Sequence record: MT661596.1
DNA: 64,000 nt
Direction: 5' to 3' (one strand)
The notes below the pieces were generated by a model that saw nothing but the letters and a program-made list of their open reading frames with translations, ran no database searches and was not told the DNA's origin. This document shows, in pieces, positions 1 to 64,000 of the stretch. Position 1 is the stretch's first letter, and every line of letters begins with the position of its first letter. Made by a program: the position numbers and the translations under genes.

Positions 1-32
1 TTATAAAGATATGAACACTTAACTTAAGGGCG

Positions 33-578
33 GTGGATTCTGCCCTTTTATGCGGACTAGGTACAATTACAATGACAAATGGGTTAACCATGTTTATGGG
101 TTTAGAAGTTATAACAGCTATTTTATTAATGGTACTATCGAGCAGCGCATTGATTATAATGTTATTAAAGAAAATGAATGATGAATATAAACACCAACAA
201 GCACTGGAACGAATTAATATCAAAGTAACTAAACTTGTTAATAACCTAATAGAAAAGCTAAAAGAATCGGGTGACAGTTGCGTTTGTTCGGATAAGATGG
301 ATTACCAGAACTATATGGTAAAACATATAGAGAAATATCTTAAACGCAATGTAACTAATTACATAATCAGATATTCATATGGACAAAAATCCATCCTACA
401 ACTGATACCTAAAGTATCCATAAAGACAGAATCAACTTCAGGTGATATTCTTATTTCAGCTGGGGTCAGCGGGCGGAAACCTGCTATTGTAACAACCTTC
501 AATTTACCAGCGTCTGCCCATTGCAGTCGTTATTTTAACGAAACAATCCTAGCACAAAAGGAAATATCTAATGTCTAA
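33..578 (+). CDS. hypothetical protein with N-terminal transmembrane helix
   Basis: 181-aa ORF with a hydrophobic stretch (LEVITAILLMVLSSSALIIMLL); overlaps the next ORF start; true start may be a downstream ATG. Confidence 0.6.
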   Translation: MDSALLCGLGTITMTNGLTMFMGLEVITAILLMVLSSSALIIMLLKKMNDEYKHQQALERINIKVTKLVNNLIEKLKESGDSCVCSDKMDYQNYMVKHIEKYLKRNVTNYIIRYSYGQKSILQLIPKVSIKTESTSGDILISAGVSGRKPAIVTTFNLPASAHCSRYFNETILAQKEISNV

Positions 579-1815
579 ACAAACACCCAAAGAGCAAAAA
601 CAACTTCGTAAACAAGTGGCTGCTTTTGGCGGGTTGCAGTGGGAACACGACTGGGCTAACACCATTGGTCCTCACCTTGATAATTTGTTTCGCGATAACT
701 TAACTAATAAAGTACATCGCGAATATAAAGGTAAAGAACGCTTCCCTGTTAACTTTGGTATCGATTTGTCTGTTGATATGGCTAATCGTCGGTTTGTATT
801 GGTTGAATGGAAAACCTTTACAAAGGTGACCGATATTCGTGAAGCGGTAGAATCGGGCGAAGCTGAGGTTCAAACATTCTTTATTTCATTTAATGCTCTA
901 CAAGCTCAGGCTCGTAAAGCGACAGAAATGAAACAGAAACTCGATGCACGTTGGTGTTGTGTTCCAGAAGTCCCTGTTGTTGAAACAAAACCAGGTGCAG
1001 CTGACTGGTTGAAAGAACTACGCGCTGACGTAACCTCATACATGGTTAAGGCAAAAGAAATCTACATGAATAAGGTATCTGAACTCTCTAAAGAGTACGG
1101 TGAACTTAATGACCAAAACTTGTATGTTGGTGTTAATTTCGGTTATGATACCGATACGCGTAAACTCGTTTATATCTTGCAAACGCAAGGTCCTTTAGAT
1201 GCTATTAAAGGCGTCCCTTATAAACAAGACCACCGTGACTTGGATATGGGTGATTTAGAATTACCTACCCACGAACGCGATGTTAATGGTATTAACGCTC
1301 CAGCTATTCTAGCTGACCTTGTCGCTGAGGAAGGTGGGTGGATTCGTATTAGCCGTCCATCAAAAGACTGTTATGATAATAATGCTAAAGAACTAGTTGA
1401 TATCTTAATGGAACGCGCGACAGTCACTTGTGATAAAGCGATTGAGATTGCGGCTGACCACGGTATCTCTGGTGAACCTAAAGTTGTTTTTGATTCGTCT
1501 ACTGGTCGCCTTGATATCTACTATCATAACGACGGTCAAGCACATAAAGACCTTGATGAAGTGGGTCGTTTAAAAATGGGTCGAAACGTAGGTAACCTAC
1601 TTGATGTTATAACTCGTGTAGAGCCAGACCTATGGGTTGTAGCGTTACCGAAGTTCAACACCGTGTTCACAGATAAGTATGGTGACAACATCCCACCTAA
1701 ATATACTTTTGTTAAAGTAGAGCCTATCAAAGAAGATTTATCTGCTCGTGGGCTAACTAAAGTACACACCCCTATCGACGAATCGCCATTAGCGAATGAA
1801 GAGGTTATTCATTAA
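571..1815 (+). CDS. hypothetical protein, possible three-fold internal repeat
   Basis: 414-aa ORF, AAGGA RBS upstream, no recognised family. Confidence 0.75.
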   Translation: MSKQTPKEQKQLRKQVAAFGGLQWEHDWANTIGPHLDNLFRDNLTNKVHREYKGKERFPVNFGIDLSVDMANRRFVLVEWKTFTKVTDIREAVESGEAEVQTFFISFNALQAQARKATEMKQKLDARWCCVPEVPVVETKPGAADWLKELRADVTSYMVKAKEIYMNKVSELSKEYGELNDQNLYVGVNFGYDTDTRKLVYILQTQGPLDAIKGVPYKQDHRDLDMGDLELPTHERDVNGINAPAILADLVAEEGGWIRISRPSKDCYDNNAKELVDILMERATVTCDKAIEIAADHGISGEPKVVFDSSTGRLDIYYHNDGQAHKDLDEVGRLKMGRNVGNLLDVITRVEPDLWVVALPKFNTVFTDKYGDNIPPKYTFVKVEPIKEDLSARGLTKVHTPIDESPLANEEVIH

Positions 1816-1958
1816 TGTGCGACACTGACACAGTTGATGTTGTGTGCGATGATGGAAGTATTAAAAGAATGACTGTTGCTGAAGTTGATGCGTTACGCAT
1901 TCAGTGTAAGATGGTATTTGTTGTTCCGGGTAGTCGTCGTAAACAAAAAGATAACTAA
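1815..1958 (+). CDS. small hypothetical protein (47 aa)
   Basis: ATG overlaps the upstream TAA (TAATG); reads MCDTDTVDVVCDDGSIKRMTVAEVDALRIQCKMVFVVPGSRRKQKDN; followed directly by a terminator; below the ORF-track cutoff. Confidence 0.6.
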   Translation: MCDTDTVDVVCDDGSIKRMTVAEVDALRIQCKMVFVVPGSRRKQKDN

Positions 1959-1968
1959 ACTGACATAG

Positions 1969-2007
1969 GAGAGGATAAGGGTAATTCCTTATCCTCTCTT
2001 TATGCCG
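1969..2007 (+). terminator. hairpin terminator with TTTATGCCG tail
   Basis: 12-bp stem gagaggataagg/ccttatcctctc followed by tttatgccg. Confidence 0.8.
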
Positions 2008-2023
2008 TTTAAAAATCATTTAT

Positions 2024-2063
2024 TTTAAGTTGCAGTTAATTTCAGACCTATATGACCCACATG
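2024..2063 (+). promoter_or_regulatory. putative early (vRNAP) promoter, copy 1 of a duplicated cassette
   Basis: 29-bp tttaagttgcagttaatttcagacctata is identical at 4117-4145 and ends in a CCTATATTAC-like element (the phiKZ early promoter core is TATTAC). Confidence 0.65.
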
Positions 2064-2121
2064 AATAAACAGTAGTAAAGAAGAAAATACATTAACCTAA
2101 CTAATAACCCAGGAGTATATC

Positions 2122-2448
2122 ATGGAAAATACATTAATCTCTAACTTATTCGCTAAAGCAACTGAAGAAGAAAAAGCACTTATCCTTAAAGTGTTATCTT
2201 CTAAAGCCGCTGACAAAGACCAAGCATTATCCGATTTAAATAAACTTGCAAAAGAAAAGGAAGTAATTGTGGATGTTGTTAATACAGAAGAAGTAAATGC
2301 ACCTGAAACTAAATCAGGTATTGTTAAAACTGCAGCCATTGCAGGCGGTGTAGTATTAGCGGGTGTAGCAGCTTATATGCTCTATACTAAATTCGGTAAG
2401 AAAGCAGCATCAGTTGTAACCGGCACTGAAGAAGCTCCAGCGGAATAA
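2122..2448 (+). CDS. small bitopic membrane protein, EVNAPE family
   Basis: AGGAG RBS; EEVNAPET then TM helix AAIAGGVVLAGVAAYMLY, basic KFGKK and an acidic tail. Confidence 0.8.
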   Translation: MENTLISNLFAKATEEEKALILKVLSSKAADKDQALSDLNKLAKEKEVIVDVVNTEEVNAPETKSGIVKTAAIAGGVVLAGVAAYMLYTKFGKKAASVVTGTEEAPAE

Positions 2449-2503
2449 CCAGCAACGGGAAGCCGTCATGGATACAGTAGCTGTAACCAGTAGCACCAAA
2501 AAC

Positions 2504-2532
2504 AGCCTCCTGCTAAGGAGGCTTTTATGACC
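2504..2532 (+). terminator. hairpin terminator with TTTATG tail
   Basis: agcctcct-gcta-aggaggct followed by tttatgacc. Confidence 0.65.
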
Positions 2533-2616
2533 CACCTAACATAACCGCTCCTTATTAGGGGTGGTTATAACTAACACTTAAAAGAAACCCATCCCTAATT
2601 AAAGAAGGAACGTATT

Positions 2617-3063
2617 ATGTCAAACGAAAAATTAGCAGTTGTTTTATCACCAGTATTCATCGAAATCGTCACTGAGTTACGTACACAGTACGATAACCTT
2701 GAAACCATCGCACGCTTAGCAGAACGCCGCTTAATCTATCGCGGTGTAGAAGCTGCTTACGACGTCCTTATCACAGCAGAAGATGTTGCTTTAGCACTGA
2801 ATGTTGATTACGAACAAACAATCAAAACCAACTACGCAGTTAACCTGTATACTTGGTTAACAAAGAACTTACACACGCTGGTTGGTTGTGCTAAGAACTT
2901 AACTAAAGATACTTTAACTAAAGTATGGAACTCATACGCTGAATACGTGACAGCGAATAGCTATGACCCACTGTGGTTGAAAACTAAGATGTATAAATCA
3001 AATAACCCAATGTACTCTGCATTCGGTGTTATGTGTAAAAACATCTTAGATAAAGCTGCATAA
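2617..3063 (+). CDS. hypothetical protein
   Basis: 148-aa ORF, AAGGA RBS. Confidence 0.75.
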   Translation: MSNEKLAVVLSPVFIEIVTELRTQYDNLETIARLAERRLIYRGVEAAYDVLITAEDVALALNVDYEQTIKTNYAVNLYTWLTKNLHTLVGCAKNLTKDTLTKVWNSYAEYVTANSYDPLWLKTKMYKSNNPMYSAFGVMCKNILDKAA

Positions 3064-3126
3064 GTAAATTAGGGTAGGTGTAATGACCTACCCACTAAGT
3101 TCAATTATTAATCACCGGAGTTATAC

Positions 3127-3525
3127 ATGCTAGCCATTAATACATTAGATGCAATCATTACTAAAGTGAACGAAACAACAAGTCATGCTTTGTCAGTTCA
3201 AGTTAAAGCGCGCAATTCGGTTAAGTTAAATCCAGAAATAGATTTAGCACATTACGAATTAGCATCTAAAACTTTAGCTGTTACAATCGCCGTGCTCACA
3301 GCAGGTGCGCAATCTTTACTTTCAGCTGCTGAACTATATGGTGAAGAAGATGCGATTAACTACATCGGTCATCGTATATTGGAACTTGCTGAGTCTGTTG
3401 ACCGTATTAGTCGGGATGTGGCGGTGTACACGACTCAACAAAAAGGTCTTATCAAACTCATCTTGTCAGATGATTCAACACCCACTGATTTAACGGGTGA
3501 TAGAGCAGACATTACTTTGCATTAA
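3127..3525 (+). CDS. hypothetical helical protein
   Basis: 132-aa ORF, GGAG RBS. Confidence 0.7.
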   Translation: MLAINTLDAIITKVNETTSHALSVQVKARNSVKLNPEIDLAHYELASKTLAVTIAVLTAGAQSLLSAAELYGEEDAINYIGHRILELAESVDRISRDVAVYTTQQKGLIKLILSDDSTPTDLTGDRADITLH

Positions 3526-3592
3526 TAATAAACGATTTAATCTTCACATACCAGAAATACCCCAATCCAAATTAATTACCAGGAGTGCTACA

Positions 3593-4114
3593 ATGAATGA
3601 CTTTGACTACAACTTAGAAACTTTTAAACGTGTACTAACAACTATGTCAACTTGGAAGGTTACAGAGAAGCAAGCAAATGCATTAAAAGAGTTACGTTGT
3701 AATCCTGCATTTGAAGCTGTGTTTGGTAGCATCTATGAAGATAAAGGAATTATCACTGAACGTCAGTTATCTGAACTCACCAACTTTAAATTCAGTACCT
3801 ACGCATTAGTCCAGCAATATATTCGCGACCCTAATATTAGACTCACTGAGTTAGGTGAGGTGTACATTATGTGCGCCCCAAGGTCTATGTGGGGAGCTGT
3901 CAATTACAACAACCAACCGACCACGGTATTCATTATGTTAGATGAAGAACCGGAAGAGTCTTACGATAACGTCATTAAAATATACTTTATTGTTGATGAG
4001 AAGGTTAGATACACCGGATACTTCGTCACACACCCTGGCTTCTATAATGTATTAATTGATGCGTTAAACAAATACGTTCCAGAGAACGTTAAAGTCGTTG
4101 CTAAGAAATCGTAA
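3593..4114 (+). CDS. hypothetical protein
   Basis: ORF track gives 3497; the ATG at 3593 has an AGGAG RBS and is the more likely start. Confidence 0.7.
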   Translation: MNDFDYNLETFKRVLTTMSTWKVTEKQANALKELRCNPAFEAVFGSIYEDKGIITERQLSELTNFKFSTYALVQQYIRDPNIRLTELGEVYIMCAPRSMWGAVNYNNQPTTVFIMLDEEPEESYDNVIKIYFIVDEKVRYTGYFVTHPGFYNVLIDALNKYVPENVKVVAKKS

Positions 4115-4116
4115 CA

Positions 4117-4156
4117 TTTAAGTTGCAGTTAATTTCAGACCTATATAACGTAGGTG
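4117..4156 (+). promoter_or_regulatory. putative early promoter, copy 2 of duplicated cassette
   Basis: identical 29-mer to 2024-2052. Confidence 0.65.
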
Positions 4157-4206
4157 AATAAGCAGTAATAAACAACCTAACTAATAACCTTAAAAGGAAT
4201 AACTCC

Positions 4207-4482
4207 ATGTCTAATAACTTTGTAACAGAAGCAACAGAAGCAGTTGAAGAAGTCTTAAATTCTAAACCAACAACCAACAGTAATACATTGTCTGATTTAT
4301 CTGATTTAGTCGAAACGGTTGAGGTAGAAGCACCTAAGTCGTCATCTGTTGGTGCCAAGGTGGTTAAAACTACTGCGGTGTTAATTGCAGCTTCGGCAAT
4401 TGGTTATTTAGCATATAAAGCTTACAGCGCTTTGAGCAGTAAAAGTGCAACTGAAGAAACAACTCAGTCCGAACAAGCTTAA
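4207..4482 (+). CDS. small bitopic membrane protein, EVNAPE family
   Basis: EVEAPKS motif, TM helix TAVLIAASAIGYLAY, acidic tail. Confidence 0.8.
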   Translation: MSNNFVTEATEAVEEVLNSKPTTNSNTLSDLSDLVETVEVEAPKSSSVGAKVVKTTAVLIAASAIGYLAYKAYSALSSKSATEETTQSEQA

Positions 4483-4512
4483 TTTTAATCAACAATCATT
4501 AGGAGTAATATC

Positions 4513-4710
4513 ATGCAACACGTAACTATCAATACTAAAGAAGTCGACGCGCCAGAATCTAAAGTTATGGCGGGTGTTAAAATCGCAGTGGGTGCAATGG
4601 CAGTCGGTGTCGTTGCTTACGCTAGCTATGTTGGCTACAAGAAAGTTAAATCCATGCTTTCTGAAAACCCTTCTGAAGCGCCAGCTGAAACACCTGAGTC
4701 AGCGGAATAA
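4513..4710 (+). CDS. small bitopic membrane protein, EVNAPE family
   Basis: AGGAG RBS; EVDAPES motif, TM helix IAVGAMAVGVVAYASYVGY, KK, tail EAPAETPESAE. Confidence 0.8.
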   Translation: MQHVTINTKEVDAPESKVMAGVKIAVGAMAVGVVAYASYVGYKKVKSMLSENPSEAPAETPESAE

Positions 4711-4787
4711 ATCAATCATCCCCGCCGGTGGATTTACCGGCAACATTATTCAACAAACTAATTAATCACCTATAAGGAATCATCATC

Positions 4788-5180
4788 ATGACTACTCATA
4801 AAGAAACTCTGAACACTCAAGAAGTAAATGCACCTGAAACTGGTAAGACTGTTTTCCAATATGGTATCAATAAAAGTAAACTTACCATGACACAAGCTAT
4901 GGCTTCTGCATTAGCATTCTCTGGCGTCGGGTATGCGACCGGTGCTCTTTCTAGTAATACCGCTAAGTCATCCGCTATCAAAATTTTAGCAGTAAGTGCT
5001 ATACTCACTACAGCGACTGTAGGTATAACTACACTAGCCACACCAAAATCAATTCGTAACAAACGTGTCTACAGTGACTACATCGCGAACAACACTGCTA
5101 AAGATTATGCTCGTGTTGCAACATTCGGTGCAGCAACAGGTCTTGTTGCTTTAGCACTTAACAAAGCTTTCGGAAAATAA
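4788..5180 (+). CDS. multi-pass small membrane protein with EVNAPE leader
   Basis: N-terminus MTTHKETLNTQEVNAPET, then about three hydrophobic segments. Confidence 0.75.
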   Translation: MTTHKETLNTQEVNAPETGKTVFQYGINKSKLTMTQAMASALAFSGVGYATGALSSNTAKSSAIKILAVSAILTTATVGITTLATPKSIRNKRVYSDYIANNTAKDYARVATFGAATGLVALALNKAFGK

Positions 5181-5192
5181 GGAATTACCACT

Positions 5193-5402
5193 ATGACTAC
5201 TCATAAAGAAACTCTGAACACACAAGAAGTAAATGCACCTGAAACAGAAGCACTGAGCATAAAAGGTTTAGCTCTACCTACAATTACAATCGCTGTAGGT
5301 GTTGGTTTCAGTAAAGGTGAAGGCGGGCTTAATAAAGCTCTTGGTTACGGCATGGTAACAGCTGGAACTATTAAACTAATCGAACGTATTATGAAAATGT
5401 AA
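5193..5402 (+). CDS. small membrane-associated protein with EVNAPE leader
   Basis: same 18-aa N-terminus as 4788..5180, different body. Confidence 0.75.
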   Translation: MTTHKETLNTQEVNAPETEALSIKGLALPTITIAVGVGFSKGEGGLNKALGYGMVTAGTIKLIERIMKM

Positions 5403-5404
5403 AC

Positions 5405-5463
5405 CGGCATAAGAGGAGTCCCTTTTGGGGCTCCTCACTTTATGCTGACTTATTTTTTTTTTT
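5405..5463. terminator. bidirectional terminator
   Basis: cggcataa + gaggagtccc-tttt-ggggctcctc + tttatgctg + T-run, between convergent genes. Confidence 0.85.
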
Positions 5464-5464
5464 G

Positions 5465-6103
5465 TTAAGGATTACCACCACTCAAAGAAATAATTTTATC
5501 TTCAAGGTCTTTGATAATAATTTTAAGTTGAGTGTTCTCTTCCGTTAACTTGATGTTAGCTGCATGTTCGGTCTCACGGCGTTTAATACGTGACACTCGG
5601 TTACGTTCAGCTACACGATGCTGCTCCACAGTGATTGCGTTTGTGGATGGTGCGGTTGATAAGGTAACTGTGACTTTCTCAGCACCCGTTAAATCACTAG
5701 CCGCCGCTTCTATGACATCAATAAGTTGCTGCAATTGCTCACTTACGGAAGTTGGTAACGCTCCAAGAGAACATGATAAAACGATATGCTCATAACGGAT
5801 TGCAGAGTCATCTGGGTACTTTAATATGTAGGAACTAGGGACATATATAGGTGGCTCTTCTAATGACGTCAGTGTTATGACGTGCTCTAGAGACTCCTTA
5901 TCTTTCTCATAATCCTTTTCAGTTAACCCCTTGGGTTTATAGACTTCATTAAACACATCAACATTATCCAGTAACATCTCATCGATAGTTCTGGTTGCTT
6001 CAACAGTGTATATTACCGTTGGTGTGCATTTAAATGGTGTCTTTAACTCAAACAACCCTTTTAGCAAAATAGGTATAAGTTGAGGTTTTAAAGTAGCTGT
6101 CAT
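5465..6103 (-). CDS. phiKZ-like conserved (probable virion) protein with C-terminal coiled coil
   Basis: 212-aa ORF coupled to the upstream gene; position beside RNase H matches the recalled phiKZ block. Confidence 0.55.
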   Translation of the reverse strand: MTATLKPQLIPILLKGLFELKTPFKCTPTVIYTVEATRTIDEMLLDNVDVFNEVYKPKGLTEKDYEKDKESLEHVITLTSLEEPPIYVPSSYILKYPDDSAIRYEHIVLSCSLGALPTSVSEQLQQLIDVIEAAASDLTGAEKVTVTLSTAPSTNAITVEQHRVAERNRVSRIKRRETEHAANIKLTEENTQLKIIIKDLEDKIISLSGGNP

Positions 6104-7413
6104 TTAAATAACTCTTCCATATAAGGTTTTGCAATAACAACGAACTTAACACCGTCCATTGTCTTTGTTGCACAGATAACACCATCACGTATAACGCGTG
6201 ATACGCCAGCAGGAATAGGTGTAAACTCAGTCATGTTCTCAGCTGCCAGTAGTAACTCTTGCATACCGTAAACAAACTCAGCTGTACGTTTACTCATGCG
6301 GTTTGATTCAGCCCTGTCACTTGGGACAAGAATGTAATCCGGGTAAAGTTCACGAATCTTAAACTGACCATCAAGATTGGTCGGTTTACCGACAAAATAA
6401 CAAGCCAACGATTTATGTAAGAATGGAACGACTTGTAGCGATTTAATGATGTGTGTTTTATCCCACCATTTAAAGACTTTCAATGGTCGATTTAACATCG
6501 TTTCATAATCAACGATAGGTGAGTTAAGTGATTCGCGCACTTGCTTTTCAGGAATGCTATAGGACAACCAATCTGGCATAACGGTGAATTCGCGAGGATT
6601 AAATAAATCAGGAATAACTTTCGCCCATTCATCTTCATCAAATTTAGAGTTTTTAAGAATTTCTTCTTTTAATAACTCATAAATAGCATCGTCGTTATTA
6701 CCATTAAAACCCCAACCAATCACTTGCCAATAACAGACTTGGTATTTCTTAGGGTTGAATTTATCGTAAACTTTAAAATCAAGTTCACGTATAAAGGTTT
6801 GTGGGTGTGACCCGATAGCTTCATTAATCCATCGTGTAACATCACCTTTTGTTACACCGTCTACGGCTGCTTTAGCAGTGGCGTAATCTTCATGGAGAAT
6901 ATCCATGTCTTTGAGTTCTAATGGATGAACAGCTGCTAGCTCGAATTTAGGGTAGCTTAATTTAAAGGACTCGTCAGCAAACCATATTTTGATGAGATTA
7001 TCGTCATCACCCTTGAGTTTGCCTTGTAACCATTCGGGTGCCCAATTCTTACCATCGGATACCATGTTGCCGATAATAAGGTCATCCCAAGTCCCTCCAA
7101 AGTCAGCTTTAATCTGCTGGTGAACAATTGCCTTATCATTGGTAAACCGCCCATCTGTTATACGCGGTAGCATCCACGCCTGTAACTTCAGAATGGACTG
7201 TTTGAACTTGTCGTTGAGTTGGAAAGGTACGTCCTTCTCATCAGCGGCATAAAAAGACAGAAAAGAGGTGCCAATACTGTTCTTGTCAGTGTATATACCA
7301 ATATCCCTTGAAGAGGTAGCAGCAACCGGTGAAATCTCACCAATAGGGTTAACAGCTCCAGGAAGGTTATTAGATAGAGAAGGATACAAACCGAACCCTA
7401 AGATGTATTTCAT
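6100..7413 (-). CDS. phiKZ-like virion structural protein (gp157-like)
   Basis: 437-aa ORF; size and synteny with RNase H/RecA as recalled for phiKZ. Confidence 0.55.
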   Translation of the reverse strand: MKYILGFGLYPSLSNNLPGAVNPIGEISPVAATSSRDIGIYTDKNSIGTSFLSFYAADEKDVPFQLNDKFKQSILKLQAWMLPRITDGRFTNDKAIVHQQIKADFGGTWDDLIIGNMVSDGKNWAPEWLQGKLKGDDDNLIKIWFADESFKLSYPKFELAAVHPLELKDMDILHEDYATAKAAVDGVTKGDVTRWINEAIGSHPQTFIRELDFKVYDKFNPKKYQVCYWQVIGWGFNGNNDDAIYELLKEEILKNSKFDEDEWAKVIPDLFNPREFTVMPDWLSYSIPEKQVRESLNSPIVDYETMLNRPLKVFKWWDKTHIIKSLQVVPFLHKSLACYFVGKPTNLDGQFKIRELYPDYILVPSDRAESNRMSKRTAEFVYGMQELLLAAENMTEFTPIPAGVSRVIRDGVICATKTMDGVKFVVIAKPYMEELFK

Positions 7414-7482
7414 AAAGTTTGCCCTTTGTTAGTGGATAGGTTAAAATACATAAGATTAAACGATTTAAAGCTGGAGGATACC

Positions 7483-7893
7483 GTGTGGCTTAAAATACTG
7501 CAAGGAATTGTCTTTATTATACAAGGTGCAGTACGGTTCTTCAATAAGTTATCACTGGATGGGTCTAGTGCACGTAGCCGTGGTAACTGGTTGGTTTCTA
7601 TGCTGGCTGTATTTTTTCTAGTAACACTGGTAGCTGTATCTGGTTATAGTGTTGAGGAGTATGTGCTCAACCGCGAACTAGCCAAAACAAACTCAAGCCT
7701 ACATAATGAGATTGGAGAACTAAAAGCACAGCTATTAAAGTATGAGCCCGCAGCAATCATCGTGGACCAAAATAAATCGCTCTTAGAGCAAAATTATGAC
7801 CTAGGTGATAAAATTATGCAGTTGCGGTTAGAAAACCTTGCATTAGATGAAGAAAACTTTCGTTTAAAGAAAGAAGCATTGAGATGTGAGTAA
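7483..7893 (+). CDS. membrane-anchored coiled-coil protein
   Basis: GGAGG RBS before GTG at 7483 (track start 7426); TM LVSMLAVFFLVTLVAVSGY then heptad coiled coil. Confidence 0.65.
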   Translation: MWLKILQGIVFIIQGAVRFFNKLSLDGSSARSRGNWLVSMLAVFFLVTLVAVSGYSVEEYVLNRELAKTNSSLHNEIGELKAQLLKYEPAAIIVDQNKSLLEQNYDLGDKIMQLRLENLALDEENFRLKKEALRCE

Positions 7894-7965
7894 TTTAATA
7901 CTTTTCTGGGTAATTATAAGAAGAGATATTACAATCTAAATTAATTCACGATTAAGGAGTAAGTT

Positions 7966-9516
7966 ATGGGTGAAGCAGTTAAAGACACATCCCGTAAAAT
8001 GTCTATGGTGTTATACACCGATGGTGGGTGTAAACCTAGTCGTGGGATGGGTGGCTGGGGAGTCCATGGCTACACTTATCCCGTTGATGATAGCGAAGAT
8101 AAACGTAAGAAGAAGAAACCAGCTAAGGATGTTCCTTCTACGACAGGATACATTCAAAAGAATGACACTGATTTAGCTACTAGAGAAGTAGTACGCCCAG
8201 AAATGTATTATGACGCCTTCGGTGGATTCCCTGGAGAAGTCACTAACAACATAGCAGAGTTAACATCTACCATCAACGGCATCAAATTAGCCATTGAAGA
8301 AAATGTTAACTCTCTACAAGTTTGGAGTGATTCCAAATATGTTGGTGACGGATTGACAAAGTATCTTAATAAATGGATTAAGAATAACTGGGTTAAATCC
8401 GATGGTGGTGAAGTTGCTAATAAAGAACTCTGGGTTGAACTTAATAAAACATTACAGGATGCTAAATCCAATGGTCTTGACTTCCGCATCGACTGGGTAA
8501 AAGGTCATGATGGTGATTACGGAAATACCATGGCAGATTACATGGCTACCCGTGGCGTTATATTAAGTCGACAAGGAGACTCTAAACCCTACATCACTAA
8601 AACACCTGCTAGCGATTATGAGAAATACACGACGGATAAACCAAAGTTTATTTCGCATTCTCGTTGGTATTTTAACCTAAATGAAGACAATGCATTAATT
8701 GGTAAAAATGAGCATGGGTTCTACGAGTATTATTTTGGACACCCAAGCAAAACCGATTCCGACCAAGTCTATCTCGGGCAGGCACTTGCTGATACAGCGT
8801 ATAGCGTGGTTTGGTTGAAAGAACCTGAACCTTGCTTAGATTTGATTCATGCAAGAACAGCACAGATTGCAGAAAATGCATTTGGTAATCTCTTTATTGG
8901 TCGTTTGGACAATATCTATAATCGCTTTAACCACAAAGAGATTATGGATTACGGTGGACAGTTACTCACTAGAGCCGGTCCCCGCGATAACGACATCATA
9001 AATTGTACTAACTCATTGATTGTCCGTGAGTCCAACCCACCAAGAATTTCTTACCGTGCGGTTGAAAACTTAAAGATGTTAAATGAGTTCTTGTATAAAT
9101 GTATTAAAGGTGAGACAAGTAACCTTGTTACATTCATTGATATTACAGATAAAATCTATGATGAGGTTACTGACAAGAAAGGTAAAGTTAAACTTGAGTT
9201 AAACAAGAAGATTAAGCAGACAACTCGTGTTCTTAAGGTGAAAGCAAATTGCGCGTTCATTGGTAAAGATGTTGATGTTGATGTAACATGCACATTTGGA
9301 TTGGATATTCCTATTCGAAACACACTTAACGGGTTGACCGCCTCTAATCCAAAAGTTTACTTATTCATGGTTAAAGAATCTGATATCGCATTCCGGTATG
9401 GCACTATTGTGACTTCAGATGACGGTTATTCTATCATGGCTAATGTCTATGCTAACTTACGTATTTTGAGTAAGGGCGATTTAGAAAAGGCAGAGGCGAG
9501 TAAGAAAGCTAAGTAA
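7966..9516 (+). CDS. rnhA: ribonuclease HI with long C-terminal extension
   Basis: RNase H motifs LYTDGGC, TNNIAEL, VWSDSKY, NKELW, WVKGH..GN.MAD..A. Confidence 0.93.
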   Translation: MGEAVKDTSRKMSMVLYTDGGCKPSRGMGGWGVHGYTYPVDDSEDKRKKKKPAKDVPSTTGYIQKNDTDLATREVVRPEMYYDAFGGFPGEVTNNIAELTSTINGIKLAIEENVNSLQVWSDSKYVGDGLTKYLNKWIKNNWVKSDGGEVANKELWVELNKTLQDAKSNGLDFRIDWVKGHDGDYGNTMADYMATRGVILSRQGDSKPYITKTPASDYEKYTTDKPKFISHSRWYFNLNEDNALIGKNEHGFYEYYFGHPSKTDSDQVYLGQALADTAYSVVWLKEPEPCLDLIHARTAQIAENAFGNLFIGRLDNIYNRFNHKEIMDYGGQLLTRAGPRDNDIINCTNSLIVRESNPPRISYRAVENLKMLNEFLYKCIKGETSNLVTFIDITDKIYDEVTDKKGKVKLELNKKIKQTTRVLKVKANCAFIGKDVDVDVTCTFGLDIPIRNTLNGLTASNPKVYLFMVKESDIAFRYGTIVTSDDGYSIMANVYANLRILSKGDLEKAEASKKAK

Positions 9517-9523
9517 CTTAAGT

Positions 9524-9579
9524 CGGCATAACAGGAGCTCCTTTCGGGGGCTCCTTTTTATGCGCTATTTATTTTTTTT
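9524..9579. terminator. bidirectional terminator
   Basis: cggcataa + aggagctcc-tttcg-ggggctcct + ttttatgcg + T-run, between convergent genes. Confidence 0.85.
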
Positions 9580-10362
9580 TTACTTACTGAGTTCGGCAAT
9601 TGTGTTATTTAAAGCATTACCAGTTGTGATAGCCAGTGTTGTACAAACAGAGTACATATCAGCATGGCGAGCTGTTGCGAGAACTGTATCTGACAGACTT
9701 CTTAAAATAGGCTTAGAAAGCTCAAGGTGACCTTCAGTAATAGAACGCTGTAATGTATCAACTAAGTCGCTAAGACGTTGTATGCTAGCGTCCACGCCCG
9801 CTACGCTACCCTTTAAGAAATCACTGAAGATATTATCAACATCTCGACATGCATGTTCGAATTCATTCATGTTTGAAAACTTTGCACCAAAGGTCGATAC
9901 CTCTGTATCGCGGCCGCTCAACGCTTTACCAATAACACTCTCCATGCTAATTCGATATCCGTCTTTAGATAAAGGTGCTTGGGTTGAACCGGCTTTACCC
10001 GCTGCCAATAAAGCCATCCATTTAGTCACGTCAGGAATCGATTCTTTTTCAACAAAAGTCATATATACTTTGCAAGAAGACAACACCGGAATAAAGTCTT
10101 TATAAGACCCTTTCATACGGCGTGGTGTAAATACACGCTTTTCCATTAAAGTTGCATAATTGTTATTACGCAATAATTTGTTCATACCAGCGATATTAAT
10201 TTGAATAACTGGGGTCTTGTGACCTTCAATAACTGAGGCAATGTATTTCTTAGCACCCTCGAACAGTTTACCAATACTAGATTTACCATCAAAGTCTTCC
10301 ATACCTGCGTTATCAAACACAGTTTTACAATCTTGTTCTAAGTCCGAAAATGTGTACATCAT
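9580..10362 (-). CDS. probable head/inner-body protein with protease-cleavable propeptide
   Basis: N-terminal AGME motif fits the phiKZ-type S/A/G-X-E cleavage consensus; sits between RNase H and RecA as recalled for phiKZ gp153. Confidence 0.55.
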   Translation of the reverse strand: MMYTFSDLEQDCKTVFDNAGMEDFDGKSSIGKLFEGAKKYIASVIEGHKTPVIQINIAGMNKLLRNNNYATLMEKRVFTPRRMKGSYKDFIPVLSSCKVYMTFVEKESIPDVTKWMALLAAGKAGSTQAPLSKDGYRISMESVIGKALSGRDTEVSTFGAKFSNMNEFEHACRDVDNIFSDFLKGSVAGVDASIQRLSDLVDTLQRSITEGHLELSKPILRSLSDTVLATARHADMYSVCTTLAITTGNALNNTIAELSK

Positions 10363-10449
10363 TAGTGCTCCGTTTGCTGGATGTAATTATTAACATATAA
10401 TGACTTACTATGAAGGTTGTTATTTAATTAAGTAATAGGAAAAAATACA

Positions 10450-11850
10450 ATGTCAAGCATTATTCAGTTTGGTGAGTTCGTTGAACGTTCTGCTCCTATC
10501 CGCCCATTTCTTAATGTTGGTGCTGGTTTTGATATCCCAACAGGGTCTTACAAACTTGGCAAACACGGAGAGTCTATTTTAAATGGCGGTCTTGCGCCAT
10601 TCACAGCAATCGTTGGTAAAGGGAACACTTTTAAAACAGCTATTGCTTTATTCTGGATGATGCGAGTCATCCAGCGTTACGGTAACTCTAACGCATTACA
10701 CTACGATACAGAGTGTACATTTAGTCCAGACCGTATTAGTAACATTATTGACAGTATGCGTACCGGTGATATGGATGTCGACGCACTGATGGATACAGGA
10801 CGTGTATTTCTTACCGATGACTCCCGTATTAAAGGTAATAAGTGGTTTAAAAACACCATCCAAGATTATGCTGCGATGAAGAAAAAAGACCGTAAGGTCA
10901 TGGGTACGTTACCGTTCGTTGATAACAAAGGTAACTTTATTCCTTTCATGCAACCCACTGTTAATATCGGCGACTCTATGTCAGAAATGAAGTTTGATGA
11001 CTTAGAAGCAAACTACGCTAAGATGGAGATTGGTAAGGGCGAAATGCAAACCGAAGCTATGCGCGTGTCGAACGCAAAGCGTATGCTTATCGAAAAGATG
11101 CAAGGTTATTGTAATGCCGGCGCTATTTATGCAATTGTTACAGCTCACTTGGGTAAAGAGCTTAACATGGATGGTAAACCACAAGAGAAGAAAACCACCT
11201 TCATGAAACAGGGTGATAAAATCTCTAAAGTTCCTACTCAGATTCTTGGGCTACCTAATTCCGTATGGGAAATCTCTACAGGGTCTCCATTGATTCACCG
11301 TGAGTCTAAAGAGTGGTTGTACCCTAACGGTAATGATGTTGATACAAAAGGTAACCCTGATTTAATTACACTTATTGCTAAAAACTTGCGCGGTAAGAAC
11401 GGACCATCTGGTGTTCCTTTTGAATTTGTTATGTCACAGTCTCAAGGTTTGCTGGCGTCACTAACTGAATTCAACCATATCAAAAACTTTGGTCGTTATG
11501 GTTTAGGTGGCAATGACCGTAATTACTATGTTGAGTTATGCCCTGATGTGAAACTTATGCGAACAACTATCCGTGGTAAAATTGATGAACACGCAGAACT
11601 TCGTCGTGCTCTGGAAATCACCATGGAAATGTGTCAGATGACTTTCCTATGGCACAACCGTGACCCTAAATATAACATCACCCCTCTTGAACTTCGTGAA
11701 GGTCTTGAGAAGAAAGGTTATAAATGGGACCAGTTACTCAATACTCGCGGTTGGTGGTGCTACAATGAAGATGCCCACGAAAAACCATTCTTAAGTACCA
11801 TGGACTTACTTCGTATGTATCATGGCGAATATCACCCGTACTGGCTGTAA
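10450..11850 (+). CDS. uvsX: UvsX/RecA-like recombinase
   Basis: Walker A GKGNTFKT (UvsX-type FK[ST]), YDTE, GDSM, IVTAHL. Confidence 0.9.
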   Translation: MSSIIQFGEFVERSAPIRPFLNVGAGFDIPTGSYKLGKHGESILNGGLAPFTAIVGKGNTFKTAIALFWMMRVIQRYGNSNALHYDTECTFSPDRISNIIDSMRTGDMDVDALMDTGRVFLTDDSRIKGNKWFKNTIQDYAAMKKKDRKVMGTLPFVDNKGNFIPFMQPTVNIGDSMSEMKFDDLEANYAKMEIGKGEMQTEAMRVSNAKRMLIEKMQGYCNAGAIYAIVTAHLGKELNMDGKPQEKKTTFMKQGDKISKVPTQILGLPNSVWEISTGSPLIHRESKEWLYPNGNDVDTKGNPDLITLIAKNLRGKNGPSGVPFEFVMSQSQGLLASLTEFNHIKNFGRYGLGGNDRNYYVELCPDVKLMRTTIRGKIDEHAELRRALEITMEMCQMTFLWHNRDPKYNITPLELREGLEKKGYKWDQLLNTRGWWCYNEDAHEKPFLSTMDLLRMYHGEYHPYWL

Positions 11851-11859
11851 TGTTTAAAT

Positions 11860-11888
11860 GGAGGGGTTCGCCTCTCCTATTTATGCGG
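11860..11888 (+). terminator. hairpin terminator with TTTATGCG tail
   Basis: ggagggg-ttcg-cctctcc followed by tatttatgcgg. Confidence 0.75.
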
Positions 11889-11922
11889 TCTTTATGGATT
11901 CAGTATAATGGATAATTAAAAA

Positions 11923-12339
11923 ATGATTACTAAAGAGTTTAGAATCGTAGTTTCGAGCGTTAAAGGTTTTAATGATAAAGCTCGGTTACAACACGCGGTG
12001 AACTCATTGTTAGGCGATATATTTGCCATGAATGAGGAAACCACCTCTGACGACGACGAGATGATTGATGATTCTAAAATCCTTGTTATGGTTAATGGAG
12101 AACGTAATACCGCAGCAACGATGTTAGAAGATATCATTCCCGTTACTATAGACACCGAAATTATTAAAGTCGACTGGTCTAAAGGTAAGAAAGCCTTTTA
12201 TGATAACTGCTCTGTCCTTGGCGGTCGTGCAACACACGCTATTGTGTTCTGGGACGACAAAGATGAAGGTCAACGCAGTTTAATCAAAGCATGTCTAGAG
12301 AATGGCGCTAGAGTTCGTTTGTACCCCTCAGCTGTGTAG
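11923..12339 (+). CDS. degenerate SLOG/DUF2493-like protein
   Basis: RIVVSSVKGFND...VDWSKGKKA...AIVFWDDKDEGQRSLI parallels the SLOG domain of the next gene. Confidence 0.55.
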   Translation: MITKEFRIVVSSVKGFNDKARLQHAVNSLLGDIFAMNEETTSDDDEMIDDSKILVMVNGERNTAATMLEDIIPVTIDTEIIKVDWSKGKKAFYDNCSVLGGRATHAIVFWDDKDEGQRSLIKACLENGARVRLYPSAV

Positions 12340-13179
12340 GTGAGCACCATGATAAAGTCCGAAAGTAATATCAATGTATTTAACGCTAACACAACACATG
12401 TTACTTGCACTGTTAATTGCCAAGGACACATGGGTAGAGGTATTGCGTTATACATGCGTAAACGCGTCCCTGGTTTATACGAAGCTTATAAGCGTCAGGT
12501 AGAGTCTGGCGCATTAACAGTTGATAAGTTATGGATATATAAGAACTCATCTCCAGCGGTGCTGTGCTTCCCCACAAAAGATAAAACATGGGAGCCTAGC
12601 AAGTTGGAATGGGTGGAGAGCAATCTTAAAAAGTTACGTGATAACTATAAACAAATGGGTATAACTAGCATCGCTATACCGCCACTTGGTTGCTCTAATG
12701 GTAACCTTGAATGGGGTGATGTTAGAAAGCTTATTTATGATATTTTAAGCGATTGTGACCTAGAGGTTCATATCTGTCTTGGTGAACAAGGTATTCACCG
12801 TAAACTAAGAGTGCTTGTTGCAGGTAGTCGAACTATCACAAACTACAAGTTAACAGAAAACGCCATCGAATTAGCATTCTCTGGATTAAAACTAACAAAA
12901 GCAGAACGTGAAGATGTTGTGTTCATATCTGGTCTAGCGCTTGATGGCCCAGATAACCACGTTATTACTTATTGTCGTAAAAACGGTAATCGGTTAGAGG
13001 GTTACCCAGCCAAATGGAATGAACTCGGTAAACGTGCTGGTATGGTTCGTAATGCTGAGATGGCTAAGGTTATTAATTATGGTGTTGTTGTCTATGATGG
13101 TAAATCCAAAGGCACGAAGAACATGATTGAGTTGTTAAACAAACATGATATAGACAACTTTATTTACATAACCGATTAA
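12340..13179 (+). CDS. Macro domain (DarG/TARG1-like) fused to SLOG/DUF2493 domain
   Basis: TVNCQGHMGRGIA, FPTK, IAIPPLGCSNGNLEW (macro); VLVAGSRT, ISGLALDG, AGMVRNAEMA, YDGKSKGTKNMI (SLOG). Confidence 0.88.
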   Translation: MSTMIKSESNINVFNANTTHVTCTVNCQGHMGRGIALYMRKRVPGLYEAYKRQVESGALTVDKLWIYKNSSPAVLCFPTKDKTWEPSKLEWVESNLKKLRDNYKQMGITSIAIPPLGCSNGNLEWGDVRKLIYDILSDCDLEVHICLGEQGIHRKLRVLVAGSRTITNYKLTENAIELAFSGLKLTKAEREDVVFISGLALDGPDNHVITYCRKNGNRLEGYPAKWNELGKRAGMVRNAEMAKVINYGVVVYDGKSKGTKNMIELLNKHDIDNFIYITD

Positions 13180-13192
13180 TGAGGATGACTCG

Positions 13193-13861
13193 ATGAACCA
13201 AGCAAGACAAAAAACACAAGAGTACGTAATTAGTCGTATCTCTGAAATCATTCCTGGCAGTAAAAATAAAGCCATTTACGAAGACTTCTTCTCGCGTCTT
13301 AGCGATGAACAATTCGATAAGCTTATGGCACGCATGGAAGAAGATAATGAATGCTTTCCTTTCTACAATCCTAATTTCGCTAAAACACGTATAGACCTAG
13401 AGCATGTATTTAAACTTCTTGAAAAAGAAGGGGGTAAGGCAACTGAAAAGGTTTGGGTAACATCCCCATCAACAGGTGTTCGCCATTTAACACCTCTAGC
13501 TTACCCAATTCTTTATACGTCTATTCGTATACAGCAACAAAAACTACCAAAGAAAATGTCTATACCAAAAGACAATAACCATATTGACGATTTGACCAAC
13601 CAACCAACAACAGAGTCTAAAGGGTCTAGTTTGAGTTATCCTGAGATACAGATACTCTATGCAATGGGTCTGGACGTCAGTATGGAAGAGCTAATAAAAG
13701 CCCGTGGTGGTGATGAGGTTACTTTCCGTAATTACAATAATGAAATCATCAATACAGGCTCTGTTATGATGTCGGCTATCAGCTCCGGTCAGACCAAGGT
13801 TAAGTCAACAAAAACCGTGTCAACTATTCTAAAAGCAATGCACTTGGATAATAACCTATAG
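13193..13861 (+). CDS. virion RNA polymerase beta subunit, C-terminal part (phiKZ gp149-like)
   Basis: QQKLPKK...DDLTNQPTTESKGSSLSYPEIQILYAMG...EELIKARGGD aligns with the RpoB C-terminus ([25 protein letters not shown]). Confidence 0.88.
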   Translation: MNQARQKTQEYVISRISEIIPGSKNKAIYEDFFSRLSDEQFDKLMARMEEDNECFPFYNPNFAKTRIDLEHVFKLLEKEGGKATEKVWVTSPSTGVRHLTPLAYPILYTSIRIQQQKLPKKMSIPKDNNHIDDLTNQPTTESKGSSLSYPEIQILYAMGLDVSMEELIKARGGDEVTFRNYNNEIINTGSVMMSAISSGQTKVKSTKTVSTILKAMHLDNNL

Positions 13862-13869
13862 GTGTTCTT

Positions 13870-14418
13870 ATGTTTGTTAAACCTCAAACTCAGATTGGGT
13901 CACCAGAAGAAAATGCAATCAACGTCCTTGATAAGGTCGCGTTAAACGAAGTCAAAAACTTTATTGAAACCTACGTTCGTAGTCGTAAAGCCATCGCGAT
14001 GAGTATCGGTAACAAAAGCCCCGATGAGAAGCTTGACAGAATTACTGGATGGCTTATTAAAGTTTCTATGGATTATAACCCTGCTAGAATCTGGACGGCA
14101 GCTAATATTAAAGATGTTATCTGGAAAGACCTTCTCGATAATAGTGATGCGCTGGAGTTTGTTAATCGTGGGGCTAGTCATCTTGTCGTCACATCACTTC
14201 ACGATAAAGACGCTACGGATAAACTGATAAAAGCTATTAGTGATGGTATAACTTGTATGTGTGGGGATGATAGCATTTGTACAGATGCTGAGTTCAGAAG
14301 AACTGCCCCTGCTTTTCATGTGGTTAATAAAGCATTTAACTCAGACCGTTGGTTGTTGTTTGTTTATTACGTCATGCGTTTGGGTGCGTCTACATTTGTT
14401 GGGAGTGATAAGCAATGA
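13870..14418 (+). CDS. conserved jumbo-phage hypothetical protein
   Basis: 182-aa ORF in the operon after the vRNAP beta C-terminal subunit. Confidence 0.7.
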   Translation: MFVKPQTQIGSPEENAINVLDKVALNEVKNFIETYVRSRKAIAMSIGNKSPDEKLDRITGWLIKVSMDYNPARIWTAANIKDVIWKDLLDNSDALEFVNRGASHLVVTSLHDKDATDKLIKAISDGITCMCGDDSICTDAEFRRTAPAFHVVNKAFNSDRWLLFVYYVMRLGASTFVGSDKQ

Positions 14419-15179
14419 ATGACGGTATTAGAAAAACGTGCGTGTTAGTCTCGTTAGATGCGTTACTTGATACACGTATTGGGACAATTGACCGCATAGC
14501 GCCAAATGTTGGAAAGGAGATTGTGAAGGATTGGTATCACGAAAGAACTATTGATAGATTCGGTCGTGATGGCACTGAGCTAACCAATGATAAATACGAC
14601 GAGGCATATAAAAATAGAGATGTTGAAACTATTGGACACTCGATTATTACACAAGTCCCAATTTATCTAAATACGTTAGTGATGAAGTACAACATGATGT
14701 CTGGTATGCCGTTAGATGCAAAAGGCTACGAAGTACATGTCAATATCTATCCGTATGAATTATCTGAACGAGCTCAAGAAGACCTTATTAAGGTCATGGC
14801 TGAATATACAGGTCATTTACCTAATATAGAGATTGTCTCAATACATCCTGCCGAACTGACAGTTGCTGGTATTCGTAATCTTTACACGCACATTATCATG
14901 TATGACTTTAACGAGTGGTTAGCCTTACACGTTGATGAGTTTTCATCAGTACAGGTCCCTGGAACGATGTTCATCGTCCCAAGGCTGCACATGACGACAA
15001 CATCTGATGAAAAGTTAAAATTACTTAACAGCGCTGAATCACCGACAAAACAGTTTGATAGCGAAGCTGATGCTTTCGACTTAACAACAGTATCTATGGC
15101 GGTGTTCATGGGGTTAGTATTTGCTGATGTTCGTTTGTTCTCTTTTGTTACAGACACGCCCCCTAATTTAGATTGCTAA
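14415..15179 (+). CDS. conserved jumbo-phage protein, HAD-like motif lacking the first Asp
   Basis: LVSLDALLDTRIGT resembles HAD motif I; ATGA overlap with the upstream gene. Confidence 0.55.
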   Translation: MNDGIRKTCVLVSLDALLDTRIGTIDRIAPNVGKEIVKDWYHERTIDRFGRDGTELTNDKYDEAYKNRDVETIGHSIITQVPIYLNTLVMKYNMMSGMPLDAKGYEVHVNIYPYELSERAQEDLIKVMAEYTGHLPNIEIVSIHPAELTVAGIRNLYTHIIMYDFNEWLALHVDEFSSVQVPGTMFIVPRLHMTTTSDEKLKLLNSAESPTKQFDSEADAFDLTTVSMAVFMGLVFADVRLFSFVTDTPPNLDC

Positions 15180-15181
15180 TA

Positions 15182-15604
15182 TCACTTAGCTTTTACGACG
15201 TCTTCGTACTCTATATTTTCTGAGCCTTGTGCTGTTTCCCCTGGCGCAAATGTCGCTGGGGGAAGCGCGTCAAGTTTAGGCTCAGGTGCTGAAGCACGTC
15301 GTGCGGCTAATTCATCTTCAGTAAGCACTTGTGCACCACCGCCACCAAGTACACGTTCAATAATACTACCGATAAGCTGATTATGCTCTTCGTCACTTTG
15401 TTGAGATTGTTTCTCAAGGTCGAGACGTTGTTGTGCTAATACTGACTTATCAATATCGTTCATTAAATCTCTTGCGATGCGTAGTTGCTTATCATCGATT
15501 TTATCTGCTGATTTACCATCGACTATTTCTGTCGTTAATGCAACACGACGTTTCTGGGTAAACTGCAACATCGCTTGAGGGTCGTTTAAGTCAACGTTAC
15601 TCAT
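15182..15604 (-). CDS. hypothetical helical protein
   Basis: GGAG RBS before ATG at 15604 (track start 15685). Confidence 0.7.
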   Translation of the reverse strand: MSNVDLNDPQAMLQFTQKRRVALTTEIVDGKSADKIDDKQLRIARDLMNDIDKSVLAQQRLDLEKQSQQSDEEHNQLIGSIIERVLGGGGAQVLTEDELAARRASAPEPKLDALPPATFAPGETAQGSENIEYEDVVKAK

Positions 15605-15671
15605 GACTTGTTCTCCATAAATAATTAGACCTACATTATAAGAATGCAGTATAAACAAAAGGAATAAAATT

Positions 15672-16193
15672 ATGCGTTGGTACAAACGTTATGTTATCAA
15701 AAAACAATTAAATAATATCAATGCGGTAAGAGAAAAAGCAGAAAGCTATGAAGACACCATAAATGTTTTAAAGTTGTTGTCTAATTCGTTTCTTAGCGCA
15801 TTATCTATAAGATATCTTGATACAGCGGCTGCTGACACTAAATCGATATCATTACGAACTAATAACGTAGAATGTTTATTTTTGTTGATAGATGACATGG
15901 TAGACATTATGACAAGGGGTGTTACTATATCAGGTAACGAATTCAGTAATTATTTAGGGGAAGTTCAAACATTAAAACTTTACGACTGGTTTATTAGTAA
16001 TGACGGCTATATTGTCGATTACCAAGATACTCTTGAACAACTTAGTGAAAAATTAATATCCATTATAAACTACTTCTCCCAAGAAAACGACCCGAGTGAT
16101 GTTGATTATTACTCAAGAAAGTTTTATTTTATCTTTGATGAAATAACATCAATTATAATAGCAATCTTGGAGTGTAAGTTAGAAAGCCTTTGA
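15672..16193 (+). CDS. hypothetical protein
   Basis: 173-aa ORF, AAGGA RBS, CCTACATTAT promoter-like element upstream. Confidence 0.7.
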   Translation: MRWYKRYVIKKQLNNINAVREKAESYEDTINVLKLLSNSFLSALSIRYLDTAAADTKSISLRTNNVECLFLLIDDMVDIMTRGVTISGNEFSNYLGEVQTLKLYDWFISNDGYIVDYQDTLEQLSEKLISIINYFSQENDPSDVDYYSRKFYFIFDEITSIIIAILECKLESL

Positions 16194-16200
16194 GGTTCTA

Positions 16201-16644
16201 ATGTCTAATCTAAGAAAGAAACCAAAAGAGGTCGCGGTTGAATTACTTACAGACCCGACTAAAAAGATAAGAGAGGTATCCCATCCCCTTGTTGTGTTAT
16301 GGCGAAGGTTTTTAATATCCGAACGTGTCACACCATCTGTGTGGGTTCATCTCGTATCAAAGCATATTTTACGAAAACGAGCCCAAAAAGAAATGGACGC
16401 GCAGGCTATAGGAACTGAGCGGGGTAACTTAAGTAAGAAGTTTATCGAGAACGACTCAATGACATTTAACGTTATGTTAGAAGGTTTGAGGTTTCTTGGT
16501 AGTTTTTGTAAAATAGAAATTGTTATTCGGGGTTATAAAAAGGACGGTACGTTTATAGAACACTCTACGGTTGTTGATGAAGAGCGTCAGTTATTTAAAG
16601 CACCTTCAAAATCTTCAGATGATGAAGATGATGACGAAGAATGA
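16201..16644 (+). CDS. hypothetical protein with acidic tail
   Basis: 147-aa ORF, GAGG RBS, followed by a hairpin+T-run terminator. Confidence 0.7.
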   Translation: MSNLRKKPKEVAVELLTDPTKKIREVSHPLVVLWRRFLISERVTPSVWVHLVSKHILRKRAQKEMDAQAIGTERGNLSKKFIENDSMTFNVMLEGLRFLGSFCKIEIVIRGYKKDGTFIEHSTVVDEERQLFKAPSKSSDDEDDDEE

Positions 16645-16653
16645 TAATATAGA

Positions 16654-16689
16654 AGTCAGGGGTAATTCCCTGACTACTTTTTTTTTTTG
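16654..16689 (+). terminator. intrinsic terminator
   Basis: agtcaggg-gtaatt-ccctgact followed by a long T-run. Confidence 0.8.
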
Positions 16690-16705
16690 TCTCAGGAGGT
16701 AACTT

Positions 16706-17779
16706 GTGGCTGGTATTTTAGACTCTGTATCAAAATCAATGCAATCGGCTTCAGACCTTACTAATAACGCTGTGTCTAAGGCTGACTCAGTGTTCACGGG
16801 AGGTTTAAAAGAAAACCTAGCACTCATTGACTCTAGAACCAGAACAGGGATTGAAACACTTAACTCCTTTATGGATGAACAGTTAGGTGAGCTAGCCGGG
16901 CTAATAAAAAGCACCTCATCAGGTGCTGTGTTAATAAAAGACCTATCCCAGTTTATCGACATTAGGAATGGTTTCAAAGTTGACTACGCTGGATTATCCA
17001 GACGATTGGGTAAGGAATTTGGCTTCCCTGTTGATGCGGTAATGAATCTTGCTGATGATGTTAAAAAGGAGATACTTGACACCATTGAGGATTTCAAAAA
17101 TTTATCACTAGATAATGTCATGAACGCCTTGGGTAAAGAGATACCTATCCTTGGTGCCGGTTGGGATGCGGCAAGCACAGTAGCTGACCTTATCAATAAA
17201 TTCTCAGATGGTGATAATGACTTTAATGGGTTTATCGATGAGGCTTCTCAGATTGCCTTTTTGAATGTCATGGTTCGTAATGCTGTTGCTATCGGTATGT
17301 ATACAAGCCTGGAAGATTTCTTAAAGCAATACACTCGAAAAGAAATTGGTATTAATAACCTGGTAGAAAGTTCTCGTATTGCTGTTCGGAATGGTGATAT
17401 CAGAACAGTAAAGGAAATAAACAGATTAGCTGGAAAAGACAGGGTCTATGCTGTAAACCCTAATCTAGTTACTGAAATGTTAATGTTCTTTAGAATGCCA
17501 GGTAAAACAACTAAGGCAGATTGGGATGGGTATCTAGCTGATATTGAATCTGTGTTTGATGATATTAACCCTAACTGGATGGTTGTTAAATTCGGTAAGC
17601 ATACTACATTAAATCTTGCACCTTTTAACACTATATCGGACTCGGCAAGGATGATAATGCAGTATAAGGATAAATACCGTGAACCTATCATGCTTGGTGG
17701 TCTTTACTACAAGAAAGATTTATTATGGATGTTAAGGGAGCAATACCCTTATATGGCTGTTGTTCAAGCTGTTATGTAA
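16706..17779 (+). CDS. probable virion structural protein
   Basis: 357-aa ORF, AGGAGG RBS with GTG start. Confidence 0.6.
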   Translation: MAGILDSVSKSMQSASDLTNNAVSKADSVFTGGLKENLALIDSRTRTGIETLNSFMDEQLGELAGLIKSTSSGAVLIKDLSQFIDIRNGFKVDYAGLSRRLGKEFGFPVDAVMNLADDVKKEILDTIEDFKNLSLDNVMNALGKEIPILGAGWDAASTVADLINKFSDGDNDFNGFIDEASQIAFLNVMVRNAVAIGMYTSLEDFLKQYTRKEIGINNLVESSRIAVRNGDIRTVKEINRLAGKDRVYAVNPNLVTEMLMFFRMPGKTTKADWDGYLADIESVFDDINPNWMVVKFGKHTTLNLAPFNTISDSARMIMQYKDKYREPIMLGGLYYKKDLLWMLREQYPYMAVVQAVM

Positions 17780-17785
17780 TTAAAT

Positions 17786-17838
17786 CAACATAAGAGGTAG
17801 CCCAAACGGGCTACCCTTTATGCTGTATTTTTTTTTTT
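17786..17838. terminator. bidirectional terminator
   Basis: caacataa + ggtagccc-aaac-gggctacc + tttatgctg + T-run, between convergent genes. Confidence 0.8.
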
Positions 17839-17840
17839 GG

Positions 17841-18353
17841 CTATAGTTCACCACTCCATGGAACCGCTTGATACCCAGAATATGGATTAATCATCATAGT
17901 CCTACCTATAGCGTTATCATAATAAATTAATGACTCCACTCGCATACCGATGTACTGCCCGTAAGATTTACTTATTAACCCATTTCTATTTAAACTAATA
18001 TAACTACTTCTAGACCCATATCCAGCAAAAGTAATAATCACCTTCTGCTTTAACCTCATTAAATTAGCCCACACACTCTCTGCTGGAACAGAGTGGCGGA
18101 TTATTTTTTCATAAGGCGAGTCGTGAGTAACGTAATTGTGCCATGGAGTCCCCCACATCACATTGTACTCAATGTTATCCAGTTCAATAACAATAGGGTC
18201 TGTTTTACTGGCTTCAGCCCTTGGAGGATTAGAGCCAACCAAAGAAGATATAAACAATTTTGAAGAGTTGTCTTTAATCCATTTGTCAAACCCTTCATAA
18301 GACCCAAAATAATCCACGTCCACTTTACCGGACAGTAAAATAGATTCCAGCAT
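17841..18353 (-). CDS. probable tail/baseplate-associated protein
   Basis: 170 aa; MLESILLSG-type N-terminus resembles jumbo-phage tail-associated paralogues; co-oriented with the tail genes. Confidence 0.45.
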   Translation of the reverse strand: MLESILLSGKVDVDYFGSYEGFDKWIKDNSSKLFISSLVGSNPPRAEASKTDPIVIELDNIEYNVMWGTPWHNYVTHDSPYEKIIRHSVPAESVWANLMRLKQKVIITFAGYGSRSSYISLNRNGLISKSYGQYIGMRVESLIYYDNAIGRTMMINPYSGYQAVPWSGEL

Positions 18354-18362
18354 ATAAACCTC

Positions 18363-20351
18363 TTAGTTCCTGAAAGTACCTTGCATAAATGCTTTAATAC
18401 CTTCACCAACCAGTGAATCAGAGAATGTTGCTGCCCATTGGGTTGGTGATGTCCATTGTTTAACATCTAGTCTTGTTTTTGCTAAAACACGGGCTAGTTT
18501 ATCAGAACGGTAAATCTGTTCATTAACACCTTGTGACGATAATACAGCCAGGTAGTCTGAATAGTTATTGTCGTCTGTCATTACTTTAGAGACCAACCTA
18601 GTTGGGTTTGTCAAGTCACCGAGCTCCATTGCGGCGTCTATAGGTGCATGCAGGATAGGGGATAGGTCGGCGTAAGTAAACGTTACATCGATTCCTAAAG
18701 GTTGTTTATCTTTAGTCCAGCCTACGTTACCGACACCACGAGTTACTGACATAGAGTCAATCATAGCTAGCCTTGACTGTGAACGACCTTTAGAGAATAT
18801 CTCTATTAAGAAAGGAGATGTATATGCTTGTGGGCCCGCTGAATGTGGCAGTGCTAAACATAGTAAACAAACTAAAGGTATCATTAGGTTTTGAACGCGA
18901 GATACTGGGTGTCCGTAAGGCGACCTTAGGTGAATGGTGTATGACTCTTTAGGTAGCGAGGCTGACGAACCTGTCCAGTGTTGTGGGACGTCTATATAAC
19001 CTTGTCCTAGGAATATATCCACCAACCCACCTAACAGTACAGAACCAGACGCAGCACCCATTAATAAGTCAGTTGCACCCGCAATGACATCATCTAAGAT
19101 AGGTATACCCGTTTTACCACCACCTGTAGTAAATCGTGCATCGACTGCAGCCGAGGATGTTGAGTTAAGAATACCACTTATCTTGTTCTCGCCAAATGAA
19201 TTACTAAAGGATTCTGATACAGAACCATTATGGTTTACCTTAAACCCGATAAATGCACCACCATCACGCAATTCGGAATGCATATGTGACATCAAGCTAT
19301 CAAAGAAACCTGATGCTCTTTCAACATCAACTACAGTTGCGAGCTGGTCTTCTACAATAACAGCCTCTGTACCGGTATCGCCATCAACATCCATACTGTC
19401 TAACCCGGCACGCTCAACCTCAGTCCCGGAGGCGTTTTCACCTTGACCTAACCCGGCTTCAAAGTAAGATTTTAAATAACCTTTAAGATTAGCTTGAGGG
19501 CTATCTCCTTCATTATCTTCCCAGTTGTTACCGTGCATGTAAACTGTTTTGATAGCAGAGTCTCGGTCGTTAGCATTAGCTTGTATTTTAGCCTCTAACG
19601 CAGTCTGCCAACGAATGTGTTTACGTGTGGCTCGGTTAGCGAGATAGTACAAGTCAACAGAGCCATCTGCTTTCCACAGACCAGGAAGTAGGTTAGCGAG
19701 CTTCTTACGTTCTTCTGGTGTTTGTGCGCTGAAATCAAACGTTTGTGTTTTTGCAGCAGCGTGACGTGTTCTATATATAGGTGGTACAATACCCATGTTA
19801 ATTAGTAAAGCGTTTAACATATTTGTGCACTGACGCCAGTAAAGTGGCATAGCACTTTTCGAATAATAAAACTTGAACTTAGGAATACCCATTAACCACG
19901 TCACTGTTTGATACGTCACTGCGTAAGCATGGACAGGCCAACAAATAACCGAAGACACAGCCTCAGCCATATGGAACAACCAACCTGGTGCGCGACCGGT
20001 ACGTGCCATATATGCGGCTTTGGTATTAAACATGTTACTAATAAAAGGTATTAAACCGTTAAAAGCTGGAACACCCGCACGAACATAAATGACATCTGCA
20101 TTATCATCGATGGCGTCACTATAGCAAGTGCCCATCCCGCCAAATTGGTCAGACCAAAACCGAGAGGCTCTTATATCGCATGTCGGTGACCATTGCGGTG
20201 CCGGGTTGATATAAAAGTTACCACCGGGTGTTGTGTCGACAAATTTATTTCTTGCTGGCTGGTACTGACGACGGTCTTTAAGACCATCATCAATGTTAGA
20301 CCCAGACAACATGAATGCTTGCTGGATATAATCATGGTCATTAAGAAACAT
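18363..20351 (-). CDS. baseplate hub / tail-tip protein (phiKZ gp182-like)
   Basis: 662 aa, immediately downstream of the tape-measure-like gene, matching recalled gp181/gp182 synteny. Confidence 0.65.
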   Translation of the reverse strand: MFLNDHDYIQQAFMLSGSNIDDGLKDRRQYQPARNKFVDTTPGGNFYINPAPQWSPTCDIRASRFWSDQFGGMGTCYSDAIDDNADVIYVRAGVPAFNGLIPFISNMFNTKAAYMARTGRAPGWLFHMAEAVSSVICWPVHAYAVTYQTVTWLMGIPKFKFYYSKSAMPLYWRQCTNMLNALLINMGIVPPIYRTRHAAAKTQTFDFSAQTPEERKKLANLLPGLWKADGSVDLYYLANRATRKHIRWQTALEAKIQANANDRDSAIKTVYMHGNNWEDNEGDSPQANLKGYLKSYFEAGLGQGENASGTEVERAGLDSMDVDGDTGTEAVIVEDQLATVVDVERASGFFDSLMSHMHSELRDGGAFIGFKVNHNGSVSESFSNSFGENKISGILNSTSSAAVDARFTTGGGKTGIPILDDVIAGATDLLMGAASGSVLLGGLVDIFLGQGYIDVPQHWTGSSASLPKESYTIHLRSPYGHPVSRVQNLMIPLVCLLCLALPHSAGPQAYTSPFLIEIFSKGRSQSRLAMIDSMSVTRGVGNVGWTKDKQPLGIDVTFTYADLSPILHAPIDAAMELGDLTNPTRLVSKVMTDDNNYSDYLAVLSSQGVNEQIYRSDKLARVLAKTRLDVKQWTSPTQWAATFSDSLVGEGIKAFMQGTFRN

Positions 20352-20395
20352 ATATAAACCTCGAAATGTTTAGGCGGGTGTTACCCCGCCTAGAT

Positions 20396-23300
20396 TTATT
20401 TACCTGTACGCATACTGACTGTGTTACCATTAACCCCTTGAACTGGACCAGGACCTGGTCTACCAGGCTGATTCATTCCACGCTTATACAACTCGACTAA
20501 CTCACCCATCAACCCAGCAATGGTAGCGAGGTGACCATTGGCTGTTTCAGTACCCACCGCGCTAGCCTGTTCCTGCTTAGCCGCTGCTGATGGTTTAACA
20601 GACGCTGTAGGCGCTTGCTGTACTGTTGGTTGTTGTGTTGGTTGTTGTTGAGGTTGCATTTGCGTTTTATTCAATGCAGCTTCAGCACCATCCACACCTT
20701 TAGGTGCGGCGGAAGGCTTAACACTTCCTGATGGTGTGGGTGTTGGCGTTGGTGCAGCCGTAGCACTCTCTGTGGATGCAGTTGAATTAAGTGCACTTGG
20801 TGCGGCAGACGTTGCGTTATCTTTAGCCGCCGCCGATGGAACTTGGCTGCGACCTAATTGCGGGGTTCCATCCGCACCTTGTGGTACACGTTCTCCTGCC
20901 TGCAGTGATTGGTTGACACCTTTACTTAATGTTGCACTTAATGAACTTGTATCCGCCACCGGAGCGGTACTTGTCGCATTACCTTCAGCAACTTCTGGTG
21001 CTGGTGACGCAGGTCCATCACCACCTTCAACTGCTGGAGTTTTACCAGACAACATATCGTCGAACTTACCTTCCGCCATTGTTTGCATGTATTGTTTGAA
21101 CAGTTTTGTTCTGTTCTCAATACCAATAGCGCCACCGTTTGCTATCTTAGTAACTTTAACCATATCCCCTGCTTGAGATGCGGCACGGAGTTTAGGTCTT
21201 GTTGTCCAGAAAGCAACAGCAGTACGAGCTGCAATAGAAGGGTCTGTTGCAACGAGGTCAGGGTTGTTAACCAAATCAACACCTAACACCTTACCGAGTG
21301 CTGCGTAGTTACCTTTACCTGTTAACTGTATGTAACCACGACCCCGGTATTTCCAACCATCACCCGGGTCAACGTTACCCATTCGATTACCATAGATACT
21401 ATTTGCTATAGCAACAGGACCACCTTGAGCAAGTGCTTGGGCAGATGCTAAGGTAGGGAATCGATGAGGCCACAACTTCATTAATGTCTCAGGGCGGTAT
21501 TTAAGGTTTTCTTCCATCACCTTATAACCACCTGTCTCATTATGTGTTTGTGCGAGTAACATAGCAAGCTCTGTCTTATCGGTGATGCCCATTTTCATGG
21601 CTTCACGAATAAGTGTTCTTGCACCTTCTTCAGTACCAGGACCCATTACAAGCGGGCCAACTGTACCGGTCATGTCTATCGCAGGCGTAACGGCACCTGT
21701 AGAAGCTGTTCCGTTAGCGCCACCCAAACTCGTTGTTGACGCACCTTTGTAAGTAACCTCCATCCTCCCCGTAGTCGGGTTGAACTGAGTTTGCATACGT
21801 TGTGAGTCATACGTATCACCTGAACGAGTTGCTATTTGTGATGATGTTAATGTACCATCTTCTTGCTTCTCCCAATCACCCCTTGCTGCTTTTTGTGCCT
21901 CGCTATTGCGATTTTGAGGCATGGCTTGGTATTCACGTTCTTTAATACGTGTACGTAGGTTTGTAAGGTGTCCTTCTATTAACGCAGCCTCTGTATTACT
22001 TTTGAAGTAAGGCCAAGGTGACTCGGTTATACTCCAAACAGAAACTTCAGCATCATTATCATCTTTAGTCATCACCGCTGTCATTGCTGTCAGGACATCT
22101 AATGCGATATCAGCTGACGTTAATTTAGCATCAACGATTGGTGTGGTTGTGGATGAAGCAGCATGCATCTTACCAACGAAGGTAACGAAAACAGGAAGAA
22201 AACGTTTACTGAACCAAATATTCCATCGTTTAAACGACCAAGAAGAATCTGCTATTTGGAAAATAGAAGCAGCGAGTTTGAAGATTTCAGCAGGGTCCCC
22301 ATCATACAGAGCACCGCTACTGGTGTATTTAATTTTGTTAGTCATCACCAACTCTAATTGAAGTATGGATTGTATTCTAACAATATCCAGGTTAGGTAAC
22401 CCGTAAATCTTCATACGTGCAGCAGTGAAGTCATCCAGTGGTTTGTCTTTATCAGGAAGTATGTCTTTCAACATATCCTTGGCAGAGACAACGGTGCGTT
22501 CGCTACCATACCACGTTGTTTCAATATGACCTTTTGTGTTAATACCGGCACGAGTACCATCAGGGTCTATTGCTTTAAGGACTTCTTCATCAACTTCTTT
22601 CTTCTCAAACTGAGAATCATTACCAGTGATAAACGACGAAGTTGAGGCGGTCGTCGCACTCATTGATTTTGATTTAGCTTTAAGCTCATCAACAATTTCT
22701 TTTACAAGTGCTGTGGTTGTTTTAAAGTCAATCGCTTCAGTATCTTCAAAGATACGACCAGTGATACGATAAGGGTGGTCATTAGTCTGGTCAAACATTT
22801 GAGCACGTCGAGCAAACTCATATTTTGCAGCCCAGTCTTTTGAATCATCGATTTCATGGAACTTCTTATCTGGGAACATTTCCTTAGATAGCGCCATGTG
22901 AGTTAAATACACTGGTTTAAACCTTTGCAGGAACCAGGTAGCCCACTCATCAATCATGTCTTCATCTTCAGGGTCGGTTATGTACAGACCAGCAATCTCA
23001 CCCAATGGTACATTAGGGTCTAAACTAGCAAACCCTTTTTCAGACACCTTAACGTATTGCTCTAAGAAGGCTTCGGTTTTAATAATGGCTTCTATACGAC
23101 GTTGGTCTGTCGTTTGTAAGCCATATTGGTACAGGCGCATTTTAGTTAACAAACCTGGGTCTTTAATTAAGTCGTACAAAGCGCCTGCTGCGGAACTACC
23201 AGCAAAATACCCTATAGCACCACCAATAAGACCACCGATGAATGTTCCTACAACTGGAACAACGGAGCCAATTGCAGCACCCGCCATTGCACCACCGAGT

Positions 23301-26300
23301 GCACCACCTAAACCACCTCCGGCGGCTTCAGCAACACCTTTATAATCACCTTCTTGATAAGAATCGTACATATCGAATGCAGCCATACCTACTGACAGTA
23401 CACCCGCACCTTTAACCATACGCATAGCACCTTTCGCTGGGTTACGGGCAAAACCCGCTGTTCGACGACCGATACCTTTACCAATATTACCAAGGTGATT
23501 ACCAATACCTCTAGCACCTCGTCTTAATAACCCACCGCGACCACCGCGTCTACCACCCCCTCTTCTACGACGTCTTCTATCACCTCCATCACCGTCGAGT
23601 AAATCCATCCCTGCATCCATGAACCGTTTACCTGTTAACAACGACCCAAGACCACCAATAAGGTCACCTACCCACCCTAACCCGAGGAAGTTTGCTAGAG
23701 ACCCTAAGATACCGAATTTCTTAACAGCGGCAAATGCCGACCCAACCATACCAACAAGACTACCTAACATCCCAAAGATTGATTTAGGTTTCTCTTTGGC
23801 ACTGCCATCCATCTGAGCTTCGGCTTCCTTATGGTCTTCTTTAGACCCCTTACGGCGTTTAAGGATATCAGACCACTTGTTACCCTCAACTTCATCACCG
23901 GTGTCTTCACGGCGGTTTAAGGAACGGTAAATTTGCGTTAAGATAGCTTCTTGACGAGATAGACCAAGTTCGCCTTTAGTCGGACCACCTGTGGTAGATT
24001 CGTTACGACCAAATAAACCATCAGACTTATCCTTGAAGAAATCTTTAGCGTTAAACTCACTACCTTTACCACTTTGGATTTTTAGTCTAGACCTGACTTT
24101 ACCCAGTACAGCTTTTATCCCGGTCTTAGGAGCAGTCTCTCTGGTTGAAACAACCACCGCACGAATTTCATCCGACCTTTGTTGGATAGTCTCTTGCGAC
24201 ACACCACTTCTGGCTAACTCTGCTTTAACACGAGCAACGGCATCGTCAACGCTCCCTGCGCTCACAGACCCTCTACTACCAAGTGCTTCAGAAACACCGG
24301 ATAATGATGAGGTAGTATCAGGTGGTGAATCAGCGCCATCTTGCTTAGGTGCGCCACCTAAACCACCTTTACCTACTTTACTCTTAGGCGGGAACAGTTT
24401 AGATGATACGTCATCACCAAGCTCAAGGTCAGGTCGATAGTTAGGGTCTCTGATGTATCTCTCCATCATTTCCCAATACATGTCATGGTTTATAACGTCT
24501 TGACCATTAACACGTTTTATCAACCCAATCTCTTTTAACTTAGAACGCTGCCCGCTACCTGCAAGTACGTTGACAGTCTCTTCGATATCTGGTGTGTATC
24601 GGGACTGCGTCTGTAATGATGAGGCGATATCCATTCTAAGCTTAGCAGTATCTTCATCTTTACCAATTTGATACTTACCGAACTTAGCAGCCAACCCGGT
24701 TGCTTTCGTTACTTTAAATCGGTCTTTTAAATGACCTTGTATTTCACGAATGGTTTTCTTACTAACACCGCCCCAACCAGAAGCTTTTAAATAGCTGTTG
24801 ATTTCAAATCCATCACCCGCATCTGCGTCTTTAGCAAAACGCATAGCCAGCGCAACACGGGCATCTGCTGACAACACGCCTTCTGGGTCTAGCGCTTCAA
24901 CCATACTGTTTACGTTACCAGCCGCAGATTGAAACTCGTTACGTTTGAATACGGAACTCACGACGTCTCTTGCAGCTTCACGACCAGTTGTAAACGCGCC
25001 CCTTTTATGACTATATTCGATATCTTGAATATCATCACGACCTGTACGCGCCTTCTCAAAAGAGGTAAGCTGTCTCGTAAGTAACCCAGGAATGACTTCA
25101 ATAAGTGTTCTTCGTGATAACACATCCCATTGAACAGGTGCCGCTAAATCCTTAATACTTTGATTATGTAATTTAGCTCGGTTACCCTGTGTAGTCGGCA
25201 TTTTAAACAGCATGTTGTTTAAGAACGGATTTAATAACTTCTTCTGCATTTTAGTGTAGAATTTGTTATTTTCATCATTAGGGTCAAAGTCTTCTGATAG
25301 CGAACCCCGTTCTTTTAACCACCTGTTCAATAACCCAGGCATGTTATCGGCGTAGTAACTCATGTTACTACCAGCACCTTTTATACCGGTTCGTTTAGCT
25401 ACAATAGGTCGAAGATACCGGGAAGCTAACCAAGGTGCAGCCGCCATTAGACCACTACCTGCCACTGACCCTATCGTTCTAGCACCTAACCGATTACCTT
25501 GACCAACCGAAGAGGCACCTGACAACATCATTCTTGCTAACATGGCACTGGTGTTTAACTTACCGCTAGCATCCATGGATTTCTGGTCAGCCATGTCGTA
25601 CAGTGAATCAAGTAGATGACTACCGTACTTTGATGCGCCTTTTGATGTTGTTCCGAATAATGTTCTCGATAGAATTTTTGTGGTCTTTTCATGCTCAGTT
25701 GCTTTGACTATTTCAGGTAACCCAGTATTCTTTGTGATTACCTCAAGACCTTTTAATGCATTGGTGTAAAACCCTTCCTGCATTTTAGCTGCGGCAACTG
25801 ACAGTTTATACTGACGAAGCTGAAGCTCTAGTGACTTTCTTTGGAAGTCAGCCGTTATCTGTTCATTATAACCCACTAACCGAGACGTCTGCCGATGCAA
25901 CGCGCCTAACAACACATTAGTGTCTGTTTGCACACTTATGGCTCTGTCGCTTACAGCGACCATCGTAGCCATCTCTTCACGATGGTGTGCATCCGCTAGT
26001 GCAGCTTGATACACAGCAGACTCAGATAACGTTCTAGAAACCTCATCTGTATCGTCTACAATCTTATCACTTGAATCGTAGGTGTATGAGTAATCCTCTG
26101 TACTTGTTTTTGCCCATTCATCAAGTGATTTAAGAACGCTCTCAGGGAGTTTGCTACCATGAATACTTAGGGCTTCACCTACGGTGCTTTTTACTTCGTT
26201 TACGGAGTCTCTTGTATTAACTTTGACTTTATCGTATAGGTCAGAGCCGAATCTTCCTAACCTGTCAATTGTGTCAAATGCAGGGGTGTAGGTTGCAGGC

Positions 26301-26500
26301 AGTATTGATTTAAGCAGGTTCTTTTTAACGCCACCAGACCGTAAGCTTGCACCCATTCCTGTTAACACACCAGCGGTAAATTCTTTAATGATACCGCGTT
26401 TAGTGACAGGTTTACTTGTACCGTCGCCTTCTAAAGTGAAGTCGACATCAAGCGAGAAGTCATCAAGATTACCGAAGTCAAGTTCTACATCGTTGGACAT
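20396..26500 (-). CDS. tape-measure-like tail protein with GH19 (chitinase-like lysozyme) domain (phiKZ gp181-like)
   Basis: 2034 aa; Gly-rich TM region GGGLGGALGGAMAGAAIGSVVP; GH19 motifs LAQTHNETGG, ENLKY, DGWKYRGRGYIQLTGKGNY; divergent from vRNAP beta'. Confidence 0.88.
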   Translation of the reverse strand: MSNDVELDFGNLDDFSLDVDFTLEGDGTSKPVTKRGIIKEFTAGVLTGMGASLRSGGVKKNLLKSILPATYTPAFDTIDRLGRFGSDLYDKVKVNTRDSVNEVKSTVGEALSIHGSKLPESVLKSLDEWAKTSTEDYSYTYDSSDKIVDDTDEVSRTLSESAVYQAALADAHHREEMATMVAVSDRAISVQTDTNVLLGALHRQTSRLVGYNEQITADFQRKSLELQLRQYKLSVAAAKMQEGFYTNALKGLEVITKNTGLPEIVKATEHEKTTKILSRTLFGTTSKGASKYGSHLLDSLYDMADQKSMDASGKLNTSAMLARMMLSGASSVGQGNRLGARTIGSVAGSGLMAAAPWLASRYLRPIVAKRTGIKGAGSNMSYYADNMPGLLNRWLKERGSLSEDFDPNDENNKFYTKMQKKLLNPFLNNMLFKMPTTQGNRAKLHNQSIKDLAAPVQWDVLSRRTLIEVIPGLLTRQLTSFEKARTGRDDIQDIEYSHKRGAFTTGREAARDVVSSVFKRNEFQSAAGNVNSMVEALDPEGVLSADARVALAMRFAKDADAGDGFEINSYLKASGWGGVSKKTIREIQGHLKDRFKVTKATGLAAKFGKYQIGKDEDTAKLRMDIASSLQTQSRYTPDIEETVNVLAGSGQRSKLKEIGLIKRVNGQDVINHDMYWEMMERYIRDPNYRPDLELGDDVSSKLFPPKSKVGKGGLGGAPKQDGADSPPDTTSSLSGVSEALGSRGSVSAGSVDDAVARVKAELARSGVSQETIQQRSDEIRAVVVSTRETAPKTGIKAVLGKVRSRLKIQSGKGSEFNAKDFFKDKSDGLFGRNESTTGGPTKGELGLSRQEAILTQIYRSLNRREDTGDEVEGNKWSDILKRRKGSKEDHKEAEAQMDGSAKEKPKSIFGMLGSLVGMVGSAFAAVKKFGILGSLANFLGLGWVGDLIGGLGSLLTGKRFMDAGMDLLDGDGGDRRRRRRGGGRRGGRGGLLRRGARGIGNHLGNIGKGIGRRTAGFARNPAKGAMRMVKGAGVLSVGMAAFDMYDSYQEGDYKGVAEAAGGGLGGALGGAMAGAAIGSVVPVVGTFIGGLIGGAIGYFAGSSAAGALYDLIKDPGLLTKMRLYQYGLQTTDQRRIEAIIKTEAFLEQYVKVSEKGFASLDPNVPLGEIAGLYITDPEDEDMIDEWATWFLQRFKPVYLTHMALSKEMFPDKKFHEIDDSKDWAAKYEFARRAQMFDQTNDHPYRITGRIFEDTEAIDFKTTTALVKEIVDELKAKSKSMSATTASTSSFITGNDSQFEKKEVDEEVLKAIDPDGTRAGINTKGHIETTWYGSERTVVSAKDMLKDILPDKDKPLDDFTAARMKIYGLPNLDIVRIQSILQLELVMTNKIKYTSSGALYDGDPAEIFKLAASIFQIADSSWSFKRWNIWFSKRFLPVFVTFVGKMHAASSTTTPIVDAKLTSADIALDVLTAMTAVMTKDDNDAEVSVWSITESPWPYFKSNTEAALIEGHLTNLRTRIKEREYQAMPQNRNSEAQKAARGDWEKQEDGTLTSSQIATRSGDTYDSQRMQTQFNPTTGRMEVTYKGASTTSLGGANGTASTGAVTPAIDMTGTVGPLVMGPGTEEGARTLIREAMKMGITDKTELAMLLAQTHNETGGYKVMEENLKYRPETLMKLWPHRFPTLASAQALAQGGPVAIANSIYGNRMGNVDPGDGWKYRGRGYIQLTGKGNYAALGKVLGVDLVNNPDLVATDPSIAARTAVAFWTTRPKLRAASQAGDMVKVTKIANGGAIGIENRTKLFKQYMQTMAEGKFDDMLSGKTPAVEGGDGPASPAPEVAEGNATSTAPVADTSSLSATLSKGVNQSLQAGERVPQGADGTPQLGRSQVPSAAAKDNATSAAPSALNSTASTESATAAPTPTPTPSGSVKPSAAPKGVDGAEAALNKTQMQPQQQPTQQPTVQQAPTASVKPSAAAKQEQASAVGTETANGHLATIAGLMGELVELYKRGMNQPGRPGPGPVQGVNGNTVSMRTGK

Positions 26501-26540
26501 TACCTTTACCTCGATTTAATTACATCCAAAAGGAACAGCT

Positions 26541-28172
26541 ATGAGAAGTGCAATGTTACCTTTCAGAATTAAGATTACTGATTCCAGGACTATTCCCTGG
26601 GCCTTGTTGAGACCAGTGACGTCACTGGATATCTACGATGGTTTAACAACCGAACTTAACGACGAAGGTCTTTATTCAATTCCTATTTTCGGTCGCGTTG
26701 GCTCAACGGAACGTGATGACCGTTTCAGCTACATTCATGTTAAATCATCAATATTCCATCCCGATATATTCCGAGCGCTTTCTGCCCTGAAACAGATTTA
26801 TGCTGGAATTATGGCAGGGACAGTTTATGCAAAATGGGATGATGTTGAGAAGGACTTCATAAAATCGTCTTCTATTGATGGTGAAACAGGTTTTTCGTTC
26901 TTTACAAAACACTGGAAAGATATTGTATTTAAAGACACGGGCTCACCAGCACGAGCTGATAAAATAAAATTAGTTGAGATGTATAAAGACTCAGCTATGT
27001 ATAGAAATGTGTTAGTCGCACCTGCTGGTATTCGTGATATACAAATCGATGAGAAAGGTAGAACGATAGAACATGAAATAAACTCACTCTATCGTAAACT
27101 ATTATCAGCAGCTAACACTATTTCTGACAATACCGAAGCTGCTGATAGCGAAATGTACGACAACGCACGTTGGAACTTACAAAGTCGATTTAATGAAATC
27201 TTCACAATGTACGCCGACATGCTTGAAGGTAAGAAAGGGATTCTTCAACAGAAATGGGGTAGTCGCCGCATCTTCAACGGCACACGTAACGTCATCACTG
27301 CCGCTCAAGTTGGTACGGGTGTGCTAGGGTCTATGACCTCACCACATTTGAATGACACCCAGATTGGTCTTTATCAGTTAATGCGCGGGGCTTTACCTCT
27401 AACTATTCATCTTTTAATGAACGGTTGGCTGTCAAGTGTATTTGCTCACGGAACGGTAGCTAAGCTTATTGACCGTAAGACACTGAAATCTGTTGATACC
27501 GAAGTTGATATTGAAACAGTAACTAAGTGGACAACAGCTGAGGGGCTTGAGAAATTAATCAACGGATTTTCTCAGCAACAAATCCGTAATAAACCAATTA
27601 CTGTAAACGGTAACTATCTTGGCTTAGTATATGCCGATGATAAATACTTCAAAGTATTTGGTGATATCGACGAACTACCTGAACAGTTCGATAAACGTGA
27701 CGTTCACCCTATGACTTATACAGAGTTATTCTATCTTGCTGGTTACCAGCGTTGGAATACTTTATATATGCTCGTGACCAGATACCCTATCACGGGTATG
27801 GGTTCAGTGTACCAAACAAAAGCTTGTGTTCAGACGACTATCGTATCAAGTGTTAAGCAAGAACTCGATTACGATTGGCAACCCATCCCTGATGCCTATG
27901 CGCTTGTATTCCCTAAACATGAGCGGGATGTTGACTTCTCCGATACTTTATCAGTTCACCCATCACGACTTGGTTTACTTGGTGGTGACTATGATGGCGA
28001 TACCATGTCAGCGACCGTACTTCTTAGTGAAGATGCGTTAGAAGAATGCAGACGCACCTTGGCAGAAAAAGAAACATACATCAATAGCCGTGGTGAGTTC
28101 CTTATTGATGTCACTAACGACACTGTTGATTTTGTTTTAAAAGCGCTAACAAGCGGAGTTAATGAATTATGA
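26541..28172 (+). CDS. virion RNA polymerase beta' subunit, catalytic part (phiKZ gp180-like)
   Basis: GLYSIPIFG, MLEGKKG....W..RR..N.TRNVI, and catalytic GGDYDGD (NADFDGD equivalent). Confidence 0.95.
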   Translation: MRSAMLPFRIKITDSRTIPWALLRPVTSLDIYDGLTTELNDEGLYSIPIFGRVGSTERDDRFSYIHVKSSIFHPDIFRALSALKQIYAGIMAGTVYAKWDDVEKDFIKSSSIDGETGFSFFTKHWKDIVFKDTGSPARADKIKLVEMYKDSAMYRNVLVAPAGIRDIQIDEKGRTIEHEINSLYRKLLSAANTISDNTEAADSEMYDNARWNLQSRFNEIFTMYADMLEGKKGILQQKWGSRRIFNGTRNVITAAQVGTGVLGSMTSPHLNDTQIGLYQLMRGALPLTIHLLMNGWLSSVFAHGTVAKLIDRKTLKSVDTEVDIETVTKWTTAEGLEKLINGFSQQQIRNKPITVNGNYLGLVYADDKYFKVFGDIDELPEQFDKRDVHPMTYTELFYLAGYQRWNTLYMLVTRYPITGMGSVYQTKACVQTTIVSSVKQELDYDWQPIPDAYALVFPKHERDVDFSDTLSVHPSRLGLLGGDYDGDTMSATVLLSEDALEECRRTLAEKETYINSRGEFLIDVTNDTVDFVLKALTSGVNEL

Positions 28173-31100
28173 TTTTATATCCTGTCTTTTATAAGAAATC
28201 GATAGCAAGAAAGAAGCAACATATCTTTAACCCGACCTTTGCTTCTCTCGGTGAAATCGAACTACCACGTAGTGCGTTATTACACTACATCCCGCAGGAC
28301 TTAACCGAATATGGCATAGCACCGGATGACATCTTAATCAACCAGTACCCTGATGACATTTATGTTAATCATGTTCAGGATTTAGAAACGCCTTTGGGTA
28401 ACCCTCGTGTAAAAACGGTTGCATTAAACGCCATCATTCGTGCCTACCATAACCGTAACAGACGTCTTAAATTGGTTCGTAACTACAGTTCCGTGCTGCG
28501 TAACGACCGTTGGTTATTTGTTAACAACTACGCAATGGCTCAACACAAAATCATTTACAGACCTGTTTTGTTTGTCGGGTACTATCGCTGGTACAACATG
28601 ATGTTTAACGTGCTGAAAGAAGCAACTAAGTTTCAGTCAACATCAAACCGATATCAGTTTATTCATCTTACCTTACCTGCGGTCATTCCACAAATCAACC
28701 AGCTTAACATTTATGAAGCTCGGATGAACAAAGGTCTAACTAACGTAGGTCTTGAAGAACTCAATGACTACGATGACCAAGAACAACTTGAAATTGTTGC
28801 TGATACATTAAACGATGTAGCACGGTATGAGGATTGGACTGCGCCTATTTCAAAAGAAGATGAGATTGCTATTTACAACATGGTTCGTGGTGTTATTGGC
28901 GATAGACCTATCAAAGGCACTGGTCTTGAATCAACTGAATCTAAAACTTATGGCGAAGTGCTGTCTTCTGGTTTAGAAGCTCTGCGTGCTTTTGAATCTG
29001 AGGTTATGTCATTCAGACCTGAACTTAACATGTCTATTATGAAACGAATCAGAACTCCAGCAGATTACTGGTTCATTCATTTCTGGACGTGGTTAGGTGA
29101 AATGCGTCAAGGGTCTTTGTTCAGTATGCTGGACCACTCAAAGCTTGACCGGATTAACTTGGTTATTAGTAACATGGGCGCGGATATCATCCTTAACCTA
29201 GGTGTTCTTGAAACATGGCGTCAGTCTGTTATTTCTGAATCCGATGGTGATGTTGCTAAAGTGATGAACTTCCGTAAGCATTTGCTGCGTATGTTCACAA
29301 AACTGTTCAATGTAAAAACAGGTGGTACTGAGGTTATCACTGATGATACAGCGGCGGTTACCACATCTGAGCCTGTTATTAGCGAATCAACTTCAGAGCG
29401 CCTTGACGCAGAAGAACAACAAGCTGATGAACAAGATAGCACCATAGACACTGAAGAGTTATATGGTATCAGCATCCCTGGTATTGGTGATATTAAGCTT
29501 GAACCAGAACCCCTACCTGAGCAGAAAGCTGAAACTAAGAAAGAAGTGGATGCTAAGGGTGGTGACCCTAAACCAGCTGAAGTTATCGAAGAAGAAGTCT
29601 ATGAATCTAAATCATTCACCGATGATATTTCTGATGATGAATTTAATGTTGATTTAGAGCAACGCCATCATAAAGAGCCTATCATTGAGTACGATGAACC
29701 CAAACCCGAAGATGGGATTAATAAGTACATCTCCATACTGACTGATGCTAACATGTTATCTGCTGCTGAATACCAGCGATATGTTAAATTGTCTGAGAAG
29801 TACAAAACAATTCCGGCAACAACAGGTGAAGGCACAATAGCTGATGAGATGATTGTTAAACCAGAAGCTATTGCTAACATCGGTGGTTTAGAAGCACCCG
29901 ACTCTATCAGTATTATTGATAAAGGGCTATTAAAATCATCAACAAAGGATTTTGATAAGCAGTATGTTGAAAACGTCATGTCGTCAGACATCGCCGGTGC
30001 TATCATGTCAATACAGAATGCGGGTATCTGTGTTATTGATATTAAATCAGAAGAGGTTTACGACGCGAAGAACCATTATGTTGTTTATAGTGTTACTGTT
30101 CAGCCTGTTGGAGGTAAACAAACTACCATTCGTTTCAGATTCCCGAAAGTAGATGATGATGGTGTGATGGTTATCAACGGGACAAAAACACGATTACGTA
30201 AACAACGTGTTGACATCCCTATTCGTAAAGTTAACACGAGCACCGTATCAATGACTTCTTACTACAGTAAGTTGTTCATGGTTCGCTCGCCTAAATCTAT
30301 CCACGACTATGGCAAGTGGTTATGTAACCGTATCACTGCGTTGTCACTTCCTGTTCTTGATGGTAATGGTAGTGTAGTGACACCGGCCGAAATAACCGGA
30401 CTTGTATTAGGTAGACCATTTGAACCTGCGGTGAGAGTCCCTCATACCTTTGCTATCTTAGCAAGTCGCTTTAAACGGTTTACCTATGACGAGTATCAGT
30501 TTAACTTTGTTCTCAAAGAAACAACGGCTAACCTGGACCCCAAAGTCGTCGATAAGTTTTCAAGCTCTGGCCTTACCGTTACAGGTAATGATGACAAAGG
30601 TAATCCATTATTGATGGATGATAATGGTGTTCTTTATATAGCCCGCCAAGACGTCTTAGACAGCATCGGTGATATAGAGACCCTGTTGGGTCTAGAAACA
30701 TCTAAAGCACCTGTAGAGACCGCTGAGCTCGGTATATTCCGTAAGAAAGTACCTGTCGGGTTTATCCTTGCTTATTATTACGGTTTTACGGAAATGCTCC
30801 GTCGTATCGGTGCGGAAGTTCGTATTGTGCAGAGAGGTGATAGACTTAATCTACAACCTAATGAGCGAACTATTGTGTTTAATGATGAAGTGGTTATTTT
30901 TAGTCGCCACGATAGATTAACTTCTTTATTACTCAATGGTTTTAACAACTACGAAAAAGATATCGCTACGTTCAGTCGTTACGACTTCGACAGAACAAGT
31001 GTTTATTTAAATGTGTTATCATCTAACAAGATGGGTGTTCGCTGGATACGCGAACTTGAGTTGATGAGGGAAATGTGGATTGACCCAATAACGTCTGGGC

Positions 31101-32797
31101 TGTTAAAAGACATGGGTGCACCAATTCACTTTGACTTACTCTTGTTATACGCCGCTAAGATGCTGTTGAACGACCAACATATTCGAGAGACCTCATTCCG
31201 TGGTCAACGTATTCGTGGCTATGAACGTATTTCTGGTGCCATTTACCTTGAATTGGTTAAAGCTGTAAGACAACAGAAATCTAGAGCTACTAGTACGAAA
31301 ACAGGACTTGATTTAAATCCTGATGCGGTTTGGTTCGCTTTACTTAGAGACACCTCTAGCATTCCTGTTGAAGAATGTAACCCAATCCACAACATAAAAG
31401 ACAGTGAAGTTATTACCTATGCAGGTACAGGTGGTCGAACATCTCGTTCAGTGACTAAACCTGGTCGTGAGTATCTTAAAGATAACATGGGTGTTTTATC
31501 TGAGCACACTGTGGATAATGCTGACGTTGCGTACACGGGTTATCTATCAATGGACCCACTCATTACAAACTTGCGTGGTATGACAGCAGCCGCTACTGAA
31601 GATACACCTGCAACTAACATTGTATCTACATCTGCGTTACTTAACCCAGCTGCTGACCGGGATGATGCAAAACGCACCAACTTCATTGGGGTCCAGCACT
31701 CACAGGCTATGTATGCTGTTGGTTATCAGACAACACCTTACCGCACCGGTGAGGAGAGGATGATTGCTCACAGAGCAAGTAAGTTGTTCGCTTATGCGGC
31801 TGAGGCGGATGGCGTCATCACAGAGATGTCAAGTAAGCACCTTATGGCTGAATACGAGACACACAAAGTAGGTGTCGAGTTAGGGTCTCGTTTCGGTAGT
31901 GCTTCTGGTACAGTTTATCACCATGAGATTATCACTGACCTAGAAGTTGGTCATAAGTTTAAGAAGGGTGACATCCTTTGCTGGAATAGAAATTACTTTG
32001 AACGTGATTTCATGGAACCAACGCAAGTATCTTGGAAAGCGGGTGTAATGACCCATCTGATACTTCGTGAAGACCAGTTCTCTTTTGAGGACTCCGGTAT
32101 CATAACTCGTCATGTTGCTAAGAAACTTGCAACAGAAACAGTTAAGGTTGTTGCTATTTCCGTTAACTTTGACCAGGAGGTTCGTAACCTTGTTCCAGTC
32201 GGCACTAACGTTGAGCAGGACGATATTTTATGTATCATCGAAGATAGAGTATCTGCTAACTTAGCAGGTGTTGATGAAGGTTCTTACGACAGCCTACGCC
32301 TCATGGCTGCACCCGGACATAAATCAAAAGTGACAGGTAAGATTGCTAAAATAGATGTGACTTACCGTGGTGACATTGATGACATGTCTGAATCACTTGC
32401 CATCTTAACCAATCGCTGTGACCGCGAAAGAGCTAAGATGAACAAGCGGTTGAACAAGAAGGGCGCTAACACCGGTGCCGTCCGTGAAGACTTGCGTGTC
32501 GGAGGAAAACCTTTAGAAACTAACCAAGCTATCATCGAAATATATATTGTTGTACCTATGCCAACACTGAAAGGTGATAAAGGTGTTATGACTAACCAGA
32601 TGAAGTTTACATTTGGTCGAATTGTCGAGGATGATTTAATTACTGAATCCGGGTTACAACTTGGTGGTGAATTCTCAAATAAAGGTATTGCTAACCGTAT
32701 GGTTACCTCACCTTATATTTGTGGGGTGACTAACCATCTCTTATTCACAATTACCAAAAATGCTCAAGCACTTTATAAGGAGCTTAAAAATGGCTGA
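28169..32797 (+). CDS. virion RNA polymerase beta subunit, N-terminal part (phiKZ gp178-like)
   Basis: 1542 aa; GVMVINGTK, YAGTGGR, RDDAKRTNFIGVQHSQA, FEDSGII, GDKGVMTNQMK. Confidence 0.93.
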   Translation: MILYPVFYKKSIARKKQHIFNPTFASLGEIELPRSALLHYIPQDLTEYGIAPDDILINQYPDDIYVNHVQDLETPLGNPRVKTVALNAIIRAYHNRNRRLKLVRNYSSVLRNDRWLFVNNYAMAQHKIIYRPVLFVGYYRWYNMMFNVLKEATKFQSTSNRYQFIHLTLPAVIPQINQLNIYEARMNKGLTNVGLEELNDYDDQEQLEIVADTLNDVARYEDWTAPISKEDEIAIYNMVRGVIGDRPIKGTGLESTESKTYGEVLSSGLEALRAFESEVMSFRPELNMSIMKRIRTPADYWFIHFWTWLGEMRQGSLFSMLDHSKLDRINLVISNMGADIILNLGVLETWRQSVISESDGDVAKVMNFRKHLLRMFTKLFNVKTGGTEVITDDTAAVTTSEPVISESTSERLDAEEQQADEQDSTIDTEELYGISIPGIGDIKLEPEPLPEQKAETKKEVDAKGGDPKPAEVIEEEVYESKSFTDDISDDEFNVDLEQRHHKEPIIEYDEPKPEDGINKYISILTDANMLSAAEYQRYVKLSEKYKTIPATTGEGTIADEMIVKPEAIANIGGLEAPDSISIIDKGLLKSSTKDFDKQYVENVMSSDIAGAIMSIQNAGICVIDIKSEEVYDAKNHYVVYSVTVQPVGGKQTTIRFRFPKVDDDGVMVINGTKTRLRKQRVDIPIRKVNTSTVSMTSYYSKLFMVRSPKSIHDYGKWLCNRITALSLPVLDGNGSVVTPAEITGLVLGRPFEPAVRVPHTFAILASRFKRFTYDEYQFNFVLKETTANLDPKVVDKFSSSGLTVTGNDDKGNPLLMDDNGVLYIARQDVLDSIGDIETLLGLETSKAPVETAELGIFRKKVPVGFILAYYYGFTEMLRRIGAEVRIVQRGDRLNLQPNERTIVFNDEVVIFSRHDRLTSLLLNGFNNYEKDIATFSRYDFDRTSVYLNVLSSNKMGVRWIRELELMREMWIDPITSGLLKDMGAPIHFDLLLLYAAKMLLNDQHIRETSFRGQRIRGYERISGAIYLELVKAVRQQKSRATSTKTGLDLNPDAVWFALLRDTSSIPVEECNPIHNIKDSEVITYAGTGGRTSRSVTKPGREYLKDNMGVLSEHTVDNADVAYTGYLSMDPLITNLRGMTAAATEDTPATNIVSTSALLNPAADRDDAKRTNFIGVQHSQAMYAVGYQTTPYRTGEERMIAHRASKLFAYAAEADGVITEMSSKHLMAEYETHKVGVELGSRFGSASGTVYHHEIITDLEVGHKFKKGDILCWNRNYFERDFMEPTQVSWKAGVMTHLILREDQFSFEDSGIITRHVAKKLATETVKVVAISVNFDQEVRNLVPVGTNVEQDDILCIIEDRVSANLAGVDEGSYDSLRLMAAPGHKSKVTGKIAKIDVTYRGDIDDMSESLAILTNRCDRERAKMNKRLNKKGANTGAVREDLRVGGKPLETNQAIIEIYIVVPMPTLKGDKGVMTNQMKFTFGRIVEDDLITESGLQLGGEFSNKGIANRMVTSPYICGVTNHLLFTITKNAQALYKELKNG

Positions 32798-33185
32798 CAT
32801 TAATGACGTAGCAGGTATTAAGGCTAAGATTGCGGCTGCGAAGACCCTTGGTCAGAAACAACGTGTGTTTTCCGAAATGGTTGGCATGTTACTGACATGG
32901 ATTTACACCCAACCAGACTTATCGGTTTCTTTAGGTGAAGCGTTGCGTTCTGAAGCACAAGCAAATGCTAATGCGGTAAATGGGAAAGGTATTTCTAACT
33001 CGTTGCATTTATTAAAACTCGCTATTGATTTGAATTTATTCATCAAGGGGGTTTACCAAACAGATACTCCTGCGTATAAACCATTAGGTGACTATTGGAA
33101 ATCTATTGGTGGTACATGGGGTGGTGATTTTAAATCAAGACCTGATGGTAATCACTTCTCACTGGAATACAATGGGGTTCGCTAA
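32790..33185 (+). CDS. M15-family (L-Ala-D-Glu type) peptidase endolysin
   Basis: AAGGAG RBS before ATG 32790; SNSLHLLKLAIDLN...WGGDFKSRPDGNHFSLE carries the Zn-binding H/D/H residues. Confidence 0.9.
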   Translation: MADINDVAGIKAKIAAAKTLGQKQRVFSEMVGMLLTWIYTQPDLSVSLGEALRSEAQANANAVNGKGISNSLHLLKLAIDLNLFIKGVYQTDTPAYKPLGDYWKSIGGTWGGDFKSRPDGNHFSLEYNGVR

Positions 33186-33208
33186 CTCAGTAATCTATAT
33201 GAGACAGT

Positions 33209-33243
33209 ACGGGGTCATCGAAAGATGGCTCCGCTTTTATTTA
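33209..33243 (+). terminator. GNRA hairpin terminator
   Basis: cggggtcatc-gaaa-gatggctccg followed by cttttattt. Confidence 0.65.
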
Positions 33244-33256
33244 GCCTGGAGACATC

Positions 33257-33454
33257 ATGAACGATAATTCCCTTTATGACAACACCGCAGCCACTGCTAA
33301 CATTGTTAGCGTTGTAAGTGCTGTGTTACAAAAAGTTTCAGGTAACAAAATAGCCGACATGTCTTCTGTGGAAGATAAATCTGCACTGGCTAACTTTGTT
33401 GCTGTTAAGTTACAAACCCGTCTTACCCCGCTTATTGTTGGAGGTGTTAAGTGA
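33257..33454 (+). CDS. small hypothetical protein
   Basis: 65 aa, GGAG RBS, coupled to the next gene. Confidence 0.65.
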   Translation: MNDNSLYDNTAATANIVSVVSAVLQKVSGNKIADMSSVEDKSALANFVAVKLQTRLTPLIVGGVK

Positions 33455-34992
33455 TTCGATTAGAAGAAGCACAAGCCGGTTTCGCAATCGCTAGTATGTT
33501 GACTTCCGCCGGGGTGACTTTAAAACCTTGTACCGATACTAACCTTGCACGTTTAAATCACGCTGTTGCTATTGATAACGACCCAGTCGCAGCAGATGAT
33601 GTTGTTGATAAACTGATTACTCGCAGCACCTTGATTCGCGTAGCTGAATCCCAGGAAGCTGGTAAACCAGATGTCACCATTCCTTCTGAACACACCAAAG
33701 TAAAAGCTGATATTGTTGAAACTTTAGCACTTGGTGTTGCTCGTGTTCAGAAGAAAGCAGTTGAAGTTGTTATCCCTGCAATCAAGTCTGTTCGCAACCG
33801 TATTGATGAAATGGTTGGTGAGCGTGATAATGATAATGCCCTAGCACCTGATATCGAAGTTTATAACTTTGATGATATCTGGTCATCGGTAATCGCTGAC
33901 TCTATTCGCGAACGTTATAAAAGTGTTGATGATGCTGGCTTTATTAACATCAACATGCCTAACCGCACTCCTGAAGCTATCATGAGTATGCTTGACACAC
34001 CTCACTCAGAACTCAAAGCGTTTATCGAGCATGAGCTTGGTGAATGGCCTGGTCTTGCTGAGCAGGTTTACCGTTCGTGGTTCCAGTTTGGTTATCTCAA
34101 TGATAAAGAAGACTACAAGTTTCTTTCTCGTGTAACCCAACGCAACCAAAACGGTGAAATTGAATTAATCTTAAAGGGTAATGACCCTCTTGAGTTTCGT
34201 TCAGCTTACGGCGCTTTATTCATTGCTTTTGTTATGGCATCCCATCTTTATGAAAATATGCCTACTGAACTTGTTGGTGTTGTTCCTAAAGATAAATACC
34301 AGATGGTGATGAGTGGTTATCGAGCTCATGTTGGGTTTATCATCTCGCGTATTATGACAGCTCGTGAATTTAGTATCAAAAATAACACACTGTTCATTCA
34401 AATGCCAATCACATCTAACTGGCGTCTTGGTGAGTTACCTGAAGGTAAGTTAGTCCTTAACGGTGATGTTTATAAGTCGTATCTGACCAATGGCGGTAGC
34501 GTTGAAGCTATTCTTGGCAACATCTATACAGACCGTGTTATCTCTGCACGAACTATCTTGGATGCCAAAGACCGTTTTGAAACACAATACGAACAAGTTA
34601 AGAATGCGTTCCGTACTGTATCTAACAATAATCGTCACACCATCCTGGTTCGTGCGGTATCCACTGCGTTAATTGAACACGTCCGTGGTATCCCGGAAGA
34701 CCTTTGGGGTGAGTTAACTGACGATGGATTCAATCGTAACAATACTAAAGGTGATGTTATTTCAAGCATCACATCTATCTTAACTAGCCAAAACACACCG
34801 TCTGACAGTATCGGTCTTGACATGCTTATTACGCGTGTTCTTGCTAACCAGGTGTATAGCCGATACCACACCTATGAGTTCTTGGAAGCGATGTTTAACT
34901 ACAAAGACCAGACATTATCCCCTGCGATGATTGCTGCTAATGTATTTACTGACATCCTGATTGATGAACTTCTTTCCACTCTTATGTATTAA
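33451..34992 (+). CDS. head/virion protein (phiKZ gp177 / SPN3US gp243-like)
   Basis: 513 aa, GGAGG RBS with GTG start; recalled synteny between vRNAP beta and the protease. Confidence 0.6.
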   Translation: MIRLEEAQAGFAIASMLTSAGVTLKPCTDTNLARLNHAVAIDNDPVAADDVVDKLITRSTLIRVAESQEAGKPDVTIPSEHTKVKADIVETLALGVARVQKKAVEVVIPAIKSVRNRIDEMVGERDNDNALAPDIEVYNFDDIWSSVIADSIRERYKSVDDAGFININMPNRTPEAIMSMLDTPHSELKAFIEHELGEWPGLAEQVYRSWFQFGYLNDKEDYKFLSRVTQRNQNGEIELILKGNDPLEFRSAYGALFIAFVMASHLYENMPTELVGVVPKDKYQMVMSGYRAHVGFIISRIMTAREFSIKNNTLFIQMPITSNWRLGELPEGKLVLNGDVYKSYLTNGGSVEAILGNIYTDRVISARTILDAKDRFETQYEQVKNAFRTVSNNNRHTILVRAVSTALIEHVRGIPEDLWGELTDDGFNRNNTKGDVISSITSILTSQNTPSDSIGLDMLITRVLANQVYSRYHTYEFLEAMFNYKDQTLSPAMIAANVFTDILIDELLSTLMY

Positions 34993-35003
34993 TTAAAACA
35001 AGG

Positions 35004-35741
35004 TTGCCACTCATGGACATTTCTAAACTCACTCGTGACCCAAAGAAGGTCCGTGCAATCTTTGTTGAGATGGAAGACGATTCAATCGTTACTCGTGAGG
35101 GATGTAAAATCTACATCCCTAATCGATATATCAATAAAGGTTTAGCGGGTATTGGTGACACGGTATGGTCTGTAGGGGTGTTTGTTATTGTCACTGATTC
35201 AGGTTCATACTCCATCAGTTCAGCTACATCATTCTTAACTTTAGACCCAAGTGATATACGTCAAGTTAAACTACCGGATGAAAACATGTATTATGAACTA
35301 TACTTCCCAGCAGGAAGTGTAGTGTTTAAATCCAAATGGTTGAGTAAGACAGACAAACCTATTGACCCACTCTTCGAAGAGTTTGTCATCAACGGTAATA
35401 TTCCGTATGGGTTTACTGTGTTTGATTACGCTAAGTTATTTAGGTTTGCTAATATGTACTCAGGTTTCAACATGGGTGCTAATAATCAGATATTTGAATC
35501 TTTAGTTGCCATCACAGCGCGTGACCCTAAGGATTTAAATAAACAATGGCGGTATTGTAACACTAAGCAAACTGATGCATACACTAACCCACCGGTTATT
35601 GTTGGTTTGCGTAATGCGGCAAGAATCTCCACAAACACCACTGCTAAGTTACTGGGTTCTTACTTTGGTGATGCGCGTGTGTCGGCGTTGATTAACCCAC
35701 CAAGTCGTTTAGAGGGCGTTGAAGAAATATTAAGGAGATAG
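35004..35741 (+). CDS. vRNAP-associated protein (phiKZ gp176-like)
   Basis: 245 aa; size and position before the protease match recalled gp176/gp244. Confidence 0.55.
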   Translation: MPLMDISKLTRDPKKVRAIFVEMEDDSIVTREGCKIYIPNRYINKGLAGIGDTVWSVGVFVIVTDSGSYSISSATSFLTLDPSDIRQVKLPDENMYYELYFPAGSVVFKSKWLSKTDKPIDPLFEEFVINGNIPYGFTVFDYAKLFRFANMYSGFNMGANNQIFESLVAITARDPKDLNKQWRYCNTKQTDAYTNPPVIVGLRNAARISTNTTAKLLGSYFGDARVSALINPPSRLEGVEEILRR

Positions 35742-35743
35742 TA

Positions 35744-36463
35744 ATGAGCGCCGATTCCACTAACTCGGAGACTAATGACCTATTAGAGTTTCTTGAGTTA
35801 TTCCCGCCTGCCATTAAAAACAATACGAAAATCTTAGGTAATGGTGTTGATTTGAATTACACATTTCATATTAGCACCAACCCTAAGATTAAGTTATTCA
35901 CACCTTCTATATCCCAACGGACAATGAATAAAGAAGACCGTAGTGTACCGCGTGTATCTACTGCTAAAACACTGAATGGGTGTATTGGTGGTTATGTCGC
36001 ATTACTCTATGACTTCGAAGCAATGGATGGTAAGGATTGGAATGGTGGTTGGAAGATTTATGCGTTACCGTATGTTCACGCACTACAACCTAATAAAAAC
36101 ATTTTAGGTGATGCAGAACAAACAGAAGAAGTTTGGTTGGTGGGATATAACAAGTCACATCGTACATACCCGGCACTTATAGCGGGCGAAATGTTTGTGA
36201 TGAGCATGGCTATCGTTGTAGACCCTGATGTGAAATACCATCGTAAAACGGTAGTAACAATGTATGTACGTGTTGCTGACGGTTATCAACTTCCCTTAAA
36301 TAAGCAAGTTGTATTGCGTTCTGGTTATTACCATCTCACCTACAATGATTATTACACAGCTGTTGATGTCCGTAATCCACAGGACATTATTGTTAGACCT
36401 GTAAGTGCAGGCGAATACAATACCAAAAAGAAAATTGGGTCAGCTAACCTAAGTTACCAATAA
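35744..36463 (+). CDS. putative ADP-ribosyltransferase-fold protein
   Basis: FHIS / RVSTA / QTEEVWL motifs in ART strand order; AAGGAG RBS. Confidence 0.45.
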   Translation: MSADSTNSETNDLLEFLELFPPAIKNNTKILGNGVDLNYTFHISTNPKIKLFTPSISQRTMNKEDRSVPRVSTAKTLNGCIGGYVALLYDFEAMDGKDWNGGWKIYALPYVHALQPNKNILGDAEQTEEVWLVGYNKSHRTYPALIAGEMFVMSMAIVVDPDVKYHRKTVVTMYVRVADGYQLPLNKQVVLRSGYYHLTYNDYYTAVDVRNPQDIIVRPVSAGEYNTKKKIGSANLSYQ

Positions 36464-36474
36464 ATGGTGGTGTC

Positions 36475-37302
36475 ATGAGTAATATTACATTTTCCTGTCA
36501 GAAATTACAGGGTGTAAATAAAGCGGGTATTTTAAAACCAGATAGTGATGGTTACTACACAGTTGTTGGGGGTGGTTTTAACATCACTAATGAATCTAAC
36601 AACTACTACCCGTTTAACAAATACCTTGAAAACTGTTTTAAGCGTAGTTCTGCGTTTATGCGCAGAATCACTCGTGGTCATCTGCGTGGCGAATTCAACC
36701 ACCCGGCTCCATGGGCTGGTATGACTGAAGCTGCATGGTTTGCTAGATTACGTGAAATTAAGCTTGAGCGTGCAGCGATGCATATCAGCGATGTCACCTT
36801 AGATTTTAATAATTATAAAAGTCATCTGGGTGAAACGATGGTCGCGTGTATCCTAAAGATACGTCCTGTCAAAAATGAATTTGGTGAGCAATTACTTGAC
36901 TCACTGAACAATCCTAAGGAAGACACTTGCTTCTCTGTCCGTACCTTGACGCTGGATACACCTAATGGGTTAAATTGGCGTAAAGATGTTTATGAGATGG
37001 TTACCTGGGATTACGTTCCTGAACCTGGTGTGCGAAATGCAACCAAATACCATTCTCCTGGATTAGAGTCTTTCCAAGAACCTAATAACGGACCTACTGT
37101 TATAGCCTCTGGTCAGGACTATGCGTTCTCACCACAAACTATCCGTGATGTATTGTATACGGCTAAACATGTGGATAATAACGGTACTGGTTTAGAAGCT
37201 ATTGCGGGTGACGTAGAGCCTCTTGAAAACATCCTTAAGGCATTTGGTATGGAGTCTAGTAAAAACTCTCCTGTATTGCGTCCAGCTCATCTACGCTGGT
37301 GA
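36475..37302 (+). CDS. prohead protease (phiKZ gp175-like)
   Basis: LRGEFNHP, FSVRT, TWDYVPEPG motifs; C-terminal GLE/GME self-cleavage-type sites. Confidence 0.88.
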   Translation: MSNITFSCQKLQGVNKAGILKPDSDGYYTVVGGGFNITNESNNYYPFNKYLENCFKRSSAFMRRITRGHLRGEFNHPAPWAGMTEAAWFARLREIKLERAAMHISDVTLDFNNYKSHLGETMVACILKIRPVKNEFGEQLLDSLNNPKEDTCFSVRTLTLDTPNGLNWRKDVYEMVTWDYVPEPGVRNATKYHSPGLESFQEPNNGPTVIASGQDYAFSPQTIRDVLYTAKHVDNNGTGLEAIAGDVEPLENILKAFGMESSKNSPVLRPAHLRW

Positions 37303-37310
37303 TATAAATC

Positions 37311-37342
37311 AAAGCCTGGGTTAAGCCTGGGCTTTTATGCCG
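37311..37342 (+). terminator. hairpin terminator with TTTATGCCG tail
   Basis: agcctggg/cctgggct stem then tttatgccg. Confidence 0.6.
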
Positions 37343-37412
37343 ATTTGTTAAACATTACTCAAATACCCATTTATATGCTCTCAGTAATTCATTTAATTCA
37401 TCAGAGGTTAAA

Positions 37413-38081
37413 ATGTCAGATAAATCTATTTTAAACGCTCCTCACTATTTGCTTCGTGCCGCGCTAGCTAGTCAGGATGTGAGTGAATTTATTACTCGCT
37501 ATATTGACGCTTATGAACAGTCGAAGGAAATTTTCACTAATCACAAAGATAAAATCATGCAAGCCGATAACCCTAAAACAGCGGAGGCTAGCATCCTTGC
37601 TTTAATGAATGATGTTATTGCTTTATTCCTCGGTGGCAAGGGTAACGCAACACCGTGGGTTATTGTTCAACACACACCATCATCAGTTGGTCGCGCGTTT
37701 CAGGCTGAATTACTTAAAATGTTTTCCTCATCTGAAGTGACACACGATGAGGTTATTAATGCCGTTAACCGTATTCTCTTTGAAGTGCTTAATTTAGATG
37801 GTCTTATGCAACACCTTAAAGATAAATCTGTAGACTGCTTAGAGGTTGTTGCTAACTTAAACCAACAAGCCATCTCGTTGTTAACATATCGTCATATTGG
37901 CTATGGTGATGATAACACAGAGACTATTGTTTACCCTGATGATTCAGAACTTATTTCTAAAGCAACTGAGCTTTCGCATAACTTCTCTATGGCCCTTGGT
38001 GAACACATGTATGACGCTGGGTCTGAAGACTTCATCGCTTTAACTGCTATGAAAAGCGCTATAGCTAAAATAAAATCATAG
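37413..38081 (+). CDS. hypothetical helical protein
   Basis: 222 aa, GAGG RBS. Confidence 0.7.
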   Translation: MSDKSILNAPHYLLRAALASQDVSEFITRYIDAYEQSKEIFTNHKDKIMQADNPKTAEASILALMNDVIALFLGGKGNATPWVIVQHTPSSVGRAFQAELLKMFSSSEVTHDEVINAVNRILFEVLNLDGLMQHLKDKSVDCLEVVANLNQQAISLLTYRHIGYGDDNTETIVYPDDSELISKATELSHNFSMALGEHMYDAGSEDFIALTAMKSAIAKIKS

Positions 38082-38098
38082 TTCCAAAAAATCACATC

Positions 38099-38115
38099 CC
38101 TATATTACTAAGGTG
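38099..38115 (+). promoter_or_regulatory. putative early promoter
   Basis: cctatattac-taagg-tg matches the window consensus. Confidence 0.6.
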
Positions 38116-38151
38116 TATAAGTAGTAGTAATAATAAAAGAGGTATTTATTA

Positions 38152-38415
38152 ATGAGTTCTACTGGTAAGAAAGAACTGACCATCACAGTCAGCGGTAAGT
38201 CAAATACTGGCGTTACTAGTTCACTTCTGGCTATTAAAGAACTACTGGCGTCCCATGGGTTTGAAATTGAACACGACTCGCTAACTAACGAACGCATCGA
38301 TGAAAATCCTGATTTAGATTTTAACACGGTATTAAGTTTGTTACCAAAGCGTGTTAAAATTAAGCTTGTGGAAAAGCCTATTATCGAAACCGTCAGCATT
38401 CGCAGTATGGAGTAA
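38152..38415 (+). CDS. small protein with degenerate P-loop
   Basis: LTITVSGKSNTGVTS (GxxxxG-V-T; catalytic Lys absent). Confidence 0.65.
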   Translation: MSSTGKKELTITVSGKSNTGVTSSLLAIKELLASHGFEIEHDSLTNERIDENPDLDFNTVLSLLPKRVKIKLVEKPIIETVSIRSME

Positions 38416-38504
38416 ATAGTAAATATCAACTAATCTGAACTAACATATACACGTAGTACCAAAACAATTAACCTTAACCAAAAACCTAAAAGAAGGAATT
38501 ATCT

Positions 38505-38942
38505 ATGTCTAACGAAATCAACGCAAGCGTACGTGCTAAAGCTGACTTACTGAAATCTGCAATGACTGTTGGTGATAAAGGTGCAATCACTGTTGAGCAA
38601 GACTGGTATGTCAAAAACCTGCCTGCTGACATCACCCCTGAGCAGTTAACCGCACTTCAAGAAGACGTTACCACGACAACTGCGGCGTTAGCCCTAGCAG
38701 CTGGTGAACTCGCTGCACCTATCTTTAAAGAAGATGAATCTATCACAGAAGCATCTGCTCACTTAAACATCGGTGCCCACCGTATCCCTGTAACTGTAGT
38801 ACGTGACTATACTCATGGTAAAGAAAGTTATCATGGTCATGTGATTGCTGGTTATGAAGTAAACGCGACTGGTCCTGATGCATCTCAATTAACAACTGTA
38901 ATTTCCCATGTACGCGCATTAGCTGATGACCTTTTAGGTTAA
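38505..38942 (+). CDS. hypothetical jumbo-phage protein
   Basis: 145 aa, AAGGA RBS, followed by a hairpin+TTTATGCC terminator at 38969-39001. Confidence 0.75.
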   Translation: MSNEINASVRAKADLLKSAMTVGDKGAITVEQDWYVKNLPADITPEQLTALQEDVTTTTAALALAAGELAAPIFKEDESITEASAHLNIGAHRIPVTVVRDYTHGKESYHGHVIAGYEVNATGPDASQLTTVISHVRALADDLLG

Positions 38943-39037
38943 TTGTAGTTCTTTCCATGTAGTCCTTTGGTGGGTGTAAAAACCCACCTCTTTTTATGCC
39001 CTTTAAATTTAATAAATTAATTTCCCTGGAGTTTAAC

Positions 39038-40783
39038 ATGAAACAATTATTAACTGGTTATACTGTAAACAATTCTTTAAATAATCCTGGCTTGCTCACA
39101 TTCATGGGGTCGTTCCTAAAAATTGATGCGACAGACACTCCTATTAGAACACACCATAGTTGGGAAGTTGCGTCTAATGTTAATACCGCTCACATTGATT
39201 CTGTTAAGGTGGTGCTAGATACAATTATTCACCATAACGCGTCGCAACCAACTATTGCAAAATCGGTAGCCTCAATTAACATCATTGGCGATGTTGTTGT
39301 GGCTGATGTTGTGAACTACAAGAAGGGCGACCATAAAGTATTCACATCTCTCTTATCTATGAATGGTGTGATTATCTCTGAAGTCCCTTATATGGGTGAG
39401 GAGATTATTGGTTGTGACGAATCTATTCGTCGTTGTTACAACATGGTTTGGGCACCTGAAGGTTATCGTCATTGGACTAACAGTAATGGTTTACATCAAA
39501 TTACCTGTGAACAGGCATTGGATACTTTAAACAAAGCCCATGTAACTTTAACAGGTGTTGATATCACAAAAACATCTGATGTAAATCCTAAGATACAAGT
39601 ATTAACGATGCCTTTAGAATTAACAAGTCATGAGAACCCTTACGTCATGACATCGATTAGTAAAATCAAATTATGGTTGGAAGGAAGTAACATTGTTGAT
39701 ACATGCAAAACCATGTTACAGGGCATTACCATCACTGGTGATGTGGTTGTTGGTCATTTTACACACAAGAATGCACTAGACCCTAATATCTCTAGCTGTA
39801 CAGCTTTAGTTTATGTTCAAGGTAATCATGTTAGTATTTCAATTACAACAACTAACACCACCGAAGCAATTACGGCTGAAGCCGCCATTCGTGGCGCGTA
39901 CAAATTAGTATACGCTAATACGGCTAAAGAAGGTGATACCGTAAACGATGGATACACGTTAACATTAGCTAATGCGTACAACTTATTACTAAACGACTTA
40001 ATCGACCAGGGTGTTGACGAAAAAACCTTACCTGGTATTTGCTCAAATGTTGATAAAGGTAATATTCTTACGGTGCCGGCTGTCGATGTAAACTCTCAAA
40101 CTCACACCTCGGCTGTTATCGGTGGTTTGAATTACGGGGTAGTGGCGATGATTGGTGCGGCAACACCTATTACCAAATCTAAGCTTACCGGTTTTCCATT
40201 TTGTGGTGGCGTTGCTGGTTTAGCTGGCTTTGACCAATCCAATACTGAAGTTCTTGGTGTGTACGCGTGTAATTCGGATGGTATCAAACAAATGGCTGAT
40301 GACCTACTTAGACATGATGATAGTAAAACAGAATCTCGCTCAGCAGCAGCGTCATTGTTATCACCTACTGGGTTTGAACCTAAAGGTGATGTCAATACAT
40401 CAGCTGAGCGTTGCTCTATGGTAGGTAAGTCTACATCTAGTAAAGCTGACTTTGCGGCTGGTATCCGTTCACTCGACCCATCAAAAGTATCTTTCATGGT
40501 GACTCAATTCGAAACGCCTAAAGTGTGTTACGAAGATGTTAGTGGTGATGATGAAGATGACACTGTCGTGAAATACATCTCGCGCCCAGTTCTTCTTGAT
40601 GAAGAATCAGGTGAGTGTGTTGTTGTTAGTGAAGAAGATTGGTTAACAGGTAATGCTGAAGCTAATCTATTCTCTGTGTACGCCGTATGTGATTCTGGTG
40701 AGCACGTTTGTGTTGCTGACTTTGATACTAAAGATGCAGCTGACGCTGTAGCACTTATATTAAATCAGTTACATCGTTTATAA
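39038..40783 (+). CDS. multidomain protein with two internal repeats resembling the phage gp49/gp66 family
   Basis: GGAG RBS at ATG 39038; repeats INIIGDVVVAD / ITITGDVVVGH; NG...E.IG...N.VW..EGY in repeat 1. Confidence 0.55.
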   Translation: MKQLLTGYTVNNSLNNPGLLTFMGSFLKIDATDTPIRTHHSWEVASNVNTAHIDSVKVVLDTIIHHNASQPTIAKSVASINIIGDVVVADVVNYKKGDHKVFTSLLSMNGVIISEVPYMGEEIIGCDESIRRCYNMVWAPEGYRHWTNSNGLHQITCEQALDTLNKAHVTLTGVDITKTSDVNPKIQVLTMPLELTSHENPYVMTSISKIKLWLEGSNIVDTCKTMLQGITITGDVVVGHFTHKNALDPNISSCTALVYVQGNHVSISITTTNTTEAITAEAAIRGAYKLVYANTAKEGDTVNDGYTLTLANAYNLLLNDLIDQGVDEKTLPGICSNVDKGNILTVPAVDVNSQTHTSAVIGGLNYGVVAMIGAATPITKSKLTGFPFCGGVAGLAGFDQSNTEVLGVYACNSDGIKQMADDLLRHDDSKTESRSAAASLLSPTGFEPKGDVNTSAERCSMVGKSTSSKADFAAGIRSLDPSKVSFMVTQFETPKVCYEDVSGDDEDDTVVKYISRPVLLDEESGECVVVSEEDWLTGNAEANLFSVYAVCDSGEHVCVADFDTKDAADAVALILNQLHRL

Positions 40784-40920
40784 TACAATCGGAGTCGTGT
40801 AATACTCCTTAATCCATTTTGCTCGGTCTTATTACACACCTTACGAAAATTAGACACGCCCTAAGTAGCTTCGGTTACTTAGGGCAACCTACCCTTACAT
40901 TTTATTTTTGGTAATTAATA

Positions 40921-41850
40921 ATGAGAACATTAAACGTCTTCATTGCTTTTAACACTAATCATCTACAAACCAAGTTCAATGTACTTTTAGAGGCATCTAA
41001 GCTAGAAGATTTTAAGTATCGGATGAACACGGTACTTAATCTTTTCAATCTAGAAATTAAACATCGAGCAACTGTCACCATCCCTACTTCTAATCCCTCT
41101 GTTTATGATGAGACTGTTGTGTATGATGTTAGCATTAAAGACATCCACGATATCTCCGGTTTGTACTTCAGCCCTAACGGTATCTTTAAACTAATGATTG
41201 AAGTTGTTAAAGGGTCTGAAAATAACCTGTTTGAAAGCAAAGATATTATCAAAGCAATTAAGGCGTGTTTAGACGTTGCTTACTCTGGTAACCAACCAAC
41301 CACTGATATTTATAATGACATATGGTTATTATCGATAAAGTACGTTATAACTCGTTTAGAGAATCCGAAGCTACAAGTTAAAATTTGTTATAATGATAAG
41401 TTCAAAGAACTTAATAACATCGCGCCTATCCAGGATATAAACACCGCAAACTGTATTGGCGTCAAAGTCAAGAATGGTTTACTTGGTGAAGCTCTTGATT
41501 ACTTCAACGATATCTTTGATGTGGCACCTGAGCGAATTATAGAGTTCGGTGGCGACCTCAGCGACCTAAATACGATTATCACTAGTATAAAAGAATGTAA
41601 GCTCGCGTATGGTATACTTAAACCAATAATCATGTTGGATAGTGATTCACCTTCTATTGTAGAATTCATTAATGCTTGCAGAGACACTGGTTCTCTTGGT
41701 GTTATTTTAGACGCTGGTACTTCCACTAAACATGCTAACTTCTTACCCGATTATATATTCCATATTGAGAAGACTGTCGATAATGGAGTCTCTATCACAA
41801 TGCTTCGTAGTCGTGATACCGCAACTGGCGCTAAAGTAACTGTCTTTTAA
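40921..41850 (+). CDS. hypothetical protein
   Basis: 309-aa ORF. Confidence 0.7.
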   Translation: MRTLNVFIAFNTNHLQTKFNVLLEASKLEDFKYRMNTVLNLFNLEIKHRATVTIPTSNPSVYDETVVYDVSIKDIHDISGLYFSPNGIFKLMIEVVKGSENNLFESKDIIKAIKACLDVAYSGNQPTTDIYNDIWLLSIKYVITRLENPKLQVKICYNDKFKELNNIAPIQDINTANCIGVKVKNGLLGEALDYFNDIFDVAPERIIEFGGDLSDLNTIITSIKECKLAYGILKPIIMLDSDSPSIVEFINACRDTGSLGVILDAGTSTKHANFLPDYIFHIEKTVDNGVSITMLRSRDTATGAKVTVF

Positions 41851-41897
41851 TTCAATCACACATTAAACAACATAATGCTAACAAAGGAAACATTATA

Positions 41898-42518
41898 ATG
41901 AACGTACTTAAATTAGACCCGCGTAAATTAGCCAATCAAACAGATAACGTTGACATCAACGTCGGTGTCTGTGAACACTTCTTAGGTAAGTTACACGGTT
42001 ATATTGAAGCTGCCTTAAACAATAATTTATTTTTAGGGATTGAGTGCATTAACATGTGGCACCGTGGCTTTTCTGTTGAAGGAGCTGCTCTCTACGTGAT
42101 TCGCTCAGCAATAACCGAAGCGTATCGCAATAACCTTGATGAGGGTGTCATATCTGATGAAGTTTACGAACCACTGGTGAATGAATTTAAAAGTCGTCTT
42201 GTTTCCATCCCTGATTGGTGTGACTATTACAATATCATGCTATCATCAGCTGAGACAGTTAAACCCGCTGAAGAAGTTCAAGCTATCTTTCTACGACGTA
42301 TTGCAGAACGGGACGAGCTGTTAGAAATTGCTATTAAAGACTCCAATTCAACAATCCAGCGCTATAAAGCACCTCGGATTCGTTTGTGTGAGCATGATAG
42401 CCGATTGAACGATATCTATCACCCGGACGAAGCTGCTTTGATTGGTGCTTACCGTTTTGATATTAAACGTACTGTTGTTACTTTATTTAACAACACGTAC
42501 AGTAGTATGAGGGTTTAA
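41898..42518 (+). CDS. hypothetical protein
   Basis: 206 aa, AAGGA RBS. Confidence 0.7.
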   Translation: MNVLKLDPRKLANQTDNVDINVGVCEHFLGKLHGYIEAALNNNLFLGIECINMWHRGFSVEGAALYVIRSAITEAYRNNLDEGVISDEVYEPLVNEFKSRLVSIPDWCDYYNIMLSSAETVKPAEEVQAIFLRRIAERDELLEIAIKDSNSTIQRYKAPRIRLCEHDSRLNDIYHPDEAALIGAYRFDIKRTVVTLFNNTYSSMRV

Positions 42519-42519
42519 A

Positions 42520-42819
42520 ATGGCTGTTAAGAAAGAAAGCTATCGTTCTGTCTCTGTTGATATAGATAAGCGATTGAACTACGTCACTAAAGACCCTGAA
42601 CCAAACTGTTCGATGTACGCAACAGTAAATCAAGATGATGTAGTCATCAGAACATCGACTGACCTTAAGTTGACCGAGTTACTCACTGGCTTCATGAATG
42701 AGCACGTTGGTAAAGGTGTGAGTATTGTCTACACGGCTCTGGACGATGATGGTTTGTCTATTCAGTATCAACTTGAAGACAGTGGTTCAATTCACAGCAC
42801 TACTTTGAAAGTGGTTTAG
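42520..42819 (+). CDS. hypothetical protein
   Basis: 99 aa, GAGG RBS. Confidence 0.65.
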   Translation: MAVKKESYRSVSVDIDKRLNYVTKDPEPNCSMYATVNQDDVVIRTSTDLKLTELLTGFMNEHVGKGVSIVYTALDDDGLSIQYQLEDSGSIHSTTLKVV

Positions 42820-42821
42820 TT

Positions 42822-43181
42822 ATGAAGCTAATGACGGCTCAAATGGCTAAGTGGCGGAAAGTACCTGAAGGGTATGTTTTTATAGACACAACCATTAAAT
42901 CAGGCGAGCCTATGTTAGCCCCGACTTGGGATATGGTAGCTAGACATAAAGCAGGTACACTAACGAATGATTTGTATACAGAAATGTACTACGATATCAT
43001 GAGGAATAGATATAGGCAAAATCACTTATGGTTTAATGAATTCTGTGGAAAGGAGTTTGTTGTTATATCTTGTTATTGTAAGAACGGGTGTTTCTGTCAC
43101 CGATATTTACTTGTTGACATCATCCGTAAGCTCTGTCTTAGTTTTGGCTATCCATTTGAATACCTTGGTGAAATAACTTAA
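42822..43181 (+). CDS. DUF488-like protein
   Basis: LAPTWDMV and ISCYCKNGCFCHRYLL motifs. Confidence 0.7.
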   Translation: MKLMTAQMAKWRKVPEGYVFIDTTIKSGEPMLAPTWDMVARHKAGTLTNDLYTEMYYDIMRNRYRQNHLWFNEFCGKEFVVISCYCKNGCFCHRYLLVDIIRKLCLSFGYPFEYLGEIT

Positions 43182-43183
43182 AC

Positions 43184-43250
43184 CGGCATAAAGAGAGACT
43201 CTCCCCGCAAGGGAAGGGTCTCTCTGTTTTATGCCAATCTTTTTTTTTTT
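43184..43250. terminator. bidirectional terminator
   Basis: cggcataaa + agagactctccc-cgcaa-gggaagggtctct + ttttatgcc + T-run, between convergent genes. Confidence 0.85.
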
Positions 43251-43252
43251 TG

Positions 43253-44122
43253 TTAACCGCGTACTTGTTCAGCACGAGTCTTCTGGATATCCTCTCGGAA
43301 ACCATGTTGTACAGCATCAAGGTCAGCCGTACTAGACTTGAAGCGGTCAGGCAGGTCTTGAGTATGTGGGTTAGCCCCTTCCAGACGCATATCACGAAGG
43401 AACGACTGCGCCATCAGGTCAACAGCGTAGTTCATGATAGTTGTACCAGCAAACTCAATAGAGTGAGTCAGTAGAGATGGTCCTGAAGATTTATCTTTAC
43501 GTGATTCACGAGTACCTGAAGACTTAGGCCACATACCCACAACCAGATACGCATTAATAACTTCTTTGTGTGTTGGGTCTGGTTCAATGTACAGACAGGT
43601 CATACTGTACATGTCTGGCAGTAAGTCTTTAGGTGGGTTAGGGTAGGTCATGATAAGAGGAACTTTCGCATCCTGGTCCATGATACCTAAACGAATCCAC
43701 CACTCAAGTAATGTACCGTGTGGGAAACCGTATTTTTCATCGATTTCGTGGTTTGGTACGGGTTGTTGTTGGGTGACGTTGCTTGGGTCTTGTTGAGTTG
43801 CACCTGCACCACCTGCGGTTTGAGTAATCTCATCCACAGTAAGGGCTCGTTGGAACCCTGTGATAGTACGTGAGTGTTTCTCCATCATCGCCTTGATGTT
43901 ACCATGCCAAACTTCTGGATGGTCAAGATGATTAATGAACCCTGGGGTTTCCAACACAATACAGATTAACTGCTGTTGACGGAATGACGCATTATCAACA
44001 TATCGTGCTAGGTTCGCTGTGAACCCGTGGTAACCACCTGTAACAACGTTTACCATTGTGGCGTTAGTAAAGGTAGCCGGGCCTACGCCAGGCTGGGCTA
44101 CGCTGTCAGTAAAACGTGGCAT
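43253..44122 (-). CDS. tail tube protein (phiKZ gp30-like)
   Basis: 289 aa directly downstream of the sheath; EKYG......L..WI..G..D pattern. Confidence 0.8.
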   Translation of the reverse strand: MPRFTDSVAQPGVGPATFTNATMVNVVTGGYHGFTANLARYVDNASFRQQQLICIVLETPGFINHLDHPEVWHGNIKAMMEKHSRTITGFQRALTVDEITQTAGGAGATQQDPSNVTQQQPVPNHEIDEKYGFPHGTLLEWWIRLGIMDQDAKVPLIMTYPNPPKDLLPDMYSMTCLYIEPDPTHKEVINAYLVVGMWPKSSGTRESRKDKSSGPSLLTHSIEFAGTTIMNYAVDLMAQSFLRDMRLEGANPHTQDLPDRFKSSTADLDAVQHGFREDIQKTRAEQVRG

Positions 44123-44123
44123 A

Positions 44124-46181
44124 TTACTCTAAATCCTCTTGGTTACGTGATACTACCGTGAACGAACCGATGTACATACCTTTATTGAAGGCAGCCGACA
44201 CTTCACAAGAGTAACGAACACGACTGTTGATATCGCGAATAGTGCGGAAAGCAGTGATATCGATAATAACACGATTATCGTATTTATCTTTCGTTAGGTC
44301 TTCGAGAATAGTCTTCAGTCGACTTAAGTTCTGCGCTGTTGTACGACGAGTATCAACACCAAGCATCTTGTAAGCCTGCTGGCATTTCTTCTCAAGGTCG
44401 ATACAGATAGTCACAGCAATCTCATCACGAATGGTTGAAGACTCGTGTTCGTAGATTGACTGAACGTGTGGCACATACGCATAACGACGGGAGTGCGTCA
44501 TGGCGTAGTTAAGACCCGCAGACCAGTTCTTATTACGTACTTCATTTGGTTCCCAAAGCACGTCCATGTTTTTGAGCAGTTGGACTTTGTTGTTCTCAGC
44601 TGCGTCATAGGCAAACTCATTCTTAAGAACCCCATCAGCTGACCCAGCGTAGCGTGCACGCTTATATGCGTGGTCAATCAGATGTGGAACAAATGCATCG
44701 GAGTCATCCCCTGCAATTTGACCTGACTGCATGAACATGAAGAAGCGACACGCACCCGTACCATACAGAGTTGACTCTGGGAACAGTTGTGCATAGGTAC
44801 GTAAAGCAGCACCTAGAGAGCGTTGCTCTTGGGCAGACAGACGAACACGACCAGGTAAAGAGGTTGAACCATAGATACCGATATCTTTACGTTTACCAAG
44901 TAAGGAAATCATGGCTTTCTTAGTTTCAATGGAGTAGTTCGCATCCCAGTAGGAACTCACCGGATAACGAGCCTCATCCAACATTTCAATCCCAGGCAGG
45001 TAGCCATAGTTTTCAAATTGGGTCCGGCAGAGTTTGTCGTAAACTTCTTCTGACATCTCGCCATCACTACCACCTTCAGCGTAGTACACCGCTACATCGT
45101 TCATGTTAATACCGCCTTCGGCGATACCTTGTAAACGGAAAGTGTAGTAAGGGAAACCATTAAAGTCTAATGCGCTGATGAAGTTAATCTGGTGCTGACC
45201 ATTTGGAACTTTTGCAATTGTTTCATTTGCATCAGTCTCTGCTTTATACAGCATATTCAGAACGGTATCCAAGTTTTTCTCATACAAGAAATAATTGGTT
45301 AGTGGTCCTGGCATAGGCACTGTACCATCGTCGCCTTCATTAGCATAATCGCGAATACGGAGATTAAGGTCGTACTTAAACTCGGTTGATTTGTCAACGA
45401 CGTTACGACGGAACGAGAAGTCAATCTCAGCAGAGTGACCTTGAGTCAGTTTTACAACTGGTGTAGACTGTATGTCAGGGCGTTCGTATAAACGCATGCG
45501 ATACAGTTGTGCAGCTTGGTCTACAGCTACACTCACGTTTAAAGGGTCATTACCTTTAGCGTTAGGTGCCCAAATAGACAGACCAACGTTATTACCAAAT
45601 TCACCCGGGGACGGAACTTCTAAATCCATGATAGGATAGAAGTCTGACTGTACACCTGTAGATGAAGTCATTTCACCTTTTGCTTTCTCGCCCGCACCTA
45701 CAGCACGAGTAACATCACGGTTAATAACCAGACGACCAATATAGCCATCACGGGTATCACCTGTTAGGATATAGTTACCGTCTTTATCACGAACCCCATC
45801 ACCGTCATCATCACGCTGAATGTCAGGTATTTTATCTTTTACAATTTCAATACCTAACGTAAACATTGCTGGTTTTAGCGCATCTTCTGGGTGGACACGT
45901 TGAACCAACATCATATTACCGACACGACTAAAGATGTTAGCATACACAGAACCCATGGTAAAATACTTACTTAGGCTATTAAATGTTTTGCTACCATAGA
46001 GCGTGGTAAGTAGGACTGGGTCAATCAGCTGCGGCGTCAAATCACCACGCTCAGCCAACAGGTAAATGTGCGGCAGGTTCTGCGGATATTCCTCAGGTAC
46101 TGGCACAGGTGCTTTCATGGAGTCATCACGAATACCGTTAAGGATATAACGTGGACCTCCATTAGAAATATTAGACATCAT
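44124..46181 (-). CDS. tail sheath protein (phiKZ gp29-like)
   Basis: start at CAGGAG-preceded ATG 46181 (MMSNISNGGPRYILNGIRDDS); PQNLPHIYLLAERG; ~685 aa. Confidence 0.85.
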   Translation of the reverse strand: MMSNISNGGPRYILNGIRDDSMKAPVPVPEEYPQNLPHIYLLAERGDLTPQLIDPVLLTTLYGSKTFNSLSKYFTMGSVYANIFSRVGNMMLVQRVHPEDALKPAMFTLGIEIVKDKIPDIQRDDDGDGVRDKDGNYILTGDTRDGYIGRLVINRDVTRAVGAGEKAKGEMTSSTGVQSDFYPIMDLEVPSPGEFGNNVGLSIWAPNAKGNDPLNVSVAVDQAAQLYRMRLYERPDIQSTPVVKLTQGHSAEIDFSFRRNVVDKSTEFKYDLNLRIRDYANEGDDGTVPMPGPLTNYFLYEKNLDTVLNMLYKAETDANETIAKVPNGQHQINFISALDFNGFPYYTFRLQGIAEGGINMNDVAVYYAEGGSDGEMSEEVYDKLCRTQFENYGYLPGIEMLDEARYPVSSYWDANYSIETKKAMISLLGKRKDIGIYGSTSLPGRVRLSAQEQRSLGAALRTYAQLFPESTLYGTGACRFFMFMQSGQIAGDDSDAFVPHLIDHAYKRARYAGSADGVLKNEFAYDAAENNKVQLLKNMDVLWEPNEVRNKNWSAGLNYAMTHSRRYAYVPHVQSIYEHESSTIRDEIAVTICIDLEKKCQQAYKMLGVDTRRTTAQNLSRLKTILEDLTKDKYDNRVIIDITAFRTIRDINSRVRYSCEVSAAFNKGMYIGSFTVVSRNQEDLE

Positions 46182-46377
46182 AGTCTCCTGAATTTCTGTT
46201 AGACATTGTGAAACATCGAAACCGGTTTCTTTTTGCCCTTGCAAGGGATACATTTACTTCCCGACGAAACCATCACAGGTTTGTAAATGTTATGGCTCAC
46301 TAATAGATTTAATCCTAACAGTGCCATAGAATAAAGTGTTAATTATTACAAAGCTCATTAATAGAGGAATCTAGGTC

Positions 46378-47334
46378 ATGTTTAAAACTCCGTATGAAAC
46401 CACGGCGGCGAGATTTTACAAGACCGATAATATCAAAAAAGAACTGCGGGATGCTAAAGCTGACGGCTTACTTACATCGGCTGAAGTGCCGGTTCCAGTT
46501 ACCCCTGCATCTACTGATATTGCCGGTCCTGTCTTAACTAAAAACCATTGGTATGTTTTACATAACTCCCGTGTTGAAGATTTAGTTCAACCTTTCTTTC
46601 ACCCTATCATATTTAAAGATTCAATGGCTCGTCAGAACATTGCTATCAATTTACGCGAGTCTGTATCTGACGGGGGTAGTGAAGGTCTTGTCATTCGTAA
46701 CCGAAATGGGCTGATGGATGCCGAGCAACAAATCATTCGAATGAAGGCGGTTTGGTTCTGGCATGAGAAAGACCCAGAAGCAATGCTTAATATCTCAACA
46801 CTACCTATTAAAGTATTTGGTCGCTGGGTGACGGAACCAATTGCTCGTAACCTAGGGTTAGGTTTTGATATCACACCAAGACTGCTTGCATACACTAGCT
46901 ATTTCTTTTTATGTCAGTTTGCTGATAGAGAAAAAGTTGAACATGATTTCCTTATCAACTGCATGAACCGGATATCAATACAGGCGGGTATTGACCGTCA
47001 TGTTGTTATGGATGTGTTAGGTGCGGTTCCGTTTATCGGCACTATTGCTGAGTTCTGTGAACATGCCAAAGAACACGTTGGGTCTGAGCAGTTAGGTATG
47101 CTGACACCTAAGTTAATGGTTCGTATTTGTGGTAACGCCTGGTTTGGTGCTAACGCCCAAGAATCTTCTGCGATTGCTTTAGAATTCCCTCCTTACCTGA
47201 TGTCTATGATGTACGGTGTTATTGGTAGTCGTCTGTATAGAAATACAGCGCTTGGTAACATTCTCGAACGTAAGGGTATCCGCGAACACGGTGAAGACTT
47301 CCGCAAATCATTCAGCAACCTTATTACTAACTAA
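46378..47334 (+). CDS. virion structural protein (phiKZ gp28-like)
   Basis: 318 aa, divergent from the sheath, MFKTPYETT start; recalled synteny. Confidence 0.65.
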   Translation: MFKTPYETTAARFYKTDNIKKELRDAKADGLLTSAEVPVPVTPASTDIAGPVLTKNHWYVLHNSRVEDLVQPFFHPIIFKDSMARQNIAINLRESVSDGGSEGLVIRNRNGLMDAEQQIIRMKAVWFWHEKDPEAMLNISTLPIKVFGRWVTEPIARNLGLGFDITPRLLAYTSYFFLCQFADREKVEHDFLINCMNRISIQAGIDRHVVMDVLGAVPFIGTIAEFCEHAKEHVGSEQLGMLTPKLMVRICGNAWFGANAQESSAIALEFPPYLMSMMYGVIGSRLYRNTALGNILERKGIREHGEDFRKSFSNLITN

Positions 47335-49904
47335 TGGAGCGTGTTATGAGGGGTCCGTTAACTAACTATGCAATCGAAAATGCATGGGCTAACCCTCAAG
47401 CAGATAGACAACACGTTATTCAATTATCTCGTGTATCTCGCGACGTAGGTGCAATAAACTACGTCCGAGTTATGCAGGGCGATTACATGTTACCTACTCA
47501 AGGTGATTATTATCATGTATTCGTTATAGGGCAGAACCATCCATGGGTTTGGAACTTCGGTAATGAGTATATCACTCCACTACCTTATGAGTCATGGATA
47601 CCTGCTAGTGAGATGATGGAGCGCTTTCTGCTTGTTACCAATACCTACATGGATAACGGGGTTCAGTTCCCCACCACTGATGTTTATATTCGTAAGTGCT
47701 ATAATCACAACATCATTGTGGCGATACGTGAATTCCCTAACATGGTTGTTCCTCGTCTTGTTCCTGTGTATATGCGCGTATACAGTAATGCCCATTACGA
47801 TGACTTTAGGTCTGACACCAATAAAGAGGCAATAAAGTCATTTGGTGGTAGAATGTCTAAACCCAATCAAGTTCTTGATTGGCAGAACAAGTACCACAAA
47901 TTAAAAGAACTTCCAGGTAAGGCAATGGCATTTATTAACGGTTATCTTGTTGATGACTTCCCGCCTGGGTCTTATCGAAACAACGATTGGTTATCCGTGG
48001 TTTATGACGAATCTGTATTCCGTACTGTTGAACTTCCCATTAAACAAATGGAAACGTTTATGTCAGATATGGATAAACGTCGTAAGTACATTGTTCATCC
48101 AAGTAAGGTCACCTATCCTGACTTCGACTTTATTTATCATGATGATGTTGATTTTTATTTAATTGGTGAGAACGGTAAAGGTGTTTACTACAACCGTAAT
48201 CTTGCTGAAAATGTAAGACAGTTGACACACCATGATTACGCACTTGTTGTGGGTAATATTAGAAATCTCTGTGACACTAACCCTGGATTCGGTGACCCTA
48301 ATAAAGGTCGTATATTAGCAGTGATGCGGCGTGGTGGTAGAGCAAACCAACTTGTGTTTGATGACCAACGCGTCTTTGACTTATACAAGTTAAATGATAA
48401 ACAAATCATTGACGCTATGGTTAATGTGAATTCATTAATTCCTGAATGGACTGCTGCGCGTTTAGAAGACTCCAAGTATATGGAACTTCAGGGGTGCCAG
48501 TTTAAAGACCTTACAGAGCGTCTGGCTTACGAGGCGTTAGGCTACCACGCAAGCACCCGTGTTTCTTCAATGTCTCCATTACGTGTTGTTAAAACACCCC
48601 ACGGTAATTACGTTGACTTACCTCATTCCCTTGATAACAACTCAACAGTCTATGAATACGACAGTGAAGGTTTATATCTAGGTAATCAGTATCATCTAAT
48701 GGGTCGTCGTTACAGTCCAATGAATCCATCTTGTGACATGGTAGAAGTGCTGAGTGGTAAAGCAACTAAAGACCTTAACTACAAGTTTGGTAACGATGAC
48801 GTTGTACTTAACCCATCTTACGGGTATCGGTGCTACAGAACAACGTGGATTGATGGTGAACCCAATCACGATAACTGGATTGACTGTACTGCGGACAAAG
48901 ATATTGTTATTTTTGATAACGGTGTGCTTAAGTGGAAACACAATAAAGTTCGTTACGTCGGTCTTGTTATTATCAACGATGCTTTCCTTGGTTATGATTT
49001 TAAACTAAGTCCACCAGACCGCTCTTATACATTCGCAACAACTTACGAATGGGATAAAGGTGGTATGATGTCTAAGTTCCCTCTTGGTGATTTAGATATC
49101 ATAATGAACAAACGGTCACTTGTCCGTGGTCTTGACTACCACTTCAAATTTCCACGCGCTGTGATTTGCAATAAACTCTATTTAAACAAAGGTTATGAAC
49201 AGGACTTTGTACTTAAACATTACGGGTTCTGTACTGACAAATTAGAGTTGCAACCGGTTAATGAGTTTGGTTGGGTTTCTGCTGGCTCCCTTAGTGATGA
49301 TGATATACATCAATTAAGGAAAGACCGCGTCACTCGATGTGTTGTTGACGGTCGTATCTTTGATAGTAACGACCTCGTCTGGGCGGAAGAGATAAAGAAC
49401 GGTAAAGGTAAGTTATTCGATAAGCTTAATGGTAAGCCTTATCAGATAAGTAACGTCATGACATCAGTTCGTGACTCAATACCTTATGACACTTACTATA
49501 ATCGTGATAAGTCTCTGGATATGGATAAACGAGCAGGTGCTTATCTAACAGACAAATTAGCTCAGCAGGAATTACACGACCCTAGTGTCGCTGGTGATAA
49601 ATACATTCTTTATTCACCATTCCTAAATAAAGTCATTCACGATATTAAGTTGAAAGTCTTTATTGTGGGTAACCTGCCTGTCAGCGATGACCGACTCGAT
49701 AAGATGCTGTTTGCTTATAAATGGTGGTTAGATTTTGACCCTTGTGTTCAAGGTGTTAGTTTCGCTAACATCATCATCCACCCACACGCAAGCTTTGATA
49801 CCATTTCAGTTACTGCTAATGAATACAAAACATTAAATAGAATCATAGAGCTCTATTTAAATAATCGTGTTCAGTTATCAGGTCATGTGAATATTACAGG
49901 ATAA
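47334..49904 (+). CDS. baseplate-region structural protein (phiKZ gp27-like)
   Basis: 856 aa, AIENAWANPQADRQ start; synteny. Confidence 0.65.
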   Translation: MERVMRGPLTNYAIENAWANPQADRQHVIQLSRVSRDVGAINYVRVMQGDYMLPTQGDYYHVFVIGQNHPWVWNFGNEYITPLPYESWIPASEMMERFLLVTNTYMDNGVQFPTTDVYIRKCYNHNIIVAIREFPNMVVPRLVPVYMRVYSNAHYDDFRSDTNKEAIKSFGGRMSKPNQVLDWQNKYHKLKELPGKAMAFINGYLVDDFPPGSYRNNDWLSVVYDESVFRTVELPIKQMETFMSDMDKRRKYIVHPSKVTYPDFDFIYHDDVDFYLIGENGKGVYYNRNLAENVRQLTHHDYALVVGNIRNLCDTNPGFGDPNKGRILAVMRRGGRANQLVFDDQRVFDLYKLNDKQIIDAMVNVNSLIPEWTAARLEDSKYMELQGCQFKDLTERLAYEALGYHASTRVSSMSPLRVVKTPHGNYVDLPHSLDNNSTVYEYDSEGLYLGNQYHLMGRRYSPMNPSCDMVEVLSGKATKDLNYKFGNDDVVLNPSYGYRCYRTTWIDGEPNHDNWIDCTADKDIVIFDNGVLKWKHNKVRYVGLVIINDAFLGYDFKLSPPDRSYTFATTYEWDKGGMMSKFPLGDLDIIMNKRSLVRGLDYHFKFPRAVICNKLYLNKGYEQDFVLKHYGFCTDKLELQPVNEFGWVSAGSLSDDDIHQLRKDRVTRCVVDGRIFDSNDLVWAEEIKNGKGKLFDKLNGKPYQISNVMTSVRDSIPYDTYYNRDKSLDMDKRAGAYLTDKLAQQELHDPSVAGDKYILYSPFLNKVIHDIKLKVFIVGNLPVSDDRLDKMLFAYKWWLDFDPCVQGVSFANIIIHPHASFDTISVTANEYKTLNRIIELYLNNRVQLSGHVNITG

Positions 49905-49908
49905 TTCA

Positions 49909-51666
49909 ATGAATGAGATTGCAAAAGCGCTCGGGAACCTAAGTGGTACTACACCCGTAAAACCATCTATATTCAACGAGCCTATTTATCCACAACCAAA
50001 CGACATGTGGCGTATCTGGCACATAAAGTACATCTATAAAGGTAAGGAGTTCATGAAACCGGACTCCCCTGATGGTGTTGGTTGTTGGGTGCCTAAAATT
50101 GGTGACTTTGTTGTTGACCCAGCTCAAGGTTGGTTTATTGTCACCGACGTCGATATTGAAGGTAACCTTCATTCTAAGTTAAAGCCATGGTCTCCTATTG
50201 CAACCGATGGTGGTGACGAAGATGGGGACTTCAGTTTGCTTGGTGGTCATGTAGGTAACTACACCAGTGAGCAACTTATTTGTAGTGTCGATTATAGTCA
50301 AATGCCAGCTGTTATGGTGGTTGATAATCGCCTACAAGTATACGGTACAAACGTGGCAACAGCTAAGGTGTTTCTTAACAACGACATCGGTCCTAATGGC
50401 GAAGTCATCAGTTGTCGCTTTGACAACTCTGGTAACATCATCAGTGAAAACATGGAACTTGAGTTAATCGATGTTCCTGGCGTTAACAACCGTGCCATCT
50501 GGATACCTAAACCTTGTCACACTAATAAGCGATTACCTGACGGTGAAACAGCGACATTAGTGTTCTATGATAAAGAAGGTGGTTATATTCCGCCAGCGCA
50601 TCGAATGGTTATTCAGAACAGTGCCTTTATCAGACAAGCCGAAGCTCCTAAACGCTACGTTAAACGTGTTGAATTACTGACTCCTTTCCGTAGTGAGAAC
50701 GACCCTAACCTTATTGAACTTTCTGTTGACATCACATCAATCGCAGCGGTCGAGTGGGTTGGTCGTGTTTGGTATACAGATAATACTTATCGTGATTTAA
50801 GGGTTGATGGAACCAAGTTTATCTTAAATGGTTCTAAGGGGTATATACCTACTACAGCAGGTCAAGGTGCAAGCCTCATGTTGACCTATGTGCTAGGTGA
50901 AGGTGAGGCTGCTATACAAACCCACCCTGGTGAGCAACCTCATGTGTACGAACACTACCGTGTCAGAACAACAGCAGGTAACGGTTCGTATGCGCCTAAG
51001 TTGTTCGGTTACCCTGTATGGGTTAACGGGCGCTGGGAGATGAAGTGGTGGTTGTATAATCTTGCTCGCCAAATTGCTTATGAAGTAACTAGTAAAGTTG
51101 AAGTTGGTGTAGACTCTCCGCCATTTGACGGAAGCCGATTCGGTGCAGTTCAACACATGACATACGCCATCACCCTCTCAGATGTTGATGGGCGCTTTAA
51201 AGCATATCGCCATGTTCAGAATGTTGATATTACGTTATATCGTAACGACCCAACGTTGGATACTTCTTGGGTAGTAGGTTTTGAAGGTAGTAACACACCG
51301 TTCTACGGTGCGCAGGTTTATATGAACCTTGTATCTATGCAGGCAGGTAACCGTAAAGTTAATATTGCCAGTAAGCAAAAAGATTATAATGCGTGGTTGA
51401 ACATGATGTATTACAACATCAAACCTCTTTCATTTAATCCAATGCAGCAAGGTGGTGAAGACCGTGCTCCTGAACCAACTCACTTTATTATCCATGTTGA
51501 TGATAAGCATGAGTACCGTTACCCAATCGAGAACTGGAATAAAGACTTAACTATCGATGTTGATATTCCGTCTGGTACTACCGTGTTTGTTAAGTGGATT
51601 AAAATTGATGCTGGTGGTACAGAGTTACAACTTGGTATTTCTGGCTTAGTTGCTAAAAAACGTTAA
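49909..51666 (+). CDS. virion structural protein (phiKZ gp26-like)
   Basis: 585 aa, immediately before the terminase; synteny. Confidence 0.65.
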   Translation: MNEIAKALGNLSGTTPVKPSIFNEPIYPQPNDMWRIWHIKYIYKGKEFMKPDSPDGVGCWVPKIGDFVVDPAQGWFIVTDVDIEGNLHSKLKPWSPIATDGGDEDGDFSLLGGHVGNYTSEQLICSVDYSQMPAVMVVDNRLQVYGTNVATAKVFLNNDIGPNGEVISCRFDNSGNIISENMELELIDVPGVNNRAIWIPKPCHTNKRLPDGETATLVFYDKEGGYIPPAHRMVIQNSAFIRQAEAPKRYVKRVELLTPFRSENDPNLIELSVDITSIAAVEWVGRVWYTDNTYRDLRVDGTKFILNGSKGYIPTTAGQGASLMLTYVLGEGEAAIQTHPGEQPHVYEHYRVRTTAGNGSYAPKLFGYPVWVNGRWEMKWWLYNLARQIAYEVTSKVEVGVDSPPFDGSRFGAVQHMTYAITLSDVDGRFKAYRHVQNVDITLYRNDPTLDTSWVVGFEGSNTPFYGAQVYMNLVSMQAGNRKVNIASKQKDYNAWLNMMYYNIKPLSFNPMQQGGEDRAPEPTHFIIHVDDKHEYRYPIENWNKDLTIDVDIPSGTTVFVKWIKIDAGGTELQLGISGLVAKKR

Positions 51667-51717
51667 TAAAAAATAATTAGGTACGTTGATGGGGTTACCC
51701 ATCAACTACCTATCAAG

Positions 51718-53928
51718 GTGTCGATTATGATTATTTATAAAGACGATTGGATTAAGTATAAGACTGTCCCCCACGTCCATTACGAAACACGAAATGACTC
51801 GTTCTTACAGATGGCAAGTAAGTACCACGAGATGGGTGTGGAGAACTGTTTATTCCACTTGTCCTTATTCAATCGTGACCTTATTGATGTTGACCCACAT
51901 GACCCTAACTTAACCAACGAACAAAAACAAGCTGTTGCCATAGAGTGTAGTCAGAACTTCTGGTACTTTATTCGTGAGGTTGTACGGATAAACGTTAAGG
52001 GTGTGGATGGTGGTATTTCGTATAAAGCCAACCGTGGTAACTTAGCCATGAGTTGGTTGTATCTTGCACACATCGATACATTCTTGATACAACCACGACA
52101 AACAGGTAAGTCTGTTTCAACTGACTGTATCATGCTCTGGCTCATTTATTTTGGTACAAAGAATAACTCCTTTACACTTATTACGTTAGGTCACCTTAGA
52201 CCTGAAAACATTAAACGCCTTAAAGAGATGCGGGACTTACTCCCTAAATACCTCTTGGCAAAATCAAATAAAGACCCAGATAACTCCGAATGGATAGGGT
52301 ATAGTAAATTAAGTAATGTTTATAAAGCTGTAATCGCTCAGGGTAATGAGACTGCTGCTAACAACCTTGGTCGTGGTATCACAACAGCAACAGTGCATGT
52401 GGATGAAGGTCCTTTCTTAAACTTTATTGATGTCACTATTCCAGCAGCACTGAACGCAACGACTACAGCCCGTACACTTGCTGAACAGAATGGAACACCT
52501 CACGGTAACATATTCACCACAACAGCTGGTCGTAAGGATTCACGGGAGGGTAAATATTACTACAACATTCTTTCTGAAGCCGCAGTCTGGACAGAGAAAT
52601 TCCTTGATTGTAAAGACTTTAAAGATTTATCTGAAACAATCATGGCTAACTCTCGTGGGCAAGCAACTGAAGCACCTTCTGTTAACATCACCTTGTCACA
52701 CAGACAACTTGGTTATACCGATGAATGGCTTCGTAAGAAAATAGCTCAAAACAAGAACAGTAAGGATGCAGCAGAGCGAGACTACTTTAATAAGTGGACG
52801 TCTGGTAATTTAACGTCTCCACTCTCCATTGCACTTAACGAAAAGGTAACTGCTTCATTAAGGGAACCTGTTTGGACACAAGTCACTAAACAGAAGTACA
52901 TGATTAACTGGTATATTAGCAAAGCCGATATAGAGTTAAACAAAACGTCGACGCACTATATACTCGGTATGGATACTTCTGACGCAACATCAACAGGTGA
53001 TGGAATGGCGATTGTCTTTAGGGACATTCGTGACCTGGGTGTTGTTGCAACAATGAACTTTAGAAACACGAACCTTATGAACGTGGGTGGTTTATTAGCC
53101 GACCTGTTAACCGAACATCGTAACAGTACGTTAATTATTGAGCGTAACCGCGCTCAAGCGCTAATTGATAAACTATTGATAGAATTACCTGCTAGAGGAA
53201 TAGACCCGTTCAAGCGTCTCTATAACACGCTTGTCAACGACCAAACTATTCGTCGCGCGGAGTTTGCCGAGTTACAAGCACCATTAAGTTCAAGAACTCA
53301 GGAGTTCTACGATTCAAAACGTACCTCTTTTGGTTTCTGGACCGGTAGTAATTCCCGTGCAATTCTCTACGGTAATACATTACAAGAAGCGGCTAAAATG
53401 ACAGGTTATGCTGTCAGGGATAAAACTCTTATAGACCAAATAGTTGGATTGGTTGCCAAAAATGGTCGTGTTGACCATAAATCCGGTAGTCATGATGACT
53501 TGGTTATCGCTTGGTTATTATCTCACTGGTTTGCTATTGAGGCAAGACATCACGATTGGTACGGTATTGATAAATCCAAAGTTATGTCTGTCAAAGAACG
53601 TGAAGTCGGATATTCTCCTGAAGAAGAAGCCTGGATGGATTATCAAGGTCGATTACAAGATGAAGTTAATGACATCATGGAGCAACTCAAAACAGCGACA
53701 AACCCGCAAATAGTTACACGGTTAGAACGTAAACTGGTTCACATTAAATCCCAGATTGTCGACATGGGTAGTGAGGCACAGACCATTGACCAGTTACTTG
53801 CTGAAGCCGCAGAAGAGCGTATGGTGCGCAGTAGAACTAACAGGCTTAATAATAATAGCTTGAGAAGGGGTATGGGTCATAGACCTCCTGGGCATCGTTC
53901 TATGCACGCTGGCAGAGGTTTCTGGTAA
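51718..53928 (+). CDS. terL: terminase large subunit
   Basis: Walker A QPRQTGKS, Walker B VHVDEG, nuclease ILGMDTS and HDDLVIAWL. Confidence 0.95.
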   Translation: MSIMIIYKDDWIKYKTVPHVHYETRNDSFLQMASKYHEMGVENCLFHLSLFNRDLIDVDPHDPNLTNEQKQAVAIECSQNFWYFIREVVRINVKGVDGGISYKANRGNLAMSWLYLAHIDTFLIQPRQTGKSVSTDCIMLWLIYFGTKNNSFTLITLGHLRPENIKRLKEMRDLLPKYLLAKSNKDPDNSEWIGYSKLSNVYKAVIAQGNETAANNLGRGITTATVHVDEGPFLNFIDVTIPAALNATTTARTLAEQNGTPHGNIFTTTAGRKDSREGKYYYNILSEAAVWTEKFLDCKDFKDLSETIMANSRGQATEAPSVNITLSHRQLGYTDEWLRKKIAQNKNSKDAAERDYFNKWTSGNLTSPLSIALNEKVTASLREPVWTQVTKQKYMINWYISKADIELNKTSTHYILGMDTSDATSTGDGMAIVFRDIRDLGVVATMNFRNTNLMNVGGLLADLLTEHRNSTLIIERNRAQALIDKLLIELPARGIDPFKRLYNTLVNDQTIRRAEFAELQAPLSSRTQEFYDSKRTSFGFWTGSNSRAILYGNTLQEAAKMTGYAVRDKTLIDQIVGLVAKNGRVDHKSGSHDDLVIAWLLSHWFAIEARHHDWYGIDKSKVMSVKEREVGYSPEEEAWMDYQGRLQDEVNDIMEQLKTATNPQIVTRLERKLVHIKSQIVDMGSEAQTIDQLLAEAAEERMVRSRTNRLNNNSLRRGMGHRPPGHRSMHAGRGFW

Positions 53929-53998
53929 TATTTAAAAAGTGACATTATTGATAAACTATATAAGTAGTGTCACTTTAATTTATTTATAGAGGTAAAAC

Positions 53999-54301
53999 AT
54001 GGTTAATCCTGAAGATGATATTCGGGTAGCGAGTAATTTGCTACATCAGCTTGAAGTATCTGACATAACACCAAAACCGGATAATACTATTCGCGAAGGT
54101 GAGATTGAGTTAGCAGACAGAATTATTAGTAAGTTATCTCGTAACTTACACACACCTGATGGCTATAACAACGAATCATTTATTAACGCATTGAGTGCAT
54201 GCGGTTATACGTTGTTGTTCTTAGTCAACGATTTATTCTCCTGCCAATTATTTGGTTTGCAGACAACAAAAGGTATGTTAGTTATCGAACCAAAAAGGTA
54301 G
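53999..54301 (+). CDS. hypothetical protein
   Basis: 100 aa, GAGG RBS. Confidence 0.65.
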   Translation: MVNPEDDIRVASNLLHQLEVSDITPKPDNTIREGEIELADRIISKLSRNLHTPDGYNNESFINALSACGYTLLFLVNDLFSCQLFGLQTTKGMLVIEPKR

Positions 54302-54313
54302 ATAATGAAAAAA

Positions 54314-54356
54314 GTCGACATAAGTGGCAGCCCACTTAGGGCTGCCTTTATGCCGT
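54314..54356. terminator. bidirectional terminator
   Basis: gtcgacataa + ggcagccc-actta-gggctgcc + tttatgccg, between convergent genes. Confidence 0.8.
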
Positions 54357-54358
54357 TT

Positions 54359-55327
54359 TTATTTTAACGAAGCTAAAATCCATTGCTCTAGCGCACGGGC
54401 TAAATTGAACAGATGCTCAGCCATTTTATTTGCTCGTGTACTTGGACCTTCATGTAGTACATCCCAATACACACCATATAAGCGATTGCTCTGTTCTTTT
54501 GTTAAACCTTCACCTGGTTCTATGAATAAATCCTGACCACCGCCAAAATCAATACGGGCATCTTCAGCTAATCTTTCCAGATTCACACAAGCTTCCATTA
54601 GAGATGTAATAAGTTCAGCTACATCTTTAACAGTCTCTTTGGTCAATGCCTGGAAACTTGATTCTTTTGACACTGGGTATTCAGGGATGGATACTTCATC
54701 ACAGGCTGCTGGATTTTCTGTGCCTGCTGCTTTCATAAACGCATCGATGGCTTTCTTAAAGGCATCACTGGTCATATCGTCTGACTCATCAACCACAGCT
54801 TCAGCTGAATCTTCAACTTTAGTCCAGAAATCACAAACAATTTTAAGTTGTGCTTTTAACGTGTCTTCGAAAAGTTTGATTTGTGACTCAGTTGCAGTTT
54901 TAACACTGTCTAAATCATCACCTGCGACAAGTTTACCCAATTCAGGTACAGACACCTTACCAAATTTGAATGTTTGCTTTTCAACCCATGCATCAGAACC
55001 GTAAGTTTTCTTAACTTCATCGCTGACGGCTTTTGTGGTTGATTTCAGTAATGGGTCTGCCTTACCTGATTTAAGAATGTTTTTCAAACCCTTGATGCCA
55101 GATTTAATCTTTTCAATTAAATCTTTAATACCCTCTTGACCAGACCCAAGTTTATAATGGTCAGGGTAAGCTGTTGCGAAATAACGTTCTGCAAGTTTAT
55201 CGGATGGGGCGTCAAGCGACTCCATACCACAGCCAATAGTTGAATCCGCATAAGTCTGGATTAAGTTTAAATCTGATTCTAGTTTTTCAATACCACCTGA
55301 AAGTGTTTCAAACTTATTGATAATCAT
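54359..55327 (-). CDS. probable head/inner-body paralogue with propeptide
   Basis: CGMES and GQEG motifs near the N-terminus, then the IKDLIEKIKSGIK helix typical of jumbo-phage head paralogues. Confidence 0.6.
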   Translation of the reverse strand: MIINKFETLSGGIEKLESDLNLIQTYADSTIGCGMESLDAPSDKLAERYFATAYPDHYKLGSGQEGIKDLIEKIKSGIKGLKNILKSGKADPLLKSTTKAVSDEVKKTYGSDAWVEKQTFKFGKVSVPELGKLVAGDDLDSVKTATESQIKLFEDTLKAQLKIVCDFWTKVEDSAEAVVDESDDMTSDAFKKAIDAFMKAAGTENPAACDEVSIPEYPVSKESSFQALTKETVKDVAELITSLMEACVNLERLAEDARIDFGGGQDLFIEPGEGLTKEQSNRLYGVYWDVLHEGPSTRANKMAEHLFNLARALEQWILASLK

Positions 55328-55330
55328 AGG

Positions 55331-56680
55331 TTACCCCGTATAATAATTCATTGTTAATGTTCTTGCAACAATGTATAAGAAAATACCAACACGTATTGCT
55401 GCGACGGTTGACTCTGTTCTTATACCTGTAGCGGTTGTCACGATAACATCGCCGTATTCCCGCATCTTAAGGACACTTTCATTTGAAGTGCGACTGGATT
55501 TGTAGGCACCACGCATTCTACTTATGACCTCAGGCAAGTCATTAATCTTAAGATTCTTCTGTTGAGACACATATTCAAACAGATGTTGAATAGTTTCCTC
55601 TAACAACCCGTCAATAATACCTGATTTATCATAGGCGTAGTTTTCGGACATGTATTTAAGTACATCTGCCATAGGTTCTGGCGGGACAGATGTATTGTAT
55701 TTAATAATGATGTCAGCAAGTTCTGGTCGATACCAGTCTGACGTCACACCAATTACATTTCTAATATAACGAACATATTTGGTTACCGTCTTTTCAACAT
55801 CACGAATATGTTTAACACCGTCAAGTTCGATTGTCGCTTTTGAGTCAATCACCATGGCTTCTTTTAACTTTACAGTATGGAAAACATTGTTGATTGAATT
55901 AACTACGTCCCGTAACCGGTCTTGAACATCACCCACCATATAGACAACAGCTTTATCATCTATCATCTTAACATAGGTGTTGTAATGGATACCTGTACCT
56001 TTAGTGATAATGGATTTGGCTCTCATGTCAATAAGCTTTTTCCATGACCCGGCTACCTTTAAGTCAAACTTCTTACTTAATTGCTTATAGGTTTCCATAG
56101 CAGTCGACTTGTTGGCTGGGTATGGGTAATCGTTAGCCAGTATTGATGAAAGACATTGATAGTGGAATATGCGTACGACATTCATCTTGGCTTCTTCTAT
56201 TTCTGCTTGTGACAGAATCTTAGAGTGGTGCAAGATATGAAGTAGATAAGGCATTGACATTCTGAAGACGTCGCCTGTAACGTGGAATTTAGGGTTAACC
56301 CAGAAAGTACCGTGAACGTCGGTGGTTAGGTCTGCTTCATCACAATCCATTATGGTGTCAAACCATTCGTTTCTATCCGCCGTTGTGAAACGAATTGGGT
56401 AGACGCCTATTAGGTTACCTCCAAAGAAATTAATATGGTCTTGGTTCTTTGTTAAAAAACGCTGTGCGTATAACTGAAGCTCTTTAGCTAGGCGTTTATC
56501 AGCGATTAGATTTGGGCAGTTTTTAGCATAAGCTTCTTTGATACTCATGCCGTTATCTTTACCATTGATTGCCTCGTTGCCATATCCTAAAGTAAAGAAA
56601 CCATCACTAACCTCTAATGCGTGTCTATTACCGTAATGCTGTCTAAGAGCTAATAGAAGCTCATTCTCGCGCATAATCAA
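55331..56680 (-). CDS. conserved phiKZ-like virion protein
   Basis: 449 aa; KNQDHINFFGGNLIGVYPIRF motif; N-terminal YGNE. Confidence 0.6.
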   Translation of the reverse strand: MIMRENELLLALRQHYGNRHALEVSDGFFTLGYGNEAINGKDNGMSIKEAYAKNCPNLIADKRLAKELQLYAQRFLTKNQDHINFFGGNLIGVYPIRFTTADRNEWFDTIMDCDEADLTTDVHGTFWVNPKFHVTGDVFRMSMPYLLHILHHSKILSQAEIEEAKMNVVRIFHYQCLSSILANDYPYPANKSTAMETYKQLSKKFDLKVAGSWKKLIDMRAKSIITKGTGIHYNTYVKMIDDKAVVYMVGDVQDRLRDVVNSINNVFHTVKLKEAMVIDSKATIELDGVKHIRDVEKTVTKYVRYIRNVIGVTSDWYRPELADIIIKYNTSVPPEPMADVLKYMSENYAYDKSGIIDGLLEETIQHLFEYVSQQKNLKINDLPEVISRMRGAYKSSRTSNESVLKMREYGDVIVTTATGIRTESTVAAIRVGIFLYIVARTLTMNYYTG

Positions 56681-56750
56681 TCCTCATTGTAGTTTGTTAC
56701 AAACCTATATTATCAATGAGAATAAGCTAATTAATAACGAGGTAATAAAC

Positions 56751-57620
56751 ATGCGTATCATTGGAACCGCCGCTTTTTCACGACTGGTTCGTGATAATAT
56801 TCAGATGACTAACGGAAGTACATTGTTTAAAGTGTTTTATGGACATAGAAAAACAGGACATAATCAAATACCTTTGTACTTCTACCGTTCGGATAACGCT
56901 TCAAATTTAAAACCTATACTAACTCCAATGTGCACTGATATTGTTTACGACCAGAACACACATGGTGAATTAGTGAAATCTTTTTCTGGCGATGGGTCAA
57001 ATTCAGACCGTGGTTGCTTTGTGGCTGTCGACGTCAATAATAGCAGTATGTCAAAGGAAACAGACAAACTCATCTCTACGGACTATATAGGTGCTTTAAA
57101 GATGATAGAAGAGCGTCAGTACGGACTGACTAGATACATTATCGATGAAAACTCTGATAATTATATCGGGTCTACAAATAACCCATCTGAAATAGCTGGT
57201 ATCATCGATAAAGGTATGTCTCACAATAGAACCTTTATCATGTTTGAATTGAATGGTGTTTTAAATGTTGTTATCGTCACCCGAATGGTTGAAGATTCTC
57301 TACTGCGATTAGTTCGCTATGACCGTAAAAGTGGTTGTGCTTATTTTGCTGGAACCATCTCCGGTAAAGCGGTTTACCAGAAAGTATTATTAAAACCAAG
57401 TATCAATGTTGGTGATGCTAAGTTTATTGAACATGTAAACTCAACGACTCGTGGTATTACACAGAAAGACTTGTGGTGGATTCGTCACAACGGTGTCATA
57501 GCTCATCACGCTGGAAACAGTTTACTCTTACACTCTCCGTCTGTTAGCCCTATGGGTTACAATACAGATATACTCACCCCGACTTATGATTATATCCTTA
57601 ATCGAAAATCTGTAATTTGA
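56751..57620 (+). CDS. hypothetical protein
   Basis: GAGG RBS before ATG 56751 (track start 56694). Confidence 0.65.
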   Translation: MRIIGTAAFSRLVRDNIQMTNGSTLFKVFYGHRKTGHNQIPLYFYRSDNASNLKPILTPMCTDIVYDQNTHGELVKSFSGDGSNSDRGCFVAVDVNNSSMSKETDKLISTDYIGALKMIEERQYGLTRYIIDENSDNYIGSTNNPSEIAGIIDKGMSHNRTFIMFELNGVLNVVIVTRMVEDSLLRLVRYDRKSGCAYFAGTISGKAVYQKVLLKPSINVGDAKFIEHVNSTTRGITQKDLWWIRHNGVIAHHAGNSLLLHSPSVSPMGYNTDILTPTYDYILNRKSVI

Positions 57621-57646
57621 TAATGCTATCATAGGAGTGATGTTTT

Positions 57647-58039
57647 ATGTTATCAACTACAAAACCTATTTTAAAACTTATTCATGTTGTAAACCTTAAT
57701 GACCTTAATGAAGAACCTGTTTTATTAACAAATTTATTTTCAGGTAAACTCACTTGGGGTGTTAAATACTCAACAGAAAATAATAAACCTGGTGTTAAGC
57801 CAAAAGTAATTCGCCTTGGTGATTATGTGGCTATCCACAATGACAATACTGTTAGTGTCTTGGATTGTGTAGAAGGGAGCCGCCTAGTTGAGACTGTCAT
57901 CAACTTAGCTCCTACTCATTATACCCCAGTAAAACCACCAACCCGTTTAGAAGACTTAATCACTGAACCAGTAGCTTGTTCTAAAGAAGAGCTTGCTGCC
58001 GCTGCTATTAAATTGATTAAACAATTAGTAACTAAGTAA
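57647..58039 (+). CDS. hypothetical protein
   Basis: 130 aa, AGGAG RBS. Confidence 0.7.
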   Translation: MLSTTKPILKLIHVVNLNDLNEEPVLLTNLFSGKLTWGVKYSTENNKPGVKPKVIRLGDYVAIHNDNTVSVLDCVEGSRLVETVINLAPTHYTPVKPPTRLEDLITEPVACSKEELAAAAIKLIKQLVTK

Positions 58040-58154
58040 TAACTTACAGACTTAGTTGATTAGTATGTAAAGATTTTAAATAATCTGTTTTAGCGAGCTT
58101 ACGCTAACGAGAGTCTTTATATATGCCGTTTAAATAATTAATAAGGTAATTATT

Positions 58155-58517
58155 GTGAATACTATTTTTAATACTAAGGGTGTTATAGTAAAAGCATTAG
58201 AAGTGACTATGGACAATAGTCGTAGTGAACAACTACGACCTAAACCTGGTACAGTTGCTGAATTAACTTGGGAAGGTATTATAGAACCTTACATGACAGG
58301 TTTCAAATGCGGTGCCCATGTCTATGATTATGGTTCTGTTGTTTTACTTGGTGAGAACAAGCGTGTGATTGGGATTGTTGATAGTGCGGTGGGTACTGTC
58401 ATCAATTCTACAATCTCTGTTAAAGCTGAAACGGATATAGACGCGTTAGCTGCTACTATTCGTAATCTGGATAACAAAAGCATTGCAGAGTTATTCACGT
58501 TAGCATTTGTACGGTGA
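58155..58517 (+). CDS. hypothetical protein
   Basis: 120 aa, AAGG RBS with GTG start. Confidence 0.65.
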   Translation: MNTIFNTKGVIVKALEVTMDNSRSEQLRPKPGTVAELTWEGIIEPYMTGFKCGAHVYDYGSVVLLGENKRVIGIVDSAVGTVINSTISVKAETDIDALAATIRNLDNKSIAELFTLAFVR

Positions 58518-58606
58518 TAGTTACAGTGTTAGGGGTAATCACCCCTAACCTTAATTTCTTTTTTTTTGTACTCAACACTCTATTGTATGGTAAACAACTC
58601 AGAAAT

Positions 58607-58740
58607 GGGGGGAAACCTTAGGAAGGGGGGTTATGTGTAATTATTAATATATATTAAATAAATATATAAATTATTATAATTTTAATTATAATTAATAATT
58701 AAGTTTAATATATACTAGTATTTATATTTTAAAATATAAT
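58607..58740. other. G-tracts followed by an extremely AT-rich element
   Basis: two G6 runs (58607-58612, 58625-58630), then 65 consecutive A/T bases (58638-58702). Confidence 0.8.
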
Positions 58741-58780
58741 CAGTAGTTATATACAACGATACCACGGAATTAATAACATC

Positions 58781-59116
58781 ATGAATAAATCACAGAAAAC
58801 CGTTATAAACGATAAAGACGATAGATTCACTGTTTATATCGATAAACGTGGAGAGTGTCCTAAGTTGACATTAACACACTCTAAGGGTATGGCGGAATAC
58901 CTTATAGGTGATTTAGCAATTAGTGATGATATTGAGCCCGTTACAATACATGTAGTGAGTTCACGTAGGACAACAACGATTGGGTTTGTAAGAGCATTCC
59001 CTAATGGTGATGTTAGCGTTTATCTCAACAAGGTATTTGACGGGTATGGTAATAAGGCAGATGTCATATTAGACATCAAATCACGTATCATTAAATACTT
59101 CAATACAAAAGGGTAG
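58781..59116 (+). CDS. hypothetical protein
   Basis: 111-aa ORF. Confidence 0.65.
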   Translation: MNKSQKTVINDKDDRFTVYIDKRGECPKLTLTHSKGMAEYLIGDLAISDDIEPVTIHVVSSRRTTTIGFVRAFPNGDVSVYLNKVFDGYGNKADVILDIKSRIIKYFNTKG

Positions 59117-59121
59117 TAACA

Positions 59122-59607
59122 ATGAACAACACGATGCAAGAAACCAGTGATACTTATACTGCGATTTTAAATGCACTGATGGCTTTACATAACTCTTTAG
59201 ATTTACCTAAGATAAAAGATGGTTTAGGTAAGCGGCATTATCTTAGAGAGATTTGTACGTTTGGTTATGAAGGAATGCGTCAGACAGGATGTACGCTAGC
59301 CAATCTAAAGTTTTTAACCAGTAACCCAAATGCAATACTAATCATGACAAACAAGACTTGTTATGAGATGACTGAACAATTAATTCTTAACTCTAACACA
59401 AAGTATAGTGAGCTCTCTAAAGACCTCATGGAACGTGTGCACACTGCTGTGGAATTTTCAAGGTTAATTGATAACGGTGAAGTGCCAGATAGTGTTAACG
59501 TTATTATGTTTGATTGTAATAAACACAGTATGCCAAGGGTAACCGAAAAACGATACTACAAATGGTTAGAAAGTCTTGATAGAGATGTCATTACTATACT
59601 TTGCTAA
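59122..59607 (+). CDS. small degenerate terminase/helicase-like ATPase domain
   Basis: GMRQTGCT (RQxGK[ST] with K>C) and VIMFD Walker B-like strand. Confidence 0.5.
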   Translation: MNNTMQETSDTYTAILNALMALHNSLDLPKIKDGLGKRHYLREICTFGYEGMRQTGCTLANLKFLTSNPNAILIMTNKTCYEMTEQLILNSNTKYSELSKDLMERVHTAVEFSRLIDNGEVPDSVNVIMFDCNKHSMPRVTEKRYYKWLESLDRDVITILC

Positions 59608-59616
59608 TTGTTACTT

Positions 59617-59647
59617 AGGTCTAGGGTCTATCCTAGACCTTTATGCC
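59617..59647 (+). terminator. hairpin terminator with TTATGCC tail
   Basis: aggtctagg-gtctat-cctagacct then ttatgcc. Confidence 0.75.
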
Positions 59648-59665
59648 AGTCAAGTAATAATCAAG

Positions 59666-59682
59666 CCTATATTACTTTATTG
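59666..59682 (+). promoter_or_regulatory. putative early promoter
   Basis: cctatattac-tttat-tg. Confidence 0.6.
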
Positions 59683-59714
59683 AATGACCAATTAAAATTA
59701 ATAAGGAATCTGTA

Positions 59715-60197
59715 ATGGATAATTTACATGAAGTGGAAGTGAACGTAGGAGCGGGTATACAACCCGAGGATGTATTAGGTCTTGTAGGTAATTCAATCAA
59801 GTTTGATAACGAAGTAGATGCTAAACACTTTGTTACTTGCGCCAAAGCCCTTGCAACATCATTGGATTTTAATATCCAAGACCACACATCTGAAACTAAA
59901 AGCTTTAGACGCGTTACAATTGCAGTCCCTAATAGCGAACCTGTGCTTAGTGCAATCATCGTACTGGAGGCTCTATTGAAATTAGCGACTAAAATAAGAC
60001 TCGCTAATAAACAATTCGAGTTAAACTTATATGACTATGTCGTTAATGAGTTAATACGTGATACCTTACGTGATTCGTTAAACCAATCAGGGGTAGAGTT
60101 TACAGATAAAGAGGTAATCATTGCCGGTGTTCATTTAAATCGGTTAGCACTTGATAGGCTTCGTTACGCTTTGGACTGGAGTACCCGTAAGCAGTAA
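59715..60197 (+). CDS. hypothetical protein
   Basis: 160 aa, AAGGA RBS. Confidence 0.7.
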   Translation: MDNLHEVEVNVGAGIQPEDVLGLVGNSIKFDNEVDAKHFVTCAKALATSLDFNIQDHTSETKSFRRVTIAVPNSEPVLSAIIVLEALLKLATKIRLANKQFELNLYDYVVNELIRDTLRDSLNQSGVEFTDKEVIIAGVHLNRLALDRLRYALDWSTRKQ

Positions 60198-60240
60198 ACA
60201 AGGTAATCATTATGAAATACTCATCCCGAGATAACAGATA

Positions 60241-60477
60241 ATGATTAAACTTGATAATAATACTCACATCGTTGATTCGATAGATGAGTACCTTGCTGTG
60301 TTTAAACTACATGGAATGCCGTTCTCTAGACTACCTGATAGTTACCCTACATATACCGTTTATGATGGTGTTAATACATTGGCTGTATTTGGCGTTGGCG
60401 ATAAACCTATACCAAAAACAAAAGAAGCTTTAACAGCATTTAAAGAACGTGTTATTAAATACCATAATTGGGGTTAG
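60241..60477 (+). CDS. hypothetical protein
   Basis: 78 aa, overlapped by a 9-codon upstream ORF. Confidence 0.6.
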   Translation: MIKLDNNTHIVDSIDEYLAVFKLHGMPFSRLPDSYPTYTVYDGVNTLAVFGVGDKPIPKTKEALTAFKERVIKYHNWG

Positions 60478-60599
60478 CGCTTACACCGTCCGGCTTACAG
60501 CTATTATATGTAGAAGACATTACTCCACTCGCTGCTCTAGTAGACGCGGGTTGGAGGGTGTTTTATGCTGATAAATTTTAAGTTCTAAAATACTACATA

Positions 60600-60616
60600 C
60601 CTACATTACTTATGTG
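60600..60616 (+). promoter_or_regulatory. putative early promoter
   Basis: cctacattac-ttatg-tg, preceded by ttttaagtt at the same spacing as in the 2024/4117 cassettes. Confidence 0.6.
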
Positions 60617-60671
60617 AGTGTTGGGCCAACACACTAAACTAATTAACTAATTAATTATTTGGAATATTATT

Positions 60672-61091
60672 ATGAAAACAGGATTCTTCTCAGTAACTTC
60701 TATTTCAACTACCGATGCAAAAGAATTAATTTCAAAAATGCAGTCAGGTTTTTCAATACCTGATATAAGCATAACCCACGGTAAGCGAGCTACTGGACGT
60801 TATTTGACAATCTCAACTGACCACAAAGGCAAGCCAGTAGAGTACGCAACCCGTATCCCTTTATTACTCCGTGAGAACTATCTACCTGGTGGAACTTCTG
60901 ACGGATACAGTTTAGAAGGTCTTCAGATATCGGTGCATTGGGAGCACGCAGGTTCTAAGATAGTTGTTATGTACAGACGATTAAACGGTGATGATAGTGT
61001 TATCGGTGAAAACCTATTATTGACCCTACCACTAACTAATGTGCTTCGAGCGCGACATTTAACTTTAAAGATTGGGAGTGAACATGACTGA
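60672..61091 (+). CDS. hypothetical protein
   Basis: 139-aa ORF. Confidence 0.65.
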   Translation: MKTGFFSVTSISTTDAKELISKMQSGFSIPDISITHGKRATGRYLTISTDHKGKPVEYATRIPLLLRENYLPGGTSDGYSLEGLQISVHWEHAGSKIVVMYRRLNGDDSVIGENLLLTLPLTNVLRARHLTLKIGSEHD

Positions 61092-61359
61092 TATGGTACT
61101 CACACTAAACCCAATTAATGGGTATAGTTTAATTAATCCAGAATACTCAGCGTCTACTTATGATGGCAACATTGTTATCGCTAAAGGTAAATTTGATATT
61201 CGGCAAAGTGAGATTTACTTAGGTGATTTAAAACTAGGTACAATCAAGAAAGATGGTAATGTTGATTTGGATGCTAAAGCTGTGATGTGTAATTTAGGTT
61301 ATGTAACAGGGTTGTGTAATCAAATACTTTACTTTAACTCGGTAATGCGACTACACTAG
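61084..61359 (+). CDS. hypothetical protein
   Basis: GGGAG RBS before ATG 61084. Confidence 0.65.
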   Translation: MTDMVLTLNPINGYSLINPEYSASTYDGNIVIAKGKFDIRQSEIYLGDLKLGTIKKDGNVDLDAKAVMCNLGYVTGLCNQILYFNSVMRLH

Positions 61360-61364
61360 TCGTA

Positions 61365-61400
61365 AAGAAGAAGTGGGTTCGCTCACTTCTTTTTTTTTTT
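61365..61400 (+). terminator. intrinsic terminator
   Basis: aagaagtggg-ttcg-ctcacttctt plus T-run. Confidence 0.85.
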
Positions 61401-61608
61401 AATCTTATAAATCAATTGTTTGTAAAAAATTACATACTAGGTAATACTTATGTAAGGGTAGAGGTTTTTTCATTTTGCTTTAAACCAATATTGCTTTTTG
61501 ATTCCTTTTTGTTGCCATGAAGGTAGGGTGTTAGTTGTTGTTATAACACCCTCTTTTTCTTACACTAAATTTAAAACTTCTGTATTATATACAGTGGTAC
61601 ATTATCAT

Positions 61609-61694
61609 GGGTTGGTACTCAAGTGGTTAACGAGGGCAGACTGTAAATCTGCTGGCTTCGGCCTTCGGTCGTTCAAATCGACCCCAGCCCACCA
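61609..61694 (+). tRNA. tRNA-Tyr(GTA)
   Basis: cloverleaf with class II variable arm, loop CTGTAAA, encoded CCA. Confidence 0.95.
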
Positions 61695-61699
61695 AATAT

Positions 61700-61774
61700 T
61701 GGGGTATAGCTCAGTGGTAGAGCGGAGAGCTGTTAACTCTTAGGTCGTTGGTTCGAATCCAACTATCCCAGCCA
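61700..61774 (+). tRNA. tRNA-Asn(GTT)
   Basis: cloverleaf, loop CTGTTAA, GTTCGAATC, CCA. Confidence 0.95.
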
Positions 61775-61780
61775 ATTAAT

Positions 61781-61857
61781 GGCCCTTTAACTCAATCGGT
61801 TAGAGTAGAGCCCTCATAAGGCTTTAGTTACCAGTTCGAGCCTGGTAGGGGTCACCA
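61781..61857 (+). tRNA. tRNA(CAT), probably Ile2 (lysidine) rather than Met
   Basis: loop CTCATAA; acceptor GGCCC with C4:G69/C5:G68 as in E. coli ileX; CCA. Confidence 0.85.
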
Positions 61858-61859
61858 GT

Positions 61860-62362
61860 TAGTTCCTCCTTGTCAAGAGGTAACGTGGATAATGAGTATC
61901 AAGTTGATTGTTTAGATGTCTTTCAATCAACCGCACTAATCCAATGGATAGTTGCAGTGACTCACGTAATCCTAAGACTGTTATTAATCTGTGTACCATC
62001 GGGCAATTAATAATGACACCAACAACCGAAGGCTAAAGAGATGCCATTGCATCACATGAGTAATCCCAGCAGTCATGTCACCCTATATCCAACCTACAGG
62101 TGATATGCAAAGACTTAAAGGTCTCCTACATTAGGGTCGCTGTGAGGTTACAATATCAAAGGGTGGATATCCTGGTGTTGTTATGAACACCGGTGAATAG
62201 AATGGGTTTATCCTCTTTATAGGTTAGTGCCCACATAACTGTCTTGGTCGTTTGATACGATGACAACCTTTAACTGCGGGGGACTAAAAGTAAGTTACTT
62301 GCACTAACTTGCGAGCAGTTAACTAATTCAAGACGATACACGTATGGTTGTTGGCTGGCTGG
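61860..62362 (+). ncRNA. putative large structured ncRNA (~500 nt)
   Basis: no ORF in the track; many helices including the long-range pair 62019-62027/62346-62354; embedded in the tRNA array. Confidence 0.7.
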
Positions 62363-62454
62363 TCTATATTACTGTGTGTTTCGTGTCTCCATCTAACCGC
62401 GTGGTGAATATAAAGTGAAGAGCACAGCACTCTGAGCAAGCGGTGTCAAATTTA

Positions 62455-62531
62455 GGAGCCATAGTTCAGTTGGTTAGAACGCTACCCTGTCACGGTAGAG
62501 GTCGCGGGTTCGAGTCCCGCTGGTTCCGCCA
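62455..62531 (+). tRNA. tRNA-Asp(GTC)
   Basis: cloverleaf, loop CTGTCAC, GCCA end. Confidence 0.96.
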
Positions 62532-62537
62532 AACAAT

Positions 62538-62613
62538 GTTCTGCTCATCTAGCGGCTTAGGATTACGGGTTTTCAGTCCGTCCACCGGGGTTCGATTCCC
62601 CGGCAGAACACCA
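62538..62613 (+). tRNA. tRNA-Glu(TTC)
   Basis: cloverleaf, loop TTTTCAG, CCA. Confidence 0.9.
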
Positions 62614-62618
62614 AACAT

Positions 62619-62731
62619 GGAAAGGTGTGTTGGCAGAGTGCGTGAATGCGCTAACCTTTAAGTTGGTTAGTATAGGCTGACTCAGAAATGATAGGCTTAT
62701 CGTGGGTTGGAATCCCACACACGTCTTTCTA
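62619..62731 (+). tRNA. atypical class II tRNA-like element (Lys TTT or Leu TAA reading), no CCA
   Basis: GCAGAGTG..GAATGC D-arm, T-arm gtggg-ttggaat-cccac, ~35-nt variable arm, acceptor extendable to 12 bp. Confidence 0.6.
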
Positions 62732-62753
62732 TTTCTTTTTTTTTTTTATCAAT

Positions 62754-62860
62754 GGCGACAGTCTCTTTAAGAGACAAGCACCCAATGTTGTGATTAGAGC
62801 AACCTCTAATATGTCAACGGAATGCGGTAACCCCTGTGAAACTCAGGGTGTCGTCTACCA
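62754..62860 (+). ncRNA. CCA-ended tRNA-mimic RNA
   Basis: ggcgaca/tgtcgtc acceptor, ccctg-tgaaact-caggg T-arm, ...TACCA end; non-tRNA interior hairpins. Confidence 0.6.
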
Positions 62861-62932
62861 AATATGGTTTGCTGTCGAAACGTGAGAGTTAAATAAAATA
62901 ACTTTCCTTGGCGGTAAGCCATTCCCATTAAT

Positions 62933-63010
62933 GGTGGTGTTAGTTCAGTTGGTTAGAATTCAGGAATGTGACTCCTGAGGTCGAGAGTTCAAATCTCTCA
63001 CACCACCCCA
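62933..63010 (+). tRNA. tRNA-His(GTG)
   Basis: G-1:C73, loop ATGTGAC, CCA. Confidence 0.93.
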
Positions 63011-63091
63011 ATTGTGAGTTACCTGATATGAGACAGCTACAGCAGCAAGTCAGGTAGCTCATATTTACACTTATACCGATTAGAGGTCAAA

Positions 63092-63433
63092 ATGAGTGAA
63101 CAGAATCTGGCGACTGTTAGTAAAAATGGTTGTTCGAAAGTTTGTTCAGCTAAAAGTTGTAATGAGTTCATCTTCATTAGCTCTAATGATAAACTAACAT
63201 GTAAGCGCTGTGGCACCCCAAGATTGCTAAGCCATGGCGAAGTCATTGATGCGTTCCCTAGAAAGAACAGTGAGTTCTTTGACCGGGTAAATCAGCTGAG
63301 TCGTTACTCCTTTCATAAAGGCACTGACTCCGTTAAACGAGTGCCCGACCCAGGCGGTAACTATATCGACTACCATGAAGTTGTAGAACTCATGTCATTA
63401 GCCGATGAACGCATTCGTGAATTAAGTAAATAG
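63092..63433 (+). CDS. hypothetical protein with Cys-rich (Zn-ribbon-like) N-terminus
   Basis: CSAKSC...CKRC; GAGG RBS. Confidence 0.65.
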   Translation: MSEQNLATVSKNGCSKVCSAKSCNEFIFISSNDKLTCKRCGTPRLLSHGEVIDAFPRKNSEFFDRVNQLSRYSFHKGTDSVKRVPDPGGNYIDYHEVVELMSLADERIRELSK

Positions 63434-63443
63434 CACCACTATG

Positions 63444-63516
63444 TAGAATGTAGCTTGAGGAAAAAGCAGCCGACTAATAATCGGGGATTTCGCCAGTTCG
63501 AATCTGGTCATTCTAC
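63444..63516 (+). tRNA. atypical tRNA, anticodon AAT (Ile), no encoded CCA
   Basis: acceptor tagaatg/cattcta, D-stem gctt/aagc, loop CTAATAA, T-arm gccag-TTCGAAT-ctggt. Confidence 0.7.
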
Positions 63517-63598
63517 AACCCTATCATGATTGATGATACCACGTAAGAAAAATATTTATTAGCACGTACGCTAATCCATTTTTTACGGGGAATTCATC

Positions 63599-63994
63599 AT
63601 GATAATCGATAAACTCATTAATGCTAAACCAACCTATCTTTATAAGTTAGATGGTGAAGTTTGTAAAGACGAATACACAACACTAGAAGGGTTCAGTGAC
63701 TGTATTAAGTGGCATCTGTCACTTAATAACTTCAATGTGATTGGCGTCTTCTATAATGACCAACCAGAAGATTATTACGGGTCGGGTGTCGTATTAGGTT
63801 ATGATAAAACATCGTCGGAGTGTTTTGTTATTGAGCTAAGCCACTGTTCCTGTTATGGTATTCTGGATGTAGATGCTTGGGAGGATATCCAACCGGAGCG
63901 CTACAGTGTTGAGTTGTTAGATAAGGCATATTCTGAAAACAGACTTACAAGTGAATTAACAGAGCTAATCGAACATTGCATCGCACAGATGTAA
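63599..63994 (+). CDS. hypothetical protein
   Basis: 131 aa; ELSHCSCYG motif common in phage hypothetical proteins. Confidence 0.7.
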   Translation: MIIDKLINAKPTYLYKLDGEVCKDEYTTLEGFSDCIKWHLSLNNFNVIGVFYNDQPEDYYGSGVVLGYDKTSSECFVIELSHCSCYGILDVDAWEDIQPERYSVELLDKAYSENRLTSELTELIEHCIAQM

Positions 63995-64000
63995 AGGAAT

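What the first reader, a model, noticed from the sequence alone, without database searches (positions are those of the whole stretch)
62754..62860. 107-nt CCA-terminated tRNA mimic with a non-tRNA core
Seen: a 7-bp acceptor-like stem (62754-60/62849-55) stacked on a 5-bp T-like arm with a 7-nt loop (ccctg-tgaaact-caggg), ending ...TACCA like the neighbouring tRNAs. The D and anticodon arms are replaced by gtctc-tttaa-gagac and a longer gttg..attagag-caac-ctctaat..caac arm. Established: bacterial and phage Y RNAs (YrlA) and tmRNA use an acceptor+T-arm mimic joined to a foreign domain. Inference: an undescribed tRNA-mimic RNA, e.g. a decoy for tRNA nucleases or sensors, or a Y-RNA-like adaptor.
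Basis: partly seen in the sequence, partly recalled or inferred. Interest (0 to 1): 0.7.

Follow-up and report, generated by a model that had tools for sequence, protein, structure and literature searches.

The report
Conserved tRNA-like RNA in jumbo phages
A 107-base gene in the tRNA cluster of Proteus phage 10 encodes an RNA that copies the amino-acid-accepting end of a tRNA but has no anticodon; it belongs to an unannotated RNA family conserved in related nucleus-forming jumbo phages, and its role is still unknown.

Summary
A strict tRNA-end descriptor hits only true tRNAs and this element, against 0.003 hits per shuffled window. ARAGORN and Rfam (tRNA, tmRNA, YrlA) do not recognise it.

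The main new result is that it has relatives. Erwinia Agricanvirus phages (17 GenBank records, none annotated there) and six uncultured contigs carry a 146-153 nt RNA at the syntenic site. It shares the four-way junction, the odd T loop UGARANU, an RCC tail and U at -1. Nine sequences give 99% pairing and 9 compensatory pairs. A model built without the Proteus sequence finds the candidate as the top hit in the whole window (19.9 bits, E about 0.01).

Among near-identical Proteus phages the element is well conserved (1/107 variable sites against about 5% around it). It is nevertheless missing from about half, always together with the neighbouring odd tRNA-Leu-like gene.

Most likely it is a non-decoding tRNA mimic matured by RNase P and 3' trimming, like T4 species 1 RNA. 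Its trans function (decoy or adaptor) is inferred only. It is not a Y RNA.

The parts
62754..62860 (+). Gene for the 107-nt tRNA-like RNA (whole element)
   Evidence: MFE four-way junction, z -3.84. Only non-tRNA hit of the strict tRNA-end descriptor. Top hit in the whole window of model R3, which was built from relatives only: 19.9 bits, E 0.013.
62754..62760 (+). Acceptor stem, 5' strand (GGCGACA); pairs with 62849-62855
   Evidence: 7 bp with one G.U. Across the family, 4 of the 7 pairs show compensatory changes.
62761..62775 (+). Hairpin 1 in the D-arm position, stacked on the acceptor with no linker; closed by GUC/GAC
   Evidence: Pair probabilities 0.8-1.0. The relatives' consensus has the same GUC...GAC-closed hairpin directly after the acceptor, with one compensatory pair.
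62780..62828 (+). Long irregular arm replacing the anticodon arm; apical tetraloop CAAC; no 7-nt anticodon loop
   Evidence: It corresponds to the long arm of the relatives, which has 5-6 compensatory pairs. Its 5' strand AAUGUUGUGAUUA matches AH06 GAUGCUGGGAUUA at 10 of 13 positions.
62832..62848 (+). T-like arm: stem CCCUG/CAGGG and loop UGAAACU (62837-62843)
   Evidence: Pair probabilities at least 0.95. The loop is identical in L017, and UGARANU holds in all members. Three of the 5 stem pairs are compensatory across the family.
62849..62860 (+). Acceptor 3' strand (62849-62855) and tail UACCA (62856-62860)
   Evidence: The relatives have RCC directly after the stem. Natural indel borders fall exactly at this CCA.
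62748..62753 (+). Leader AUCAAU, with U at -1 before G+1 (predicted RNase P site 62753/62754)
   Evidence: The leader type is the same before tRNA-Met, Glu and His in the window and before the relatives' elements, where it reads ..CAAU|G or ..UAU|G.
62736..62747 (+). T12 run between the Leu-like gene and the element; its length varies among strains
   Evidence: It is one of eight T runs of 8 nt or more in the window, all on the + strand and mostly behind hairpins. Indels of 3, 5 and 6 nt here break the overlapping ORF 62688-62885, which argues against coding.
62624..62726 (+). Odd tRNA-Leu(UAA)-like gene that is gained and lost together with the element
   Evidence: Rfam tRNA 36.6 bits, an enlarged (8-10 nt) anticodon loop, no CCA, missed by ARAGORN. 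Where the contig reaches that far it is present in every locus that has the element, and absent from every locus that lacks it.
62864..62922 (+). Conserved trailer hairpin between the element and tRNA-His
   Evidence: Pair 62867-62919 is G-C or A-U; pair 62868-62918 is U.G, C-G or U-A. The hairpin is kept in the deletion variants.

Best explanation
The element is the gene of a small, non-decoding tRNA-like RNA. It is a shortened member of a family conserved in Agricanvirus-like nucleus-forming jumbo phages.

Proposed pathway:
1. It is transcribed on the + strand with the phage tRNA cluster.
2. The acceptor/T-arm minihelix, U at -1, G at +1 and the 3' (R)CC(A) make it a substrate of host RNase P, which would cut between 62753 and 62754.
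3. Host 3' trimming (and CCA repair in the relatives) would leave a discrete, stable RNA of about 107 nt.
4. That RNA presents the top half of a tRNA (acceptor end, T arm, probably an elbow). A conserved hairpin and a long arm stand where the D and anticodon arms would be, so it cannot decode.
5. It then acts in trans by occupying a protein that reads the tRNA acceptor/T-arm end. My preferred guess is a decoy or sponge for a host factor aimed at tRNA 3' ends.

What is shown: the structure, the family, the covariation, the conserved end signals and the dispensability.
What is inferred: transcription, RNase P and 3' processing, stability, and above all the trans-acting role.

Rough likelihoods: a real structured RNA gene, about 0.85; RNase P processing, about 0.65; a decoy role, about 0.2.
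For: Structure and chance.

Not a tRNA, tmRNA or YrlA.

Relatives. A descriptor scan found the same architecture 5 nt after tRNA-Asn in Erwinia phage RAY and in contig L017, with the same rare T loop. The relatives occur in 17 GenBank records, all unannotated at that site. Further members are L033 and L051-L053.

Covariation.
- Nine relatives: 99.1% of cells paired, 9 compensatory pairs, covariation score 0.248 against 0.140 in shuffles (0/500) and at most 0.08 when slid.
- With the Proteus sequence added: 14 compensatory pairs, score 0.293.

Membership.
- Model R3, built without the Proteus sequence, ranks the candidate first in the whole window: 19.9 bits, E 0.013, at exact coordinates. The next hit scores 12.2 bits and the tRNAs at most 7.2.
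- R3 finds nothing in the strains that lack the element or in the SNUABM_48/SA002 clade.

A unit in its own right.
- It is a conserved island whose homology block ends within a few nucleotides of the predicted ends.
- It persists in AH06, L017 and L052, where no tRNA gene is nearby.
- Columns 8-39, about 31 nt of hairpin 1, are invariant in eight of the nine relatives; L052 differs there.

Processing signals. U at -1 and G at +1 are present in all lineages, and RCC follows the stem.

Constraint within Proteus phages. There is 1 variable site in 107 nt (A77G, in a linker) against 30/597 in the noncoding gap and 4.5-6.7% in ORFs. My Poisson arithmetic gives P of about 0.02.

Unit boundary. Three kinds of natural indel end exactly at its CCA.
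Against: - There is no direct evidence of a discrete transcript or of its ends. The only RNA-library signal is a low-depth contig over 62617-62835 that could be DNA.
- The Proteus copy has an extra U between the stem and ACCA, so its tail is not a canonical NCCA.
- Acceptor pair probabilities are only 0.4-0.8 in precursor context.
- Plain sequence alignment between the Proteus copy and the Erwinia type is not significant (z 1.0-1.6). The reciprocal model R1 gives only E 0.12. Homology therefore rests on combined structure and sequence, the shared rare T loop, and synteny.
- About half of the near-identical Proteus phages lack it, so it is dispensable there.
- Nothing identifies a binding partner. 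Neighbouring ORFs have no Pfam domain.
Confidence: 0.55

Rival explanations
1. It is a cis-acting punctuation element. The tRNA-like fold exists only to recruit RNase P and 3' processing, so that the flanking RNAs (tRNAs, or mRNAs in the relatives) are separated or stabilised. The excised piece has no function of its own.
For: In AH06, L017 and L052 the element lies between protein genes with no tRNA nearby. The leader and the RCC tail are conserved. A conserved hairpin follows it in the window.
Against: RNase P needs only the acceptor/T minihelix. Yet hairpin 1 is invariant over about 31 nt in eight of the nine relatives, and the long arm keeps its pairing through 5-6 compensatory changes. 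That points to selection on the body of the RNA.
Confidence: 0.15
2. It is a decaying relic. The Proteus copy is a shortened, degenerating remnant of the family (or of a tRNA) that may still be processed but no longer does anything.
For: It is 107 nt against 146-153 nt in the relatives. It has an extra U before ACCA. It has been lost several times among close relatives through three different junction types. The same cluster holds other odd tRNA-like genes.
Against: Where present, it is among the least variable stretches of the cluster, at 1/107 against about 5% background. All four helices remain intact, with compensatory rather than disruptive differences from the relatives. Canonical tRNAs (Glu, Asp, His, Asn, Met) are lost just as readily, so loss does not single it out.
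Confidence: 0.12
3. It is an aminoacylated carrier. The RNA is charged by a synthetase that does not need an anticodon, and it delivers the amino acid to a non-ribosomal reaction or to the ribosome, tmRNA-style.
For: It has a perfect acceptor stem and a conserved RCC(A) end. The altered T loop (G55 A56) might weaken use in normal translation.
Against: It lacks the alanine identity pair: G.U sits at 2:71, and the relatives have A2-U71 and C3-G70. There is no tag reading frame or pseudoknots, and ARAGORN and Rfam tmRNA models are silent. The Proteus tail has an extra nucleotide. The discriminator varies (A, G, U).
Confidence: 0.07
4. It is a Y-RNA-like (YrlA) adaptor that tethers a Ro60-type protein.
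For: It is a tRNA mimic encoded by a phage. Its relatives do carry a separate YrlA-like element about 1.25 kb downstream.
Against: RF02553 gives no hit on the candidate, even at E up to 10. Its ends form the acceptor stem, not a Ro-binding helix. The T and D loops are non-canonical. No TROVE/Ro60 domain occurs in the ten neighbouring ORFs.
Confidence: 0.03
5. It is a chance fold in a spacer.
For: The loose descriptor is common, at 3.9 per shuffled window.
Against: The strict descriptor gives 0.0033 per shuffled window. The fold has z -3.84. An independent family model gives E of about 0.01. The relatives covary.
Confidence: 0.01

Closest known systems
Bacteriophage T4 species 1 RNA (rnaC), a small stable RNA of the T4 tRNA cluster
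   Same: It is encoded inside a phage tRNA cluster, on the tRNA strand, directly next to tRNA genes. Its 5' and 3' ends form an acceptor-like stem that closes a multi-branch junction. A T arm abuts the 3' strand, and long hairpins stand where the D and anticodon arms would be, with no anticodon loop. It has no Rfam family of its own. From memory, not tested here: it is a stable RNA cut out by the tRNA-processing enzymes, and its function is still unknown.
   Different: There is no detectable homology: model R1 finds nothing in the T4 region. T4 rnaC has a canonical GGUUCGAAUCC T arm, an imperfect acceptor stem with U.U mismatches, and no encoded CCA. The present family has the T loop UGARANU, a perfect 7-bp stem and an encoded RCC(A).
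YrlA, the bacterial and phage Y RNA (Rfam RF02553; PMC4201824)
   Same: It is a non-coding tRNA mimic found in phages. It imitates the acceptor, T and D parts of a tRNA and lacks an anticodon arm. M. smegmatis YrlA is cut by RNase P and receives CCA (PMC4201824).
   Different: In YrlA the tRNA-like module is permuted (T arm, closed acceptor-like stem-loop, D arm). Its RNA ends form the Ro60-binding helix, its T and D loops are canonical, and its gene lies next to Ro60. None of this holds for the candidate.
tRNA-like domain of tmRNA
   Same: It has an acceptor stem, a T arm and a CCA end, with the anticodon arm replaced by a long helix. It is processed by RNase P.
   Different: tmRNA has the G3.U70 alanine identity pair, a canonical T loop, pseudoknots and a tag reading frame. 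ARAGORN and Rfam tmRNA models find nothing here. The G.U of the candidate is at 2:71 and is A-U in the relatives.
mascRNA/menRNA and gammaherpesvirus 68 vtRNAs (tRNA-like, processed, uncharged)
   Same: From memory: these are cloverleaf-like RNAs excised by the tRNA 5' and 3' processing enzymes. They carry CCA and are not used in decoding.
   Different: They belong to eukaryotic or animal-virus systems, are much shorter (about 60-75 nt) and keep an anticodon-like arm. There is no meaningful Rfam mascRNA hit on the candidate.

Membership tests
tRNA (RF00005) | Cloverleaf with an anticodon arm (5-bp stem, 7-nt loop), recognised by tRNA models | tested here: not met
   ARAGORN tRNAs in the window but not this element. 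Rfam tRNA gives no hit even at E up to 10 in a 321-nt search. The only apical loop of the long arm is 4 nt.
tRNA (RF00005) | Canonical T loop (UUCRANY) and a D loop with GG | tested here: not met
   The T loop is UGAAACU. The loop of hairpin 1 is UUA/UUUAA, with no GG.
tRNA (RF00005) | 7-bp acceptor stem stacked on a 5-bp T stem, G53-C61, U54/A58, 3' CCA | tested here: met
   The deviation is two nucleotides (UA) before CCA instead of one.
tmRNA | Recognition by tmRNA models; G3.U70; tag reading frame and pseudoknots | tested here: not met
   There is no ARAGORN tmRNA call and no Rfam tmRNA hit on the element. The G.U lies at 2:71, and the relatives have A2-U71 and C3-G70.
YrlA / bacterial Y RNA (RF02553) | Match to the YrlA covariance model | tested here: not met
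   There is no hit on 62754-62860 at E up to 10. The same model scores 37-44 bits on a different element in RAY, AH06 and L033.
YrlA / bacterial Y RNA (RF02553) | RNA ends form the Ro60-binding helix; the tRNA-like module is internal and permuted | tested here: not met
   The ends form the acceptor stem with a free CCA tail.
YrlA / bacterial Y RNA (RF02553) | Gene adjacent to a Ro60 (TROVE) gene (PMC4201824) | tested here: not met
   Ten ORFs within about 6 kb have no Pfam domain at E up to 0.01. The rest of the genome was not scanned.
T4 species 1 RNA kind (tRNA-cluster small stable RNA) | Lies in a phage tRNA cluster; acceptor-like closing stem plus T arm plus non-tRNA arms | tested here: met
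T4 species 1 RNA kind (tRNA-cluster small stable RNA) | Sequence or structure homology to T4 rnaC | tested here: not met
   Model R1 finds nothing in the T4 tRNA region L015.
T4 species 1 RNA kind (tRNA-cluster small stable RNA) | Accumulates as a discrete stable RNA excised by tRNA-processing enzymes | not testable with these tools
   The only signal is a low-depth contig from one RNA library over 62617-62835.
Agricanvirus-type tRNA-like RNA (family defined here) | Match to a covariance model built from the nine Erwinia-type members only | tested here: met
   R3 gives 19.9 bits, E 0.013, as the top hit in the whole window with filters off, at exact coordinates. R2 gives 15.1 bits. The E-values are rough. 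Plain sequence alignment is not significant.
Agricanvirus-type tRNA-like RNA (family defined here) | Four-way junction: acceptor; a GUC/GAC-closed hairpin stacked on it; a long arm; a T arm with loop UGARANU | tested here: met
   The Proteus copy has both arms shortened (107 nt against 146-153 nt).
Agricanvirus-type tRNA-like RNA (family defined here) | U at -1, G at +1, and RCC directly after the acceptor stem | tested here: inconclusive
   U-1 and G+1 are met. The tail is U-ACCA, with one extra U compared with ACC/GCC in the relatives.
Agricanvirus-type tRNA-like RNA (family defined here) | Syntenic position (the tRNA region between the terminase block and PhuZ, + strand) | tested here: met
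   The immediate neighbour differs: it follows the Leu-like gene here, and tRNA-Asn or a CDS in the relatives.

The most novel reading that the evidence does not exclude
A whole clade of nucleus-forming jumbo phages (the Agricanvirus group, uncultured relatives and Proteus phage 10) maintains a dedicated anticodon-less tRNA mimic. The host's tRNA enzymes mature it, and it has a specific trans function. Candidates are neutralising a host immune effector that modifies or cleaves tRNA acceptor ends, serving as a non-ribosomal aminoacyl carrier, or acting as a passport for RNA traffic out of the phage nucleus. The swapped T-loop letters (G55 A56) together with the U-rich loop of hairpin 1 would then rebuild the tRNA elbow with different base pairs.
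Probability: 0.22. Interest if true: 0.8.

Novelty: new variant of a known kind. Interest (0 to 1): 0.62.

Why it matters
Phage tRNA clusters have recently been tied to the arms race with tRNA-targeting bacterial defences. Yet the non-tRNA small RNAs in them, such as T4 species 1 and 2, have had no assigned function for about fifty years.

This work gives:
- a second, independent family of such RNAs, defined by covariation;
- its presence in culturable phages of two hosts (Erwinia amylovora and Proteus mirabilis);
- natural isogenic-like strains with and without the gene.

Those strains make the question directly testable. The family is unannotated in all 18 GenBank genomes that carry it and is absent from Rfam, so it is also a concrete annotation gain for chimalliviruses.

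Tried and rejected
1. Reading it as a tRNA with a long variable arm, a tRNA-Sec-like 8/5 form, or an intron-containing tRNA. No 7-nt anticodon loop can be drawn, and all models are silent.

2. Shifting the register by one nucleotide (start at U62753) to give G3.U70 + A73 + CCA, an alanine/tmRNA identity. Rejected because the relatives have A2-U71 and C3-G70.

3. Protein coding by the overlapping ORF 62688-62885. Rejected because strain indels of 3, 5 and 6 nt in the T run break the frame, and the record has no annotation there.

4. Homologue searches that failed:
- blastn and tblastn of the element and its neighbour ORFs against phages and IMG/VR;
- the single-sequence model R1 on relatives;
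- model R2 with default filters (it needed filters off);
- a degenerate T-arm pattern in genome contigs, which gave 17 hits, about the chance expectation, none confirmed.

5. Covariation within the Proteus phages was impossible, because there is only one variable site.

6. The 597-nt gap 61858-62454 as a large structured RNA (GOLLD/ROOL-like). There is no Rfam hit, and the fold has z -0.62.

7. Neighbouring proteins as clues: no Pfam domains.

8. Literature. Nothing was found on Proteus phage 10 RNAs or on an Agricanvirus tRNA-like RNA. The T4 genome review could not be read.

9. The SNUABM_48, SA002, L054 and L055 relatives have no member in the syntenic region.

Full report
**Source and setting.** The window is Proteus phage 10 (MT661596.1, 223 kb; 100% match). 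It is a phiKZ-like nucleus-forming jumbo phage, with split RNA polymerase, tail sheath and terminase and an FtsZ/PhuZ-like gene just downstream. The finding lies in an unannotated tRNA cluster at 61609-63517 on the + strand. The order is: tRNA-Tyr, Asn, Met; a 597-nt gap; Asp, Glu; an odd Leu-like gene (62624-62726); a T12 run; the candidate; a 73-nt spacer; tRNA-His; a 113-aa ORF; and an Ile(AAU)-like tRNA.

**Checking the observation.** The unconstrained fold of 62754-62860 is a four-way junction made of:
- a 7-bp acceptor stem;
- a hairpin stacked directly on it;
- a long irregular arm ending in a CAAC tetraloop;
- a 5-bp T stem with a 7-nt loop that abuts the 3' acceptor strand;
- a single-stranded UACCA tail.

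The energy is -35.9 kcal/mol, z = -3.84, and none of 200 shuffles is as stable. The fold survives in 200-400 nt of context, though the acceptor (probability 0.4-0.8) and the base of the long arm (0.2-0.6) have competitors. A loose tRNA-end descriptor is common by chance, at 3.9 per shuffled window. Adding G53-C61, U54 and A58 leaves only five true tRNAs and this element, against 0.0033 per dinucleotide-shuffled window.

**Not a member of a curated family.** ARAGORN finds no tRNA or tmRNA here. Rfam 15 gives no hit of any relevant family, even at E up to 10 with permissive filters on 321 nt. No 7-nt anticodon loop can be drawn. The overlapping ORF 62688-62885 is broken by strain indels of 3, 5 and 6 nt in the T run.

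**Close relatives of the phage.** Public assemblies hold many near-identical phages, mostly as contigs of about 224 kb in Proteus assemblies. I fetched 17 loci through neighbouring proteins.
- Where present (window, L005, L006, L008, L010; a contig-end fragment in L022), the element shows a single variable site, A77G, in the junction linker.
- Among five genomes it has 1 segregating site in 107 nt. The noncoding gap has 30/597, the flanking ORFs 4.5-6.7%, and the spacer 3/73. My Poisson arithmetic gives P of about 0.02.
- It is absent from L013 and L027 (tRNA-Glu joined to the spacer), and from L007 and L023-25 (tRNA-Asp joined to the spacer).
- It is also absent from L009, L011 and L026, where the first 25 nt of Asp are fused to His 8-77, leaving a broken chimera.
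- The junctions fall exactly at the CCA of the element, inside the repeat ACCAAAYAUGG that follows both tRNA-Glu and the element.
- The element and the Leu-like gene are always present or absent together.
- On a flank tree, carriers and non-carriers are interleaved, which suggests repeated loss or recombination.

So in this species-level group the element is a discrete, tRNA-like unit. It is conserved when present but dispensable, as are the canonical tRNAs beside it. These genomes are too similar to test covariation.

**Distant relatives.** Sequence searches with the element and its neighbour ORFs found nothing. By tail sheath, the closest phages are the Erwinia Agricanvirus group (68% aa) and SNUABM_48/SA002 (61%).

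I ran the strict descriptor without the CCA requirement on their syntenic regions. It turned up one non-tRNA hit in RAY, 5 nt after tRNA-Asn, and one in an IMG/VR contig (L017). Both have the same unusual T loop, UGAAA(G/C)U.

blastn then showed this element in all 17 Agricanvirus records, with no feature annotated under it. A degenerate pattern and a neighbouring protein (gp202) brought in L033, L051, L052 and L053.

The nine distinct sequences (146-153 nt) give an RNAalifold consensus with:
- an acceptor stem (7 bp);
- a hairpin closed by GUC/GAC and stacked directly on the acceptor;
- a long arm;
- a T arm.

In this consensus 99.1% of cells are paired, and 9 pairs show compensatory changes spread over all the main helices. 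The covariation score is 0.248, against 0.140 in shuffles (0 of 500) and at most 0.08 for slid partners.

The element is a conserved island between unalignable flanks, and its homology block ends within a few nucleotides of the predicted ends. It is kept in AH06, L017 and L052, where no tRNA gene is nearby. All members have U at -1, G at +1, and RCC directly after the stem.

**Does the Proteus element belong to that family?**

For:
- It has the same four-way architecture, with no linker between the acceptor and hairpin 1, and the same GUC/GAC closure.
- Its T loop is identical to that of L017.
- The T stem CC..G/C..GG differs by two compensatory pairs, and acceptor pairs 1-4 are shared.
- The long-arm 5' strand matches AH06 at 10 of 13 positions.
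- It occupies the same genomic region.
- Model R3, built from the nine Erwinia-type sequences only and run without filters over the whole window, ranks it first: 19.9 bits, E 0.013, coordinates 62754-62859. The next hit scores 12.2 bits and the tRNAs at most 7.2.
- R2 gave 15.1 bits.
- R3 is silent on strains lacking the element and on the SNUABM_48/SA002 clade.
- Adding the Proteus sequence raises the compensatory pairs to 14, on an alignment fitted to the model.

Against:
- Plain global alignment is not significant (z 1.0-1.6).
- The reciprocal single-sequence model gives only E 0.12, although the top hit overlaps the L033 element.
- The calibrations are rough.
- The Proteus copy is about 40 nt shorter and has an extra U before ACCA.

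I put membership at about 0.75. The alternative, convergence on the same odd T loop at the same locus, seems less likely.

**Mechanism.**

Shown: a conserved, covarying RNA structure that reproduces the acceptor/T-arm minihelix and the 5' and 3' end signals of a bacterial pre-tRNA, but has no anticodon.

Inferred from established knowledge:
- Bacterial RNase P recognises the 12-bp acceptor/T stack, prefers U at -1 and G at +1, and pairs with the 3' RCC. The RNA should therefore be cut at 62753/62754.
- Its 3' end would then be trimmed to CCA, or completed by the CCA-adding enzyme in the relatives (which end in ACC/GCC). This would yield a discrete stable RNA.

Hairpin 1 is invariant over about 31 nt in eight of the nine relatives, and the long arm is maintained by compensation. 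This indicates that the body of the RNA is under selection. That favours a trans-acting RNA over a mere processing tag.

Its partner is unknown. Because only the tRNA top half is mimicked, I favour a protein that reads the acceptor/T end. The accessory, often-lost behaviour in the Proteus phages fits a counter-defence role, but this is a guess.

A further speculation concerns the loops. The changed T-loop letters (G55 A56 for psi55 C56) and the U-rich hairpin 1 loop (for G18 G19) could rebuild the elbow with different pairs.

**Rivals.** The alternatives are a cis-acting punctuation element, a decaying relic, an aminoacyl carrier, a Y-RNA-like adaptor, and chance. They are weighed in their own sections.

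**Comparison with known systems.** The closest analogue is T4 species 1 RNA (rnaC). It lies in the T4 tRNA cluster and folds into an acceptor-like stem, a T arm and two long hairpins. It is not homologous, has a canonical T loop, and has no Rfam family.

YrlA, tmRNA and mascRNA-type RNAs work similarly in part, but each fails one or more defining features here. Notably, the Agricanvirus relatives carry a separate element about 1.25 kb downstream that matches the tRNA-like module of YrlA below threshold (37-44 bits; gathering score 69). It has the permuted order of T arm, closed acceptor-like stem, then D arm.

**Verdict.** The element is a real, previously unannotated tRNA-like RNA gene and a probable member of a newly defined family in chimalliviruses. 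It is a new variant of a known kind (phage tRNA-cluster small RNAs and tRNA mimics). Expression, ends and function remain to be shown.

Noticed in passing
window 62624-62726 (+): A tRNA-Leu(UAA)-like gene missed by ARAGORN. It scores 36.6 bits on Rfam tRNA, has an enlarged anticodon loop (8 nt on a 7-bp stem in the MFE), a long irregular variable region, and no encoded CCA. It is always gained or lost together with the candidate, as one 247-nt unit (62614-62860).
   Followed up: partly
L002:21143-21206 (RAY), L028:2898-2962 (AH06), L033:3334-3398: A sub-threshold match to YrlA (RF02553, 37-44 bits; gathering score 69) about 1.25 kb downstream of the family element in the Erwinia-type phages. 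It has the permuted order of T arm, closed acceptor-like hairpin, then D arm. This is a likely phage Y-RNA-like gene, and it is unannotated. No equivalent was found in L001 of Proteus phage 10.
   Followed up: partly
window 62864-62922 (+): A conserved 59-nt hairpin in the spacer before tRNA-His, with covariation among strains. Pair 62867-62919 is G-C or A-U, and pair 62868-62918 is U.G, C-G or U-A. It is retained in the deletion variants and may be a processing or stabilising signal.
   Followed up: partly
window 61858-62454 (+): A 597-nt stretch inside the tRNA cluster with no ORF longer than 46 aa and no Rfam hit. It is not unusually structured (z -0.62), yet it is present in all relatives. 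One contig from an RNA library skips 62325-62448, ending 6 nt before tRNA-Asp. Whether this is a strain deletion or a processed form is unknown.
   Followed up: partly
L009:6371-6447, L011:6372-6448, L026:2488-2564: Natural deletion variants in which the first 25 nt of tRNA-Asp are fused to nt 8-77 of tRNA-His through their shared D-arm sequence. The acceptor strands of the resulting chimera no longer pair. These variants are not monophyletic on the flank tree.
   Followed up: partly
L007:5614-5688 and L023:1902-1976; L007:5697-5806: In some Proteus phage 10-like strains, tRNA-Asn and tRNA-Met are replaced by other tRNA-like sequences. One is a cloverleaf with an 8-nt anticodon loop and no CCA. 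The other is a 110-nt element with a short closing stem, a long arm and a small 3' hairpin.
   Followed up: partly
window 63443-63517 (+): A tRNA called Ile with anticodon AAU, which is unusual for bacteria and phages. It has no encoded CCA and follows a 113-aa ORF (63092-63433) with two CxxC pairs that sits between tRNA genes.
   Followed up: no
window 5453, 9572, 16678, 17828, 43240, 58559, 61390, 62736 (+): All eight T runs of 8 nt or more in the 64-kb window are on the + strand, usually 0-17 nt behind a GC-rich hairpin. Several have the motif UUUAUGC between the hairpin and the run. This looks like a phage-specific transcription signal.
   Followed up: no
L007, L011, L014 and cluster members P0004-P0007: Near-complete copies of this lytic-type jumbo phage (contigs of 220-224.5 kb) sit in assemblies labelled Proteus mirabilis, P. 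terrae and P. columbae. This suggests carrier-state or contaminating phage in bacterial genome projects.
   Followed up: no
L054:5961-6215: A relative of the SNUABM_48 clade encodes a Tad2-like (PF11195) protein, from an anti-Thoeris sponge family, a few kb from its tRNA genes. This fits the idea that the region is an accessory counter-defence neighbourhood.
   Followed up: no
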